A stretch of DNA of 64,000 nt from Escherichia coli (GTDB lineage: Bacteria > Pseudomonadota > Gammaproteobacteria > Enterobacterales > Enterobacteriaceae): assembly GCF_016026235.1 (NCBI RefSeq), contig NZ_CP065613.1. The stretch is one strand, 5' to 3'. The position numbers were made by a program, and so were the translations under genes. This document shows positions 1-64,000 of the stretch, one piece after another. Position 1 is the first letter of the stretch; each line of letters begins with the position of its first letter. The notes beneath the pieces are model-generated. The model was not told the origin of the DNA, did not search any database, and saw only the letters and a list, made by a program, of their open reading frames with translations.

Positions 1-8389: not shown

Positions 8390-11300
8390 ATGGCTAACTA
8401 TTTTATTGATCGCCCGGTTTTTGCCTGGGTACTTGCCATTATTATGATGCTTGCAGGTGGTCTGGCGATCATGAACTTACCGGTTGCGCAGTATCCGCAG
8501 ATTGCGCCACCGACCATTACCGTCAGCGCTACCTATCCAGGTGCCGATGCGCAAACGGTAGAAGACTCGGTCACTCAGGTGATTGAGCAAAATATGAATG
8601 GGCTTGATGGCCTGATGTACATGTCTTCAACCAGTGATGCGGCGGGTAATGCCTCTATCACTCTGACCTTCGAGACTGGGACATCTCCTGATATCGCACA
8701 GGTTCAGGTGCAAAATAAACTGCAACTCGCTATGCCTTCATTACCTGAAGCGGTGCAGCAGCAGGGGATTAGCGTTGATAAGTCGAGCAGTAATATTCTG
8801 ATGGTAGCGGCGTTTATTTCTGATAACGGCAGCCTCAACCAGTACGATATCGCGGACTATGTAGCGTCTAATATCAAAGACCCGCTAAGCCGTACCGCGG
8901 GCGTTGGTAGCGTACAGCTCTTTGGTTCCGAGTACGCCATGCGTATCTGGCTGGACCCGCAAAAACTCAATAAATACAATCTGGTACCTTCCGATGTTAT
9001 TTCCCAGATTAAGGTGCAAAACAACCAGATTTCCGGTGGTCAACTGGGTGGCATGCCACAGGCGGCAGACCAGCAACTAAACGCCTCGATCATTGTGCAG
9101 ACGCGTCTGCAAACGCCGGAAGAATTTGGCAAAATCCTGTTGAAAGTTCAGCAAGATGGTTCGCAAGTGCTGCTGCGTGATGTCGCCCGCGTCGAACTTG
9201 GAGCAGAAGATTATTCCACCGTGGCGCGCTATAACGGCAAACCTGCTGCCGGGATCGCCATCAAACTGGCTACCGGAGCAAACGCCCTGGATACCTCGCG
9301 GGCAGTCAAAGAGGAGCTGAACCGCTTATCAGCCTATTTCCCCGCAAGCCTGAAGACGGTTTATCCTTACGACACCACGCCGTTTATCGAAATTTCTATT
9401 CAGGAAGTTTTTAAAACACTGGTTGAGGCTATCATCCTCGTCTTCCTGGTCATGTATCTGTTTTTGCAGAATTTCCGTGCCACAATCATCCCGACGATTG
9501 CCGTACCGGTGGTTATTCTCGGGACGTTTGCGATCTTGTCGGCGGTCGGTTTCACCATCAACACGTTAACTATGTTCGGGATGGTGCTGGCGATAGGGTT
9601 ACTGGTGGATGACGCCATCGTGGTGGTGGAGAACGTCGAGCGTGTCATTGCGGAAGATAAGCTACCACCGAAGGAAGCGACGCATAAATCGATGGGGCAG
9701 ATCCAACGTGCGCTGGTCGGTATTGCTGTTGTTCTTTCCGCAGTGTTTATGCCGATGGCCTTTATGAGCGGCGCAACCGGGGAGATCTACCGCCAGTTCT
9801 CCATCACGCTGATCTCCTCCATGCTGCTTTCAGTATTTGTGGCAATGAGCCTGACCCCTGCCCTGTGCGCCACCATTCTGAAAGCCGCGCCGGAAGGCGG
9901 TCACAAACCTAACGCCCTGTTCGCACGCTTCAACACGCTGTTTGAAAAATCAACTCAGCACTATACCGATAGCACCCGCTCGCTGTTGCGTTGTACCGGT
10001 CGCTACATGGTGGTCTACCTGCTGATTTGCGCCGGGATGGCGGTGCTGTTCCTGCGTACACCGACCTCTTTCTTACCAGAAGAGGATCAGGGGGTATTTA
10101 TGACCACCGCGCAGTTACCTTCCGGTGCCACCATGGTTAACACCACGAAAGTGCTGCAACAGGTGACGGATTATTATCTTACAAAAGAGAAAGATAATGT
10201 TCAGTCGGTGTTTACCGTTGGCGGCTTTGGCTTCAGCGGCCAGGGGCAAAACAACGGCCTGGCGTTTATCAGTCTCAAGCCGTGGTCTGAACGTGTCGGT
10301 GAGGAAAACTCGGTTACCGCGATCATTCAGCGGGCAATGATTGCGTTAAGCAGTATCAATAAAGCCGTCGTCTTCCCGTTCAACTTACCCGCGGTGGCTG
10401 AACTGGGTACCGCGTCAGGTTTTGATATGGAACTGCTGGACAACGGTAACCTGGGGCACGAAAAACTAACCCAGGCACGAAACGAGCTGTTATCACTGGC
10501 AGCGCAATCGCCTGACCAGGTCACCGGGGTACGCCCGAACGGCCTGGAAGATACGCCGATGTTCAAAGTGAACGTCAACGCCGCGAAAGCTGAGGCAATG
10601 GGTGTGGCGCTGTCTGATATCAACCAGACAATTTCCACCGCCTTCGGCAGCAGCTACGTGAACGACTTCCTCAACCAGGGGCGGGTGAAAAAAGTGTATG
10701 TCCAGGCAGGCACGCCGTTCCGTATGTTGCCGGATAACATCAACCAATGGTATGTACGCAACGCCTCTGGCACGATGGCACCGATTTCTGCCTACTCGTC
10801 TACCGAATGGACCTATGGTTCACCGCGATTGGAACGCTACAACGGCATCCCGTCAATGGAGATTTTAGGTGAAGCGGCGGCCGGGAAAAGTACCGGTGAC
10901 GCTATGAAATTTATGGCAGACCTGGTCGCTAAACTTCCGGCAGGCGTCGGCTACTCATGGACCGGACTGTCGTATCAGGAAGCGTTATCCTCAAACCAGG
11001 CTCCTGCACTGTATGCCATTTCACTGGTCGTGGTGTTCCTCGCCCTCGCCGCACTCTATGAGAGCTGGTCAATTCCGTTCTCGGTGATGTTGGTTGTTCC
11101 GTTAGGCGTCGTTGGCGCATTACTGGCCACCGATCTGCGCGGCTTAAGTAATGACGTCTACTTCCAGGTTGGTTTGCTGACCACCATCGGGCTTTCCGCC
11201 AAGAACGCCATCCTGATTGTCGAATTTGCCGTTGAGATGATGCAGAAAGAAGGGAAAACGCCGATAGAGGCAATCATCGAAGCGGCGCGGATGCGTTTAC

Positions 11301-11503
11301 GCCCAATCCTGATGACCTCTCTGGCCTTTATTCTCGGCGTGCTGCCGCTGGTTATCAGTCATGGTGCCGGTTCTGGCGCGCAAAACGCGGTAGGTACCGG
11401 CGTGATGGGCGGGATGTTTGCCGCAACAGTGCTGGCAATTTACTTCGTTCCGGTCTTTTTCGTTGTAGTGGAACATCTCTTTGCCCGCTTTAAAAAAGCG
11501 TAA
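8390..11503 (+). CDS. mdtF: RND multidrug efflux permease MdtF
   Basis: 1037-aa 12-TM AcrB-family ORF; recalled identity. Confidence 0.9.
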
Positions 11504-11513
11504 CGTGTAAATG

Positions 11514-11549
11514 AGAGTAAGGTTGAACGTGAAGGTTCAGCCTTACTCT
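11514..11549 (+). terminator. hairpin terminator after mdtF
   Basis: stem agagtaaggttgaac/gttcagccttactct followed by tttcc, 11 nt past the mdtF stop. Confidence 0.45.
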
Positions 11550-11865
11550 TTCCTGCTAACCATTCACCACTCAACAACCAGCTAACCGTCAGGAATACCA
11601 GGCTTAGTACACAGCACTGAAAGTAGAAACCACTCCAGCCATTCGTCATCAATTTGAACAGCACAATACTGACCCACATTCCCGTAATTGTATGAATTGT
11701 CAGCTTAATAATCCCAAACATGCCGAGTCTTTTCCTCCTGAAAATACCTATACCGCCTGGCAAACTGCGAAAGAGAACTAGCCGGTAGCCCGGCAGAAAT
11801 CATCAGGGAAGAGTTTCACATGAAGCAGGTGTGAGATCCTGACCAATATTCAAATGCAAAATATG

Positions 11866-12594
11866 TCAGGAAAAGGTACCTGGCGAATGTTGCGCAAACT
11901 GATGTGGCGTTACACCATAATATTGTCGAAATGTGTTTATAAAGTACGACGTACTGCTATAGCCACATTTTTCTGCAATAGTATGCAGAGGAATTTGACG
12001 TAACTCGAGTAATCGTCTGGCCATCGACATCCTGGAGGCGAGTAATATTTTACTGAAACAGGTATTTTCATCCTGCAACTTTTTTTTGATGAGACTCTCG
12101 CTGGTATACATTCTTTCCGCGATATCGCGCAGATACCAACGTTTGGCGATATCAAAGCTAATAAGGCGTTCAACTTTTCCTGAAACAGTGCTGATGCTAT
12201 TGAAAAGTAAGGGGATCAGTTCTTTCTTATGAGAAAACATCGATAAACAGGAAAGGTAGAGCATATTGCTCAGTATCGGTGAATTTACCCCGGATTCATT
12301 GAAGCTATCAAAAATCGCCGTCACCAGCGGCATGGGGGGTGACTGGTTAATTAATAGACGGTCTTTGCTATGTAACCCTAAATTGCGTGGTAGCTGACGA
12401 ATATTTTGTAAGTAATGGCAAACTGTCAGCTCATCGATATCCAGTCGTCGCGTATCCGGTGAACAAAACGCAAAATCGTCTGCCAAATTTTTCTCCAGCA
12501 GCACGATACTCTCGTTATGCAGCGATATTTTATGCTGTTCATGATAAATATCGAATGAACGACGAATGAGGATCACCGAGCAGACATGAGTCAT
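11866..12594 (-). CDS. gadW: AraC-family regulator GadW
   Basis: 242-aa ORF with C-terminal AraC HTH; recalled identity. Confidence 0.9.
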   Translation of the reverse strand: MTHVCSVILIRRSFDIYHEQHKISLHNESIVLLEKNLADDFAFCSPDTRRLDIDELTVCHYLQNIRQLPRNLGLHSKDRLLINQSPPMPLVTAIFDSFNESGVNSPILSNMLYLSCLSMFSHKKELIPLLFNSISTVSGKVERLISFDIAKRWYLRDIAERMYTSESLIKKKLQDENTCFSKILLASRMSMARRLLELRQIPLHTIAEKCGYSSTSYFINTFRQYYGVTPHQFAQHSPGTFS

Positions 12595-12839
12595 GATTAT
12601 CCCTTATATTTCATACTGCGATTATTTCAATTTCAGTATACTAATGAAATGTTGCCAGACTGTTTCTTAGCGCAAAAACTGCCAGATTTGGTAGGACCAA
12701 AATTTATCCACAAAGTAGTTTTGCATAACAGTTAATTGATAATAAGTAAATGCAGCACGAATATATTTTCGCACAGCGTATAGCTTATGTTTATAAAAAA
12801 ATGGCTGATCTTATTTCCAGTAAAAGTTATATTTAACTT

Positions 12840-12945
12840 ACTGAGAGCACAAAGTTTCCCGTGCCAACAGGGAGTGTTATAACGGTTTATTAGTCTGGAG
12901 ACGGCAGACTATCCTCTTCCCGGTCCCCTATGCCGGGTTTTTTTT
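12840..12945 (+). ncRNA. gadY: small RNA GadY (cis-antisense to gadX 3' end)
   Basis: sequence ACTGAGAGCACAAAGTTTCCCGTGCC...CCGGTCCCCTATGCCGGGTTTTTTTT recognised from memory of GadY; ends in an intrinsic terminator hairpin plus T8; lies between gadW and gadX on the strand opposite gadX. Confidence 0.8.
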
Positions 12946-12961
12946 ATGTCTGAGTAAAATT

Positions 12962-13786
12962 CTATAATCTTATTCCTTCCGCAGAACGGTCAGTGCCGTA
13001 AAAATTTCCTTGCGCAACAATACTTGCCGCCGAGTCACGGTTCGGCAATCCCTGCGCCGATCGCTCCTGATACTCTGTGGGCGTCATCCCATAATAATTT
13101 CGAAAGACGTAAATGAAATACGACACGCTGTGATATCCACAGGACACTGCGACTCGCTTAATTGAAAAGCCATGTATAACAATAAGTTGCAAAGCACGTT
13201 GCATTCTACACTCAGTAAGCAACTGTGAATATGATGTCTCTTCTTCGCGCAATTTTTTCTTTAACAGGCTTGGACTCATCAACAGCTCGCTGGCGATTCG
13301 GGCTAGTGTCCACTCATGGGCGATATTATTATTGATAACCGTACAAACTCTTGTTCGCATGTTCGGTTGCAAAACGTTCAAAAGCAGCGGTATAAAGTGC
13401 TCATCCTCAAGAAAAACAGATAACAACGCAAAGATTAATGCTCTTTTACGTAGCATTTCTGCATAGCGAAGATTCTTATTCTGCGATAGTTGCGCAACTT
13501 CCTGAAAAACAGGAATATCTCTGCTACAGTGATGAACGAGTAATGAAGAAATTTTTTTATGTGCATGAAGATTTAATGCCTCCTCCTTGAGCATCGGCAG
13601 AAATAATGAAAGCGTATCCCTTGATACTAATACAAAATTTTCAACACACTTATCTACTCGAATTTGGCTTGCATCCGCAAAAACCAGGTCACCGCCATTA
13701 AAATAGCGATATTCACCATTAACCATGGTGAGAATATATTTATGTCTTGCGTACGCAATTAGACAATTCCCATGTAATGATTGCAT
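12962..13786 (-). CDS. gadX: AraC-family regulator GadX
   Basis: 274-aa ORF; recalled identity; adjacent to gadA. Confidence 0.9.
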   Translation of the reverse strand: MQSLHGNCLIAYARHKYILTMVNGEYRYFNGGDLVFADASQIRVDKCVENFVLVSRDTLSLFLPMLKEEALNLHAHKKISSLLVHHCSRDIPVFQEVAQLSQNKNLRYAEMLRKRALIFALLSVFLEDEHFIPLLLNVLQPNMRTRVCTVINNNIAHEWTLARIASELLMSPSLLKKKLREEETSYSQLLTECRMQRALQLIVIHGFSIKRVAVSCGYHSVSYFIYVFRNYYGMTPTEYQERSAQGLPNRDSAASIVAQGNFYGTDRSAEGIRL

Positions 13787-14095
13787 AGTTGACTTAATAT
13801 TACATAAACATATTACTGTTAATTAATGTAGCACGCCGCCCTCTTAAGTCAAATTGATTGATAAATAAATTTAAACGAAGCGGGAGAACAGGATGATAAT
13901 GTGTGATGTTCTACGGGCAGGATGACTGGATTTATAATACAAAAACGTGTTTAAGAACGCAGTGAAATTAATAGCAAGCAAATAATCCCTTTTCGTGACA
14001 TTAAAGGCAATCGCTACATTTAATAAACATTCATATAACATATATCTTATCAACACGATGAATAGACAGCCAATATATTATTGCGATTAATAAGC

Positions 14096-14140
14096 AACCG
14101 AATGCCCAGCTGTTTTTTTAAAGGCTGGGCATTCGGTTTT
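14096..14140 (-). terminator. hairpin terminator downstream of gadA
   Basis: 15-bp stem aaccgaatgcccagc/gctgggcattcggtt with T-runs, within 60 nt of the gadA stop. Confidence 0.5.
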
Positions 14141-14155
14141 TACAACGTTATGTTA

Positions 14156-15556
14156 TCAGGTGTGTTTAAAGCTGTTCTGCTGGGCAATACCCTGCAGTTT
14201 CGGGTGATCGCTGAGATATTTCAGGGAGGCTTTGTAGTCTTCCAGCAACAGTTCAGCAAAGTCCATTTCGAAGCCGCGACGACACATAATGCGCATCACC
14301 ACGATGTCGGTGGCTTCACCGCCGAGAGTGAAGGCCGGAACCTGCCAGCCGCGCAGACGCAGACGTTCAGAGAGGTCGTACAGGGTGTATCCCGGATCTT
14401 CACCATCTTTCAGTTTGAAGCAAACCGCCGGGATGCCTTCGTCCGGGCGACCCGTACAGATGAACTCATACGGCCCCAGTTTGGCGATTTCATCCGCCAG
14501 ATAAGCGGCAACCTGGTAAGAGGCGTTCTGTACTTTGGTGTAGCCTTCACGACCGAGGCGCAGGAATTCATAGTACTGTGCAATTACCTGATCCGCCGGG
14601 CGGGAGAAGTTGATGGCAAAAGTACCAATTTGACCACCCAGGTAGTCAACGTTGAACACCAGTTCCTGCGGCAGCGCTTCTTCGTCACGCCAGATAACCC
14701 AGCCGCAGCCCAGCGGAGCCAGACCGAATTTATGGCCTGAAGCACTGATCGATTTCACACGCGGCAGGCGGAAGTCCCAGACGATATCCGGGGCGACGAA
14801 CGGTGCCAGGAAGCCACCGCTGGCAGCGTCGATGTGCATGTCGATGTCGATACCGGTGTCGGCCTGGAATTTATCCAGCGCATCGTGCAGCGGTTGTGGG
14901 AACTCATAGTTACCGGTGTAGGTCACGCCGAAAGTCGGCACCACGCCGATGGTGTTTTCGTCACAGGCTTCAATCATGCGTTTCGGGTCCATAAACAACT
15001 GACCGGGGCGCATAGGGATCTCACGCAGCTCCACATCCCAGTAGCGGGCGAATTTATGCCAGCAGATTTGTACCGGACCGCACACCAGGTTTGGTTTATC
15101 CGTTGGTTTGCCTGCAGCTTCCATACGCTTGCGCCAACGCCATTTCATCGCCATCCCGCCGAGCATACAGGCCTCGGAAGAACCAATGGTGTTGGTGCCA
15201 ACGGCCTGACCATTTTTCGGCGCAGGCGCATGCCACAGATCGGCAACCATATTTACGCAACGCAGGTCGATGGCTGCGGATTGCGGATATTCTTCTTTGT
15301 CGATCCAGTTTTTATTGATCGACAAATCCATCAATTTATGGACGTTTTCGTCGTCCCAGGTCTGGCAGAAAGTGGCCAGGTTCTGACGAGCGTTGCCATC
15401 AAGATATAATTCATCATTGATAATCTGGAATGCGACATCATCGCGCATTTCGTGCAGCGGAAATCGTTTTGACTCCGCGATAGTAGAAATGGCCTTTGCG
15501 CCAAAACGTGAATCGAGTAGTTCTGAGCGGAAATCCGTTAACAGCTTCTGGTCCAT
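14156..15556 (-). CDS. gadA: glutamate decarboxylase alpha (PLP-dependent)
   Basis: 466-aa ORF from ATG 15556 ([10 protein letters not shown]...); called gadA rather than gadB because it adjoins gadX. Confidence 0.9.
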
Positions 15557-15634
15557 TTCGAACTCCTTAAATTTATTTGAAGGCAATAAAAAGTAGGATT
15601 TATCCGCAATGGAAGCAAGGCATTACAGGCTTAA

Positions 15635-15654
15635 TTTAAATAACAAAATCCTAA
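15635..15654 (-). promoter_or_regulatory. GAD box (GadE/GadX-W binding element) upstream of gadA
   Basis: minus-strand sequence TTAGGATTTTGTTATTTAAA seen, matching the recalled 20-bp GAD box consensus. Confidence 0.7.
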
Positions 15655-15765
15655 GCAGAAAAACGACTTTTTATAATATAAACATTTAACATGATAATAT
15701 TAAAAACAGACTTTATTATCGTAATAAAAATCGCCCAAACATTCCTGTTCGGGCGATCAAATTAA

Positions 15766-17163
15766 TTATTGTTTATCCTGCATATACGGCGTGTACACCC
15801 CGTTCAGACTGTGCAGGAAAGCTACGATATCATCCACATCCTCCTGCGGCAGCTCTTTGCCTACCTGATAGCGCAGCATCAGTTTCACCGCCCCGTCCAG
15901 CGTCGGCACGTCACCGCGATGGAAGTACGGTGCCGTTAAAGCAACGTTACGTAAACCGGGTACTTTCTGACGCAATTTATCACGCTCTTCTTTAGTCACA
16001 TTCATACGACCAATATCCGCCGCCGTAATTTCCCCAAAGTTAAAGTCTTTTTTCAGCCCCAACGGTTCAAAGGAACGTCCACCGAGAATAATACCACCAT
16101 GACAAGTTGCACATTTATTATCTTTAAATAATTGATAGCCTTTTTTCTGTTGCGCCGTCAGCGCATTTTCATCTCCACGCAACCATTTATCAAATGGGGA
16201 ATCCGGCGTAATTAATGTTTTCTCAAATTCAGCAATGGCATCAGTAATATTTTCGCCACTGAAACCTTGCGGATAGACGCCGAGGAACTGCGCTTTAAGC
16301 TGCGGATCTTTTTCCAGCTTAGCAATAATTTCGTCCCAGGATTTCGACGCCATTTCAATCGGGTTCAACGGCGGTCCACCAGCCTGATCCTGCAATGTTG
16401 CCGCACGACCATCCCAGAACTGCTCAACGTTAAATACTGAGTTAAATACCGTCGGCGCGTTAATCGGCCCAACTGCGCCACCAACACCAATCGATGTTTT
16501 TCTGCCATCGACGCCCCCCGCATTCAACGCATGGCAATGAGCGCATGAAATGGTGCTATCAGCCGATAAACGGGGATCGTGATACAGCGCAAAGCCCAAC
16601 GCCACTTTTTGCGCATCGGTAGGCAGTTTTTGCGGGATGGGCTGCACCGGTTCATTGCGATGCTCCGGAGCAGTATCATTGCTGGCGTAATATTCCGCGC
16701 GCTGTTTTGCAATCCAGGCCAGTATTTCCGCCCGCTCTTCATCACTCACCTTACCCGCCCAGTGTAGCGCGGTATAACGCGTTGGTGGCATAGTTTCATA
16801 CTGCATCACCCATTCAATCTTATTCAGATCGCTTTGCGAAACGGGTTTATCAGCCAGCAGTGCCGCACGCACGGCCTCGAGGTTAAAAGATTTATATCCA
16901 AGCTTAATGTCGTAATCCATCAACTGTTTCGCGCCAGGAATATAATAATAGGCGGGTAATTCTGCCGAAGGCGTGTGGCAATAGTCGCATCCTTTTTCGC
17001 GGAGAAAGCCTAAAACCTTATTATTTTCACTGACAGCAGATGCCTGAACATCGGCCTGTTTACTGCGTTTATTATCGTGGTACCACACATAACCAGATAA
17101 CCCTAAATAGCAAATCGCGACGCCAGCCAGGCCGATCGCGGTAATACGTGAGACCATTTTCAT
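15766..17163 (-). CDS. yhjA: di-heme cytochrome c peroxidase YhjA
   Basis: 465-aa ORF with three CxxCH heme motifs visible (CDYCH, CAHCH, CATCH) and N-terminal TM anchor. Confidence 0.85.
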   Translation of the reverse strand: MKMVSRITAIGLAGVAICYLGLSGYVWYHDNKRSKQADVQASAVSENNKVLGFLREKGCDYCHTPSAELPAYYYIPGAKQLMDYDIKLGYKSFNLEAVRAALLADKPVSQSDLNKIEWVMQYETMPPTRYTALHWAGKVSDEERAEILAWIAKQRAEYYASNDTAPEHRNEPVQPIPQKLPTDAQKVALGFALYHDPRLSADSTISCAHCHALNAGGVDGRKTSIGVGGAVGPINAPTVFNSVFNVEQFWDGRAATLQDQAGGPPLNPIEMASKSWDEIIAKLEKDPQLKAQFLGVYPQGFSGENITDAIAEFEKTLITPDSPFDKWLRGDENALTAQQKKGYQLFKDNKCATCHGGIILGGRSFEPLGLKKDFNFGEITAADIGRMNVTKEERDKLRQKVPGLRNVALTAPYFHRGDVPTLDGAVKLMLRYQVGKELPQEDVDDIVAFLHSLNGVYTPYMQDKQ

Positions 17164-17270
17164 TATTCTTCCCTCACGGTGGTGAGTTATTGTGACCCAG
17201 AAAATTTTCCAGAATGCTGCAAACGTCTCTGCGAGACAAAGCCATCATAAAAAACAGTGAGATACGCTTT

Positions 17271-17284
17271 TTGATAGGAATCAA
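17271..17284 (-). promoter_or_regulatory. FNR-type box TTGAT-N4-ATCAA upstream of yhjA
   Basis: perfect TTGATAGGAATCAA palindrome seen about 110 bp upstream of the yhjA start codon; yhjA is known to be FNR-activated. Confidence 0.5.
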
Positions 17285-17537
17285 TCAATTACATGAATAT
17301 AAACTATCAATAAGATAGCCTGTGCCTATTACCCAGATCAGGAATGGCATATCATGATTGCGGCGAGAGCAGGATTGAATGTTCTGAAAATGAAAAACAA
17401 CACGAAATCCGTATTTTTATAAATTCCATGGATATTAGTGCGTTATATTTTTTGACAGGTTAATAAACGTGATCCACCGCACGCTTTGTCGCCCACCAGG
17501 CGGAGCGAATGACTACCCTTAAAGAAAAGCCCGATAA

Positions 17538-19217
<1,680 letters not shown>

Positions 19218-19221
19218 TATT

Positions 19222-19258
19222 TTTACAGCCAGCCGCTAACTTCCTGCTGGCTGTAAAA
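19222..19258. terminator. hairpin between convergent treF and yhjB
   Basis: stem tttacagccagc/gctggctgtaaa seen directly after the treF stop. Confidence 0.45.
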
Positions 19259-19267
19259 TTATCCTCT

Positions 19268-19870
19268 TCAGGAGGAGATATTTAACATCATTGCCGCCTG
19301 GGTGCGATTTTTCACTTCCAGACGGCGATACAGGGATTCCAGATGCGCTTTTACCGTTCCGGTACTGATATTCAGCGCTCTGCCGATCTCCTTATTTGAT
19401 TCGCCCGCCGCTAACATGGTTAAAATCTCCCGCTGGCGGGCGCTTAACGATTTGAGATCTTTAATGTCCTTTTCCGGCGTCGTCCGCCAGTCTCTAGGCA
19501 GAAACATCATCCCCATCGCCGCACTATTTACCGCCAACGCAAATGTCTCGACGGTTGAATCACGAGGCACAATGGCCAGCACATTAAAATGGATAACTTC
19601 CTGTAACCACCGTTTATTGCAATCCGTCGCCGTGATTAACACCTTAACCTCAGGAAACTGCACCACGGTTTTTTGCAGCAACCAGTAGCAAAACTCACCA
19701 TCCTGATCGCCATCGAGCATAACTAAGGCTTCAGGGTAACTTTCCAGCTTTTGCCATAACTCGTCTGCCTGACTGGCCCCCTGAATACTCACTCCTGGAA
19801 TACGCTGCTGTAAACTGATTTTCATTCCATGAATAAATATTGACTGCCTGTCAAACATGACTATTTGCAT
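19268..19870 (-). CDS. yhjB: LuxR-family response-regulator-like protein YhjB
   Basis: 200-aa ORF with C-terminal LuxR HTH; synteny. Confidence 0.8.
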   Translation of the reverse strand: MQIVMFDRQSIFIHGMKISLQQRIPGVSIQGASQADELWQKLESYPEALVMLDGDQDGEFCYWLLQKTVVQFPEVKVLITATDCNKRWLQEVIHFNVLAIVPRDSTVETFALAVNSAAMGMMFLPRDWRTTPEKDIKDLKSLSARQREILTMLAAGESNKEIGRALNISTGTVKAHLESLYRRLEVKNRTQAAMMLNISS

Positions 19871-20389
19871 AACTGAATCTCCACCTGAATACGTTAAAAA
19901 GACTTAAGTAGTGGAAGGGTATTACCCGCGAGAAAAAATAAGAATTCGCCATTTGGCGGTGGCCATTCTACAGAGATGACGCGTAGAAAATAGTTACCGA
20001 TATAAATAGTTACAGCTAAACGCCTGAAATTACATGTCGAGGGCACTATTTAAAACAATTTTGAGGATTTCCTTATATTGGTGGTTAGTACGCATGCAAT
20101 TAAAAATGAAACTCCGCGACCACAAGCAAAAATAACAAACGGCAATGAGACAAAAATAAGCACAAATAGCCAACACGTCCTCTATTCACTTTAAAGGGAA
20201 TCGCTGAAAAATACGCTCTGTTTAGGGGGATTCACCTTTCTCAGAAAGCTATTCCGCCCTTTTCCTGCTGAGAAATCGCCACATTCGTCATGACAACATT
20301 GTGAAACCCGGCATTAGATGTTAGAAAAAACAATAAACAATGCGATATGCGCGTTACTGTTTCGCTGTGAACAACAATCGGTCAAAGAA

Positions 20390-21265
20390 ATGGATAAAAT
20401 TCACGCAATGCAGTTGTTCATCAAAGTCGCGGAGCTGGAAAGTTTTTCCCGCGCGGCGGATTTCTTTGCTTTGCCAAAAGGAAGTGTTTCGCGCCAGATA
20501 CAGGCACTGGAACATCAACTTGGCACCCAGCTTCTCCAGCGCACCACGCGACGGGTCAAACTCACGCCAGAAGGCATGACCTATTATCAACGAGCAAAAG
20601 ATGTGTTGAGTAATCTCAGCGAACTGGACGGTCTGTTTCAACAGGATGCCACCAGTATCAGCGGTAAATTACGCATCGACATCCCGCCAGGAATCGCGAA
20701 AAGCCTGTTACTGCCGCGCCTGTCGGAATTTCTCTATCTGCATCCGGGAATTGAGCTGGAACTGAGTAGCCATGACCGTCCGGTAGATATTCTTCATGAT
20801 GGTTTTGATTGCGTGATACGCACTGGCGCGTTACCGGAAGATGGCGTTATCGCCCGTCCCCTCGGCAAACTGACCATGGTCAACTGTGCCAGTCCGCACT
20901 ATCTGACGCGCTTTGGTTATCCGCAAAGCCCCGATGATCTGACTTCACACGCAATAGTGCGTTATACACCGCACCTGGGTGTACATCCGTTAGGTTTTGA
21001 GGTTGCCAGCGTTAATGGCGTCCAGTGGTTTAAGTCTGGCGGCATGTTGACGGTAAACAGTAGCGAAAACTATCTCGCCGCCGGTCTTGCCGGTCTGGGG
21101 ATTATTCAGATCCCGCGCATTGCCGTGCGCGAAGCCCTGCGTGCCGGGCGGCTTATTGAAGTGTTGCCAGGCTACCGTGCCGAGCCGCTCTCCCTTTCGC
21201 TGGTTTACCCGCAGCGTCGGGAGCTTTCCCGGCGTGTAAACCTGTTTATGCAGTGGCTGGCGTAA
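20390..21265 (+). CDS. yhjC: LysR-family transcriptional regulator YhjC
   Basis: ORF with N-terminal LysR HTH; start placed at ATG 20390 (MDKIHAMQLF...), true start uncertain (track ORF begins at 20318). Confidence 0.75.
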   Translation: MDKIHAMQLFIKVAELESFSRAADFFALPKGSVSRQIQALEHQLGTQLLQRTTRRVKLTPEGMTYYQRAKDVLSNLSELDGLFQQDATSISGKLRIDIPPGIAKSLLLPRLSEFLYLHPGIELELSSHDRPVDILHDGFDCVIRTGALPEDGVIARPLGKLTMVNCASPHYLTRFGYPQSPDDLTSHAIVRYTPHLGVHPLGFEVASVNGVQWFKSGGMLTVNSSENYLAAGLAGLGIIQIPRIAVREALRAGRLIEVLPGYRAEPLSLSLVYPQRRELSRRVNLFMQWLA

Positions 21266-21333
21266 TGAAAGAGCACCTGGACTGACCGACTATACTTTTT
21301 AAGAATGACCACGACAGAAGGACAAAAGAGCGG

Positions 21334-22347
21334 ATGACGCAGGAAAACGAGATCAAACGTCCCACCCAGGATCTGGAGCACGAGCCGATTAAGCAGTTGG
21401 ATAATAGCGAGAAAGGCGGCAAAGTTAGCCAGGCGCTGGAAACCGTCACCACCACTGCCGAAAAAGTCCAACGCCAACCGGTTATTGCGCACCTGATTCG
21501 TGCGACAGAACGCTTTAACGATCGGCTGGGTAACCAGTTTGGTGCGGCTATCACCTATTTCTCATTTTTGTCGATGATCCCGATTTTGATGGTGTCGTTT
21601 GCCGCAGGGGGCTTTGTGCTGGCCTCCCATCCGATGTTGCTACAGGATATCTTCGACAAAATTCTGCAAAACATCAGCGATCCGACGCTAGCCGCCACGT
21701 TGAAAAACACCATCAACACCGCCGTTCAGCAGCGTACGACTGTAGGGCTTGTCGGCCTGGCGGTGGCACTTTATTCCGGCATCAACTGGATGGGTAACCT
21801 GCGTGAAGCGATTCGTGCCCAGTCGCGCGATGTCTGGGAACGCTCGCCGCAAGATCAGGAGAAGTTCTGGGTAAAATATCTGCGTGATTTTATTTCGCTG
21901 ATTGGTTTGTTGATTGCGCTGATTGTAACGCTTTCGATCACCTCGGTTGCCGGTTCGGCGCAGCAAATGATTATTAGCGCCCTGCACCTGAACAGCATTG
22001 AGTGGCTGAAACCGACGTGGCGGTTGATTGGCCTGGCGATTTCCATCTTCGCCAACTATCTGCTTTTCTTCTGGATCTTCTGGCGGTTACCGCGCCACCG
22101 TCCGCGCAAAAAAGCCCTGATTCGCGGAACATTTCTGGCTGCTATTGGTTTTGAAGTGATTAAAATCGTGATGACCTACACCCTGCCATCGCTGATGAAA
22201 TCCCCCTCTGGCGCAGCATTTGGTTCCGTGCTGGGGCTGATGGCATTTTTCTACTTCTTCGCCCGTTTGACGCTGTTTTGCGCGGCGTGGATTGCCACCG
22301 CCGAATATAAAGACGACCCGCGAATGCCGGGGAAAACACAGCCTTAA
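21334..22347 (+). CDS. yhjD: inner membrane protein YhjD (YihY/virulence-factor BrkB family)
   Basis: 337-aa multi-TM ORF; synteny. Confidence 0.8.
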   Translation: MTQENEIKRPTQDLEHEPIKQLDNSEKGGKVSQALETVTTTAEKVQRQPVIAHLIRATERFNDRLGNQFGAAITYFSFLSMIPILMVSFAAGGFVLASHPMLLQDIFDKILQNISDPTLAATLKNTINTAVQQRTTVGLVGLAVALYSGINWMGNLREAIRAQSRDVWERSPQDQEKFWVKYLRDFISLIGLLIALIVTLSITSVAGSAQQMIISALHLNSIEWLKPTWRLIGLAISIFANYLLFFWIFWRLPRHRPRKKALIRGTFLAAIGFEVIKIVMTYTLPSLMKSPSGAAFGSVLGLMAFFYFFARLTLFCAAWIATAEYKDDPRMPGKTQP

Positions 22348-22351
22348 AACA

Positions 22352-22427
22352 GGCCGGATGCGGCGTACGAATTTATTCGGCCTGGCTCCCCGTAGGCCGG
22401 ATAAGATGCGCCAGCATCGCATCCGGC
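22352..22427. repeat. REP (repetitive extragenic palindrome) elements
   Basis: GCCGGATGCGGCG... and GTAGGCCGGATAAG...GCATCCGGC motifs seen after the yhjD stop. Confidence 0.6.
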
Positions 22428-22739
22428 TATAATGCGCACATAACCTCTTGAAACTCTTCCCCAGAGCCTCTTCAGCCATCTATTTGGGAGCAAACAATTT
22501 CATTCCAACTCATAACCCCAGCATATAAATCCAGTTGGTAACTTTTATTTAACCTGAAACCAGTTTTATCCACCATTTATAAAATTATGTGAAGCATTTC
22601 ATAGAAGAAAAATCACTGGCCTAAACATTATCCCCTTTTTGCCTTATTTTTGACCATTTCCGCGATTTGTTACACATTGAAATATCACTTTTGCTGTGCG
22701 TAATATGGCTATTCGTTAGCCAAAAAATAAGAAAAGATT

Positions 22740-24062
22740 ATGCAAGCAACAGCCACAACACTCGACCACGAGCAAGAATACACGCCGATCAACTCGCGTA
22801 ATAAAGTCCTTGTCGCCTCTCTCATTGGCACGGCCATTGAGTTCTTCGACTTTTATATTTACGCCACTGCGGCCGTTATTGTATTTCCGCATATCTTCTT
22901 CCCGCAGGGCGATCCTACGGCAGCAACGCTACAGTCGCTCGCCACCTTCGCCATCGCCTTCGTCGCGCGCCCCATTGGCTCTGCCGTATTTGGTCATTTT
23001 GGCGATCGCGTTGGGCGTAAAGCGACGCTGGTCGCCTCGTTGCTAACGATGGGGATTTCGACCGTGGTGATTGGTCTGCTGCCGGGCTATGCCACGATTG
23101 GTATTTTCGCCCCGCTGCTGCTGGCGCTGGCTCGATTTGGTCAGGGTCTGGGCTTAGGCGGTGAATGGGGCGGCGCGGCGCTGCTGGCGACTGAAAACGC
23201 CCCCCCGCGCAAACGTGCACTGTATGGCTCCTTCCCACAGCTGGGCGCACCGATTGGCTTCTTCTTTGCCAACGGCACTTTCTTGCTGCTTTCCTGGCTA
23301 CTGACCGACGAGCAGTTTATGAGCTGGGGCTGGCGTGTGCCATTTATCTTCTCGGCGGTGCTGGTCATTATCGGCCTGTATGTTCGCGTGTCGCTGCATG
23401 AGTCGCCGGTGTTTGAGAAAGTCGCTAAAGCGAAAAAACAGGTGAAGATCCCGCTGGGTACGCTGCTAACCAAACATGTTCGCGTAACCGTACTGGGTAC
23501 GTTCATTATGCTGGCAACCTATACGCTGTTTTACATCATGACGGTCTACTCTATGACCTTCAGTACCGCCGCCGCGCCAGTTGGGCTTGGCCTGCCGCGT
23601 AACGAAGTGTTGTGGATGCTGATGATGGCAGTTATTGGTTTTGGCGTGATGGTGCCAGTCGCCGGATTACTGGCTGATGCCTTTGGTCGCCGTAAAAGCA
23701 TGGTAATTATCACCACGCTGATCATCCTGTTCGCGCTGTTCGCCTTTAACCCGCTGCTCGGTTCTGGCAACCCGATTCTGGTTTTTGCCTTCCTGCTGCT
23801 GGGGTTAAGTCTGATGGGGCTGACCTTCGGGCCGATGGGCGCGCTGTTACCAGAGCTGTTCCCAACAGAAGTGCGTTACACCGGAGCATCGTTCTCTTAC
23901 AACGTAGCGTCGATTCTCGGGGCTTCCGTTGCGCCATATATCGCAGCCTGGTTGCAGACTAACTACGGGCTAGGTGCGGTGGGGTTATATCTGGCGGCGA
24001 TGGCTGGCTTGACGTTAATCGCCCTGCTGCTGACCCATGAGACGCGACATCAGTCGTTGTAA
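22740..24062 (+). CDS. yhjE: MFS transporter YhjE
   Basis: 440-aa 12-TM ORF; synteny. Confidence 0.85.
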   Translation: MQATATTLDHEQEYTPINSRNKVLVASLIGTAIEFFDFYIYATAAVIVFPHIFFPQGDPTAATLQSLATFAIAFVARPIGSAVFGHFGDRVGRKATLVASLLTMGISTVVIGLLPGYATIGIFAPLLLALARFGQGLGLGGEWGGAALLATENAPPRKRALYGSFPQLGAPIGFFFANGTFLLLSWLLTDEQFMSWGWRVPFIFSAVLVIIGLYVRVSLHESPVFEKVAKAKKQVKIPLGTLLTKHVRVTVLGTFIMLATYTLFYIMTVYSMTFSTAAAPVGLGLPRNEVLWMLMMAVIGFGVMVPVAGLLADAFGRRKSMVIITTLIILFALFAFNPLLGSGNPILVFAFLLLGLSLMGLTFGPMGALLPELFPTEVRYTGASFSYNVASILGASVAPYIAAWLQTNYGLGAVGLYLAAMAGLTLIALLLTHETRHQSL

Positions 24063-24074
24063 TAAGAGTGAAAA

Positions 24075-24237
24075 GCCTGATGCGCTACGCTTATCAGGCC
24101 TGAATTTCCATACAATATATTGAATTCGCAAGGATTTGTAGGCCGGATAAGGCGTTCACGCCGCATCCGGCATGAACAAAGCACACTTTGCCAACAATCT
24201 AAATCTGTTTAATTGCCGGATGTCAGACATCCGGCAA
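24075..24237. repeat. REP/BIME cluster
   Basis: three REP-like palindromes seen (GCCTGATGCG...TTATCAGGC; GTAGGCCGGATAAGGCG...CATCCGGC; TTGCCGGATGTCAGACATCCGGCAA). Confidence 0.6.
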
Positions 24238-24243
24238 TTATCT

Positions 24244-26304
24244 TCACTTCTTCATCTGCGACAAAATCGTCCGGCACTGATTAGCCTCCCCTTCGGAAGG
24301 TGAGATCAGTGCCAGCAACGCTGCCGCTGGCGTAACCAGCGTTGCCAGTGCCGCAGCAACAGCACCACGGGCAATCAACGGTCCGGCTTTCACTCCAGCC
24401 TGCGGATTTTTAAACGTCCCACGCACATACAGCGGCGAACGCAGTGTGATAATCCGAATTCCTTTACTCTCCGGATCAATAGTCAAATCCAGCTGTTCCG
24501 AAGCAAAACTTGCCGTGCCGGTAACGTTAATCAACGCGTTCTCAGTATCGAAAGCAAAGATCTGCGGGCGCGCCACGCCGTTGGCAATATCCAGATTCGC
24601 CGCCGCGCAGTTCACCCGCACCTCATCATCACCAAATATCGCACCGACAATGTAGTTGCCGACATTCAGCCCAACAATCTCCATCAGGTTGCGGCTCACC
24701 AGCCCGTCATTCATCAACAGTTTCAGGTTGCCGTTACTGTTGCCTAAAAGCGCCGCCACCGAGTTACCGCTACCGCGTAGTTCCGCGTCACCGTTCATTT
24801 CCCCCAGCGTCTTCTGCATCAGTTCCACATCGGGCATCAGTTCTTTCAGTTTCAGTCGACGAGCCTGAATATCTGCCCGCCCCTGCATCGGCTTTTTATC
24901 GCCTTCCAGATGGATATTCGCCGCAATGCTGCCGCCCGCCATGCCAAATTTCAGCGGTTGCAGGCGCAGGTCAGCATTTTTGAGGATGATATGAGTAGAA
25001 AGATCGCTAATCGGCAGGCTACTGCCATGCTCAATGCGCCGCCCTTTGAAGCGAACATCGGCATCCATAACGTCCCATTTATCGGTTTCGAAGCGGTCAT
25101 AAGGCAGCACTTTGCCCGCAGGCTGAACGCTTTTTTCGCCCTTCTTCTGTTCAGACCGTTTCGACTTTTCTGCCCCTTTCCCGGAATCAACGCCAATCAA
25201 CGGTCCCAGGTCCGCCAGCCGCAATTGCCGCGACTCGACATCACCTTCCAGTTTTGGTCGTGGCTTTCCGGTGGTGTAGACCAGAGAACCGTGGATATCG
25301 CTATCGCCAATTCGCCCATTAAAACCGCGATAATCAAAGACCGACGATTTTTCAGTGTCGATTTTCGCTACCAGCCGACCATCCGTTTCAAACGGCGGGG
25401 TATCGGGCAGCAGAACGCCCGTCAGTTCATAGAGATCACCCAGTGAATCGCCAGAAAATTTAAGCCGTAAATCGACACCGCCCATCTTCATTGGGTCATT
25501 CACGACGCCATCAAAAGCAACACGGGTGTTACCAGAGCGGAAATCAACCTGTACCGGAAACGGCGTCCCTTCGCCACGCAGCGCCAGCATACCGCCTATT
25601 TTTCCCGTACCCGTGAGCGGTTCACCGTTATAACGTCCCTGCGCCTTCAGGCCAAAAACGTAATCGCCCACCTTTTCTTTATCCGCTTTACCTTTCGATC
25701 CAGTAACTTCGCTGAACGGCAGCGGCTTGCCTAACGGATCAACAAAAATCTCCAGATCCGCTTTGCTTACTTTGTCATCAATGGCGATCCGCCCTTGATC
25801 GAAAAGAATATTATCCAGCCGAAACGACCATGCCGACGGCTTTGCATTCGCGTCTTTGTTGTCATCGTTGGCAAGATTAAACGTCCAGTTATTGTTCTTT
25901 TCAGAGAGGCGAATCAGGCGCGCGTCGGGCTTTTCGAGCTTGATCCACGGCAGCCAGACCGTTTTGGTCAGCAGCGCCAGCGGTGCCAGCGTTGCCTCTA
26001 CTCGCGGCAAATGCACCATCGTGACTTCGGGAATATCCGGTGGATTACCAAGAATGATGTCTTCTGCATGTACATGAGGCCACGGCACCCAGCTGCGCCA
26101 GCCAGTTTCTTGTTTTTGCCGCTCCCACACCACGCCCAGATCGCCACGGATAGCGAACGGACGATTCAACTCCGCAGAGACTTTCTGGTTGATGGTCGGT
26201 TTGAGTCGATTCCAGTCAAAAGTTGCAATCAAAATGATCGCCACGACAATCAACAACAAGAAAGCCCCTGAAATCGCAGCGGTTATTTTGCCTGCCTTGC
26301 TCAT
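24244..26304 (-). CDS. yhjG: AsmA-family envelope protein YhjG
   Basis: 686-aa ORF from ATG 26304 (GAGGAAG SD upstream); alternative start 15 nt further upstream. Confidence 0.8.
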   Translation of the reverse strand: MSKAGKITAAISGAFLLLIVVAIILIATFDWNRLKPTINQKVSAELNRPFAIRGDLGVVWERQKQETGWRSWVPWPHVHAEDIILGNPPDIPEVTMVHLPRVEATLAPLALLTKTVWLPWIKLEKPDARLIRLSEKNNNWTFNLANDDNKDANAKPSAWSFRLDNILFDQGRIAIDDKVSKADLEIFVDPLGKPLPFSEVTGSKGKADKEKVGDYVFGLKAQGRYNGEPLTGTGKIGGMLALRGEGTPFPVQVDFRSGNTRVAFDGVVNDPMKMGGVDLRLKFSGDSLGDLYELTGVLLPDTPPFETDGRLVAKIDTEKSSVFDYRGFNGRIGDSDIHGSLVYTTGKPRPKLEGDVESRQLRLADLGPLIGVDSGKGAEKSKRSEQKKGEKSVQPAGKVLPYDRFETDKWDVMDADVRFKGRRIEHGSSLPISDLSTHIILKNADLRLQPLKFGMAGGSIAANIHLEGDKKPMQGRADIQARRLKLKELMPDVELMQKTLGEMNGDAELRGSGNSVAALLGNSNGNLKLLMNDGLVSRNLMEIVGLNVGNYIVGAIFGDDEVRVNCAAANLDIANGVARPQIFAFDTENALINVTGTASFASEQLDLTIDPESKGIRIITLRSPLYVRGTFKNPQAGVKAGPLIARGAVAAALATLVTPAAALLALISPSEGEANQCRTILSQMKK

Positions 26305-26373
26305 CGTTCGCTTCCTCATATTCTTCCTGTGCCAGTCCTAAAGATAGTCCAGCCAGGCGGAAAATGAGGCAGC

Positions 26374-27141
26374 TTATAGCGCCAGAACCGCCGTATTCAG
26401 CGTTTCTATCGGTGCCGGGCGTGAAAGAAACCAGCCTTGTGCGGCGAATGCGGGCGAGTTCTGAACATCACGCCACTCTTCCGGCGTTTCTACGCCCTCG
26501 ACAATCACCCCGCGACAATAGCGATTCATTAGATGTAAAAGCTGAGAAAAGAGTGTGCGGCCTTCCGGCGACTGACGCAGCATCACAAACAGTTCTCGCG
26601 CGATTTTGATGTAGTCATAACGCACTTCACTTAGTGCAGAGAAATTTGCCATCCCGGTACCAAAATCATCCAGCCACAGCGGGCCAAATTCACACATCGA
26701 GGCAAAGGTTGAATCTTTCGGCAGACGGATATGCCCCACCAGTTCGAAACGCAGCCAGGGAAGACGCTCAATCTGGCGCAGGATTTTTGGTTGCTGACGC
26801 AGGGCGATGAGCGTAGGGCCATCAATATTGACCGATGCCAGCAGGTCGTGCTCTACAAAGAAGTCGGCTTTTTGCGCCAGCAAATCAATCTGCTCTTTCA
26901 CAACCTCCATCCGATGGCTGACGGTGATTTCAGTAAAATAGCGATCCGGCGGCAGGCGTTGCGAAGGGTTCAAGGGATGCGTGACCACCGTTAATAGCTC
27001 CACGGCCATTAACCGTCCGCATGTTTGATAGATCGGCTGCCAGGTGTAAGCACGCTCACACTGCAACCAAAAACGCCGTTCCTGCAAGCTCTCGATGCTT
27101 GCTTCAGGGTTGCTTATTCGCTGGATAACCTGCCTTATCAT
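26374..27141 (-). CDS. pdeH: EAL-domain c-di-GMP phosphodiesterase PdeH (YhjH)
   Basis: 255-aa ORF from ATG 27141 (MIRQVIQRIS...); recalled identity. Confidence 0.85.
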   Translation of the reverse strand: MIRQVIQRISNPEASIESLQERRFWLQCERAYTWQPIYQTCGRLMAVELLTVVTHPLNPSQRLPPDRYFTEITVSHRMEVVKEQIDLLAQKADFFVEHDLLASVNIDGPTLIALRQQPKILRQIERLPWLRFELVGHIRLPKDSTFASMCEFGPLWLDDFGTGMANFSALSEVRYDYIKIARELFVMLRQSPEGRTLFSQLLHLMNRYCRGVIVEGVETPEEWRDVQNSPAFAAQGWFLSRPAPIETLNTAVLAL

Positions 27142-27287
27142 CAAAGATGTCCTGTGTTTAAAAGTGATGCTGCCCGGACTCGACAAAGATTATCGGCGCG
27201 CAAGGGCAGAACTTTACCGCCTGGCCGAGGTAAATTTCCTCACTCCACAACGGAATCTTTCAGGAATACGTTCTGGCTCAAAAAAAT

Positions 27288-27306
27288 AATGGAACACTGT
27301 TTTAAT
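27288..27306 (+). promoter_or_regulatory. candidate KdgR operator upstream of kdgK
   Basis: AATGGAACACTGTTTTAAT seen about 67 bp upstream of the kdgK ATG; resembles the recalled KdgR box AATGAAACAnTGTTTCATT. Confidence 0.4.
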
Positions 27307-27372
27307 ATGGTTGACCAGCAAACCACCACAGCGCAAACTAACGCTAATTTTTTACAGATCAGGTTCACGACT

Positions 27373-28302
27373 ATGTCCAAAAAGATTGCCGTGATTGGCG
27401 AATGCATGATTGAGCTTTCCGAGAAAGGCGCGGACGTTAAGCGCGGTTTCGGCGGCGATACCCTGAACACTTCCGTCTATATCGCCCGTCAGGTCGATCC
27501 TGCGGCATTAACCGTTCATTACGTAACGGCGCTGGGAACGGACAGTTTTAGCCAGCAGATGCTGGACGCCTGGCACAGCGAGAACGTTGATACTTCCCTG
27601 ACCCAACGGATGGAAAACCGTCTTCCGGGCCTTTACTACATTGAAACCGACAGCACCGGCGAACGTACATTCTACTACTGGCGTAACGAAGCCGCTGCCA
27701 AATTCTGGCTGGAGAGCGAGCAGTCTGCGGCGATTTGTGCAGAGCTGGCGAATTTCGATTATCTCTACCTGAGCGGGATTAGCCTGGCGATCTTAAGCCC
27801 GACCAGCCGCGAGAAACTGCTTTCCCTGCTGCGCGAATGCCGCGCCAACGGCGGAAAAGTGATTTTCGACAATAACTATCGTCCGCGCCTGTGGGCCAGC
27901 AAAGAAGAGACACAGCAGGTGTACCAGCAAATGCTGGAATGCACGGATATCGCCTTCCTGACGCTGGACGACGAAGACGCGCTGTGGGGTCAACAGCCGG
28001 TGGAAGACGTCATTGCGCGCACCCATAACGCGGGCGTGAAAGAAGTGGTGGTGAAACGCGGGGCAGATTCTTGCCTGGTGTCCATTGCTGGCGAAGGGTT
28101 AGTGGATGTTCCGGCGGTGAAACTGCCGAAAGAAAAAGTGATCGATACCACCGCAGCTGGCGACTCTTTCAGTGCCGGTTATCTGGCGGTACGTTTGACG
28201 GGCGGCAGTGCGGAAAACGCAGCGAAACGCGGGCACCTGACCGCAAGTACCGTTATTCAGTATCGCGGCGCGATTATCCCGCGTGAGGCGATGCCGGAAT
28301 AA
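27373..28302 (+). CDS. kdgK: 2-dehydro-3-deoxygluconokinase
   Basis: 309-aa ORF from ATG 27373 (MSKKIAVIGECM...); PfkB-family kinase; the track's upstream extension rejected. Confidence 0.9.
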   Translation: MSKKIAVIGECMIELSEKGADVKRGFGGDTLNTSVYIARQVDPAALTVHYVTALGTDSFSQQMLDAWHSENVDTSLTQRMENRLPGLYYIETDSTGERTFYYWRNEAAAKFWLESEQSAAICAELANFDYLYLSGISLAILSPTSREKLLSLLRECRANGGKVIFDNNYRPRLWASKEETQQVYQQMLECTDIAFLTLDDEDALWGQQPVEDVIARTHNAGVKEVVVKRGADSCLVSIAGEGLVDVPAVKLPKEKVIDTTAAGDSFSAGYLAVRLTGGSAENAAKRGHLTASTVIQYRGAIIPREAMPE

Positions 28303-28396
28303 TGGTTTTTGACGGAGAACGGGTAGATATTCGTTCTCCGTTAATAGTTACAGCAGTACACTATCAGCCTGTTGATAATCGTAATGCCGTAACAAT

Positions 28397-29602
28397 ATGC
28401 CATCTTGCAAAAGGATTTTTGCAGCTTCACTTCTTCTGATCGGCCTGGGCTACGGGCTGCATATTTTATTTACCCCCTCACAACCGCTTCGCTTTGATCA
28501 GCAAGTCTATATCTGGCAACGCGTCTGGACGGCAGAACATCACGAGGCACTCAAACGAAGCCGCCCGCTTTTCTCTACGCTGCGCATACTTGGGATGCAA
28601 TTTCATCCGCAAGAAGGCATCCGACACTTTACGGTTAATACTTCACTTATTAAGCAAGATGGTCGCCCGGTCTGGCTGGTCGCGCGACTCGATGGCCAGC
28701 TTACACGGTTTAATAACCAGCAAATTATCCAGCATATTCAACAGACCCTACGTGAGTGGCAAAAGGCAGGTATTACGCTGGCAGGGGTGGAAATTGATTA
28801 TGACGCGCCAACAGCAAAATTGCCGGAATATCTGACACTACTTAGTGCGTTACATCAGGCACTTCCTACAAATATAAAACTTAGCGTTACCGCCCTGCCC
28901 ACCTGGCTTGATTCACCACATCTCGCCCGATTATTGCGCATTGCGGACACTTCGGTTTTACAGGTACATAACGTGCTTTCGCCCGAAAAAGGCCTGTTAG
29001 ATGCCAGTCTGGCGCAGAGTTGGGTAAAGCAATATGCCAGGCAAACCACGCACCCTTTTTTCATCGCATTGCCCGCTTATGGCTCCGCACTCACCAGTGA
29101 TAATCGTGTCGAAAGCGAATCCCCGCTATACGTTGCTGATGAAATGCGAGAACTAAGTGTATCGCCACAAACGATTGCCGAGTTTATTCAATATATAGAA
29201 CAGCAACCACCGCGTGGATTACAGGGGTTGGTATGGTTTCGGCTACCGTTAGCAGGCGATCGCCGCGCCTGGTCACTGACAACACTGGAAGCCGTGATTC
29301 GACATCAACCGCTGACTCCGCGCTGGTCGTTAATAATTACTCAACATACAGACAAGCAACTTTTTGATCTGGCCTTTAAAAACAGCGGCGTAATTGATGC
29401 GCCGTTGCCAAAACAAATAATTCTGCCCAATGCAGATTGTCTATTCGCTGATGGAGCCGGTCACTATCAGGTGCAACCTGGACCATCCAGCCTGAATTTT
29501 GTGAGAGGAAGCGCCAGGCAACTGCGCGCCGGAGAAAGCAGTCCGCTGGGATGGGCGCGCTGTAATCAAAAAATTCAAGGAGAGTTTAATGTTATCCCCT
29601 AG
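28397..29602 (+). CDS. hypothetical exported or membrane-anchored protein (accessory; not at this position in K-12)
   Basis: 401-aa ORF with N-terminal hydrophobic segment (IFAASLLLIGLGYGLHILF); weak SD; 14-nt overlap with next ORF; family not recognised. Confidence 0.6.
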   Translation: MPSCKRIFAASLLLIGLGYGLHILFTPSQPLRFDQQVYIWQRVWTAEHHEALKRSRPLFSTLRILGMQFHPQEGIRHFTVNTSLIKQDGRPVWLVARLDGQLTRFNNQQIIQHIQQTLREWQKAGITLAGVEIDYDAPTAKLPEYLTLLSALHQALPTNIKLSVTALPTWLDSPHLARLLRIADTSVLQVHNVLSPEKGLLDASLAQSWVKQYARQTTHPFFIALPAYGSALTSDNRVESESPLYVADEMRELSVSPQTIAEFIQYIEQQPPRGLQGLVWFRLPLAGDRRAWSLTTLEAVIRHQPLTPRWSLIITQHTDKQLFDLAFKNSGVIDAPLPKQIILPNADCLFADGAGHYQVQPGPSSLNFVRGSARQLRAGESSPLGWARCNQKIQGEFNVIP

Positions 29603-31631
29603 AATATCGCGGCTTTCCGTTATTGTATTTCTCTCACTAATTAGCGCCAACGTTAATGCCTGTGGACCATTTATTCCTAACCATCTGTTAACTGACCGCA
29701 ATAGCGCACTGCTGGAAATGCCAAATGGCAGTTTTGTCTTTGAAGTACAACAGTTGGCTAAACGCGATCCTGGTTTACCAATATGGCATGAAAATACGCC
29801 CGCGGAGGCAACGCAGGAAAATACAGATGATGATGCTGAGCCTCCTGTGCAAAATAGGTCACTGGAAATCGCGCAAAAATTGCAGAAACCATTATCTGAT
29901 GCGCAGTGGCTGTATTATTCAGGAGCTAAGGATTTTCATCAGGGAAAATACGATAGCCCTTACTTTCAGCAATTATTAGCCTTGCCGAAAACAGAGCAAG
30001 GGGAATGGCGTCTTGCTGCGCTATATAGTCTGGCAAGAGGGGGATTTGATGCCACTGACGACAATCTCGATCTGATAATCAATAAAGGCGGCTTTAATCA
30101 GGAAATTGCTGAGCAGGCCATACAACGTTATCAGCAAATCATTGAAGAGGTCCGTAATGGCGTAGCCGATCCTGAGCAGCTCTCTCTCGCCAGTCTCGGT
30201 CAGATTGGGCATTATTATCTGAAAAAAGGTGATGTCGCGGCGGCAGTAAAAATTTATGCCCGGCAAGCGGCCCAGGGTTCGCCCTCCGGGAAAGCTTCGT
30301 TACGAATGATTTCGTTATATCTAACCAGGGAGAAAAATTTACCACTGCTGGAATCGGTTATTGATGATCCACTGGTTCAGCAACTGGTAATCGCAGAGCT
30401 CTTTATTCGTCAAGACTGGGGATATGACAGCGAAGCCTGTACTAAAGACCTTGTAGATTATACCTGTCCAACGCATCGCGACCGTTTAATTAAGTTGCTA
30501 AGTCAACACAGAGTGAAAGGGTTTAGTTATAGCGATCGACTTGCAGCGCTGGCGTATCGGGCAGGAAATTATTCGTTAGCACAAATGCTATTGCAGGATG
30601 CGCCAGAAAGTGGCTTAAGCGAATGGTTAAAAGCAAAACTGGCATTACGAGCCGGAGATATTCCACTGGCAACGCGTCACTATGCTCGCGCAGCCCCGCA
30701 GTTCCCTGCCGATGAAGTCTGGGGAAGTATGGACCCAGAAAGCCCTTATTACCATGCCGATAAAGTTACCGTCCCCTCTTGCCGTATTGCCAGTGAGCAA
30801 GCGATTTTGGCATTAAAACGCGATGATTATCTTCAGGCGACCGCATTGTTTTACCAGGCCAAAGATCTCTATTGGGCCGATTTAGCCTGGGTGGCAGAAA
30901 ACGTTTTGACCTTGTCGGAGTTACAGGCGTTTGTTGAAAAAAACGTACCGGTACCTCAGCACCCTTTAAAACCTGTAGATTTAAACAATAGCAGTTACGG
31001 TTATTATATTTCGCCAGATATCATTCCAACGGATGTTAAATTACGAGCACTATTAGGGAGACGATTAATTCGTCATGGCCAGTACCAGCAGGCCATTAAT
31101 TGGTTTGATATTCCCAATTATCGCCAGGCCGCACAAAAACTGGCTGATTTAATGGCGATAGCAAAAAATAAAAATATCCCTGATAAGCAACGCGCCCAGG
31201 CGCAATATGAAGCTGCGCGGCTTTTGCGTTTCAGTGGTATCGAATTGGTGGCTTATGAAATGTATCCCGATTATGCCATTTCCAGTGGGCAGTATTCAGA
31301 ACCTTTTGAATACAGCAATAACGATTACTGGATAAGTCGTAAAGAAAAACAACGTATTCGCTACGCAATCCCCACCGCTGATGATCATTTTTTGCATTAT
31401 CGCTGGCAGGCTGCGGAATGGGCCGGACAATCTGCCGATTTACTTCACCCTAAAACCCAGGCATGGGCTGCCGTGTTATGCCATGCTGCAAGTTGGGTCA
31501 GATATCCTGATCCAGAAACCGGTGCATTAATTTATCAACGCTACGTAAAAAACGGTAAAGCTTTTGACTGGGCTGCGCATTTTGGTCGTGATTGTCCAGA
31601 ACCAGTGTTTAAGAAGGATCTGAAGAAATAA
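29589..31631 (+). CDS. hypothetical secreted protein or lipoprotein with helical repeat-like regions (accessory)
   Basis: 680-aa ORF, AGGAG SD 8 nt upstream, signal peptide ending ...LISANVNA-C; family not recognised. Confidence 0.6.
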   Translation: MLSPRISRLSVIVFLSLISANVNACGPFIPNHLLTDRNSALLEMPNGSFVFEVQQLAKRDPGLPIWHENTPAEATQENTDDDAEPPVQNRSLEIAQKLQKPLSDAQWLYYSGAKDFHQGKYDSPYFQQLLALPKTEQGEWRLAALYSLARGGFDATDDNLDLIINKGGFNQEIAEQAIQRYQQIIEEVRNGVADPEQLSLASLGQIGHYYLKKGDVAAAVKIYARQAAQGSPSGKASLRMISLYLTREKNLPLLESVIDDPLVQQLVIAELFIRQDWGYDSEACTKDLVDYTCPTHRDRLIKLLSQHRVKGFSYSDRLAALAYRAGNYSLAQMLLQDAPESGLSEWLKAKLALRAGDIPLATRHYARAAPQFPADEVWGSMDPESPYYHADKVTVPSCRIASEQAILALKRDDYLQATALFYQAKDLYWADLAWVAENVLTLSELQAFVEKNVPVPQHPLKPVDLNNSSYGYYISPDIIPTDVKLRALLGRRLIRHGQYQQAINWFDIPNYRQAAQKLADLMAIAKNKNIPDKQRAQAQYEAARLLRFSGIELVAYEMYPDYAISSGQYSEPFEYSNNDYWISRKEKQRIRYAIPTADDHFLHYRWQAAEWAGQSADLLHPKTQAWAAVLCHAASWVRYPDPETGALIYQRYVKNGKAFDWAAHFGRDCPEPVFKKDLKK

Positions 31632-32139
31632 CCTTGCAGAAGTGAGAAGGGCTACCCTTACGGACTGGTGAAAACTGCTGACGCATATCATTCAAACTAC
31701 GCGTAAATTTAAGCGGATTCTCGCCTTTGATTTCGACTGTGACGAAAATATCGCCATTGTTGTTAAAAAAGTTAAAATAATAGTCATGCTGGTGTCGACG
31801 GTTAGTTTTAAATTGACGAAATGACAAATAGCACCGTTCGTCATAGGTAATCAAAAAATCATTTTCCCCGTACCCATTTACCATCTTGTTTTTTAAGTTA
31901 CCCTCGAAGAGAACAGAATACTTATCTCTGTCAGCAAATAATTCGGCATCCGTTTCTCGGTTGATCGTGTTTACACTAACACCAAATTCTATTTTTATTT
32001 TTTCTTTACTGATACTGTCTTTTGTATCGACATAAATGTTATTCTCATTCCAGAATAAGAGGAAGTTTTTGTTACAGGAGTAGAGGCCAGTTAAGCAGAG
32101 TACGATTATTAGCAAGAATAGTATGGCTTTGTAGCGCAT
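31609..32139 (-). CDS. hypothetical small exported protein or lipoprotein, AT-rich (accessory)
   Basis: 176-aa ORF with signal peptide (ILFLLIIVLCLTGLYSC), AAGGAA SD upstream; noticeably lower GC than flanks by eye; 3' end overlaps the convergent 680-aa ORF by 23 nt. Confidence 0.5.
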   Translation of the reverse strand: MRYKAILFLLIIVLCLTGLYSCNKNFLLFWNENNIYVDTKDSISKEKIKIEFGVSVNTINRETDAELFADRDKYSVLFEGNLKNKMVNGYGENDFLITYDERCYLSFRQFKTNRRHQHDYYFNFFNNNGDIFVTVEIKGENPLKFTRSLNDMRQQFSPVRKGSPSHFCKVISSDPS

Positions 32140-32322
32140 TTACATTCCTTTCAGTATGTTACGTTCACAAAGTGAGTTTCTTTTCTTTATATAAACCACA
32201 GCAATAATTAAACCCACTCTACGGTAAGCTTATTTTAATAATGAAGGATTATCTGCACGCTACCGCCGTGCCAGGAAAAATATCAGCAGGTATATAACGG
32301 TAACTTATTCATTACCGTTAAT

Positions 32323-32351
32323 CCCGGCAGCGTAGAAAAAACGCTGCCGGG
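32323..32351 (-). terminator. hairpin terminator downstream of yhjJ
   Basis: stem cccggcagcg/cgctgccggg flanked by A/T runs, seen immediately 3' of the yhjJ stop. Confidence 0.5.
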
Positions 32352-32358
32352 TTATTTA

Positions 32359-33855
32359 TTACTGCGCGGGTGGAATATCCGAAACTTCAGGATGGACGTC
32401 ATCCGTGGCTACGGATGTCGTCACAGCCGCAGTCGATGGGGCCATGATTTGATCCCAGACCGCCTGCAACGCTTTCATGTTAAATTCCGGCTCGCCTTTC
32501 GGCTGCAGCAGTATTAACGCCATATCATTCGACAACTGCTGACGCAGATCCTGATTTAACATCTCCACCGTCAGGCTGTTAAGGAAATCCTGCCGCAGTT
32601 TCTGATACTGCTCCGGCGCGATATCGACGACCTGATTTTGCAACGAACGCATCCGCTGACCCATCAGAATATCGGTATCAGCCCGCGCATAGGCGGCAAA
32701 CAGTTTCTGCAGCTCCAGTTTCTTTTGCGCCACTAACGCATTGAACTCTTCTTCCGGCAGACCTTTATCGCGAACCTTCGCCAGTTCACGCGCCACCAGA
32801 TTAAGGTTGCTGTTCAGCTTGTCGTTTGGTGATTCGATGTTGATGGCACACTGCGCACGCAGATACAGCACACGGCAGTCAAATCCAAGACCGATGTCTT
32901 TGCTGTTACTGGCGCTTAACGCTTGCTGAACATGCCAGAACAGCGCCTCACGGGCCAGGTCCGCACGCCAGTAGCGCAGCAGTGCGGCTGATTCACGAAT
33001 CGGCTGCCACGGCGTATCCCACATGATAGATAACCGGTCCTGACGCACCGCGTCAGTCATAATACTCACCGCTTCCGCACGCAGCGGAGAAAGCGTCGGC
33101 ACCGGAGCCGGTGTTTCACGTTTGCCTTTCAGTTCGCCAAACGTTTTGTTGATTTGGTCGACAACCGAGCGCGCATCCACGTTTCCCACCACCAGCAGCG
33201 TCATTGCATCCGGGGTGTACCATTTCTGATAGAAATCTTTAATCTTTTCCGCTTCAACGGGTTGTTTCAGCGGATCGGCAGGATCGTGACCTAACAAGGT
33301 TGACCCTTTCAGACGATAGCGCCACCAGCCCTCTTTAGTATCGGCAGGCCAGGTTGCCACCATGTCCTGACTTTGCAGCGCGTGGTTGATGGTTTCTGGC
33401 GTGATAGTCAGTTTGCCAGTGGCATTTGCCAGATAAGAGAGCGCCTCTTTCAGCAAATCGTTACGGTTATTGGGCAAACTCAGATTAAACAGCGTGGTGT
33501 CATAAGAGACAATTACCGGCGGCATCGGGCGTTTAGGGTCGATCCCCTGCTGCCACAATGAACGCGCCTGTGCTGCGTCAAGGCCACCGCTTTGCGTTAG
33601 CGCAATACGAGGGATGGCGTGACTGTAACCGCTCTGTTGTGTACTTTCGGCGAGCGAACCGGTATTAACCAGCAGGCGAATTTCAACACGATCGCTGGGA
33701 CGCTGGGGGGTGGTCAGCACTTGCCACTGTAAACCGTTGGAAAGCGTCCCCTGTTGCCATGCTGGATCAGGCTGGAGCGCATCTGCCTGCACATAGCCAG
33801 CAGTGGCCATCATCAGCAAACCGCCCGCTAAAAGTCGAATTTTTGTGCCCTGCAT
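32359..33855 (-). CDS. yhjJ: M16-family zinc peptidase-like protein YhjJ
   Basis: 498-aa ORF with signal peptide; synteny. Confidence 0.85.
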   Translation of the reverse strand: MQGTKIRLLAGGLLMMATAGYVQADALQPDPAWQQGTLSNGLQWQVLTTPQRPSDRVEIRLLVNTGSLAESTQQSGYSHAIPRIALTQSGGLDAAQARSLWQQGIDPKRPMPPVIVSYDTTLFNLSLPNNRNDLLKEALSYLANATGKLTITPETINHALQSQDMVATWPADTKEGWWRYRLKGSTLLGHDPADPLKQPVEAEKIKDFYQKWYTPDAMTLLVVGNVDARSVVDQINKTFGELKGKRETPAPVPTLSPLRAEAVSIMTDAVRQDRLSIMWDTPWQPIRESAALLRYWRADLAREALFWHVQQALSASNSKDIGLGFDCRVLYLRAQCAINIESPNDKLNSNLNLVARELAKVRDKGLPEEEFNALVAQKKLELQKLFAAYARADTDILMGQRMRSLQNQVVDIAPEQYQKLRQDFLNSLTVEMLNQDLRQQLSNDMALILLQPKGEPEFNMKALQAVWDQIMAPSTAAVTTSVATDDVHPEVSDIPPAQ

Positions 33856-34075
33856 GTGAACCCCTGATCAACTATCCTGGTAATAAAAAAACTGCCCGTT
33901 GTCGGTCAGTCTAAATGACGTTAAAAACACTTCGTGTTAGACCGCAAGAACATGAAAATGTCACGGAAGAAGTGAAATAAACCTGAACTCACCCAGGTGG
34001 TAAGTTCAGGCACAGGGGTCAATTATGCGCAAACACCCGCACTCGGGGAAGGGAGTGCGGGCATAAGTGATGAGA

Positions 34076-35398
<1,323 letters not shown>

Positions 35399-35544
35399 TT
35401 ATGGGGTACCTGCGGCCTTAAAATAACACCCAGACAACATCACAGAAATGTACCTGGATCATAATTGAAACAAAAAGGTTAAAAAGTTTGAGCTGGCTCG
35501 CACAAACCAGCACTTTTTAAAGTTTTGTAATCAGTTTGGGGTAG

Positions 35545-37533
35545 CTACTTTTCTTCCAGGTAACTCTCTTCGAAGATTTCAATAGGGAGTGGACGAGCAA
35601 AAAGGAAGCCCTGGGCAATACCAACGCCCGCTTTTGCCAGCCAGTCGCGTTGTGCTTCAGTCTCCACGCCTTCGGCAATCATTTGTAAGTTCAGGCTCTG
35701 CGCCAGCATGATAATTGCAGCAATCATGCTGCTATCTTCCGGCAAGCCTTCAACAAACATTTTGTCGATTTTCAGAACGTCGATTGGCAACGATTTCATA
35801 TGCTGCAGCTGACGCAGCCCTGCGTAGCCCATGCCGAAATCATCCAGCGCCACCCGAACTCCGGCATTACGCAGCGGACGGAGGATTGCCACCGCAGCAT
35901 GAGGGTCGTCAATACGTCGGCTTTCTGTCACTTCCAGAATCAGTGTTCCCGGCTGAATGCGATAGCGGGTTAACAGTTCCAGCATATCCGCCACCATATT
36001 CGGGTGCATCAGTTGCAGCGCAGAGAGGTTTACCGACAAGGGCAGCATAATGCCGCGCTCTTGCCAGGCTGCAAGCAATCGACAGGACTCTTCCAGCACC
36101 CAGTGACCGACGGTAACCATCAGCCCACAGCACTCAATGCGATCGATTAAGCCATCCGGCAGGTCCCAACTGCCATCCGGTTGCTGGATACGCAGTAACA
36201 CTTCCGCACTGACCAGTTTACCGCTGGTCATCTCGACCTGTGGCTGTAACCAAATAGCAAACTGATGATTTTCCAGTGCATTAAGGATATCGCTCTCTTC
36301 CGTCAACCGCTTCTGGGCGGCTTCCATCTGCTGCGGATCAAAGAACTGAATCTGATTCTTGCCTTTATGGCGAGCGGTAAATGCCGCAGAAATAGCGCGA
36401 CTGTAAAGCTGTTCGGCGGTGAGATCGCCGTAGAACATCGCCACGCCAATGCTACAGTGCGGACGGAGTTGAATACGTTCAATCGGCAGGCGCTCGCTCA
36501 TGATAGTGAGCACTTGCTGACCCAAAGTGATTGCGTGCCACGGTTCCTGTACACCGTTGGCAATGACAGCAAAGTCATAACCGCTAATCTGCGCGAGGAT
36601 CATACGTGGCGACAGTACCGATTTGAGTTTTTCCACCAGCGTCAGCAGCAGAATTTCTCGTTGCGCCTCTTTCAGCACGCCCGCAGTATCACGCAGGGTT
36701 TCACAGGTGATGATCATCAGCGCGGTGGTTTGTTTACGCGCGACAACCTGCTCCAGCATCTCCATCAGCAAGGCTTTGTTCGGCAAATCCGACACCGGGA
36801 AGCGCATCGCATTTTCGTTCTGTTCTTCATAATGGCGCTGCAGCAATTGCTGGTTGAGGTTGTAACTGCGCACCAACATACCGATTTCATCGTCCTGATG
36901 CAGACGCGGTAATGCCAGTTGGTGACCAACAAGCTCCTGGGCTGGGATGGCGTTAAGTTCGCGAGCAATATTGCGTAACGGATGCAAAATCAGGCGGTTA
37001 ATGCACCAGCTAATCGCCACCGTCAATATTAACGACAAAAGTAAGTAAATGGTCACTAACGTTGAGAGGGTGCTCATCACGAACTTATACATACGGAAGG
37101 AATCCGCCTGTAGTACCAGATAGGCAATTGGCTGCGGGTTTGCCGGACGTTCGAGCGAGTAAACGCCCAGCGAGATTTGAACCGGTAGCTCAAACAGGCG
37201 AGTAACCATTACCGGCACCGGGCGCTCTGGAATAAAACTTTTACGCAGCGCCTGGAACTGGTTGGGCAGCACTACATCGGCACGGCTGACCACGCCTGCC
37301 GGTTTAATGCTGGCAAGAATAGCTTCCGCTTCGGGAATATCACCTTTCAAAATGGCTGAAGATAAAGGTTCGCGGACAGAGCGAGCAATGCTTTCCAGTT
37401 GCGTAGCCGTGTTATAGCGATTCTGCTGGACCAGATGGAACAGCAAAACGGTGCAAAAAATAAAAACGAACACCAGGACAACGGCTGCCACCATTGCCAT
37501 CTGCTTGATTGTTAACGAGCGACTTACGCGCAA
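35545..37533 (-). CDS. pdeK: HAMP-GGDEF-EAL c-di-GMP phosphodiesterase PdeK (YhjK)
   Basis: 662-aa ORF with N-terminal TM segments and C-terminal EAL domain; synteny. Confidence 0.85.
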
Positions 37534-37614
37534 ATTGTCTCCCCCCGGAAATCCCAGATTGCCGCCCGAGTATACCCGATCGCAGCGGCATTAAGAGAGG
37601 CGCTATCTGAAAAC

Positions 37615-40600
37615 TTACCAGTCGGCGTAAGGTATCAGCGGCTGCGGCGGTAAATCCATGTCACCCTGCCATCCGGCGGCGGAATAACGTACGTAGAGCA
37701 GGAAATGGCTGGGTGCGTAATCTTTCGCCTGCTGGATATCAATTGCCGTGCCAACAAACCAGTTGGAAGTAACACGTCGTTCAAGTAATGCCCGCGCCGT
37801 GTAGCCGAAGCCCTGACTGCTGCCGCCATCGTTGGATTGCCGCGCAGCTTCTTCCTGCCAGTCGGTCGGGATCAGATTCATCAGCGGATAACGCGGCATG
37901 GTTTTGGTGCGTGAATGCGACCACGAGCCAGACGCCCCCAACTCCCACGACCAGTTTTCCGTGCGCTCCCGCCACATCACCGGTATGGCAAACGACAGGT
38001 ATTCCTGCGGACTGTAGTAACCGCCCTGACCGAGTGAGTAGCCACTCAGATCTTTGTCGTAATGCCAGATCATGTTGTTCAGGCCGATTGTGACGCGGCG
38101 ATTGTTCTGGTTAATGACCTTATAGTAATAGCCCGTCATCCAGCGCACGCGCCAGTTATCTTCGACATTTTTACCGGTTAACTGGTCGCCACTAAGCGAT
38201 GCCCAGACGCCGTTTGCTTCACCTTTATCGTAGCTCAGACTTAGCCCCACACCGTCGGCACGTACGCCACCCCATTTTTTCCCGGTATTGCTCGGGGAGT
38301 CTTTTTGCCCACCAAAGGCCAGCAAAGAACTGGAGATGGGCCGACGGTGGGCGTTAACGGTGTAACCCAGCGGCCCGATATCATCGCTGTAACTGATGCC
38401 GCCGACCACATCCACCACGTTGAAGCCCATCGGCGTGGTACCGATATCCCAGCTCCAGACGTCATTTCGCCAGCCGACCGCCACGCTGGCACCGGAATCC
38501 GACTGGCTGCGGTTGCCGCTACAGTCCTGTAATGTACAGGTGCCCCAGTTATCATCCCATTTACCATCGGCATTAGTGGAGAAACTGCCGACGTTCATAT
38601 TGACGAAATCACTGCGAAAGAACATCCGCCCGTCAGAATACGGCGCATCCACCTGCAACATGGTAGTGTGCGCTTTCAGATCGGAGTAACCACCGGTGCC
38701 GCTCGAACCCCAGTAATCATGCTCGAGGGTGACGTTAAGATCCTGCTGGCGATAGAGGTCCGCCGCATCGCTGCGCACGCCGCGTTTCAGCCAGTCATCT
38801 TTCTCGTCGTTACGGGTCAGTCGGGTAAAGGTGTCGTTATCCTGCGGACGCGTCGTGGTCACACCGGATGCGACCATGGCGTCTTTGTAGGTTTCCAGCG
38901 CCTGCTTTGGATCGCCCGCCTGCGCTTCAAACTTCGCACCATCACGCAGTACCATCGCACTTTCCATCGACGGCGGCTGAGATTTTGCCTGCGGGATCAA
39001 CTTATTAAACGTCTGCTGCGCCGCTGCGGTATCGCCAAGCTGCGCCTGCGCCAGCGCCACGCGCCGCTGTGTGTTCAGCGAGGCGTTATCGGTAGCGGGC
39101 AGTTTCGCCAGCTGGCTACGTGCCGCAGCTGTGTCACCGGCAGCAATATCCACTTCCGTCAGCCCCAGAATGGCATCGGCGTTAGTTGGCTCCCGCGTCA
39201 GGACATTCTGATACGCAGCGCGGGCGGCGGTGTAATCACGTCGCTGCTGCGCCCAGTCAGCCAGCGTGAGGTCAATACGCGTGGAAGGTGGTTGCTGGCG
39301 CAGCATCGCTTCCGCTTCTGCCTCTTTGCCGCTTTCTCGCAGGCGGTTAGCGGTTTCCAGCACCTGATCGCTTTGCAGTCGATTAACCAGCTCCTGAATA
39401 TTGCTGTTCCACTGCGCACGCGGCAGGCTGTTGATATGCGCCAGCGCCGCTCTGTCCTGGTCATGACCAGAGAGGTACAGCCCGTAAGCGTAAACCTGCT
39501 CCGGGTCGTTCGACTTCTGCTGCGCCAGATTGCGCATTAACGTATCGGCCTGGCTGCGTTGTCCGGCCTGCCAGAGATCCTGCGAAAGTCGGTAAGTAAT
39601 CCATACGCTGCCGGGGTCCAGCGCCAGTCGTTGCCGCTGAAGTGCTGCCGCCTGCGCCCATTTGCCCTGGTTTTCCAGTGCCTCTGCCTGCTGTGCCAGA
39701 CGGTCGTTTTGCAGGCTGCGTTCGATATCATCAATGCTACGCCGCTGACTGGCAGAGAGCGAGGCGATAAACGCTTCAGCTTTTTCTGGCGATTGCTGGC
39801 GGTAAATATTTGCCAGCCCGCGCACGGCGTTAGTGTTGCCGCTGTCCATACGCAAGGTCTGCTGATAATAACGTTCGGCGGCGGGATAATCTTTTCGCGC
39901 CATCGCCACATCGCCCAGCCCCAGCACTGCATAACTGTCGGTGTTATCGACATTACGCGCCTGCTGGAACAGGCGTTCTGCCCGGTCAGGATTATTGGCT
40001 TTCAGCGCAGCATCGCCCTGCTGGATCGCCAGCCAGTAGCGGTTTACTTTCAGCAGACTGTTCCATTTGTCGTTGTTGCTGCTGTGCGGGTCCAGTGCGA
40101 GGGCTTTTTCCAGATTCGCCACTGCATTGGCGCGATCGCCTTTCTGAGAATACGCCTGGCCCAGCGCCCCCAGAGCTTCACTGTCTTTCGGGTTCGCCCG
40201 CACCGCCTGTTGTAGTTCGGGAATGGCTTTACCCGCCATACCAGAGTCCACCGCCGCTAAACCTTGCGCACGAGCGCGGAAAGCAGGATCGGCCAGCTGT
40301 TTTTGCTGTTCTGCCAGTTGCGATTGCGCAGCCGCCACGCTATCGCCATCACTAAAGATCGAGAGATATTTTTTCAGCGCCGACACACTGGCATCACTGA
40401 CGGGCATGTCTTTAATCTGCCCGTACCAGATTTTAGAGGCCCCTTCGCGCCCGGCGTTCGATTTTGCCATCTGTTCCAGGACGGCAAAACCTTCGTCACG
40501 GCGATCGCTACTAAACAGCAATAGCGCCAGATTGTTTTGCAGGCCCGTATTGCCCGGTGCATCCGCATTGATGCGTTTTAACTGATTAATCGCTTCGCCA

Positions 40601-41088
40601 CGGCGAGCCGGAATTTTCGCCACCGTACTCCAGTACTCGACAGCAATGTCACCTTCCGGCGGCGCACCGTTGAACAGTTTGTTGTAACTCGCCACAGCTT
40701 CTTCTGCATGACCGGTCGTCGCCTGCAATCGTGCCTGTTGCAGTGCCTGACGACCATCCGGCGTGGAAAGTAGCATCGTAGTCCGCGACGATTTATACGC
40801 ATTTGAACTCGGCGCTAACTGCGACAGCCGATCGAGCTGTTTTTGCGCGCCATCAATATCGCCCTGACGTAACAAAGAACGGAAACGGGCGGCAACGACG
40901 TCCGGGTTATTCGGATCAATAAGTTCCAGCCGATACAACGACTGTTGCACCAGGTCTTCACGATGGGTCGCTTCGCCTAACCGAACTTGCTCCAGCAACT
41001 GTTGCTGAGCGGTTGGTGCTGCCTCGACCATCGGCATGACGGCCAGACCGAGGGAAAGCGTGAATATGTTTAGTGTGAATTTGCGCAT
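37615..41088 (-). CDS. bcsC: cellulose synthase operon protein C (TPR periplasmic scaffold plus outer-membrane beta-barrel)
   Basis: 1157-aa ORF with signal peptide; recalled identity. Confidence 0.9.
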
Positions 41089-42176
41089 TCCTGGCCCCAG
41101 TCAGGTAATAACTCACCTTTTGTCGAGAAGCGGAAACGGTGTTGATCCCAGCCTTGTCCAAACAGGGTCAGCACATAGTTGTAATAGGCATCGCTGCCGG
41201 GAAAGTTATCGGCCACGCGCTGGCGCTGAACGGCCTGCGCATCGCGGTTTTGTAAAAAGGGCAGCATGGCGGCAGAAAAACCGACCGGTCCTTTACCCTG
41301 CGCTTTCCCCGTAGCCACATCCACTTTTTCCGGCGGATAACCGTTTTTCTCAGTGAATGTCGCCATCGGTTTAAACCGGTTGAGCATCCGCGCTTTCTGC
41401 GGATCGCTGTCAGGCATCATGCCTACCCACATGTAAACGCGGATAGCGTCGTAGCTGCTGATCAATGTTTTTTCGGCTTTTAGCTGCCAGCCTTTGTCTT
41501 TCTCATAGCGCACCCAGTCTGGCGAAAAGCCTTTCGGGGCGGTTTCCAGCAATAAACGTTGATTGGTTTCGCGCAGCGTAGTCCACGGCGCGCCAAAGCG
41601 GGTGAAATACTGCGCCAGCGTCGGCGGCAGGTAGCTGGGGTTAAAACGCCAGCTGTTATCCTCAGCAAAACCCACTTTGCCCGGTAACAACATGGAACCC
41701 AGCCCAAGCACCGTCACCACTTCCTCCCGCGCAATACGTTTTAGCAACGCGCTGCCGATGTCGGTATAACGCTGCTCTTTCCACAAACGACCCGCCTCCA
41801 GCAACGACCAGGCCATCCAGACATCACCATCGGAGGCCGAATTGCTGTCCAGCACTTCCCACTTACTGTTCTCTTTCTTGCCCCACAGCCAGGCGGGCAA
41901 ACGTTCTTTTAAAGAACCCTGAGCAAGATTGTTCTGCGTCCAGTCGAGAATATTATCGAAAGCTGCACGGTCGTTAGCCGCCAGGGCAAAGAACATGCCG
42001 TAACTTTGCCCTTCAGAGGTGGTGATTTTGCGCGCGTCGCTGGAGTCGATGACGCGCCCTTCCTGACTGATGTAATCCTTTTTAAACTGCTCCCAGGCAG
42101 GCCAGGTACAGGCTGCCTGAACACTAAAGGCAGCCAACAGCAGCATCGTCACGAGTCCACTACGCAACACATTCAT
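41070..42176 (-). CDS. bcsZ: endo-1,4-beta-glucanase (GH8)
   Basis: 368-aa ORF from ATG 42176 ([10 protein letters not shown]...); 19-nt overlap with bcsC start. Confidence 0.9.
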
Positions 42177-42182
42177 CTTCAA

Positions 42183-44522
42183 TTACTCGTTATCCGGGTT
42201 AAGACGACGACGACTAATAATTCGCAGCAGACGCCACAGTACCCATGCCAGCAATATCACACTGATAGCCGCCAGCACCGCCAGCAGAATCGGATGGTTT
42301 GCCAGCGCATACCACAAGCGCTCGAACCACGGCAGATGACCTACGTAATAAACGTCGCCAACACGTAGGCTGTTGATACCGGACTCGCGGATCACCGCGA
42401 CCGAACCGAACATGGTGGCGCGTTTGCCGCTATCGTTCACCGCATCGTTAAGCATTTCATAACCGCGAGGGCTATCTGCCAGCAGCGCAATCACGCTGCG
42501 CTGGTCGTTATATGGCGACTGGAAGCCAATCACCGCCGCCATCGCACCGGAAGAGGTCAGCGTTGACTGGGTTTCTGCCGCGCGATCGCTCTCGTCCGGC
42601 ACAATGCCGGGGAACGGGGTCTGGCGCATCGGTGTTTTCACCCAGCTTTCGGTCGCCTGCACCAATAGGTCGATCTGCTTATCGTCTTTCAGTTTGTCCG
42701 GGATACCACCGATGATCATGATGTCGGCATCTTTGCCCTGAATGGTGCTGCCATCATCGGTCACCGTCAGATTAATCGCCGGGAAGCCCGTCTGTGCGCC
42801 GATAAAACCAACAGTATTCAGCAAGGTTTCCATCTGTGCTTCGTTAGGCGTTTTCGGCATCACGGTGATGGTTTGCGACAGATCCGCCATCCGGCTGAAC
42901 GGGAAGCCCGCGTTAGCAAAGGCGCGTAGATCCGGCATCGGGATGAAGTGGTAATACTTCGAGAAGTCGATGGTGGAATCGTCACCAATCACCACATGAT
43001 TCTGCACCGGCTGGAAGGTAATACAGTTATCCACCGAACCGCCCGGCATCGGGTTCATATACTCAAAGTCGAAGCGCAGCTGGTTGGTCGCGCCCAGTTT
43101 CAGCGCCGGAATAGAGACATCCGTTTTGCCATCCAGCAAACCTTGTAATACCGGAATCCGCAGCAGCAGGCGATTCGCCTCCTGTTTGCTGCTCAGGTTG
43201 AAGGATTGCAGGAACTGGTTATTCAGGCTGATATCCATCCGCGAACTGTCTTTCACCGGCGGCATGGTGTAGCGGTAATTAATATCCATATCAATGCCGG
43301 TACTGCGCATCAGGTAGAGATCTGGCGGCAGGTTTAGCGAAACGTTAATCGCTGCTGGCTCAAGACCGCTGGATTGTAACTGTTCTTCATAGGTTTTCAG
43401 TTCACCAAAGGTGACCGGACGATCGGTACGCACCCAGTTCGGCGCATCGTACGGCTTACGCGGTAGCAGCGGTTTCACTTCATTCACTACCACGCTTTCA
43501 CCACGGAACAGAATGTTACCCTGAGCGATACCTTTCGCTGCCTGCAACAGGTCTTTGTGGTCACGACCAAACACCACCAGCAGTTTGATGTAAGGATTCT
43601 GCGGATGGTTAATCATCTCAATCACCGGGGCTTTTACCGCCGGATGATCGCGCAGGAAGTCCGGCCGTTTGTCGTTGGTTGCAAAGACAATGGCATTGCG
43701 ATCCGGCAGTTGGTTATAGAGTACCGGGAAGTTCTGCCCACGCCAGCCAGAACGCGAACCAAACCACGAGGCGACAATGGCAGAGGCTTGTTGCAGCCCA
43801 ACATCCGGCGCACCCGCAAAGACCATCGGCAAGGTGTTGGTGCGGTTATCACGCGGATCAAAGAATGGCACCGGGAAGTGTGACAGGTCATTCTTCACAT
43901 TCAGGGTCTGATAGGTCAGATCCAGTCCACTGCTCCGCCCAACATCCAGCCAAAGCGTGGTGCTGGCCGGGTTTTCGCACACGTCCTGATAATGGCCGAC
44001 AAACTCCAGCCGCACACGGTTGAAGTCGGTAATAAACAGTGGGTTAATGGGCATTTGCGCCAGCGTTTTTTTACCCAACTGTTCTTTGGTCACTGGCAGC
44101 ACGCCCATCAGCTCATCATTGAGATAAACCTTTAACTGCGACTGGACAGGCAGTAACGATGGCGATGGCGTGTATTCGAGGTTGAGCATCGCCTTCGTCA
44201 CCACTTCATCGCTGCGCATACCAAACTCAATGCTGCCGTTCGGGTTAATGCCACGTAGCACCATGCTGCCCGGCGGCGGTGCAATTTGCGCAAAGGTCAG
44301 CTTCACATCACGCGAAGGACCGTTCTGCGCCACGACTGGCGCATCAGCGCCCTGCACGCCCGGCATCACTTGCCCCACCTGCGGATTTTGTTCCGTCTGG
44401 GCGGCTACAGCTGGCTCAGCATTGATCAGTGGTTGCGTTGCTGGCGTCGCCTGCGTCATGAAAGAGGGGAACGCACTCATCCCCATAGCCACTGCACAAA
44501 TCCAGAATAGTTTTCTTTTCAT
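42183..44522 (-). CDS. bcsB: cellulose synthase periplasmic subunit BcsB
   Basis: 779-aa ORF from ATG 44522 (MKRKLFWICA...); the track's 808-aa extension rejected. Confidence 0.9.
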   Translation of the reverse strand: MKRKLFWICAVAMGMSAFPSFMTQATPATQPLINAEPAVAAQTEQNPQVGQVMPGVQGADAPVVAQNGPSRDVKLTFAQIAPPPGSMVLRGINPNGSIEFGMRSDEVVTKAMLNLEYTPSPSLLPVQSQLKVYLNDELMGVLPVTKEQLGKKTLAQMPINPLFITDFNRVRLEFVGHYQDVCENPASTTLWLDVGRSSGLDLTYQTLNVKNDLSHFPVPFFDPRDNRTNTLPMVFAGAPDVGLQQASAIVASWFGSRSGWRGQNFPVLYNQLPDRNAIVFATNDKRPDFLRDHPAVKAPVIEMINHPQNPYIKLLVVFGRDHKDLLQAAKGIAQGNILFRGESVVVNEVKPLLPRKPYDAPNWVRTDRPVTFGELKTYEEQLQSSGLEPAAINVSLNLPPDLYLMRSTGIDMDINYRYTMPPVKDSSRMDISLNNQFLQSFNLSSKQEANRLLLRIPVLQGLLDGKTDVSIPALKLGATNQLRFDFEYMNPMPGGSVDNCITFQPVQNHVVIGDDSTIDFSKYYHFIPMPDLRAFANAGFPFSRMADLSQTITVMPKTPNEAQMETLLNTVGFIGAQTGFPAINLTVTDDGSTIQGKDADIMIIGGIPDKLKDDKQIDLLVQATESWVKTPMRQTPFPGIVPDESDRAAETQSTLTSSGAMAAVIGFQSPYNDQRSVIALLADSPRGYEMLNDAVNDSGKRATMFGSVAVIRESGINSLRVGDVYYVGHLPWFERLWYALANHPILLAVLAAISVILLAWVLWRLLRIISRRRLNPDNE

Positions 44523-44532
44523 CGCGTTATCA

Positions 44533-64000: not shown

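Follow-up and report, generated by a model that had tools for sequence, protein, structure and literature searches.

Purifying selection on sORF15, a predicted small membrane protein encoded between mdtF and gadW in the acid fitness island of Escherichia

The window analysed here, a 64-kb stretch of Escherichia coli DNA, carries at the locus under study the E. coli acid fitness island. The genes mdtF and gadW face each other across a spacer, and a minus-strand reading frame downstream of gadW runs through this spacer into the end of mdtF. The features of the locus, in window positions, are as follows.

8390..11503, plus strand: coding sequence of mdtF, the convergent neighbour of sORF15.
11440..11503, plus strand: 3' end of the mdtF coding sequence, 64 nt antisense (by coordinates) to the last 21 codons and the stop codon of sORF15.
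11440..11763, minus strand: mechanically called open reading frame with a TTG start, 107 aa.
11440..11721, minus strand: sORF15 coding sequence, ATG at 11721..11719, 93 codons, stop TAA at 11442..11440.
11443..11571, minus strand: basic tail of the product (codons 51-93) with 11 K/R and 2 E by charge count, and a predicted third helix (AF2 helix 65-87, low confidence).
11513..11550, no strand assigned: 16-bp hairpin recognised by its fold energy, just after the mdtF stop codon and within sORF15 codons 58-70.
11572..11628, minus strand: second hydrophobic helix, TM2 (codons 32-50), with an invariant C36-C37 pair (alignment, AF2, hydropathy).
11629..11646, minus strand: loop TNGWSG (codons 26-31), in the alignment the most conserved part of the protein.
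11647..11715, minus strand: first hydrophobic helix, TM1 (codons 3-25; hydropathy, AF2 helix 2-27, and DeepTMHMM as given in PMC10746267).
11734..11739, minus strand: Shine-Dalgarno sequence AGGAGG, 12 nt before the ATG and inside the TTG extension.
11866..12594, minus strand: gadW, the gene upstream of sORF15 on the same strand.
12837..12950, plus strand: GadY, an RNA of the acid fitness island within the window.

The 501 bases around the reading frame are 100% identical to those of E. coli O121 RM8352, and the 501-base region is present in 5,414 of 5,426 complete E. coli genomes, in each case between mdtF and gadW. None of these 5,414 genomes has a gene annotated in the spacer in RefSeq, the same holds for MG1655 (NC_000913.3), and PGAP calls the frame in none of the genomes examined. 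An earlier note on this DNA had described the frame as unannotated, which is correct for RefSeq, MG1655 included, and incorrect for the literature, where the frame appeared in 2023 under the name sORF15.

The same note had placed the start of the frame at 11763, with AGGAGG about 12 nt upstream of it and a hydrophobic stretch at the very beginning of the product. A TTG-initiated frame of 107 aa does begin at 11763, but the AGGAGG (11739..11734) lies inside this extension, and its distance of 12 nt holds relative to the ATG at 11721. The hydrophobic sequence MFGIIKLTIHTITGMWV... likewise begins at this ATG and not at 11763. The ATG at 11721 is likely the start of a product of 93 aa, in agreement with the suspicion that the true product would be shorter than 107 aa. 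The block TTTTCAGGAGGAAAA and the 12-nt spacing between the Shine-Dalgarno sequence and the ATG are invariant in nine Escherichia sequences, the window included, while the DNA alignment of the spacer after gadW, upstream of the Shine-Dalgarno sequence, displays several indels, among them an 11-nt deletion. There are 11 AGGAGG hexamers in the 64-kb window, and only after that of sORF15 does a start codon with a reading frame of at least 50 aa come within 4-13 nt. The spacing of 12 nt is nevertheless long, which counts against sORF15 as a gene.

The window frame is sORF15 of Schumacher et al. 2023 (mSystems 8:e01037-23, PMC10746267) and is therefore already known. It was found in K-12 MG1655 by Ribo-seq and manual inspection of the gadW 3' UTR, and is listed in Table S7 of that paper as NC_000913.3:3663464-3663745(-). 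The window frame and the published one share locus, frame and Shine-Dalgarno context. Both encode 93 aa, of which 92 are identical; the sole difference is residue 65, R in the window and C in K-12, and the published sequence runs MFGIIKLTIHTITGMWV...KKTGTK. Ribosome footprints, which the earlier note had proposed as a check on the frame, are present in K-12 MG1655 according to the same source. Between pH 7.6 and pH 4.4 they increase by a log2 fold change of +4.2 (padj 1e-38; Tables S7 and S8) and sORF15 RNA by +4.0, both about 16-fold, alongside +3.0 for GadW footprints. Translation efficiency of sORF15 is unchanged by acid, so the induction is transcriptional. The protein, expressed with 15 nt of its native leader from pBAD24-sORF15:3xFLAG, was seen on a Western blot, and this arabinose-induced plasmid copy is the only form in which it has been detected so far (PMC10746267). 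Two transmembrane helices (DeepTMHMM) and a third, C-terminal helix were predicted there, a link to GadC or MdtF was proposed without a demonstrated function, and homologues were claimed in Vibrio, Klebsiella, Salmonella and Enterococcus.

Beyond that paper, the present analysis contributes evidence of selection, a distribution limited to the genus and a short orthologue in E. fergusonii; PMC10746267 itself contains neither a selection analysis of sORF15 nor a mention of the short form. We found no later naming or characterisation of sORF15 in the literature after 2023. The frame is also absent from the small-ORF catalogue of Stringer et al. 2021 (supplement), which targeted proteins shorter than 51 aa in cells without acid stress.

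The assignment of sORF15 to the gadW 3' UTR and transcription unit (PMC10746267) is joined by two observations in arguing for its co-transcription with gadW. A consensus scan of the minus strand between gadW and the frame found no sigma-70-like promoter, itself weak negative evidence, and in E. fergusonii the gap between the two genes amounts to 19 nt. sORF15 would then be translated from its own conserved Shine-Dalgarno sequence as the last cistron of transcripts starting at the gadX/gadW promoters. Rfam covariance models give zero matches at E<=1 for positions 11350..11950. A GC-rich stem-loop, GCCGGGCTACCGGC followed by TAGTTCTCTT (11781..11794, minus strand), lies between gadW and sORF15 and was flagged as terminator-like; lineage L003 has lost part of it, and L004 carries an altered version. 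Should it end some gadW transcripts, it would determine how much GadW is made relative to sORF15. A putative 7-bp stem, UCCUGAC/GUCAGGA (11837..11843 and 11865..11871, minus strand), encloses the gadW stop codon and is unchanged in six lineages apart from one C-to-U substitution giving a G-U pair; its loop of 21-22 nt is freely variable, and no compensatory change in the stem was seen among the lineages compared.

Lineages for comparison were sampled by anchoring on gadW instead of on the frame itself, so that degraded copies could also be recovered. The anchored sampling produced four further Escherichia lineages with gadW identities of 95-78%, and E. marmotae (L046), a very diverged Logan contig (L049) and Escherichia sp. 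E2593 (L050) were added. The 93-codon frame is intact and free of indels across its 282 nt in K-12, L002-L005, E. marmotae and the L049 contig. In Escherichia sp. E2593 residues 1-75 are in frame, and a run of T7 in place of T6 shifts the tail to give a product of 96 aa. The same T7 run, located in the region of the mdtF stop codon of this contig (PDII01000009.1), also shifts the mdtF C-terminus (1043 aa), and both gadW and gadX appear fragmented on it; the cause is either assembly error or decay of the island. Within E. coli, the intact 93-aa frame was found in all nine complete genomes spread evenly over the identity range, which differ from the window by 2-5 nt and leave the protein unchanged in eight cases. 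Metagenome contigs carry it intact in 33 of 39 instances, the remainder being chimeric contigs, one in-frame deletion of five codons and one stop at W48.

Selection was assessed on codons 1-57, since these lie outside the hairpin and mdtF. Their dN/dS values relative to the window range from 0.05 to 0.26 (Nei-Gojobori), with binomial p down to 8.5e-9; this lowest value belongs to the L049 contig, with 18.8 synonymous against 7.2 non-synonymous changes at dS 0.98. In frame, pooled pN/pS is 0.18; the shifted frames used as controls give 0.70 and 1.28. Variable sites are distributed as 20, 10 and 34 over the first, second and third codon positions. The synonymous bias across Escherichia that the earlier note had named as a sign of coding is thus observed. 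For gadW the same genome pairs give a dN/dS of 0.08-0.20, similar to that of sORF15. These comparisons show purifying selection on the sORF15 protein sequence across the genus Escherichia, as read from its substitution pattern, and sORF15 is very probably a real, selected gene. We are also fairly confident in the fuller reading, that sORF15 is a genuine protein-coding gene for a small inner-membrane protein of 93 residues and the last cistron after gadW. The earlier suggestion of a small membrane protein of the acid fitness island gains from the match to sORF15, the coding-type substitutions, the two predicted transmembrane helices and the maintenance of the frame.

An improbable alternative is that the footprints reflect functionless, pervasive translation of a long gadW 3' UTR, whose sequence would be kept for RNA reasons such as stability elements or the mdtF terminator. 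A footprint in this UTR is no proof of function, as is seen in sORF14, a 13-aa candidate (VKLFPDDFCRATG, 11778..11819, minus strand) published alongside sORF15 (PMC10746267). sORF14 is not conserved: its TAG stop codon reads AAG in L002, L004 and L005, its end is lost to the 11-nt deletion in L003, and its codons vary freely, which suggests incidental translation and not a gene. The tail of sORF15 is constrained by other elements, and the frame lacks RefSeq annotation, both of which would fit a functionless frame as well. The substitutions in sORF15, however, are three-periodic and biased towards synonymous changes in a part of the frame that no known element overlaps, the Shine-Dalgarno sequence and ATG are invariant beside an indel-rich spacer, and not one indel occurs in 282 nt over lineages with dS up to about 1. 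A search of the spacer found neither an Rfam family nor another RNA signal. Functionless translation is already largely refuted by the dN/dS result.

Relatives of sORF15 are confined to its own genus. Neither Pfam nor NCBIfam matches the protein at E<=10, and a PDB sequence search returned no match above chance level. Searches of 5.8 and 1.84 billion proteins, the latter an exhaustive HMM search of 1.84 billion representatives, revealed no relatives outside Escherichia, and a profile search including the E. fergusonii sequence found nothing beyond the genus. The homologues claimed in Vibrio, Klebsiella, Salmonella and Enterococcus (PMC10746267) were not reproduced, every named relative being from Escherichia; we suspect that the records behind that claim are mislabelled or contaminated. 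On the basis of these searches the sORF15 family is restricted to Escherichia.

One member of the family is truly diverged. It is encoded in E. fergusonii ATCC 35469 (P0050, CU928158.2), where it is annotated as a 'putative exported protein', and was found with E = 1.6e-6 among the 1.84 billion representatives. The orthologue occupies the same slot as sORF15, after gadW and convergent with mdtF, and shares the two-helix core with the motif GWSGF.F.CC. It differs from sORF15 in having only 54 aa, with two helices and no basic tail, in starting with GTG and lacking a recognisable Shine-Dalgarno sequence, and in beginning 19 nt after the gadW orthologue (62% identity). It ends 41 nt before the convergent mdtF, with a GC-rich hairpin of its own and no mdtF overlap. 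The E. fergusonii and E. coli frames have 55% nucleotide and 45-49% amino-acid identity, with synonymous sites saturated. In frame their pN/pS is nevertheless 0.30, as opposed to 0.94 and 1.45 in the other two frames. The persistence of a two-helix form in so diverged a relative identifies the two-helix core as the conserved functional unit, and the shared slot indicates, by comparison of the two loci, that the frame was tied to gadW and mdtF before the tail seen in E. coli existed. The neighbours of the E. fergusonii gene include gadE, mdtEF, hdeD, hdeAB and yhiD, with gadX and gadA not among them, which hints weakly that the frame is associated with gadW and mdtEF and not with the decarboxylase.

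The AF2 model of the E. coli protein contains helices at residues 2-27, 29-58 and 65-87, at modest confidence (mean pLDDT 64, pTM 0.28), and is consistent with the hydropathy profile and the distribution of charge. Residues T26, N27, G28, W29, S30, G31, F32, Y33 and F34 are invariant in the lineage alignment of sORF15. As judged from the alignments, the conserved unit comprises the N-terminal 50 or so residues, that is, the two hydrophobic helices and the invariant TNGWSG loop between them. The two hydrophobic segments, the six-residue loop, which carries no charge, the 11 K/R of the tail under the positive-inside rule and the modelled helices together suggest that sORF15 is probably a helical hairpin in the membrane whose two ends face the cytoplasm. 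The protein would insert into the inner membrane in the N-in, C-in orientation, which would leave the basic tail in the cytoplasm.

The earlier note was right that the 3' part of the frame runs into the terminator and coding end of mdtF: the frame crosses the hairpin at 11513..11550, and its last 64 nt are antisense to mdtF. The hairpin folds with -27.3 kcal/mol on the plus strand (z = -5.4) and -23.8 kcal/mol on the minus strand, where no T-run directly follows it, and is taken here as the mdtF terminator. Codons 58-72 lie in the hairpin region, and their pN/pS of 0.28 is hard to interpret since it overlaps with the constraint on the hairpin. Codons 73-93 contain synonymous changes only. The third codon positions of the mdtF and sORF15 frames coincide in the overlap, as read directly from the sequence, and mdtF on the opposite strand would alone enforce this pattern; the conservation of the tail is therefore inseparable from the constraints of mdtF and the hairpin. 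The E. coli-type frame has this tail only because it continues across the mdtF terminator and on into the antisense strand of mdtF. Given the 54-aa form of E. fergusonii without it, the tail may be an accessory extension, and the difference represents either a gain in E. coli or a loss in E. fergusonii.

Many frameshifted database variants, P0028, P0024, P0032 and P0039 among them, would suggest that the tail is often lost. This was not borne out, as three such alleles, queried with junctions of 40-41 nt, occur in 0 of 5,426 complete E. coli genomes, 4,952 of which match a wild-type 42-mer control. The variants are probably for the most part assembly errors, or else rare alleles. P0028 (30 Logan contigs) bears a run of substitutions from T to I/M, A to V and P to L, resembling C-to-T changes.

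The course of the frame across the hairpin allows for a reading in which translation itself, and not the peptide, is what matters. Ribosomes would carry gadW read-through across the hairpin and 64 nt of antisense mdtF, shielding the transcript from Rho or RNases, and would thereby determine how deep into the 3' end of mdtF convergent transcription or antisense RNA extends. The frame does span the hairpin and end within antisense mdtF, read-through is plausible given that no T-run follows the hairpin on the minus strand, and both convergent units are acid-induced (PMC10746267). Such a role, however, needs no purifying selection at the amino-acid level, yet codons 1-57 display it, and the E. fergusonii frame stops 41 nt before mdtF, with its own hairpin, yet conserves the peptide core. 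We consider translation as the sole role quite unlikely; it could be additional to the function of the protein in E. coli.

A still smaller chance is given to sORF15 being a hydrophobic peptide akin to type I toxins and restrained by the antisense 3' end of mdtF mRNA. The product is small and hydrophobic, its 3' part is overlapped by a convergent transcript, and genuine type I systems are present elsewhere in the window (rdlD). At 93 aa and with two transmembrane helices it is nevertheless longer than typical type I toxins, and every genome carries one fixed copy of it, as a cistron following a regulator. The spacer has no Rfam sRNA, leaving the mdtF 3' end as the only antisense RNA, and the account of the one-hour over-expression for the Western blot, in the accessible parts of PMC10746267, makes no mention of toxicity. 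A chance frame, the other possibility raised in the earlier note, has a negligible probability: antisense frames that share wobble positions with a gene tend to stay open, and about 1% of 2000 dinucleotide-preserving shuffles of the 426-nt region reach the length of sORF15 (0.95% give a frame of at least 107 codons and 1.4% an ATG-initiated frame of at least 93), but the comparative evidence and the published expression data refute it for practical purposes.

If sORF15 is a small protein of the inner membrane, as we favour, it might bind and tune a larger membrane protein of an acid-resistance or efflux system, by analogy with AcrZ and SafA. SafA (B1500) is an EvgA-induced small membrane connector to PhoQ in the acid-resistance network, with a single transmembrane helix. 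As a small membrane protein of the acid network that modulates a larger one it offers a hypothetical likeness to sORF15, from which it differs in locus and in sequence, no similarity having been detected in Pfam and NCBIfam. AcrZ, a 49-aa accessory of the RND pump AcrB, is likewise a small inner-membrane protein, acting on an RND pump, and its likeness to sORF15 is equally hypothetical. AcrZ has one transmembrane helix, against two predicted in sORF15, and with no sequence similarity between them (Pfam and NCBIfam at E<=10) sORF15 falls outside the AcrZ family. AcrZ pulls down MdtF (PMC11539335), so MdtF can bind small proteins. MdtF is our first guess for a partner of sORF15, offered tentatively at best, because it is the convergent neighbour and the adjacency is kept even in E. 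fergusonii; adjacency is the one line of evidence that ties the two together. GadC or a sensor kinase are the alternative partners. More speculatively, the two-helix core could be an Escherichia-specific accessory subunit that tunes a machine of the acid island under severe acid, whether MdtEF-TolC, in the manner of AcrZ and AcrB, or GadC, with the tail acquired by overprinting through the mdtF terminator and tying together the ends of two convergent acid-induced operons. We regard this extended scenario as unlikely.

The acid fitness island is among the most studied stress loci of E. coli, yet the reference annotations, that of MG1655 included, do not contain sORF15. The evidence of selection lifts it from a Ribo-seq candidate to a gene kept genus-wide, and the E. 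fergusonii form points to the two-helix core as the portion to study. If sORF15 does modulate MdtEF or GadC, it would represent a new component of acid resistance and of efflux-mediated drug tolerance. Deletions or tags at the mdtF 3' end, as well as 'clean' gadW deletions that remove the downstream spacer, also alter sORF15.

Two isolates carry disruptions at or beside the gene. A clinical E. coli O121 strain, 201805972 (L061, NZ_CP119441.1), which shares its serogroup with the best match of the window, has an IS66-family element (tnpA, tnpB, tnpC) inserted near codon 14, at about 11681. The insertion separates the Shine-Dalgarno sequence and start codon of sORF15 from the remainder and amounts to a natural knock-out, which indicates that sORF15 is dispensable at least in that isolate. 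In the dog isolate CUVET20-PYO4 (L053, NZ_CP115376.1) mdtF is annotated as a frameshifted pseudogene, and the adjoining sORF15 is intact.

Rfam matches elsewhere in the window include the sRNA ES205 (6987..7058, plus strand), upstream of the mdtE-mdtF region, as well as naRNA4 (CssrE) at 60999..61080 on the plus strand and a tRNA at 61176..61249 on the minus strand. Three tandem matches to the rdlD antitoxin RNA begin at 52051, 52534 and 53017 on the plus strand (span 52051..53082) and imply three copies of the ldr/rdl type I toxin-antitoxin system in the window, at a place where K-12 presumably has a single ldrD/rdlD.

Follow-up and report, generated by a model that had tools for sequence, protein, structure and literature searches.

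The 20-bp sequence TTAGGATTTTGTTATTTAAA, located at positions 15635-15654 on the minus strand of the Escherichia coli DNA analysed here (a stretch of 64 kb, hereafter the window), is very probably the GAD box of the gadA promoter, where it would act as an RcsB/GadE activator site. In plus-strand letters the site reads TTTAAATAACAAAATCCTAA. The GAD box of gadA is an already known element, here an ordinary representative of an already described class, found where it is expected. No observation spoke against this identification. The original prediction of a canonical GAD box upstream of gadA, present as an exact 20-mer on the gadA strand, was borne out in sequence, strand, gene and spacing.

The box and the gadA promoter around it

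A search of both strands of the window, with up to three mismatches allowed, returned a single site for TTAGGATTTTGTTATTTAAA, which contained no mismatches, against a chance expectation of 0.01 per window. The site lies 79-98 nt upstream of the gadA start codon (ATG, 15556, minus strand), and box and glutamate decarboxylase gene share one strand. An alignment revealed 20/20 identity with both the gadA and the gadB promoters of K-12; the conserved G in the left half of the box, which is the target of the M1 mutation discussed below, is retained. Downstream of the box, a gap of 16 bp (TTAAGCCTGTAATGCC) leads to the -35 hexamer TTGCTT. Castanie-Cornet et al. (2010, PMC2887963) likewise put the box 16 bp ahead of the -35 element, and its centre 63 bp before the start of transcription.

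Less stringent scans of the window were also carried out. A degenerate GAD-box scan (up to six mismatches) gave eight matches against 4.9 in shuffled sequences, which is the level of chance. Similarly, the GadE motif obtained by ChIP-exo, TTARGAWWWWAAATA, as printed in PMC4918353, gave four matches in the window with up to two mismatches against 2.9 expected, and none of them is the GAD box. The motif string as printed is unusable as a scanner.

Because the gadA and gadB promoters have the same box and the region is AT-rich, two other origins of the site were considered, namely the GAD box of gadBC and a chance resemblance in AT-rich sequence. The gene that follows the box (14156-15556, minus strand) is intact, encodes 466 amino acids, is 99.8% identical to K-12 gadA and matches GadA of PDB entry 1XEY with 1102 bits. 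Because its flanks are gadX and ccp, as in K-12 MG1655, this gene is gadA and not gadB, which in K-12 stands beside gadC and pqqL. The sequence flanking the box also fits gadA and not gadB, and a gadB identity was rejected on synteny and flanking sequence together. These two observations, taken with a chance expectation of only 0.01 even when three mismatches are allowed, refute a gadBC or chance origin of the site, to which we attach practically no probability.

The position of the transcription start was calibrated from K-12. Primers gadA-176 (GATCGCCCGAACAGCAA) and gadA+77 (CGTGAATCGAGTAGTTC) (PMC3050690) were placed on the K-12 alignment, and each of them is consistent with transcription beginning 27 nt before the ATG. 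Counted from this start, the K-12 GAD box occupies -72 to -53, which agrees with its published location. The equivalent position in the window is the C at 15583 (minus strand), also 27 nt upstream of the ATG. With this K-12-derived start, the centre of the box in the window would be at -61.5 if transcription begins at the same C, and at -62.5 if the start tracks the -10 hexamer.

The core promoter hexamers, on the minus strand like the gene, were assigned from the spacing statements of PMC2887963. The predicted -35 hexamer TTGCTT (15613-15618), which is kept in K-12 gadB, is followed by a spacer of 17 nt (CCATTGCGGATAAATCC), a predicted -10 hexamer TACTTT (15590-15595), placed by spacing rules and the published start, and the discriminator TTATTG (15584-15589). 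An RcsB box, GGATAAATCCTA, identical to that of K-12, abuts or overlaps the -10 hexamer on the same strand at approximately 15594-15605, the limits of the box being estimates. PMC2887963 places the RcsB box directly upstream of the -10 element, describes it as a low-affinity RcsB homodimer site implicated in repression, and gives gadB a C for the G at its left end; this substitution is visible in the K-12 gadB alignment. Further downstream, the 27-nt leader contains the Shine-Dalgarno sequence AAGGAG of gadA (15563-15568, minus strand), identical to K-12. The upstream limit of the regulatory region is set by the intrinsic terminator of ccp (15729-15758, minus strand), a 13-bp stem followed by a T-run. 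A generic sigma-70 scan listed only AT-rich chance sites and missed the gadA core promoter because of its weak -10 match.

Alignment with the K-12 gadA promoter, one of the checks that had been suggested along with the prediction, showed an identical box in a gadA-ccp spacer of 209 bp in the window and 210 bp in K-12 MG1655, with two differences only. One is a SNP in the ccp terminator loop, at 15744; the other is the loss of one T from the run that follows the TAC of the -10 hexamer, which is T5 in the window (15588-15592, minus strand) and T6 in K-12. Both leave the GAD box, the two core hexamers and the RcsB box untouched, and the leader is identical too. The box of the window therefore has the sequence (20/20), strand and downstream gene of the K-12 gadA GAD box (Castanie-Cornet and Foster, 2001; Ma et al., 2003; Castanie-Cornet et al., 2010, PMC2887963), and the two promoters share the 16-bp gap, the 17-bp spacer, the -10, the RcsB box and the 27-nt leader, differing in the T-run and in one base of the terminator loop. 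A K-12 91-mer reaching from the box through the leader has an exact match in 4,532 of the 5,426 complete E. coli genomes, and nearly all others are at least 95% identical.

In the K-12 gadBC promoter, the 20-mer, the -35 hexamer TTGCTT and the block GATAAATCCTACTTTTTTA are the same as in the window, whereas the two promoters diverge in the leader, upstream of the box and between box and -35. The retention of such elements in gadA and gadB while the intervening sequence diverges is the pattern expected of functional modules.

Probable RcsB/GadE binding at the box and a putative GadX/GadW motif nearby

According to PMC2887963, the GAD box is bound by an RcsB/GadE heterodimer, and GadE alone is stated there not to bind. 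The footprint of RcsB with GadE in K-12 covers -50 to -76, and the M1 point mutation of the conserved G led to a loss of both complex formation and activation by GadE in vivo (PMC2887963). A second study names the 20-mer as a previously characterised asymmetric GadE-binding site (PMC4918353). In K-12, the core gad genes are activated more than 50-fold by GadE and less than 2-fold by GadX.

It could nevertheless be proposed that the GAD box is primarily a GadX/GadW site, whose presence would report AraC-type control of gadA. The DNase I footprints of GadX and GadW obtained by Tramonti and colleagues in 2002 and 2006 are said to cover much of the upstream region. In addition, binding of GadX to gadA promoter fragments that extend from -176 to +77 has been described (PMC3050690). 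However, the GadW/GadX motif, AtGtcTGATtTttatattat (the consensus of Tramonti et al., 2008, as quoted in PMC4918353), is unlike the 20-mer, and the GAD-box 20-mer did not match this consensus when tested against it. A search of the window with AtGtcTGATtTttatattat and up to three mismatches gave two matches against 0.00 expected, at 15694-15713 and 4811-4830. The first of these, AAGTCTGTTTTTAATATTAT (minus strand), agrees with the published consensus at 17 of 20 positions, is identical in K-12 and is a putative GadX/GadW site. It is the sole match in the gadA promoter, lies 40 bp upstream of the GAD box and does not overlap it. Similarly, the published model of gadA draws the GadXW box apart from the GAD box (PMC2887963). 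With the loss of GadE activation in the box mutant and the small effect of GadX compared with that of GadE also standing against it, the proposal that GadX and GadW are the principal ligands of the box is improbable, and the RcsB/GadE heterodimer is retained as the likely one. The two elements are alike in being AT-rich upstream activator elements of the same promoter region, and differ in their sequence and in the family of the protein bound, which for the GadX/GadW motif is AraC/XylS.

The prediction had further taken the exact 20-mer as an indication that control by GadE, GadX and GadW is intact. This reading was partly supported: it was right about the identity of the box, but the joint attribution to GadE, GadX and GadW was imprecise, as GadX and GadW have a separate motif, and RcsB was omitted. 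Since GadE acts at the GAD box as a heterodimer with RcsB, intact control also needs rcsB, which, like rpoS and hns, lies outside the 64-kb window.

Acid fitness island and neighbouring genes

Judged by its sequence, the window represents the E. coli acid fitness island. A megablast search with 13500-17500 found matches in 5,425 of 5,426 complete E. coli genomes, with gadX, gadA and ccp as annotated features. The genes of K-12 MG1655 map to the window without gaps, and the order gadW-gadY-gadX-gadA-ccp-treF is as in K-12. By this mapping the island comprises yhiD (3231-3878, minus strand), hdeB (3942-4268, minus), hdeA (4384-4716, minus), hdeD (4971-5543, plus), arrS (5961-6030, minus), gadE (6342-6869, plus), gadF (ES205; 6969-7058, plus), which was also found in an RNA-family search, mdtE (7208-8365, plus) and mdtF (8390-11503, plus), and, on the far side of gadA, ccp/yhjA (15766-17163, minus), treF (17568-19217, plus) and yhjB (19268-19870, minus). 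All reading frames of the island are intact.

The regulators of gadA encoded here are close to those of K-12. The gene for GadE, the LuxR-type activator acting at the GAD box with RcsB, is 99.8% identical to K-12 at the nucleotide level without gaps, and the protein is identical. The AraC-type regulator GadW (11866-12594, minus strand) is full length at 242 amino acids, with Q21H and L31V relative to K-12. GadX, also AraC-type and encoded downstream of gadA (12962-13786, minus strand), has its full length of 274 amino acids and differs from K-12 by F53L, V79I, R246G and S248P. The small RNA gadY, between them at 12837-12950 on the plus strand by its Rfam match (RF00122, 150 bits) and at 12840-12945 by the mapping of the K-12 gene, is 100% identical to K-12 gadY. 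The wider claim of intact control is thus favoured by a promoter close to that of K-12 and by intact gadE, gadW, gadX and gadY, but a single 20-mer cannot carry it.

The spacer between hdeA and hdeD contains the second match to the GadX/GadW consensus (4811-4830, minus strand, three mismatches) and a degenerate GAD-box-like 20-mer, TTAGGAAATTTTTATTAAAT (4875-4894, plus strand, five mismatches), the number of such degenerate matches being at chance level. Both would fit the known control of hdeAB and hdeD by GadE and GadX.

The closest genome is that of FDAARGOS_943, with 99.9% identity over 24 kb. Positions 1-19899 of the window differ from it by 13 SNPs and one indel, and 13 of these 14 changes fall within 3226-19976 and were polarised with K-12. 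Eight are derived in FDAARGOS_943, six of them G:C to A:T. The five derived in the window are mdtE V172A, a synonymous change in mdtF, gadA G322D, the deletion in the gadA promoter and yhjB G126R. Near the 3' end of rcdB/yhjC, at 21253 (reading frame end 21265), one TGGC is missing from the (TGGC)3 present in K-12 and FDAARGOS_943; the resulting frameshift makes RcdB end in ...LFMQWLA*, eight residues short of the 299-amino-acid K-12 protein.

Several further features lie outside the gad genes. The first part of the window (1-3230) carries haem-uptake genes, namely hutX (254-748), chuY (748-1371), chuU (1420-2412) and an ATPase gene ending at about 3179. These adjoin yhiD directly, and slp and dctR, which stand next to yhiD in K-12, are therefore absent from the window. 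Between kdgK and yhjJ, at approximately 28397-32139, there are three extra genes for a DUF3142 protein, a TPR protein and a hypothetical protein, which are annotated in FDAARGOS_943 but have no counterpart in the FAM21845 layout. Three tandem rdlD antitoxin RNAs at 52051-53082 match three Ldr toxin genes annotated in FDAARGOS_943. Towards the end of the window, naRNA4 is found at 60999-61080 and a tRNA at 61176-61249. In the closest genome (NZ_CP065615.1, 4139744-4142128) an IS1 insertion splits dppA; the window appears to lack this IS1 in dppA (about 59-61 kb), because the tRNA is about 771 bp closer than predicted from the closest genome.

Proposed working of the promoter and changes in the window lineage

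The GAD box would function as a class-I-type upstream activator site with its centre approximately 62-63 bp before the first transcribed base. Acid or stationary-phase signals would raise GadE, and the GadE/RcsB heterodimer formed would occupy the box and stimulate RNA polymerase at the core promoter, which is weak (TTGCTT-17-TACTTT), giving a gadA(-gadX) transcript with a leader of 27 nt before the ATG. The separate AT-rich motif further upstream would serve GadX and GadW, and high levels of RcsB may lead to repression via the second box adjoining the -10. The identity of the proteins at the box and the consequences of their binding are drawn from the literature on K-12, and the same events may be expected in this strain. 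The analysis itself showed the sequence identity to K-12, which gene lies downstream, how the box is spaced from the core promoter, and that gadE, gadW, gadX and gadY are intact.

Two changes in this region, the T5 deletion and GadA G322D, went unmentioned in the original prediction and are the only mildly unusual features of the gadA locus. The T5 allele is rare. A window 90-mer carrying it has an exact match in only 4 of the 5,426 complete genomes (JML285, BY63, BY68 and APEC 102026), and T6 is kept in K-12 gadA, in K-12 gadB and in the closest genome. With T6 both in FDAARGOS_943 and in K-12 as outgroup, the deletion is derived in the window lineage. It falls between the -10 hexamer and the start site and leaves the geometry of box, -35 and -10 unchanged, while the C at which transcription starts in K-12 moves from the eighth to the seventh base after the hexamer. 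A distance of 7 nt from -10 to start is more typical than 8. By shortening this distance by one base, the deletion could alter promoter strength or the choice of start slightly; little or no effect on regulation is expected, with possibly a one-base shift of the start. The difference could also be a single-base sequencing error at the T-run. In a base-by-base comparison with FDAARGOS_943, which covers the window to position 39795, 26 SNPs and just two indels were found over 40 kb, and general assembly noise in homopolymers is therefore unlikely.

GadA itself carries a single substitution relative to K-12, G322D, in which codon 322 (14591-14593) has changed from GGC to GAC through a C to T change at 14592 on the plus strand. 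This change, too, is derived in the window lineage. No exact match to a 90-mer around the codon was found in the gadA or gadB genes of the 5,426 complete E. coli genomes. In solved homologues only the small residues G, S or A occupy this position, which is at the start of a helix. Aspartate at a helix start is often tolerated.

Taken together, these changes bear on whether the box may be intact while the output of gadA is altered by the T5 deletion, by G322D or by both, in which case describing the control as intact would be misleading. The rarity of T5 compared with T6, the retention of T6 in gadB and in the closest genome, the absence of the G322D codon from the complete genomes, the restriction of homologues to small residues and the low number of indels, which speaks against an error-prone assembly, are all in its favour. 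Against it, box, -35, spacer and -10 are untouched by the deletion, the start C comes to lie at the more usual 7 nt, so that a large loss of activity would not be anticipated, the homopolymer difference may be a sequencing error, and the substitution is at a helix start, where aspartate is often accepted. We consider an altered output unlikely, though slightly less so than GadX/GadW as the principal ligands of the box, and prefer the view that the T5 deletion would leave regulation essentially unchanged. There is a similarly small chance that the two derived changes are the signature of a lineage whose gadA, behind an intact box, has had its expression or activity retuned or is losing it. If this were true, the integrity of the box would be no guide to whether acid resistance is intact as well.

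The confirmation that the window has the standard gadA regulatory region is useful as annotation and nothing more. An exact operator match shows the presence of one cis-element only; for the circuit to be intact, the partner protein RcsB, the separate GadX/GadW sites, the core promoter and the GadA enzyme matter as well.

Follow-up and report, generated by a model that had tools for sequence, protein, structure and literature searches.

A conserved FNR box adjoining an OxyR-type array in the promoter region of the Escherichia coli cytochrome c peroxidase gene ccp

The window – the whole stretch of 64,000 nucleotides that was analysed – is a segment of Escherichia coli chromosome in which the divergently oriented genes ccp (yhjA) and treF are separated by an AT-rich spacer (37–42% GC) of 404 bp (17164–17567) that 5422 of the 5426 complete E. 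coli genomes share. An identical copy in strain ATCC 8739 carries the RefSeq annotation ‘ccp, cytochrome c peroxidase’, with treF divergent from it and with gadA and gadX lying beyond ccp. The ccp product has the Pfam domains CCP_MauG (1.9e-56), Haem_bd (4.6e-30), and Cytochrom_C (1e-11). The features of the spacer and its flanking genes are collected in Table 1.

Table 1. Coordinates of the genes and of the observed and predicted regulatory features in the ccp–treF region (window positions)
Feature	Position	Strand	Remarks
ccp (yhjA)	15766..17163	-	465-aa tri-haem cytochrome c peroxidase; ATG at 17163; regulated gene
Hairpin CTCAC-cacc-GTGAG, ccp 5′ UTR	17173..17186	-	3′ arm overlaps the Shine-Dalgarno sequence GAGGG (17175..17171)
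Predicted ccp transcription start	17236..17237	-	G 17237 or T 17236; deduced from where the -10 lies
-10 hexamer TATGAT of the ccp promoter	17244..17249	-	Sequence prediction; 21 nt downstream of the box
FNR box	17271..17284	.	TTGATAGGAATCAA; ccp strand TTGATTCCTATCAA; 10/10 consensus positions
IHF core-consensus match AATCAATCAATTA (WATCAANNNNTTR)	17279..17291	+	Overlaps the upstream FNR half-site; possible competitor site
OxyR-type site ATAGgcacaggCTATcttattgATAGtttatatTCAT	17293..17329	-	Three perfect tetrads and a weaker fourth; centre about -74
treF (cytoplasmic trehalase)	17568..19217	+	ATG at 17568; divergent neighbour; probably not controlled via the box

Read letter by letter, the spacer holds TTGATAGGAATCAA at exactly 17271–17284, and this is the single perfect match to TTGATNNNNATCAA (TTGAT-N4-ATCAA) in the 64 kb. 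Both half-sites are of the FNR type (TTGA/TTGAT) and not of the CRP type (GTGA). An initial annotation had described the box as an exact match to the FNR consensus half-sites ‘about 110 bp’ upstream of the yhjA start, in a spacer common to yhjA and treF, and all three statements hold: the ten consensus positions are all matched, the box lies upstream of the ccp ATG by 108 nt at its near edge and by 114.5 nt at its centre, and treF begins on the + strand at the far end of the same spacer.

Taken by itself, a perfect match in a 64-kb window is only modestly unlikely. Dinucleotide-preserving shuffles of the window contain a mean of 0.10 perfect TTGAT-N4-ATCAA sequences, with at least one in 10 of 100 shuffles (p about 0.1), and one-mismatch FNR boxes number 8 in the window against 2.97 expected. 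Because the bare match is only mildly improbable, the case for the box at 17271–17284 rests on its context.

Read 5′ to 3′ along the ccp strand, that context consists of the OxyR-type array, 8 nt, the FNR box (TTGATTCCTATCAA), 21 nt, and the hexamer TATGAT, after which about 7 nt lead to the G at 17237 and a 5′ UTR of about 74 nt extends to the ccp ATG. With the predicted -10 hexamer set at -12 to -7, the centre of the box (17277.5) would lie at -40.5, or at -41.5 with a start one nucleotide further downstream, and by this measure the box appears to occupy the position of a class II FNR activator site. Six sampled E. coli strains all carry the same hexamer. Upstream of TATGAT a -35 match is lacking, as is expected for an activator-dependent promoter, and it is because of this absence that a generic sigma-70 promoter scan of the spacer called no ccp promoter, its sole match being treF-proximal (17509–17538). 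This miss is not counted against the class II model, nor is it positive evidence for it. In a search for published start sites, yhjA (b3518) was not mentioned in the supplements of Kim et al. 2012.

The predicted 5′ UTR has structural features of its own. The hairpin at 17173–17186 is present in the minimum-energy fold of the ccp UTR, its stem is invariant and its loop variable in Escherichia, Citrobacter, and Pluralibacter, and it may serve as a translational or mRNA-stability element. A ‘terminator-like’ call on the + strand at the same coordinates was rejected, since no + strand gene ends there and the structure is the UTR hairpin overlapping the Shine-Dalgarno sequence. A short GC-rich inverted repeat, GTCTCgcaGAGAC, also lies where the ccp mRNA is predicted to begin (about 17225–17237, minus strand); at the same position in loci L005–L033 of the relatives described below the sequence varies by genus and the palindrome is often kept (GTCCatataGGAC, ATTGCacacGCAAT, GGCCAattTTGGCC, CGTCGCGggtgCGCGACG), and the repeat is missing in several Providencia. 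RNAalifold gave no consensus hairpin at the mRNA 5′ end from 14 sequences in a short and poor alignment, and the fold of the whole E. coli UTR favours pairing other than this inverted repeat (z = -1.8).

The array upstream of the box, 8 bp away, reads ATAG-gcacagg-CTAT-cttattg-ATAG-tttatat-TCAT. This is the pattern of the OxyR motif (ATAGnTnnnAnCTAT-N7-ATAGnTnnnAnCTAT, four elements at a spacing of 10–11 bp), with the fourth element, TCAT, agreeing at two of four positions, and on that pattern we regard the array as a putative OxyR site. The 26-nt core of three tetrads is matched with zero mismatches, and matches with at most one mismatch number 2 in the window versus 0.06 expected. A second perfect ATAG-N7-CTAT-N7-ATAG lies at 4958–4983 on the + strand, across the start codon of hdeD (ATG at 4970), and may be either an OxyR site or a chance occurrence.

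Relatives were collected by scanning a species-representative genome collection with the Ccp protein, which gave 41 loci. In almost all of the Enterobacterales among these loci a box with at most one mismatch lies 93–128 nt upstream of the ccp ATG; such boxes occur in Escherichia, Citrobacter, Providencia, Trabulsiella, Hafnia, Enterobacillus, Yersinia, and a MAG, and Pluralibacter, Entomohabitans, and Buttiauxella carry two-mismatch boxes in the same place. The N4 of the box varies among relatives, and includes TCCT, TCTT, ACTT, AATT, GAAT, AAAA, ACCC, AGTG, and AAAG among others. Thirty-six loci, drawn from about ten Enterobacterales genera, share the arrangement of FNR box, OxyR array, and -10 ahead of ccp, and a -10-like hexamer follows the box in each of them, at 21 nt in 22 loci, 22 nt in 12, and 23 nt in 2.

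Conservation is concentrated in the elements themselves. Among 11 genus representatives the mean pairwise identity is 0.87 over the ten half-site columns – a value inflated by the anchoring of the alignment on the best motif match – compared with 0.30 in the N4 and 0.31 in the 21-nt flank downstream, and the OxyR tetrads (twelve columns) are 0.92 identical between genera versus 0.47 for the positions between tetrads. The register of this alignment is valid because the OxyR tetrads fall in phase although they played no part in the anchoring, and because a motif-blind MAFFT alignment agrees with it, placing the boxes, the tetrads, and the -10 in shared columns with the remainder unalignable. The contact positions are conserved, the non-contact positions drift, and the place of the box in orthologous promoters is fixed, as in a phylogenetic footprint. 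The spacing between the OxyR and FNR sites is also fixed across genera, the sole variant being Providencia burhodogranariea (L018), in which a shift of 11 bp corresponds to one helical turn.

Almost all complete E. coli genomes (5392 of 5426) carry a 34-mer that includes the box, and the SNPs among the six sampled strains fall only between promoter elements. It is this context – the fixed gap to the -10, half-sites that are kept as the spacer between them varies, and presence in nearly every E. coli genome – that raises the box above chance, and the strong footprint, together with the predicted promoter geometry, agrees with its initial assignment as an FNR site serving yhjA.

Two loci depart from the common arrangement. 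In Providencia heimbachae (L023) the box is 233 nt from the ccp ATG compared with about 114 nt, with about 120 nt of extra AT-rich sequence in the 5′ UTR. E. coli strain fS54a (NZ_CM176577.1) has an IS5-like insertion of the ISKpn26 family within the FNR box (L048, about 300–310 and about 1500), with the junctions ...TTGATAG/GGAAGGTGCGAAC...CACCTTCC/ATAGGAATCAA. The insertion parts the two half-sites and leaves the OxyR site about 1.2 kb from ccp, and constitutes a natural promoter knockout in 1 of the 5426 genomes.

The dependence of ccp expression on FNR and OxyR comes from the literature. Partridge, Poole & Green (2007; Microbiology 153:1499; pmid 17464064) are cited for dual FNR/OxyR control of yhjA, and PMC4207228 gives both ‘FNR yhjA Activator Anaerobiosis’ among its literature-extracted relations (Table 4) and activation of yhjA by OxyR among RegulonDB relations. 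Later work renamed yhjA as ccp and reported that Ccp lets E. coli respire H2O2, and Ccp is induced by OxyR under hypoxia (PMC8115020). Binding of FNR in vivo at yhjA and treF was detected by ChIP-qPCR (Lemmens et al. 2009, PMC2690998), and the exact 14-mer is listed by Myers et al. 2013 (PMC3688515, Table S6) as the predicted FNR site ‘yhjA/treF’ at K-12 coordinate 3667319, with a PatSer score of 14.16 and ln p of -12.64. In their comparison of wild-type cells grown aerobically and anaerobically (Table S12) the ratio for yhjA is 0.50, which would make yhjA about two-fold higher anaerobically if the ratio is +O2/-O2 as in Table S11.

Anaerobic induction of yhjA through FNR, as first annotated, agrees with Partridge et al., as cited, and with PMC4207228; what the annotation missed is the requirement for OxyR, whose site adjoins the box. 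The K-12 yhjA promoter described by Partridge, Poole & Green (2007) is the same locus, with the same gene and the same regulators, and in these respects nothing of substance differs; between K-12 strain DH1 and the window one base differs in an aligned stretch of 156 bp, outside all elements. Control of yhjA by FNR and OxyR and the exact 14-mer are already known, and the finding is correct but ordinary. What is added here is a cross-genus footprint in which FNR box, OxyR array, and -10 are locked in phase as a single module across the Enterobacterales.

We conclude that the box very probably serves the ccp promoter as its class II FNR activator site and that, together with the upstream OxyR site, it forms a ‘no oxygen AND peroxide’ gate. 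In this scheme dimeric [4Fe-4S]-FNR would, without oxygen, occupy TTGAT-N4-ATCAA some 40.5–41.5 bp upstream of the ccp start, substitute for the -35 element, and recruit RNA polymerase via class II contacts, and oxidised OxyR on the adjoining four-tetrad site near -74 would co-activate from upstream. The analysis itself establishes the sequence, its geometry relative to a conserved -10, the conservation of FNR and OxyR elements together with ccp, and the identity of the gene, whereas the exact start (17237 or 17236) and the class II and upstream co-activator contacts are inferred. The promoter would fire only with oxygen absent or scarce and H2O2 present, which are the conditions under which Ccp allows H2O2 to serve the respiratory chain as electron acceptor. 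The box would in this way restrict Ccp, a periplasmic quinol:H2O2 oxidoreductase, to niches that are poor in oxygen and contain peroxide, for example the gut mucosa interface.

In class II FNR promoters the box lies near -41.5 (narG, nirB, dmsA) or, in yfiD, at -40.5. The ccp promoter resembles these in having a consensus box in place of a -35 element and 21–22 nt between box and -10, the latter being a prediction at ccp, but unlike them it depends on OxyR as a further activator, acting from upstream. In tandem-activator (‘class III’) promoters, ansB among them, FNR sits at -41.5 with CRP upstream. The likeness of ccp to the ansB type would lie in the pairing of a class II activator at about -41.5 with a second activator upstream on the same helical face, OxyR being predicted at about -74, and in the ccp module this spacing is either kept or altered by a single turn; unlike ansB, the upstream partner at ccp would be a LysR-type tetramer and not a CRP-family dimer. 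Activation sites ‘near -41.5’ are also noted in PMC3688515, and the ccp box differs from class II FNR promoters further in that FNR was not found on it in genome-wide ChIP-seq under fermentative conditions (PMC3688515).

That study counts the site among its 124 ‘silent’ predicted sites: FNR gave no ChIP-seq peak there in cells grown anaerobically in glucose minimal medium. No FNR peak coordinate lies near the ccp box in the table for the hns/stpA double mutant (Table S7), yhjA is absent from the table of fnr-dependent operons, a search by name matching Tables S6 and S12 only, and yhjA is not among the only five silent sites for which the authors state that FNR regulation had earlier evidence (PMC3688515). 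Neither yhjA nor treF is mentioned in the Fnr/ArcA ChIP-exo supplements of Federowicz 2014. Unlike most ‘silent’ FNR sites (PMC3688515), the ccp box has genetic and ChIP-qPCR evidence of function and deep conservation, which sets it apart as functional among the silent sites of that genome-wide survey.

The missing peak has two readings: a false negative, or growth without peroxide; or real masking that is relieved by oxidised OxyR. In the latter case the box would be a true but conditional FNR target, covered by H-NS and/or IHF, to which FNR binds only with oxidised OxyR adjacent. We regard this as possible, with the balance against it. The peak is missing, in a medium without peroxide, even though the consensus is perfect, and the box falls inside both a 5.4-kb H-NS region (3661953–3667384) and an IHF ChIP-chip region (3667035–3667586, Table S4) in an AT-rich spacer (PMC3688515), with the IHF core match lying on the upstream half-site. 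Against it, the ChIP-qPCR signal for FNR at yhjA/treF was obtained with no mention of peroxide (PMC2690998), and the authors of the ChIP-seq study allow that a missing peak could be a false negative (PMC3688515). The IHF motif, moreover, is found 3 times in the window against 2.77 expected, so that the match alone is not significant; as an explanation of masking it is kept as a hypothesis only. The match is retained in Citrobacter and Pluralibacter and not in Providencia. The fixed OxyR–FNR spacing, with its one variant of a single helical turn, is in keeping with masking but is also expected for plain synergistic activation, and the conserved helical phasing fits either cooperative loading or simple synergistic activation.

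Masking would refine the class II explanation, by deriving part of the AND logic from un-masking or cooperative binding, and would not replace it. The stronger form, in which IHF and/or H-NS keep the box unoccupied and the ‘no oxygen AND peroxide’ logic is OxyR-dependent un-masking or cooperative FNR loading, and not the action of two independently bound activators, we consider unlikely; if true, it would explain how a consensus site with proven genetic function came to score as ‘silent’ by ChIP-seq.

The initial annotation further suggested that the box could affect treF, with the same FNR dimer serving both genes from their common spacer, and this part of the annotation fares poorly: such bidirectional control is improbable. 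treF was a ‘high-confidence’ predicted FNR target that was positive by ChIP-qPCR (Lemmens et al. 2009, PMC2690998), but within a spacer of 404 bp ChIP-qPCR signals for yhjA and treF are inseparable; its +O2/-O2 ratio of 0.498 in the hns/stpA mutant (Myers Table S11, PMC3688515) stands right at the two-fold cut-off; and although treF is induced anaerobically in Shigella flexneri RNA-seq (log2 2.12), the table lists no fnr effect for it (PMC4229854). Measured from the centre of the box, the treF ATG is about 290 bp away and the sole sigma-70-like match, at 17509–17538, about 267 bp away, and the nearest -10-like hexamer on the treF side, found by reading the sequence, is 26 nt from the box in DNA that the OxyR site occupies. 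treF adjoins ccp only in Escherichia and Citrobacter, and in at least eight other genera the module follows ccp. Neither the distance of the site to the treF promoter nor its travel through the genera fits FNR regulation of treF, and a direct effect of the box on treF is unlikely.

That the box is a chance palindrome, or a site of another CRP/FNR-family protein such as CRP, is scarcely credible: one shuffle in ten yields a perfect match and many perfect or near-perfect E. coli FNR motifs are unbound (PMC3688515), but the half-sites are kept over about ten genera as the N4 varies, the distance to the -10 is fixed, the half-sites are TTGA and not GTGA, and FNR dependence is published, and on half-site identity and conservation both readings were rejected.

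Two observations concern other parts of the window. Two of the one-mismatch FNR boxes, ATGATAAAAATCAA (6411–6424) and TTGATACCTATCAC (6475–6488), lie 64 bp apart, and the former is the gadE site of Myers 2013 Table S6, which has an FNR ChIP-seq peak despite H-NS (PMC3688515); this bound site contrasts with the unbound perfect box at ccp. Going by the MG1655 coordinates of Myers Table S6, the dppF marker TTCATCCTGATCAA (window position 54760) should be about 4.9 kb closer to the ccp box (17284) than it is, so that the strain of the window appears to have, at some point between treF and dppF, about 4.9 kb of DNA more than K-12.

Follow-up and report, generated by a model that had tools for sequence, protein, structure and literature searches.

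A conserved palindrome in the divergent pdeH-kdgK spacer of Escherichia coli is the probable operator for KdgR control of kdgK

The sequence AATGGAACACTGTTTTAAT, at positions 27288-27306 of a 64-kb segment of an Escherichia coli chromosome (the whole analysed stretch, hereafter the window), is in all probability the operator by which the IclR-family repressor KdgR keeps kdgK off, a reading to which we assign a probability of about 0.9. The motif score and the conservation of the site, together with the published derepression of kdgK and the published gel shift with PlaR, support this reading, which is already known for the kdgK box. A first-pass annotation of the window had proposed that the site is a KdgR-like operator of kdgK that may also influence the divergent gene pdeH. 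The first part of that interpretation stands, while the additional control of pdeH does not.

Results

The coordinates of the box were confirmed exactly. The box is a 19-bp imperfect palindrome of the form AATGGAAC-ACT-GTTTTAAT, to which no strand is assigned. On its left lies pdeH (yhjH; 26374-27141, minus strand), which encodes an EAL-domain c-di-GMP phosphodiesterase, and on its right lies kdgK (27373-28302, plus strand), the regulated gene, which encodes a 2-dehydro-3-deoxygluconokinase of 309 amino acids (PF00294; RefSeq annotation of matching genomes). Since pdeH starts at 27141 and kdgK at 27373, the box is situated within a divergent spacer of 231 bp. The distance from the box to the kdgK ATG (27373) is 66 bp, for which the first-pass annotation had given about 67 bp. 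The RefSeq gene order around the box in matching genomes is yhjG, pdeH, kdgK and a DUF3142 gene.

No second match to AATGGAACACTGTTTTAAT was found in the 64-kb window, even when three mismatches were allowed, and none occurred in 100 dinucleotide-preserving shuffles. The box of K-12 MG1655 is identical to that of the window, and the two positions at which the spacers of the two strains differ are both outside the box. The 2.1 kb around the box matches 5,422 of 5,426 complete E. coli genomes, with 99.9% identity to FDAARGOS_943 and about 98% to most other E. coli, and of the 5,403 complete genomes with a match to the 61-mer centred on the box, 4,161 carry it unchanged. Downstream (3') of kdgK, the window carries the DUF3142 gene (401 amino acids; 28397-29602) and an overlapping open reading frame of 680 amino acids (29589-31631). 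Neither is found in K-12 MG1655, where kdgK is followed immediately by yhjJ; the DUF3142 gene is present in the top E. coli matches listed.

When compared with AATRAAAYRNYRTTTYATT, which we take to be the KdgR box consensus, the box shows two mismatches over 18 specified positions, and three mismatches to the stricter consensus used in the first-pass annotation. We then scored it with a symmetrised matrix from which kdgK was left out, built from the K-12 boxes of kdgT, kduI (two sites), tabA and ygjV, genes that have all been placed in the KdgR/PlaR regulon in published work. The matrix comprises only five training sites, chosen by likeness to the consensus, and is therefore not independent of that consensus. 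With 20.1 bits out of a maximum of 25.4, the kdgK box falls among the training sites (18.6-24.6 bits). The tail probability of such a score is about 2e-8 per position, equivalent to about 0.001 matches per 64 kb or about 0.1 per genome, and none of 200 shuffled sequences reached it. A second matrix, to which the weaker candidates of eda and yeeO were added, gave the same outcome, with 20.8 bits for the kdgK box. The likeness to the KdgR box claimed by the first-pass annotation is thus borne out by the matrix score. The second-best match in the window, AGAAAAACGACTTTTTATA at 15657-15675, scored 13.9 bits, 6 bits below the box and comparable to shuffled sequence (mean maximum 13.4 bits), and it was not taken as a site.

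The conservation of the box was assessed by a KdgK scan of species-representative genomes, which yielded 80 loci from about 20 genera of the Enterobacteriaceae with 86-99% protein identity; the sample is one of Enterobacteriaceae. The best matrix match within 500 bp upstream of kdgK was the orthologous box in 80 of 80 species, always 64-74 bp from the kdgK ATG. Alignment of the 81 upstream regions shows no variation in GGAAC (27291-27295) or GTTTTAA (27299-27305). The three bases at the centre are A or G, any base, and T or C, respectively, which corresponds to the degenerate R-N-Y positions of the consensus. Mean conservation over these 81 sequences is 0.97 for the box without its centre, compared with 0.46 for positions 27218-27276 and 0.65 for the whole spacer. 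Invariant half-sites with a free centre are the signature expected of a site that is read by a symmetric dimer. At three kdgK loci from Vibrio, Photobacterium and Aeromonas, taken from a collection of plasmids and chromids, no strong match was found with the enterobacterial matrix.

A quite different account of these data would be that the box is a chance likeness, or an A/T-rich upstream promoter element to which no repressor binds. The region is indeed A/T-rich where an UP element would sit, and the left half-site departs from the consensus, with GGAAC instead of GAAAC. However, the expected frequency of the score and the shuffled sequences argue against chance, the combination of invariant half-sites and a freely varying centre fits a dimer-binding palindrome rather than an A/T tract, and derepression of kdgK in a kdgR mutant has been published (PMC6958661). 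We regard this account as extremely improbable.

The departure from the consensus is itself conserved. All 81 sequences carry the non-consensus G at 27292 (box position 5, within TGGAAC), where TGAAAC or TAAAAC stands in the other K-12 boxes, and the asymmetry of the half-sites is equally invariant. Possible reasons for the invariant G are the tuning of affinity or discrimination between KdgR and PlaR. Among the loci collected, three records labelled Chryseobacterium sp. 18061 (L081), Pseudomonas tritici (P0017) and Vagococcus sp. WN89Y (P0086) were seen to carry an Enterobacteriaceae-type kdgK with 87-88% identity, in the case of L081 along with the pdeH/kdgK spacer. Contamination or mislabelling of the assemblies is the probable explanation.

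Pairs of sigma-70-like hexamers were enumerated on both strands of the spacer at a threshold of at least 8 of 12 hexamer matches. Only one pair was found, TTGACC-17-CAAACT, and it is directed towards kdgK. The predicted -35 hexamer TTGACC lies at 27311-27316 on the plus strand, with a conservation of 0.994 over the 81 sequences, and the predicted -10 hexamer CAAACT lies at 27334-27339 on the same strand after a spacer of 17 bp. The -10 hexamer is weak, with three of six matches; in most other genera it reads CACACT, and five of its six positions are nearly invariant. A standard promoter scan of the region gave no sigma-70 promoter at its threshold. Based on the enumerated pair, transcription of kdgK is predicted to start near 27346. 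The 3' end of the box is 4 bp upstream of the predicted -35 hexamer, and thus the box covers approximately -58 to -40 of the predicted kdgK promoter, with its centre near -49, a more distal position than that of most repressor sites. The box is immediately preceded by the A-tract CTCAAAAAAAT (27277-27287, plus strand), which has a mean conservation of 0.955 over the 81 sequences. Judged from its sequence and place, the tract may extend the operator or form a part of the kdgK promoter that resembles an UP element; an A-rich 5' flank is also present at other K-12 KdgR-type boxes. Two other motifs, AATAAT (27285-27290) and TAATAT (27303-27308), were considered as -10 elements that would place the box over the core promoter, and they were rejected because neither has a usable -35 element. 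In Klebsiella, the -35 position corresponding to AATAAT reads CATAAT.

Enterobacterial operators of the KdgR regulon were reportedly described by Nasser et al. in 1994 and by Rodionov et al. in 2000 and 2004, and the comparative genomics of the latter two studies is said to have provided the first prediction of KdgR boxes in E. coli. As for the regulation of kdgK itself, Shimada et al. (2019) found kdgK mRNA to be raised in the kdgR deletion mutant JW1816 and referred to kdgK as a known KdgR target (PMC6958661), so that the raised kdgK expression in a kdgR mutant, a result on which the first-pass proposal could be checked, is on record. Additionally, Sastry et al. reported overexpression of kdgK and kdgT, and also of kduI, kduD, asr and hyi, in a strain from which 39 genes, kdgR among them, had been deleted (PMC6892915). 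Together with the matrix score, the invariant half-sites and the position of the box beside the sole sigma-70-like pair, these published data uphold the assignment of a KdgR-type operator to kdgK (PMC6958661, PMC6892915). The literature search yielded no KdgR-DNA binding assay on the E. coli kdgK site, the published gel shift having been performed with PlaR, and the names kdgK and pdeH were both absent from the PPTP-seq supplements, in which KdgR was knocked down.

The gel shift raises the question of which protein acts at the box, since PlaR (YiaJ), an IclR-family paralogue, rather than KdgR could be the physiologically relevant one. kdgK is among the genomic SELEX targets of PlaR, PlaR shifts a probe named pdeH/kdgK in vitro, and the published PlaR box, ATnTGAAACnnnGTTCAnTT, resembles the KdgR box when judged by eye (PMC6958661). 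The primers of this probe map to 27135-27154 and 27338-27360. The probe (27135-27360) therefore spans the whole spacer, and the gel shift does not pinpoint the box itself. In opposition to a primary role for PlaR, the gel shifts required 1-5 micromolar protein, and in the same study it was the kdgR mutant in which kdgK mRNA rose, kdgK not being listed as increased in the plaR mutant (PMC6958661). We therefore consider it highly improbable that PlaR takes the place of KdgR at this site, although the two proteins are not mutually exclusive as regulators of kdgK. Both pdeH/kdgK primers are printed in plus orientation in Table S1 of that paper (PMC6958661), and one of them is thus presumably listed as its complement.

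The 64-kb window does not include kdgR, the gene for the repressor. Since 5,424 of 5,426 complete E. coli genomes carry kdgR, this strain very probably does as well. In 54 of the 5,424 genomes, the best kdgR match covers less than 80% of the gene, which suggests that about 1% of E. coli strains carry disrupted kdgR alleles.

The divergent gene pdeH has a promoter of its own, separate from the box. This is a sigma-28 (FliA) class 3 promoter of the form TAAAGTTC-N11-GCCGATAAT, located at 27189-27216 on the minus strand, where the full sequence is TAAAGTTCTGCCCTTGCGCGCCGATAAT. Apart from one spacer base, this is the sequence of the yhjH FliA site identified by ChIP-seq by Fitzgerald et al. (2014), at which expression was 511 in the wild type and 2 in the fliA mutant (PMC4183435). 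The sigma-28 elements have a conservation of 0.92-0.94 and the spacer of this promoter 0.44 over the 81 sequences.

It could nonetheless be argued that the box is a shared, bidirectional operator, at which bound KdgR or PlaR also modulates pdeH, so that hexuronate or 2-keto-3-deoxygluconate (KDG) would feed into c-di-GMP turnover and motility. The box is in the spacer common to both genes, and Shimada et al. name their binding region pdeH/kdgK (PMC6958661). Furthermore, 67 of 74 species have a gap of 70-74 bp from the sigma-28 -35 element to the box, which makes for a fairly stable length. However, the box begins 71 bp beyond the -35 element of the pdeH promoter in the window, which puts the centre of the box about 115 bp upstream of the expected pdeH start, and the intervening sequence is only 46% conserved. 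As the gap varies by 1-4 bp in most species and amounts to 41, 68 or 80 bp in the remainder, its length is roughly kept while there is no helical phasing. The matrix scan showed no second KdgR-like site near the pdeH promoter, and the enumeration of hexamer pairs in the spacer showed no sigma-70-like promoter towards pdeH; the expression of pdeH is, by the values cited above, almost entirely FliA-dependent (PMC4183435).

The box is also present in genomes that lack pdeH. In Klebsiella species, in Intestinirhabdus and in one Enterobacter strain, pdeH is absent and the upstream neighbour of kdgK is yhjG or yhjE. In these genomes the A-tract, the box and TTGACC are retained as a block, at an unchanged distance from kdgK, and within the block only the three central box positions and two variable bases before TTGACC differ. 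Records without pdeH beside kdgK were L055, L063, L064, L075, L076 and L094 (Klebsiella), L031 (Intestinirhabdus), L080 and L012; in the last of these, Escherichia sp. MOD1-EC7003, pdeH is deleted and the spacer with its sigma-28 motif remains. In Citrobacter koseri (L018), only residues 1-155 of PdeH were matched.

The literature points in the same direction. Our search found no link of KdgR to the expression of pdeH, yhjH or ecpC, and the overexpressed genes named for the 39-gene deletion strain that lacks kdgR do not include pdeH (PMC6892915). An operator shared by the two genes would lie near both promoters and would have its conservation tied to both genes, which is not the arrangement found here. 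Hence we conclude that the box belongs to kdgK and that control of pdeH through the KdgR box, as suggested by the first-pass annotation, is not supported, given the separate sigma-28 promoter, the 71-bp poorly conserved gap and the retention of the box without pdeH; we judge a bidirectional operator to be quite unlikely. The coupling of hexuronate catabolism to c-di-GMP turnover that the annotation had derived from it is likewise unsupported, no report of an effect of KdgR on pdeH having been found.

An independent observation on pdeH concerns the protein encoded in this strain. PdeH of the window differs from K-12 PdeH at three residues, one of which is the substitution E136G (codon 136 at 26734-26736 on the minus strand). 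It arises from a single base change at 26735 and also distinguishes the strain from FDAARGOS_943, the closest complete genome. None of 5,404 complete E. coli genomes contains the 61-mer around this position in identical form, and all 72 PdeH orthologues from other species have Glu at position 136, within the motif RFELVEH. We take E136 to be the second glutamate of the ExxE motif of the EAL domain, needed for full phosphodiesterase activity. Since the substitution affects an invariant residue of this kind, the strain may have impaired PdeH, and E136G may be a loss-of-function mutation in the main c-di-GMP phosphodiesterase associated with motility. This private allele may bear more on the motility and biofilm phenotype of the strain than the kdgK operator does.

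Discussion

The analysis leads to the conclusion that the palindrome upstream of kdgK is the operator of that gene and that KdgR is the protein which acts there. In the mechanism we propose, KdgR would bind the imperfect palindrome AATGGAAC-N3-GTTTTAAT and, with the adjoining conserved A-tract, would block the contacts of RNA polymerase at the -35 and upstream region, presumably by steric occlusion. During catabolism of hexuronates or pectin fragments, KDG would accumulate, bind KdgR and free it from the DNA. The freed promoter would then allow transcription of kdgK, the product of which would phosphorylate KDG for the aldolase step of the Entner-Doudoroff pathway. The role of KDG as the KdgR inducer in E. 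coli is an assumption on our part, made by analogy with KdgR of Dickeya and from classical E. coli genetics. PlaR (YiaJ), in turn, may occupy the same box in vitro.

The operators of the enterobacterial KdgR regulon include those of E. coli kdgT, kduI-kduD, eda P2, tabA/yjgK and ygjV and those of the pel, ogl, kdu and kdg genes of Dickeya dadantii. The kdgK box is of the same 19-bp palindrome type (AATRAAAYRNYRTTTYATT) with an A-rich flank, it is located in the promoter region of a KDG-pathway gene that shows derepression on loss of kdgR, and this E. coli site is itself part of the published regulon. It differs from the other operators in two respects. Its left half-site has G rather than A at position 5 (TGGAAC) in all 81 sequences, and it does not overlie the core promoter or the transcription start but immediately precedes the -35 hexamer.

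Operators of other IclR-family repressors are likewise palindromes beside or over the -35 element, bound by a dimeric or tetrameric helix-turn-helix repressor that is released by a pathway metabolite. The sequence specificity and the inducer differ between these systems and the kdgK box, and the likeness is therefore one of mechanism only. Closer to the kdgK box is the PlaR box, ATnTGAAACnnnGTTCAnTT, a near-identical palindrome recognised by an IclR-family paralogue that shifts the pdeH/kdgK spacer. In contrast to the kdgK box, however, the main in vivo target of PlaR is the yiaK operon, and the reported in vivo effect on kdgK is that of KdgR (PMC6958661).

The importance of the site goes little past the confirmation of an annotation, as the small regulon to which it belongs is well known and the operator is of a textbook type. 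The only wider-reaching idea, that metabolism feeds into c-di-GMP signalling by way of the shared spacer, is unsupported. In one version of it, occupancy of the box by KdgR or PlaR, or a burst of kdgK transcription from the vacated box, would modestly tune the sigma-28 promoter of pdeH, for example by way of supercoiling. The divergent starts are about 160 bp apart, and such coupling is therefore conceivable, but we consider it very unlikely to operate here. If it did, cells growing on hexuronates from plants would change their c-di-GMP levels and their motility. For the KdgR operator of kdgK itself, the clean phylogenetic footprint, with its invariant half-sites, free centre and conserved adjacent -35 hexamer, could serve as a positive control for motif scans.

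Follow-up and report, generated by a model that had tools for sequence, protein, structure and literature searches.

A number of known exopolysaccharide systems pair a periplasmic TPR scaffold with a glycan hydrolase (PgaA/PgaB, PelB/PelA, BcsC/BcsZ, and AlgK/AlgL), and other periplasmic TPR proteins tether, target, or regulate glycan-active enzymes. ActH-LytH, LpoA-PBP1A, LpoP, CpoB, and NlpI, with which we compare one of the proteins described below, provide TPR-containing activators of cell-wall enzymes. In the GH18 family, the catalytic motif DxxDxDxE lies on strand β4, the Glu residue acting as the acid/base. TfeC from Yersinia pseudotuberculosis (PDB 8y6t and 9vtv) is, according to its PDB title and to two reviews that present it as an antifungal T6SS chitinase (PMC13008689 and PMC13162877, both citing Zhu et al. 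2026), a DUF3142 chitinase and an effector of T6SS4. Otherwise, our search of the literature for functional studies of DUF3142 (PF11340) retrieved a single mention in a list.

Here, we analyze a 64,000-nucleotide stretch of an Escherichia coli genome (contig NZ_CP065613.1, hereafter the window), in which a preliminary description had placed a three-gene module of uncharacterized envelope proteins between kdgK and yhjJ. We find that the 4-kb insert consists of two units: a pair of genes, A and B, and an unrelated gene, C, for a small predicted lipoprotein.

Structure of the kdgK-yhjJ insert

Three ORFs lie between kdgK and yhjJ in the window (Table 1), whereas in K-12 MG1655 the two genes adjoin each other with a gap of 95 bp. 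The flanks of the window are 98.7 to 99.0% identical to K-12, and homology stops at positions 28295 and 32358 in BLAST, so that the insert reported in the preliminary description is real; the sizes and strands that it gave for the ORFs, the overlap of A and B, and the Shine-Dalgarno site of B were likewise all confirmed. In a comparison with L003, an E. coli island devoid of A-B, homology covers positions 24303 to 28345 and 31672 to 32151 and resumes from 32203 onwards, and the initial 43 nt of the kdgK-A intergenic region (to 28345) are common to islands without A-B. GC content is 0.52 to 0.57 in the flanks, 0.42 to 0.51 in A-B, and 0.34 to 0.38 in C.

Table 1. Features of the insert and its borders, in window coordinates
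Feature	Position	Strand	Description
kdgK (end)	28302		
Intergenic region kdgK-A	28303..28396	+	Hairpin at ~28312-28342 without a T-run
A-B block, as delimited against E. coli islands without A-B	28346..31671	+	BLAST of the window against L003
ORF A	28397..29602	+	401 aa; ORF list
Shine-Dalgarno AAGGAG for B	29577..29582	+	Inside the 3' end of A, 6 nt before the ATG
A/B overlap	29589..29602	+	14 nt; B ATG at 29589, A stop TAG at 29600-29602
ORF B	29589..31631	+	680 aa; ORF list
ORF C	31609..32139	-	176 aa, AT-rich; ORF list
GC-rich hairpin	32323..32351	.	11-bp stem, just past the yhjJ stop; terminator scan and sequence
yhjJ	32359..33855	-	ORF list

A scan of the kdgK-A intergenic region detected no promoter or terminator consensus, and the promoter scan performed no better than on shuffled sequence. 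The GC-rich hairpin next to yhjJ is probably a terminator common to the convergent transcription units. The ORF list of the island contains no transposase, integrase, or mobility gene, in agreement with the preliminary description for the first two; repeat searches found no flanking or terminal repeats in the island, the Rfam scan returned no riboswitch or other match there, and NCBIfam, PADLOC, and PHROGs gave no significant match for A, B, or C. Purifying selection acts on all three genes (dN/dS of 0.14 to 0.22 against two other E. coli alleles).

C converges on B, whose 3' end it overlaps by 23 nt. Its N terminus, MRYKAILFLLIIVLCLTGLYS-C (...LTGLYS-C), carries the lipobox cysteine at the end of the signal, one homolog is named "Lipoprotein" in its UniRef source, and C is thus predicted to be a small lipoprotein; Pfam and the PDB were as devoid of matches to C as NCBIfam and PADLOC. 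The homologs of C within Escherichia are 73 to 99% identical, and the next best ones, at about 50 to 57%, come from Bacteroidota. About 170 E. coli genomes, such as that of strain N3, possess C without A-B, strain 2013C-4282 has C together with A-B and four more small genes, and C is absent from the A-B loci of every other genus examined. Together with the distinct GC content of C, these observations contradict the notion of a three-gene module: C does not belong to the A-B cassette and is an unrelated neighbor in a strain-variable block of small minus-strand genes. The L003 homolog of C has 194 aa and a different tail, and the C-terminal tail of C differs here because the right junction of A-B falls inside the 3' end of the gene. 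An annotation of small genes of the N3 island as "TriTu immunity" was not reproduced by NCBIfam with the ORF coordinates of this analysis, and the idea that the small genes are immunity genes is a weak lead.

Distribution and genomic context of A-B

A-B is present in 30 of the 5,426 complete E. coli genomes and missing from 5,396; it is a rare accessory trait of the species, sited in a recombination hotspot. None of A, B, and C is core in E. coli, which disposes of the possibility, raised in the preliminary description, that they are core genes. This form of A gave hits in 432 species-level genomes, and loci with linked A and B number roughly 400 or more. Carriers include Serratia, fluorescent Pseudomonas, Xanthomonadales, Budvicia, and Hafnia, natural carriers among strains and species being E. 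coli SMS-3-5 and FDAARGOS_943, Serratia marcescens, Pseudomonas fluorescens, and P. putida, with homologs in Klebsiella michiganensis as well. The system ranges across Proteobacteria, with further occurrences in Myxococcota, Verrucomicrobiota, and other phyla. Its neighbors are panZ and rpoH in Serratia, iap and cas3 on a Klebsiella-like contig, and unrelated genes in Pseudomonas. In the neighborhoods inspected in four genera, no conserved glycan synthase, glycosyltransferase, or transporter stands beside A-B, glycosyltransferases being found upstream of the pair in only one Pseudomonas locus.

From the position of the insert, the preliminary description had raised, as a speculation, an exopolysaccharide or envelope-remodeling role. 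The folds described below would allow a role with an envelope glycan, but the argument from the neighboring genes (pdeH, pdeK, and bcs) fails, since the same cassette is found in unrelated contexts in other genera, and A-B lies near c-di-GMP and cellulose genes by coincidence. A three-gene envelope or exopolysaccharide module tied to the neighboring c-di-GMP phosphodiesterases and cellulose genes is also at odds with the separation of C from A-B elsewhere, with the lack of a conserved synthase or glycosyltransferase beside the pair, with the lack of a β-barrel porin domain in B, and with the large majority of E. coli genomes that do without A-B, and we regard it as the least probable of the explanations weighed here. 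Compared with the Pga, Pel, Bcs, and Alg systems, A-B differs in that it comprises only two genes, which move from one unrelated context to another, without a synthase, an outer-membrane β-barrel, or a larger operon. The best explanation is that A-B is a self-contained, horizontally mobile two-gene cassette.

Pairing and translational overlap of A and B

B lies directly downstream of A, on the same strand, at 86 of 87 A-carrying loci, Hafnia paralvei having A without a downstream B. At least 77 of 85 loci, ranging from E. coli to Pseudomonas, preserve the 14-nt overlap, which recurs in four metagenomic loci in which B is only 26 to 30% identical; an SD-like motif precedes the start of B in nearly all related loci. 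Translational coupling, suggested earlier from the window only, thus becomes a much stronger claim because the overlap is conserved over phylum-level distances, and B is likely coupled to A in this way. A and B form an obligate, tightly coupled pair.

The two codirectional genes both encode exported proteins, as the preliminary description had it. In Enterobacterales, A carries an N-terminal signal anchor and B lacks a C-terminal helix, whereas in Pseudomonas A displays a classical lipobox and B ends with a transmembrane helix and a poly-Arg tail. The anchors are complementary between A and B, as would suit a complex in need of a minimum of one tether to the membrane. The cysteines that are invariant in the alignments of both proteins (C348 and C389 in A; C25, C631, and C669 in B) look like periplasmic hallmarks.

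An apparent A-B fusion (P0486) was rejected as Rosetta-stone evidence: the signal peptide of B sits mid-protein, whereas the last domain of A is truncated, so that it looks like a frameshifted gene call. A0A8S0H9A0 is a second apparent case of fusion.

A belongs to DUF3142 and has a GH18-like barrel

A comprises a signal-anchor helix (residues 3 to 24), a DUF3142 (β/α)8 barrel (about residues 34 to 300), and a C-terminal β-sandwich (residues 310 to 400), to which its two invariant cysteines belong. Residues 88 to 285 match Pfam DUF3142 (PF11340) over positions 1 to 201 of the 202 of the model (E value of 8.6e-77, score of 258), and an identical gene is labeled "DUF3142 domain-containing protein" by NCBI; BLASTP revealed no relationship between A and B. 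A is a member of the DUF3142 family with a GH18-like, chitinase-type barrel, sharing the (β/α)8 TIM-barrel fold of GH18 chitinases and GH18-fold enzymes such as 3fnd, 4q6t, and SleL at 10 to 16% identity. The Pfam search gave no match of A to PF00704 (GH18), and a comparison of the A family with the GH18 domain of E. coli ChiA by hhalign yielded no signal (probability of 0.2%), so that the link between A and GH18 is one of structure.

Strand β4 of A reads G-V-E132-I-D134-Y-D136-A, and the acidic triad E-x-D-x-D is strictly invariant in 44 diverse sequences, which supersedes the earlier statement that no catalytic motif was recognizable. This is not the canonical GH18 motif, since an Asp occupies the position of the catalytic Glu; E. 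coli ChiA, by comparison, has LDFDIEG. The invariant aromatic residues W40, W44, W170, W280, Y38, and Y228 are as would be expected of a sugar-binding cleft.

In structure, A matches TfeC, the solved member 8y6t, and shares with it the same D-x-D arrangement (D134 and D136 of A). The relationship is remote, with about 19% identity and an HMM coverage restricted to β4-β6. TfeC has a chain of 262 aa, to which A adds the C-terminal β-sandwich; TfeC is made in the cytoplasm and delivered by a T6SS, whereas A bears a Sec signal anchor or, in Pseudomonas, a lipobox; and A differs further by its obligate downstream TPR-like partner. The label "uncharacterized" gives way in part, for A, to a named family whose one studied member is a reported chitinase, and it stands for B and C.

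The family and the DxD motif common to A and TfeC, together with carriers drawn mainly from genera associated with soil, plants, and insects, would be in keeping with A being an offensive or nutritional chitinase, exported against fungal or insect chitin or trimming imported chito-oligosaccharides in the periplasm, and B assisting it in secretion, as a chaperone, or by capturing substrate. However, the membrane anchor of A in Enterobacterales and its lipoprotein nature in Pseudomonas argue against release, and many carriers, E. coli and numerous fluorescent Pseudomonas among them, are not known to be notably chitinolytic. No T6SS, T2SS, or chitin-catabolic (chb, nag) genes are linked to A-B in the neighborhoods examined, none of which places A among T6SS effectors, and a chitinase of this kind appears rather unlikely to us. 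It is quite improbable that A is instead an inactive, lectin-like "chitinase-like protein" and A-B a glycan sensor or adhesin, given that TfeC, with the same D-x-D, is deposited and cited in reviews as an active chitinase and that an acidic triad invariant in such diverse sequences would more typically be expected of an enzyme than of a binding protein. A is best read as a membrane-tethered periplasmic glycan hydrolase, with B as its TPR-like partner.

B is a helical-repeat protein

B starts with MLSPRISRLSVIVFLSLISANVNA-CGP, a Sec signal followed by the nearly invariant A24-C25-G26-P27. Measured against the lipobox pattern [LVI][ASTVI][GAS]C with which a lipoprotein signal peptide ends, residues -3 and -2 before Cys25 are variable and often noncanonical (VNA-C, GYA-C, SHA-C, ALA-C), and an AXA site for signal peptidase I would suit B at least as well as a lipobox. 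The conserved motifs are the N-terminal Cys-Gly-Pro, which opens a CGPDFP segment, HYR, and E..PD. The structure model consists of about 34 helices, with no sheet and no β-barrel, which bears out the helical repeat-like stretches noted previously and depicts B as an exported, all-helical, TPR-like solenoid. B has no Pfam family match: Pfam TPR matches of the window protein are insignificant (E value of at least 0.5), TPR_16, TPR_12, and TPR_MalT each reach an E value of at most 1e-3 in 2 of 54 B homologs, and the B family profile matches the consensus TPR with an E value of 7.7e-6 over only about 75 positions. The family comprises about 2,500 clusters at 50% identity and has no solved structure. 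One B-like AFDB protein is annotated with a LysM domain, which binds GlcNAc glycans, a hint as to the type of glycan involved.

Proposed function of A-B

We propose with moderate confidence that the A-B cassette encodes a protein pair acting at the periplasmic face of the inner membrane, in which a membrane-tethered DUF3142 glycoside hydrolase is bound by a TPR-like partner. A would most likely cleave a β-linked N-acetylhexosamine glycan by means of the invariant acidic cluster on β4, candidate substrates being peptidoglycan, chito-oligosaccharide, or another envelope glycan. Translational coupling would hold the output of B at a fixed ratio to that of A, and the solenoid of B may bind A so as to tether, target, or regulate it. 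The family membership of A, both folds, the export signals, the pairing with its conserved overlap, and purifying selection are shown and lend this proposal support, whereas the noncanonical motif, the lack of a sequence-level link to GH18, the remoteness of TfeC, the occurrence of A without B in H. paralvei, and the lack of a linked glycan synthase or transporter speak against it.

By analogy with ActH-LytH, LpoA-PBP1A, and NlpI-MepS, A could more narrowly be a glycosidase that targets peptidoglycan near the inner membrane, with B serving as a TPR activator or scaffold, a version that we consider doubtful. A toxin-immunity pair was rejected, since B greatly exceeds known immunity proteins in size and export signals are common to A and B, as was a phage defense system, for which PADLOC gave no matches. 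Within the proposal of a tethered hydrolase and its partner, it is possible, although tentative, that A-B exemplifies, in E. coli, a large unnamed two-protein system that couples a DUF3142 glycanase to a new helical-repeat family and acts on the envelope glycan of its own cell, for example nascent peptidoglycan or a membrane-proximal GlcNAc polymer. B would then not be a passive scaffold but, through its Cys-Gly-Pro, HYR, and E..PD motifs, would have its own specific activity or ligand site.

TfeC (2025-2026) has provided the first functional handle on DUF3142. The form of A described here, exported by Sec, tethered to the membrane, and endowed with an extra β-sandwich and a partner of roughly 700 aa, apparently represents a widespread unstudied branch of the family. 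With its conserved overlap, its membrane anchors swapped between the proteins, and its mobile cassette, A-B is a tractable two-gene system. Solving it would give a function to thousands of proteins now annotated as "hypothetical" or "TPR" and could reveal a new processing of GlcNAc-containing glycan at the inner membrane of Gram-negative bacteria.

Results

The kdgK-yhjJ insert carries three ORFs: ORF A, a predicted exported DUF3142 protein; ORF B, its helical partner; and ORF C, a small predicted lipoprotein. The preliminary description of these ORFs agreed exactly with the six-frame ORF list (see the table), and the insertion that it claimed relative to K-12 was borne out, since kdgK and yhjJ are adjacent and separated by 95 bp in MG1655 and homology to K-12, at 98.7-99.0% identity on either side, ends at 28295 and restarts at 32358 in the window. 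The end of A and the start of B have 14 nt in common. GC content is 0.52-0.57 in the flanks, 0.42-0.51 in A-B and 0.34-0.38 in C; transposases, integrases, terminal repeats and Rfam families were looked for in the insert and none was found. Purifying selection acts on all three genes (dN/dS of 0.14-0.22).

Features of the kdgK-yhjJ insert (window positions) and of the ORF A model (residues)
Feature	Position	Strand	Remarks
kdgK	end 28302		left neighbor of insert
A-B block	28346-31671		one of two junction blocks
ORF A	28397-29602	+	401 aa; six-frame ORF list
AAGGAG	29577-29582	+	ahead of B start
B start codon ATG	29589	+	
A stop codon TAG	29600-29602	+	
ORF B	29589-31631	+	680 aa; six-frame ORF list
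ORF C	31609-32139	-	176 aa; six-frame ORF list
Variable block			second junction block; small AT-rich genes including C
yhjJ	32359-33855	-	right neighbor of insert
A N-terminal helix	residues 3-24		AlphaFold2 model
A eight-stranded β/α barrel	residues ~34-300		AlphaFold2 model
A C-terminal β-sandwich	residues 310-400		AlphaFold2 model

A and B form an obligate pair. Our scan of one genome per species yielded 432 loci encoding a relative of A, and 86 of the 87 A-carrying loci considered (scan loci plus other loci fetched) have B as the next downstream gene, in the same orientation. The lone exception is Hafnia paralvei ATCC 29927 (L020, 5872-7137), where the genes that follow A are on the opposite strand. 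At least 77 of 85 loci share the 14-nt overlap, and so do four loci of metagenomic origin with a B just 26-30% identical to that of the window. Membrane anchors are complementary within the pair: Pseudomonas combines an A that bears a classical lipobox with a B that ends in a C-terminal transmembrane helix and a poly-Arg tail, and Enterobacterales combine an A that bears a signal anchor with a B devoid of this helix. In Enterobacteriaceae bacterium B14 (L032, 7150-11230), a single A precedes two tandem B-family genes, indicating a probable duplication of the partner. Two proteins, P0486 (1,176 aa, metagenomic) and AFDB A0A8S0H9A0 (1,101 aa), look like DUF3142-B fusions; P0486 retains the B signal peptide internally and has a truncated A β-sandwich, so that it probably represents a gene call frameshifted through the 14-nt overlap.

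The proximity of pdeH, pdeK and bcs had suggested a functional tie, and A-B could be read as an EPS or c-di-GMP module. The flanking genes, however, vary by genus: Escherichia has kdgK and yhjJ on either side, Serratia panZ and rpoH, a Klebsiella-like contig iap and cas3, and Pseudomonas varied genes. The cassette is thus self-contained, and its placement in E. coli is coincidental and devoid of functional information. In Serratia (L004, 7612-8004 and 8001-9218), the upstream gene, for a panZ-like acetyltransferase, shares 4 nt with the start of A, suggesting that A is cotranscribed with a housekeeping gene in this genus.

A-B occurs in 30 of 5,426 complete E. coli genomes, SMS-3-5 among them, always on the chromosome and as a single copy. 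FDAARGOS_943 is 99.8-99.9% identical to the window; across the remaining carriers, identity of A-B ranges from 83.7% to 95.4%, a divergence far above that of the flanks. About 170 further genomes, such as strain N3, have a homolog of C (~84% identity) and other small minus-strand genes at this junction without A-B, and strain 2013C-4282 has A, B, C and four further small genes. These patterns make the junction a mosaic hotspot of two blocks, with C outside the A-B system, so that the three-gene module proposed initially was wrong. On its right, the A-B block meets the other block within the 3' end of C, whose C-terminal tail consequently differs in the window.

In 2013C-4282 (L097, 2501-5690, compared with window 28397-31631), protein A is just 67.6% identical (dS ~1.6, saturated) and the adjoining B 93.8% identical to that of the window, pointing to recombination within the cassette with a breakpoint near the A/B boundary, by which divergent A alleles would have been joined to the same B. 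A-B is also found in other Escherichia species and cryptic clades, including E. fergusonii (AFDB B7LSZ9), E. marmotae (P0003) and Escherichia sp. E1V33 (L010), the last at the same locus as in the window and with 94.6% identity across 11 kb. The few copies in E. coli could thus be ancestral remnants or have introgressed via flank homology.

C has a lipoprotein-type signal and no family match in any library searched. Its nearest relatives outside Escherichia, at ~50-57% identity, are from Bacteroidota (Riemerella, Tenacibaculum, Aureispira, Cyclobacteriaceae); the Riemerella homolog is a singleton, and that of Tenacibaculum sits in an array of ~15 small genes, mostly without Pfam match. At the kdgK-yhjJ junction, ~170 E. 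coli genomes have a variable array of small AT-rich minus-strand genes (compare C at 31609-32139 in the window, an E. coli island without A-B at L003, 3972-6165, L097 at 5668-7845, and L096), one array gene carrying the RefSeq label "TriTu family immunity protein." Together, the Tenacibaculum and E. coli arrays suggest that C is part of a horizontally acquired small-gene island, possibly one of orphan immunity genes acquired across phyla, a weak lead.

Discussion

The proteins had been described as uncharacterized, which still holds for B and C, neither of which has a family model; A can now be assigned with confidence to a family and a fold. The Pfam match of A to DUF3142 is near full-length (E 8.6e-77), and its AlphaFold2 model, built from 44 homologs, has a pLDDT of 89.8. 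The canonical GH18 motif DxxDxDxE was not found in A, an Asp standing in place of the catalytic Glu, and a search for a sequence-level link to GH18 detected none; we therefore assign A to DUF3142 and describe its fold as GH18-like, but do not count it among the members of GH18. An inactive lectin-like protein is an unlikely rival reading; E132, D134 and D136 on β4 are invariant throughout the family, together with numerous aromatic residues and a β-sandwich cysteine pair. In their passages on TfeC, a DUF3142 protein of Yersinia pseudotuberculosis, two reviews (PMC13008689, PMC13162877) describe an antifungal chitinase delivered by T6SS4, both citing Zhu et al. (2026, Nat Microbiol 11:240). TfeC and A have the DxD-containing β4 motif in common, and in a less favored rival reading A would likewise be a chitinase with an offensive or nutritional role. 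The family has one characterized protein, and A adds to it a new member of distinct architecture.

Apart from weak TPR signals, B matched no sequence in Pfam, NCBIfam or PDB, and its model (pLDDT 85.7) consists of ~34 helices and no sheet. When a profile was searched against 1.84 billion representatives, 2,502 relatives were found at E <= 1e-3; B founds a large family without Pfam or NCBIfam model. In the alignment, the signal peptide leads into a near-invariant A-C-G-P, C25, C631 and C669 are invariant, and several motifs are specific to the family; the residues ahead of Cys25 fit a signal peptidase I site no worse than a lipobox. A B-like protein, AFDB A0A964VQ79 (901 aa), is annotated with a LysM peptidoglycan- or chitin-binding domain, a hint that the B family handles glycans containing GlcNAc. 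A further, less favored rival is that A is a peptidoglycan enzyme and B its TPR activator.

Our best-supported model, which we favor by a little over even chances, is that A is a membrane-tethered periplasmic glycan hydrolase working through the β4 motif, and that translational coupling would supply, in fixed ratio, B as a TPR-like partner that may bind A and serve in its tethering, targeting or regulation. The analysis establishes the folds, the family assignment, the export signals, the linkage and the selection; catalysis, an A-B complex and the substrate are inferred. Candidate substrates are peptidoglycan, chito-oligosaccharides and other envelope glycans that contain GlcNAc. A hydrolase with a TPR partner is an arrangement of a known kind, and A-B is a solid lead rather than a surprise.
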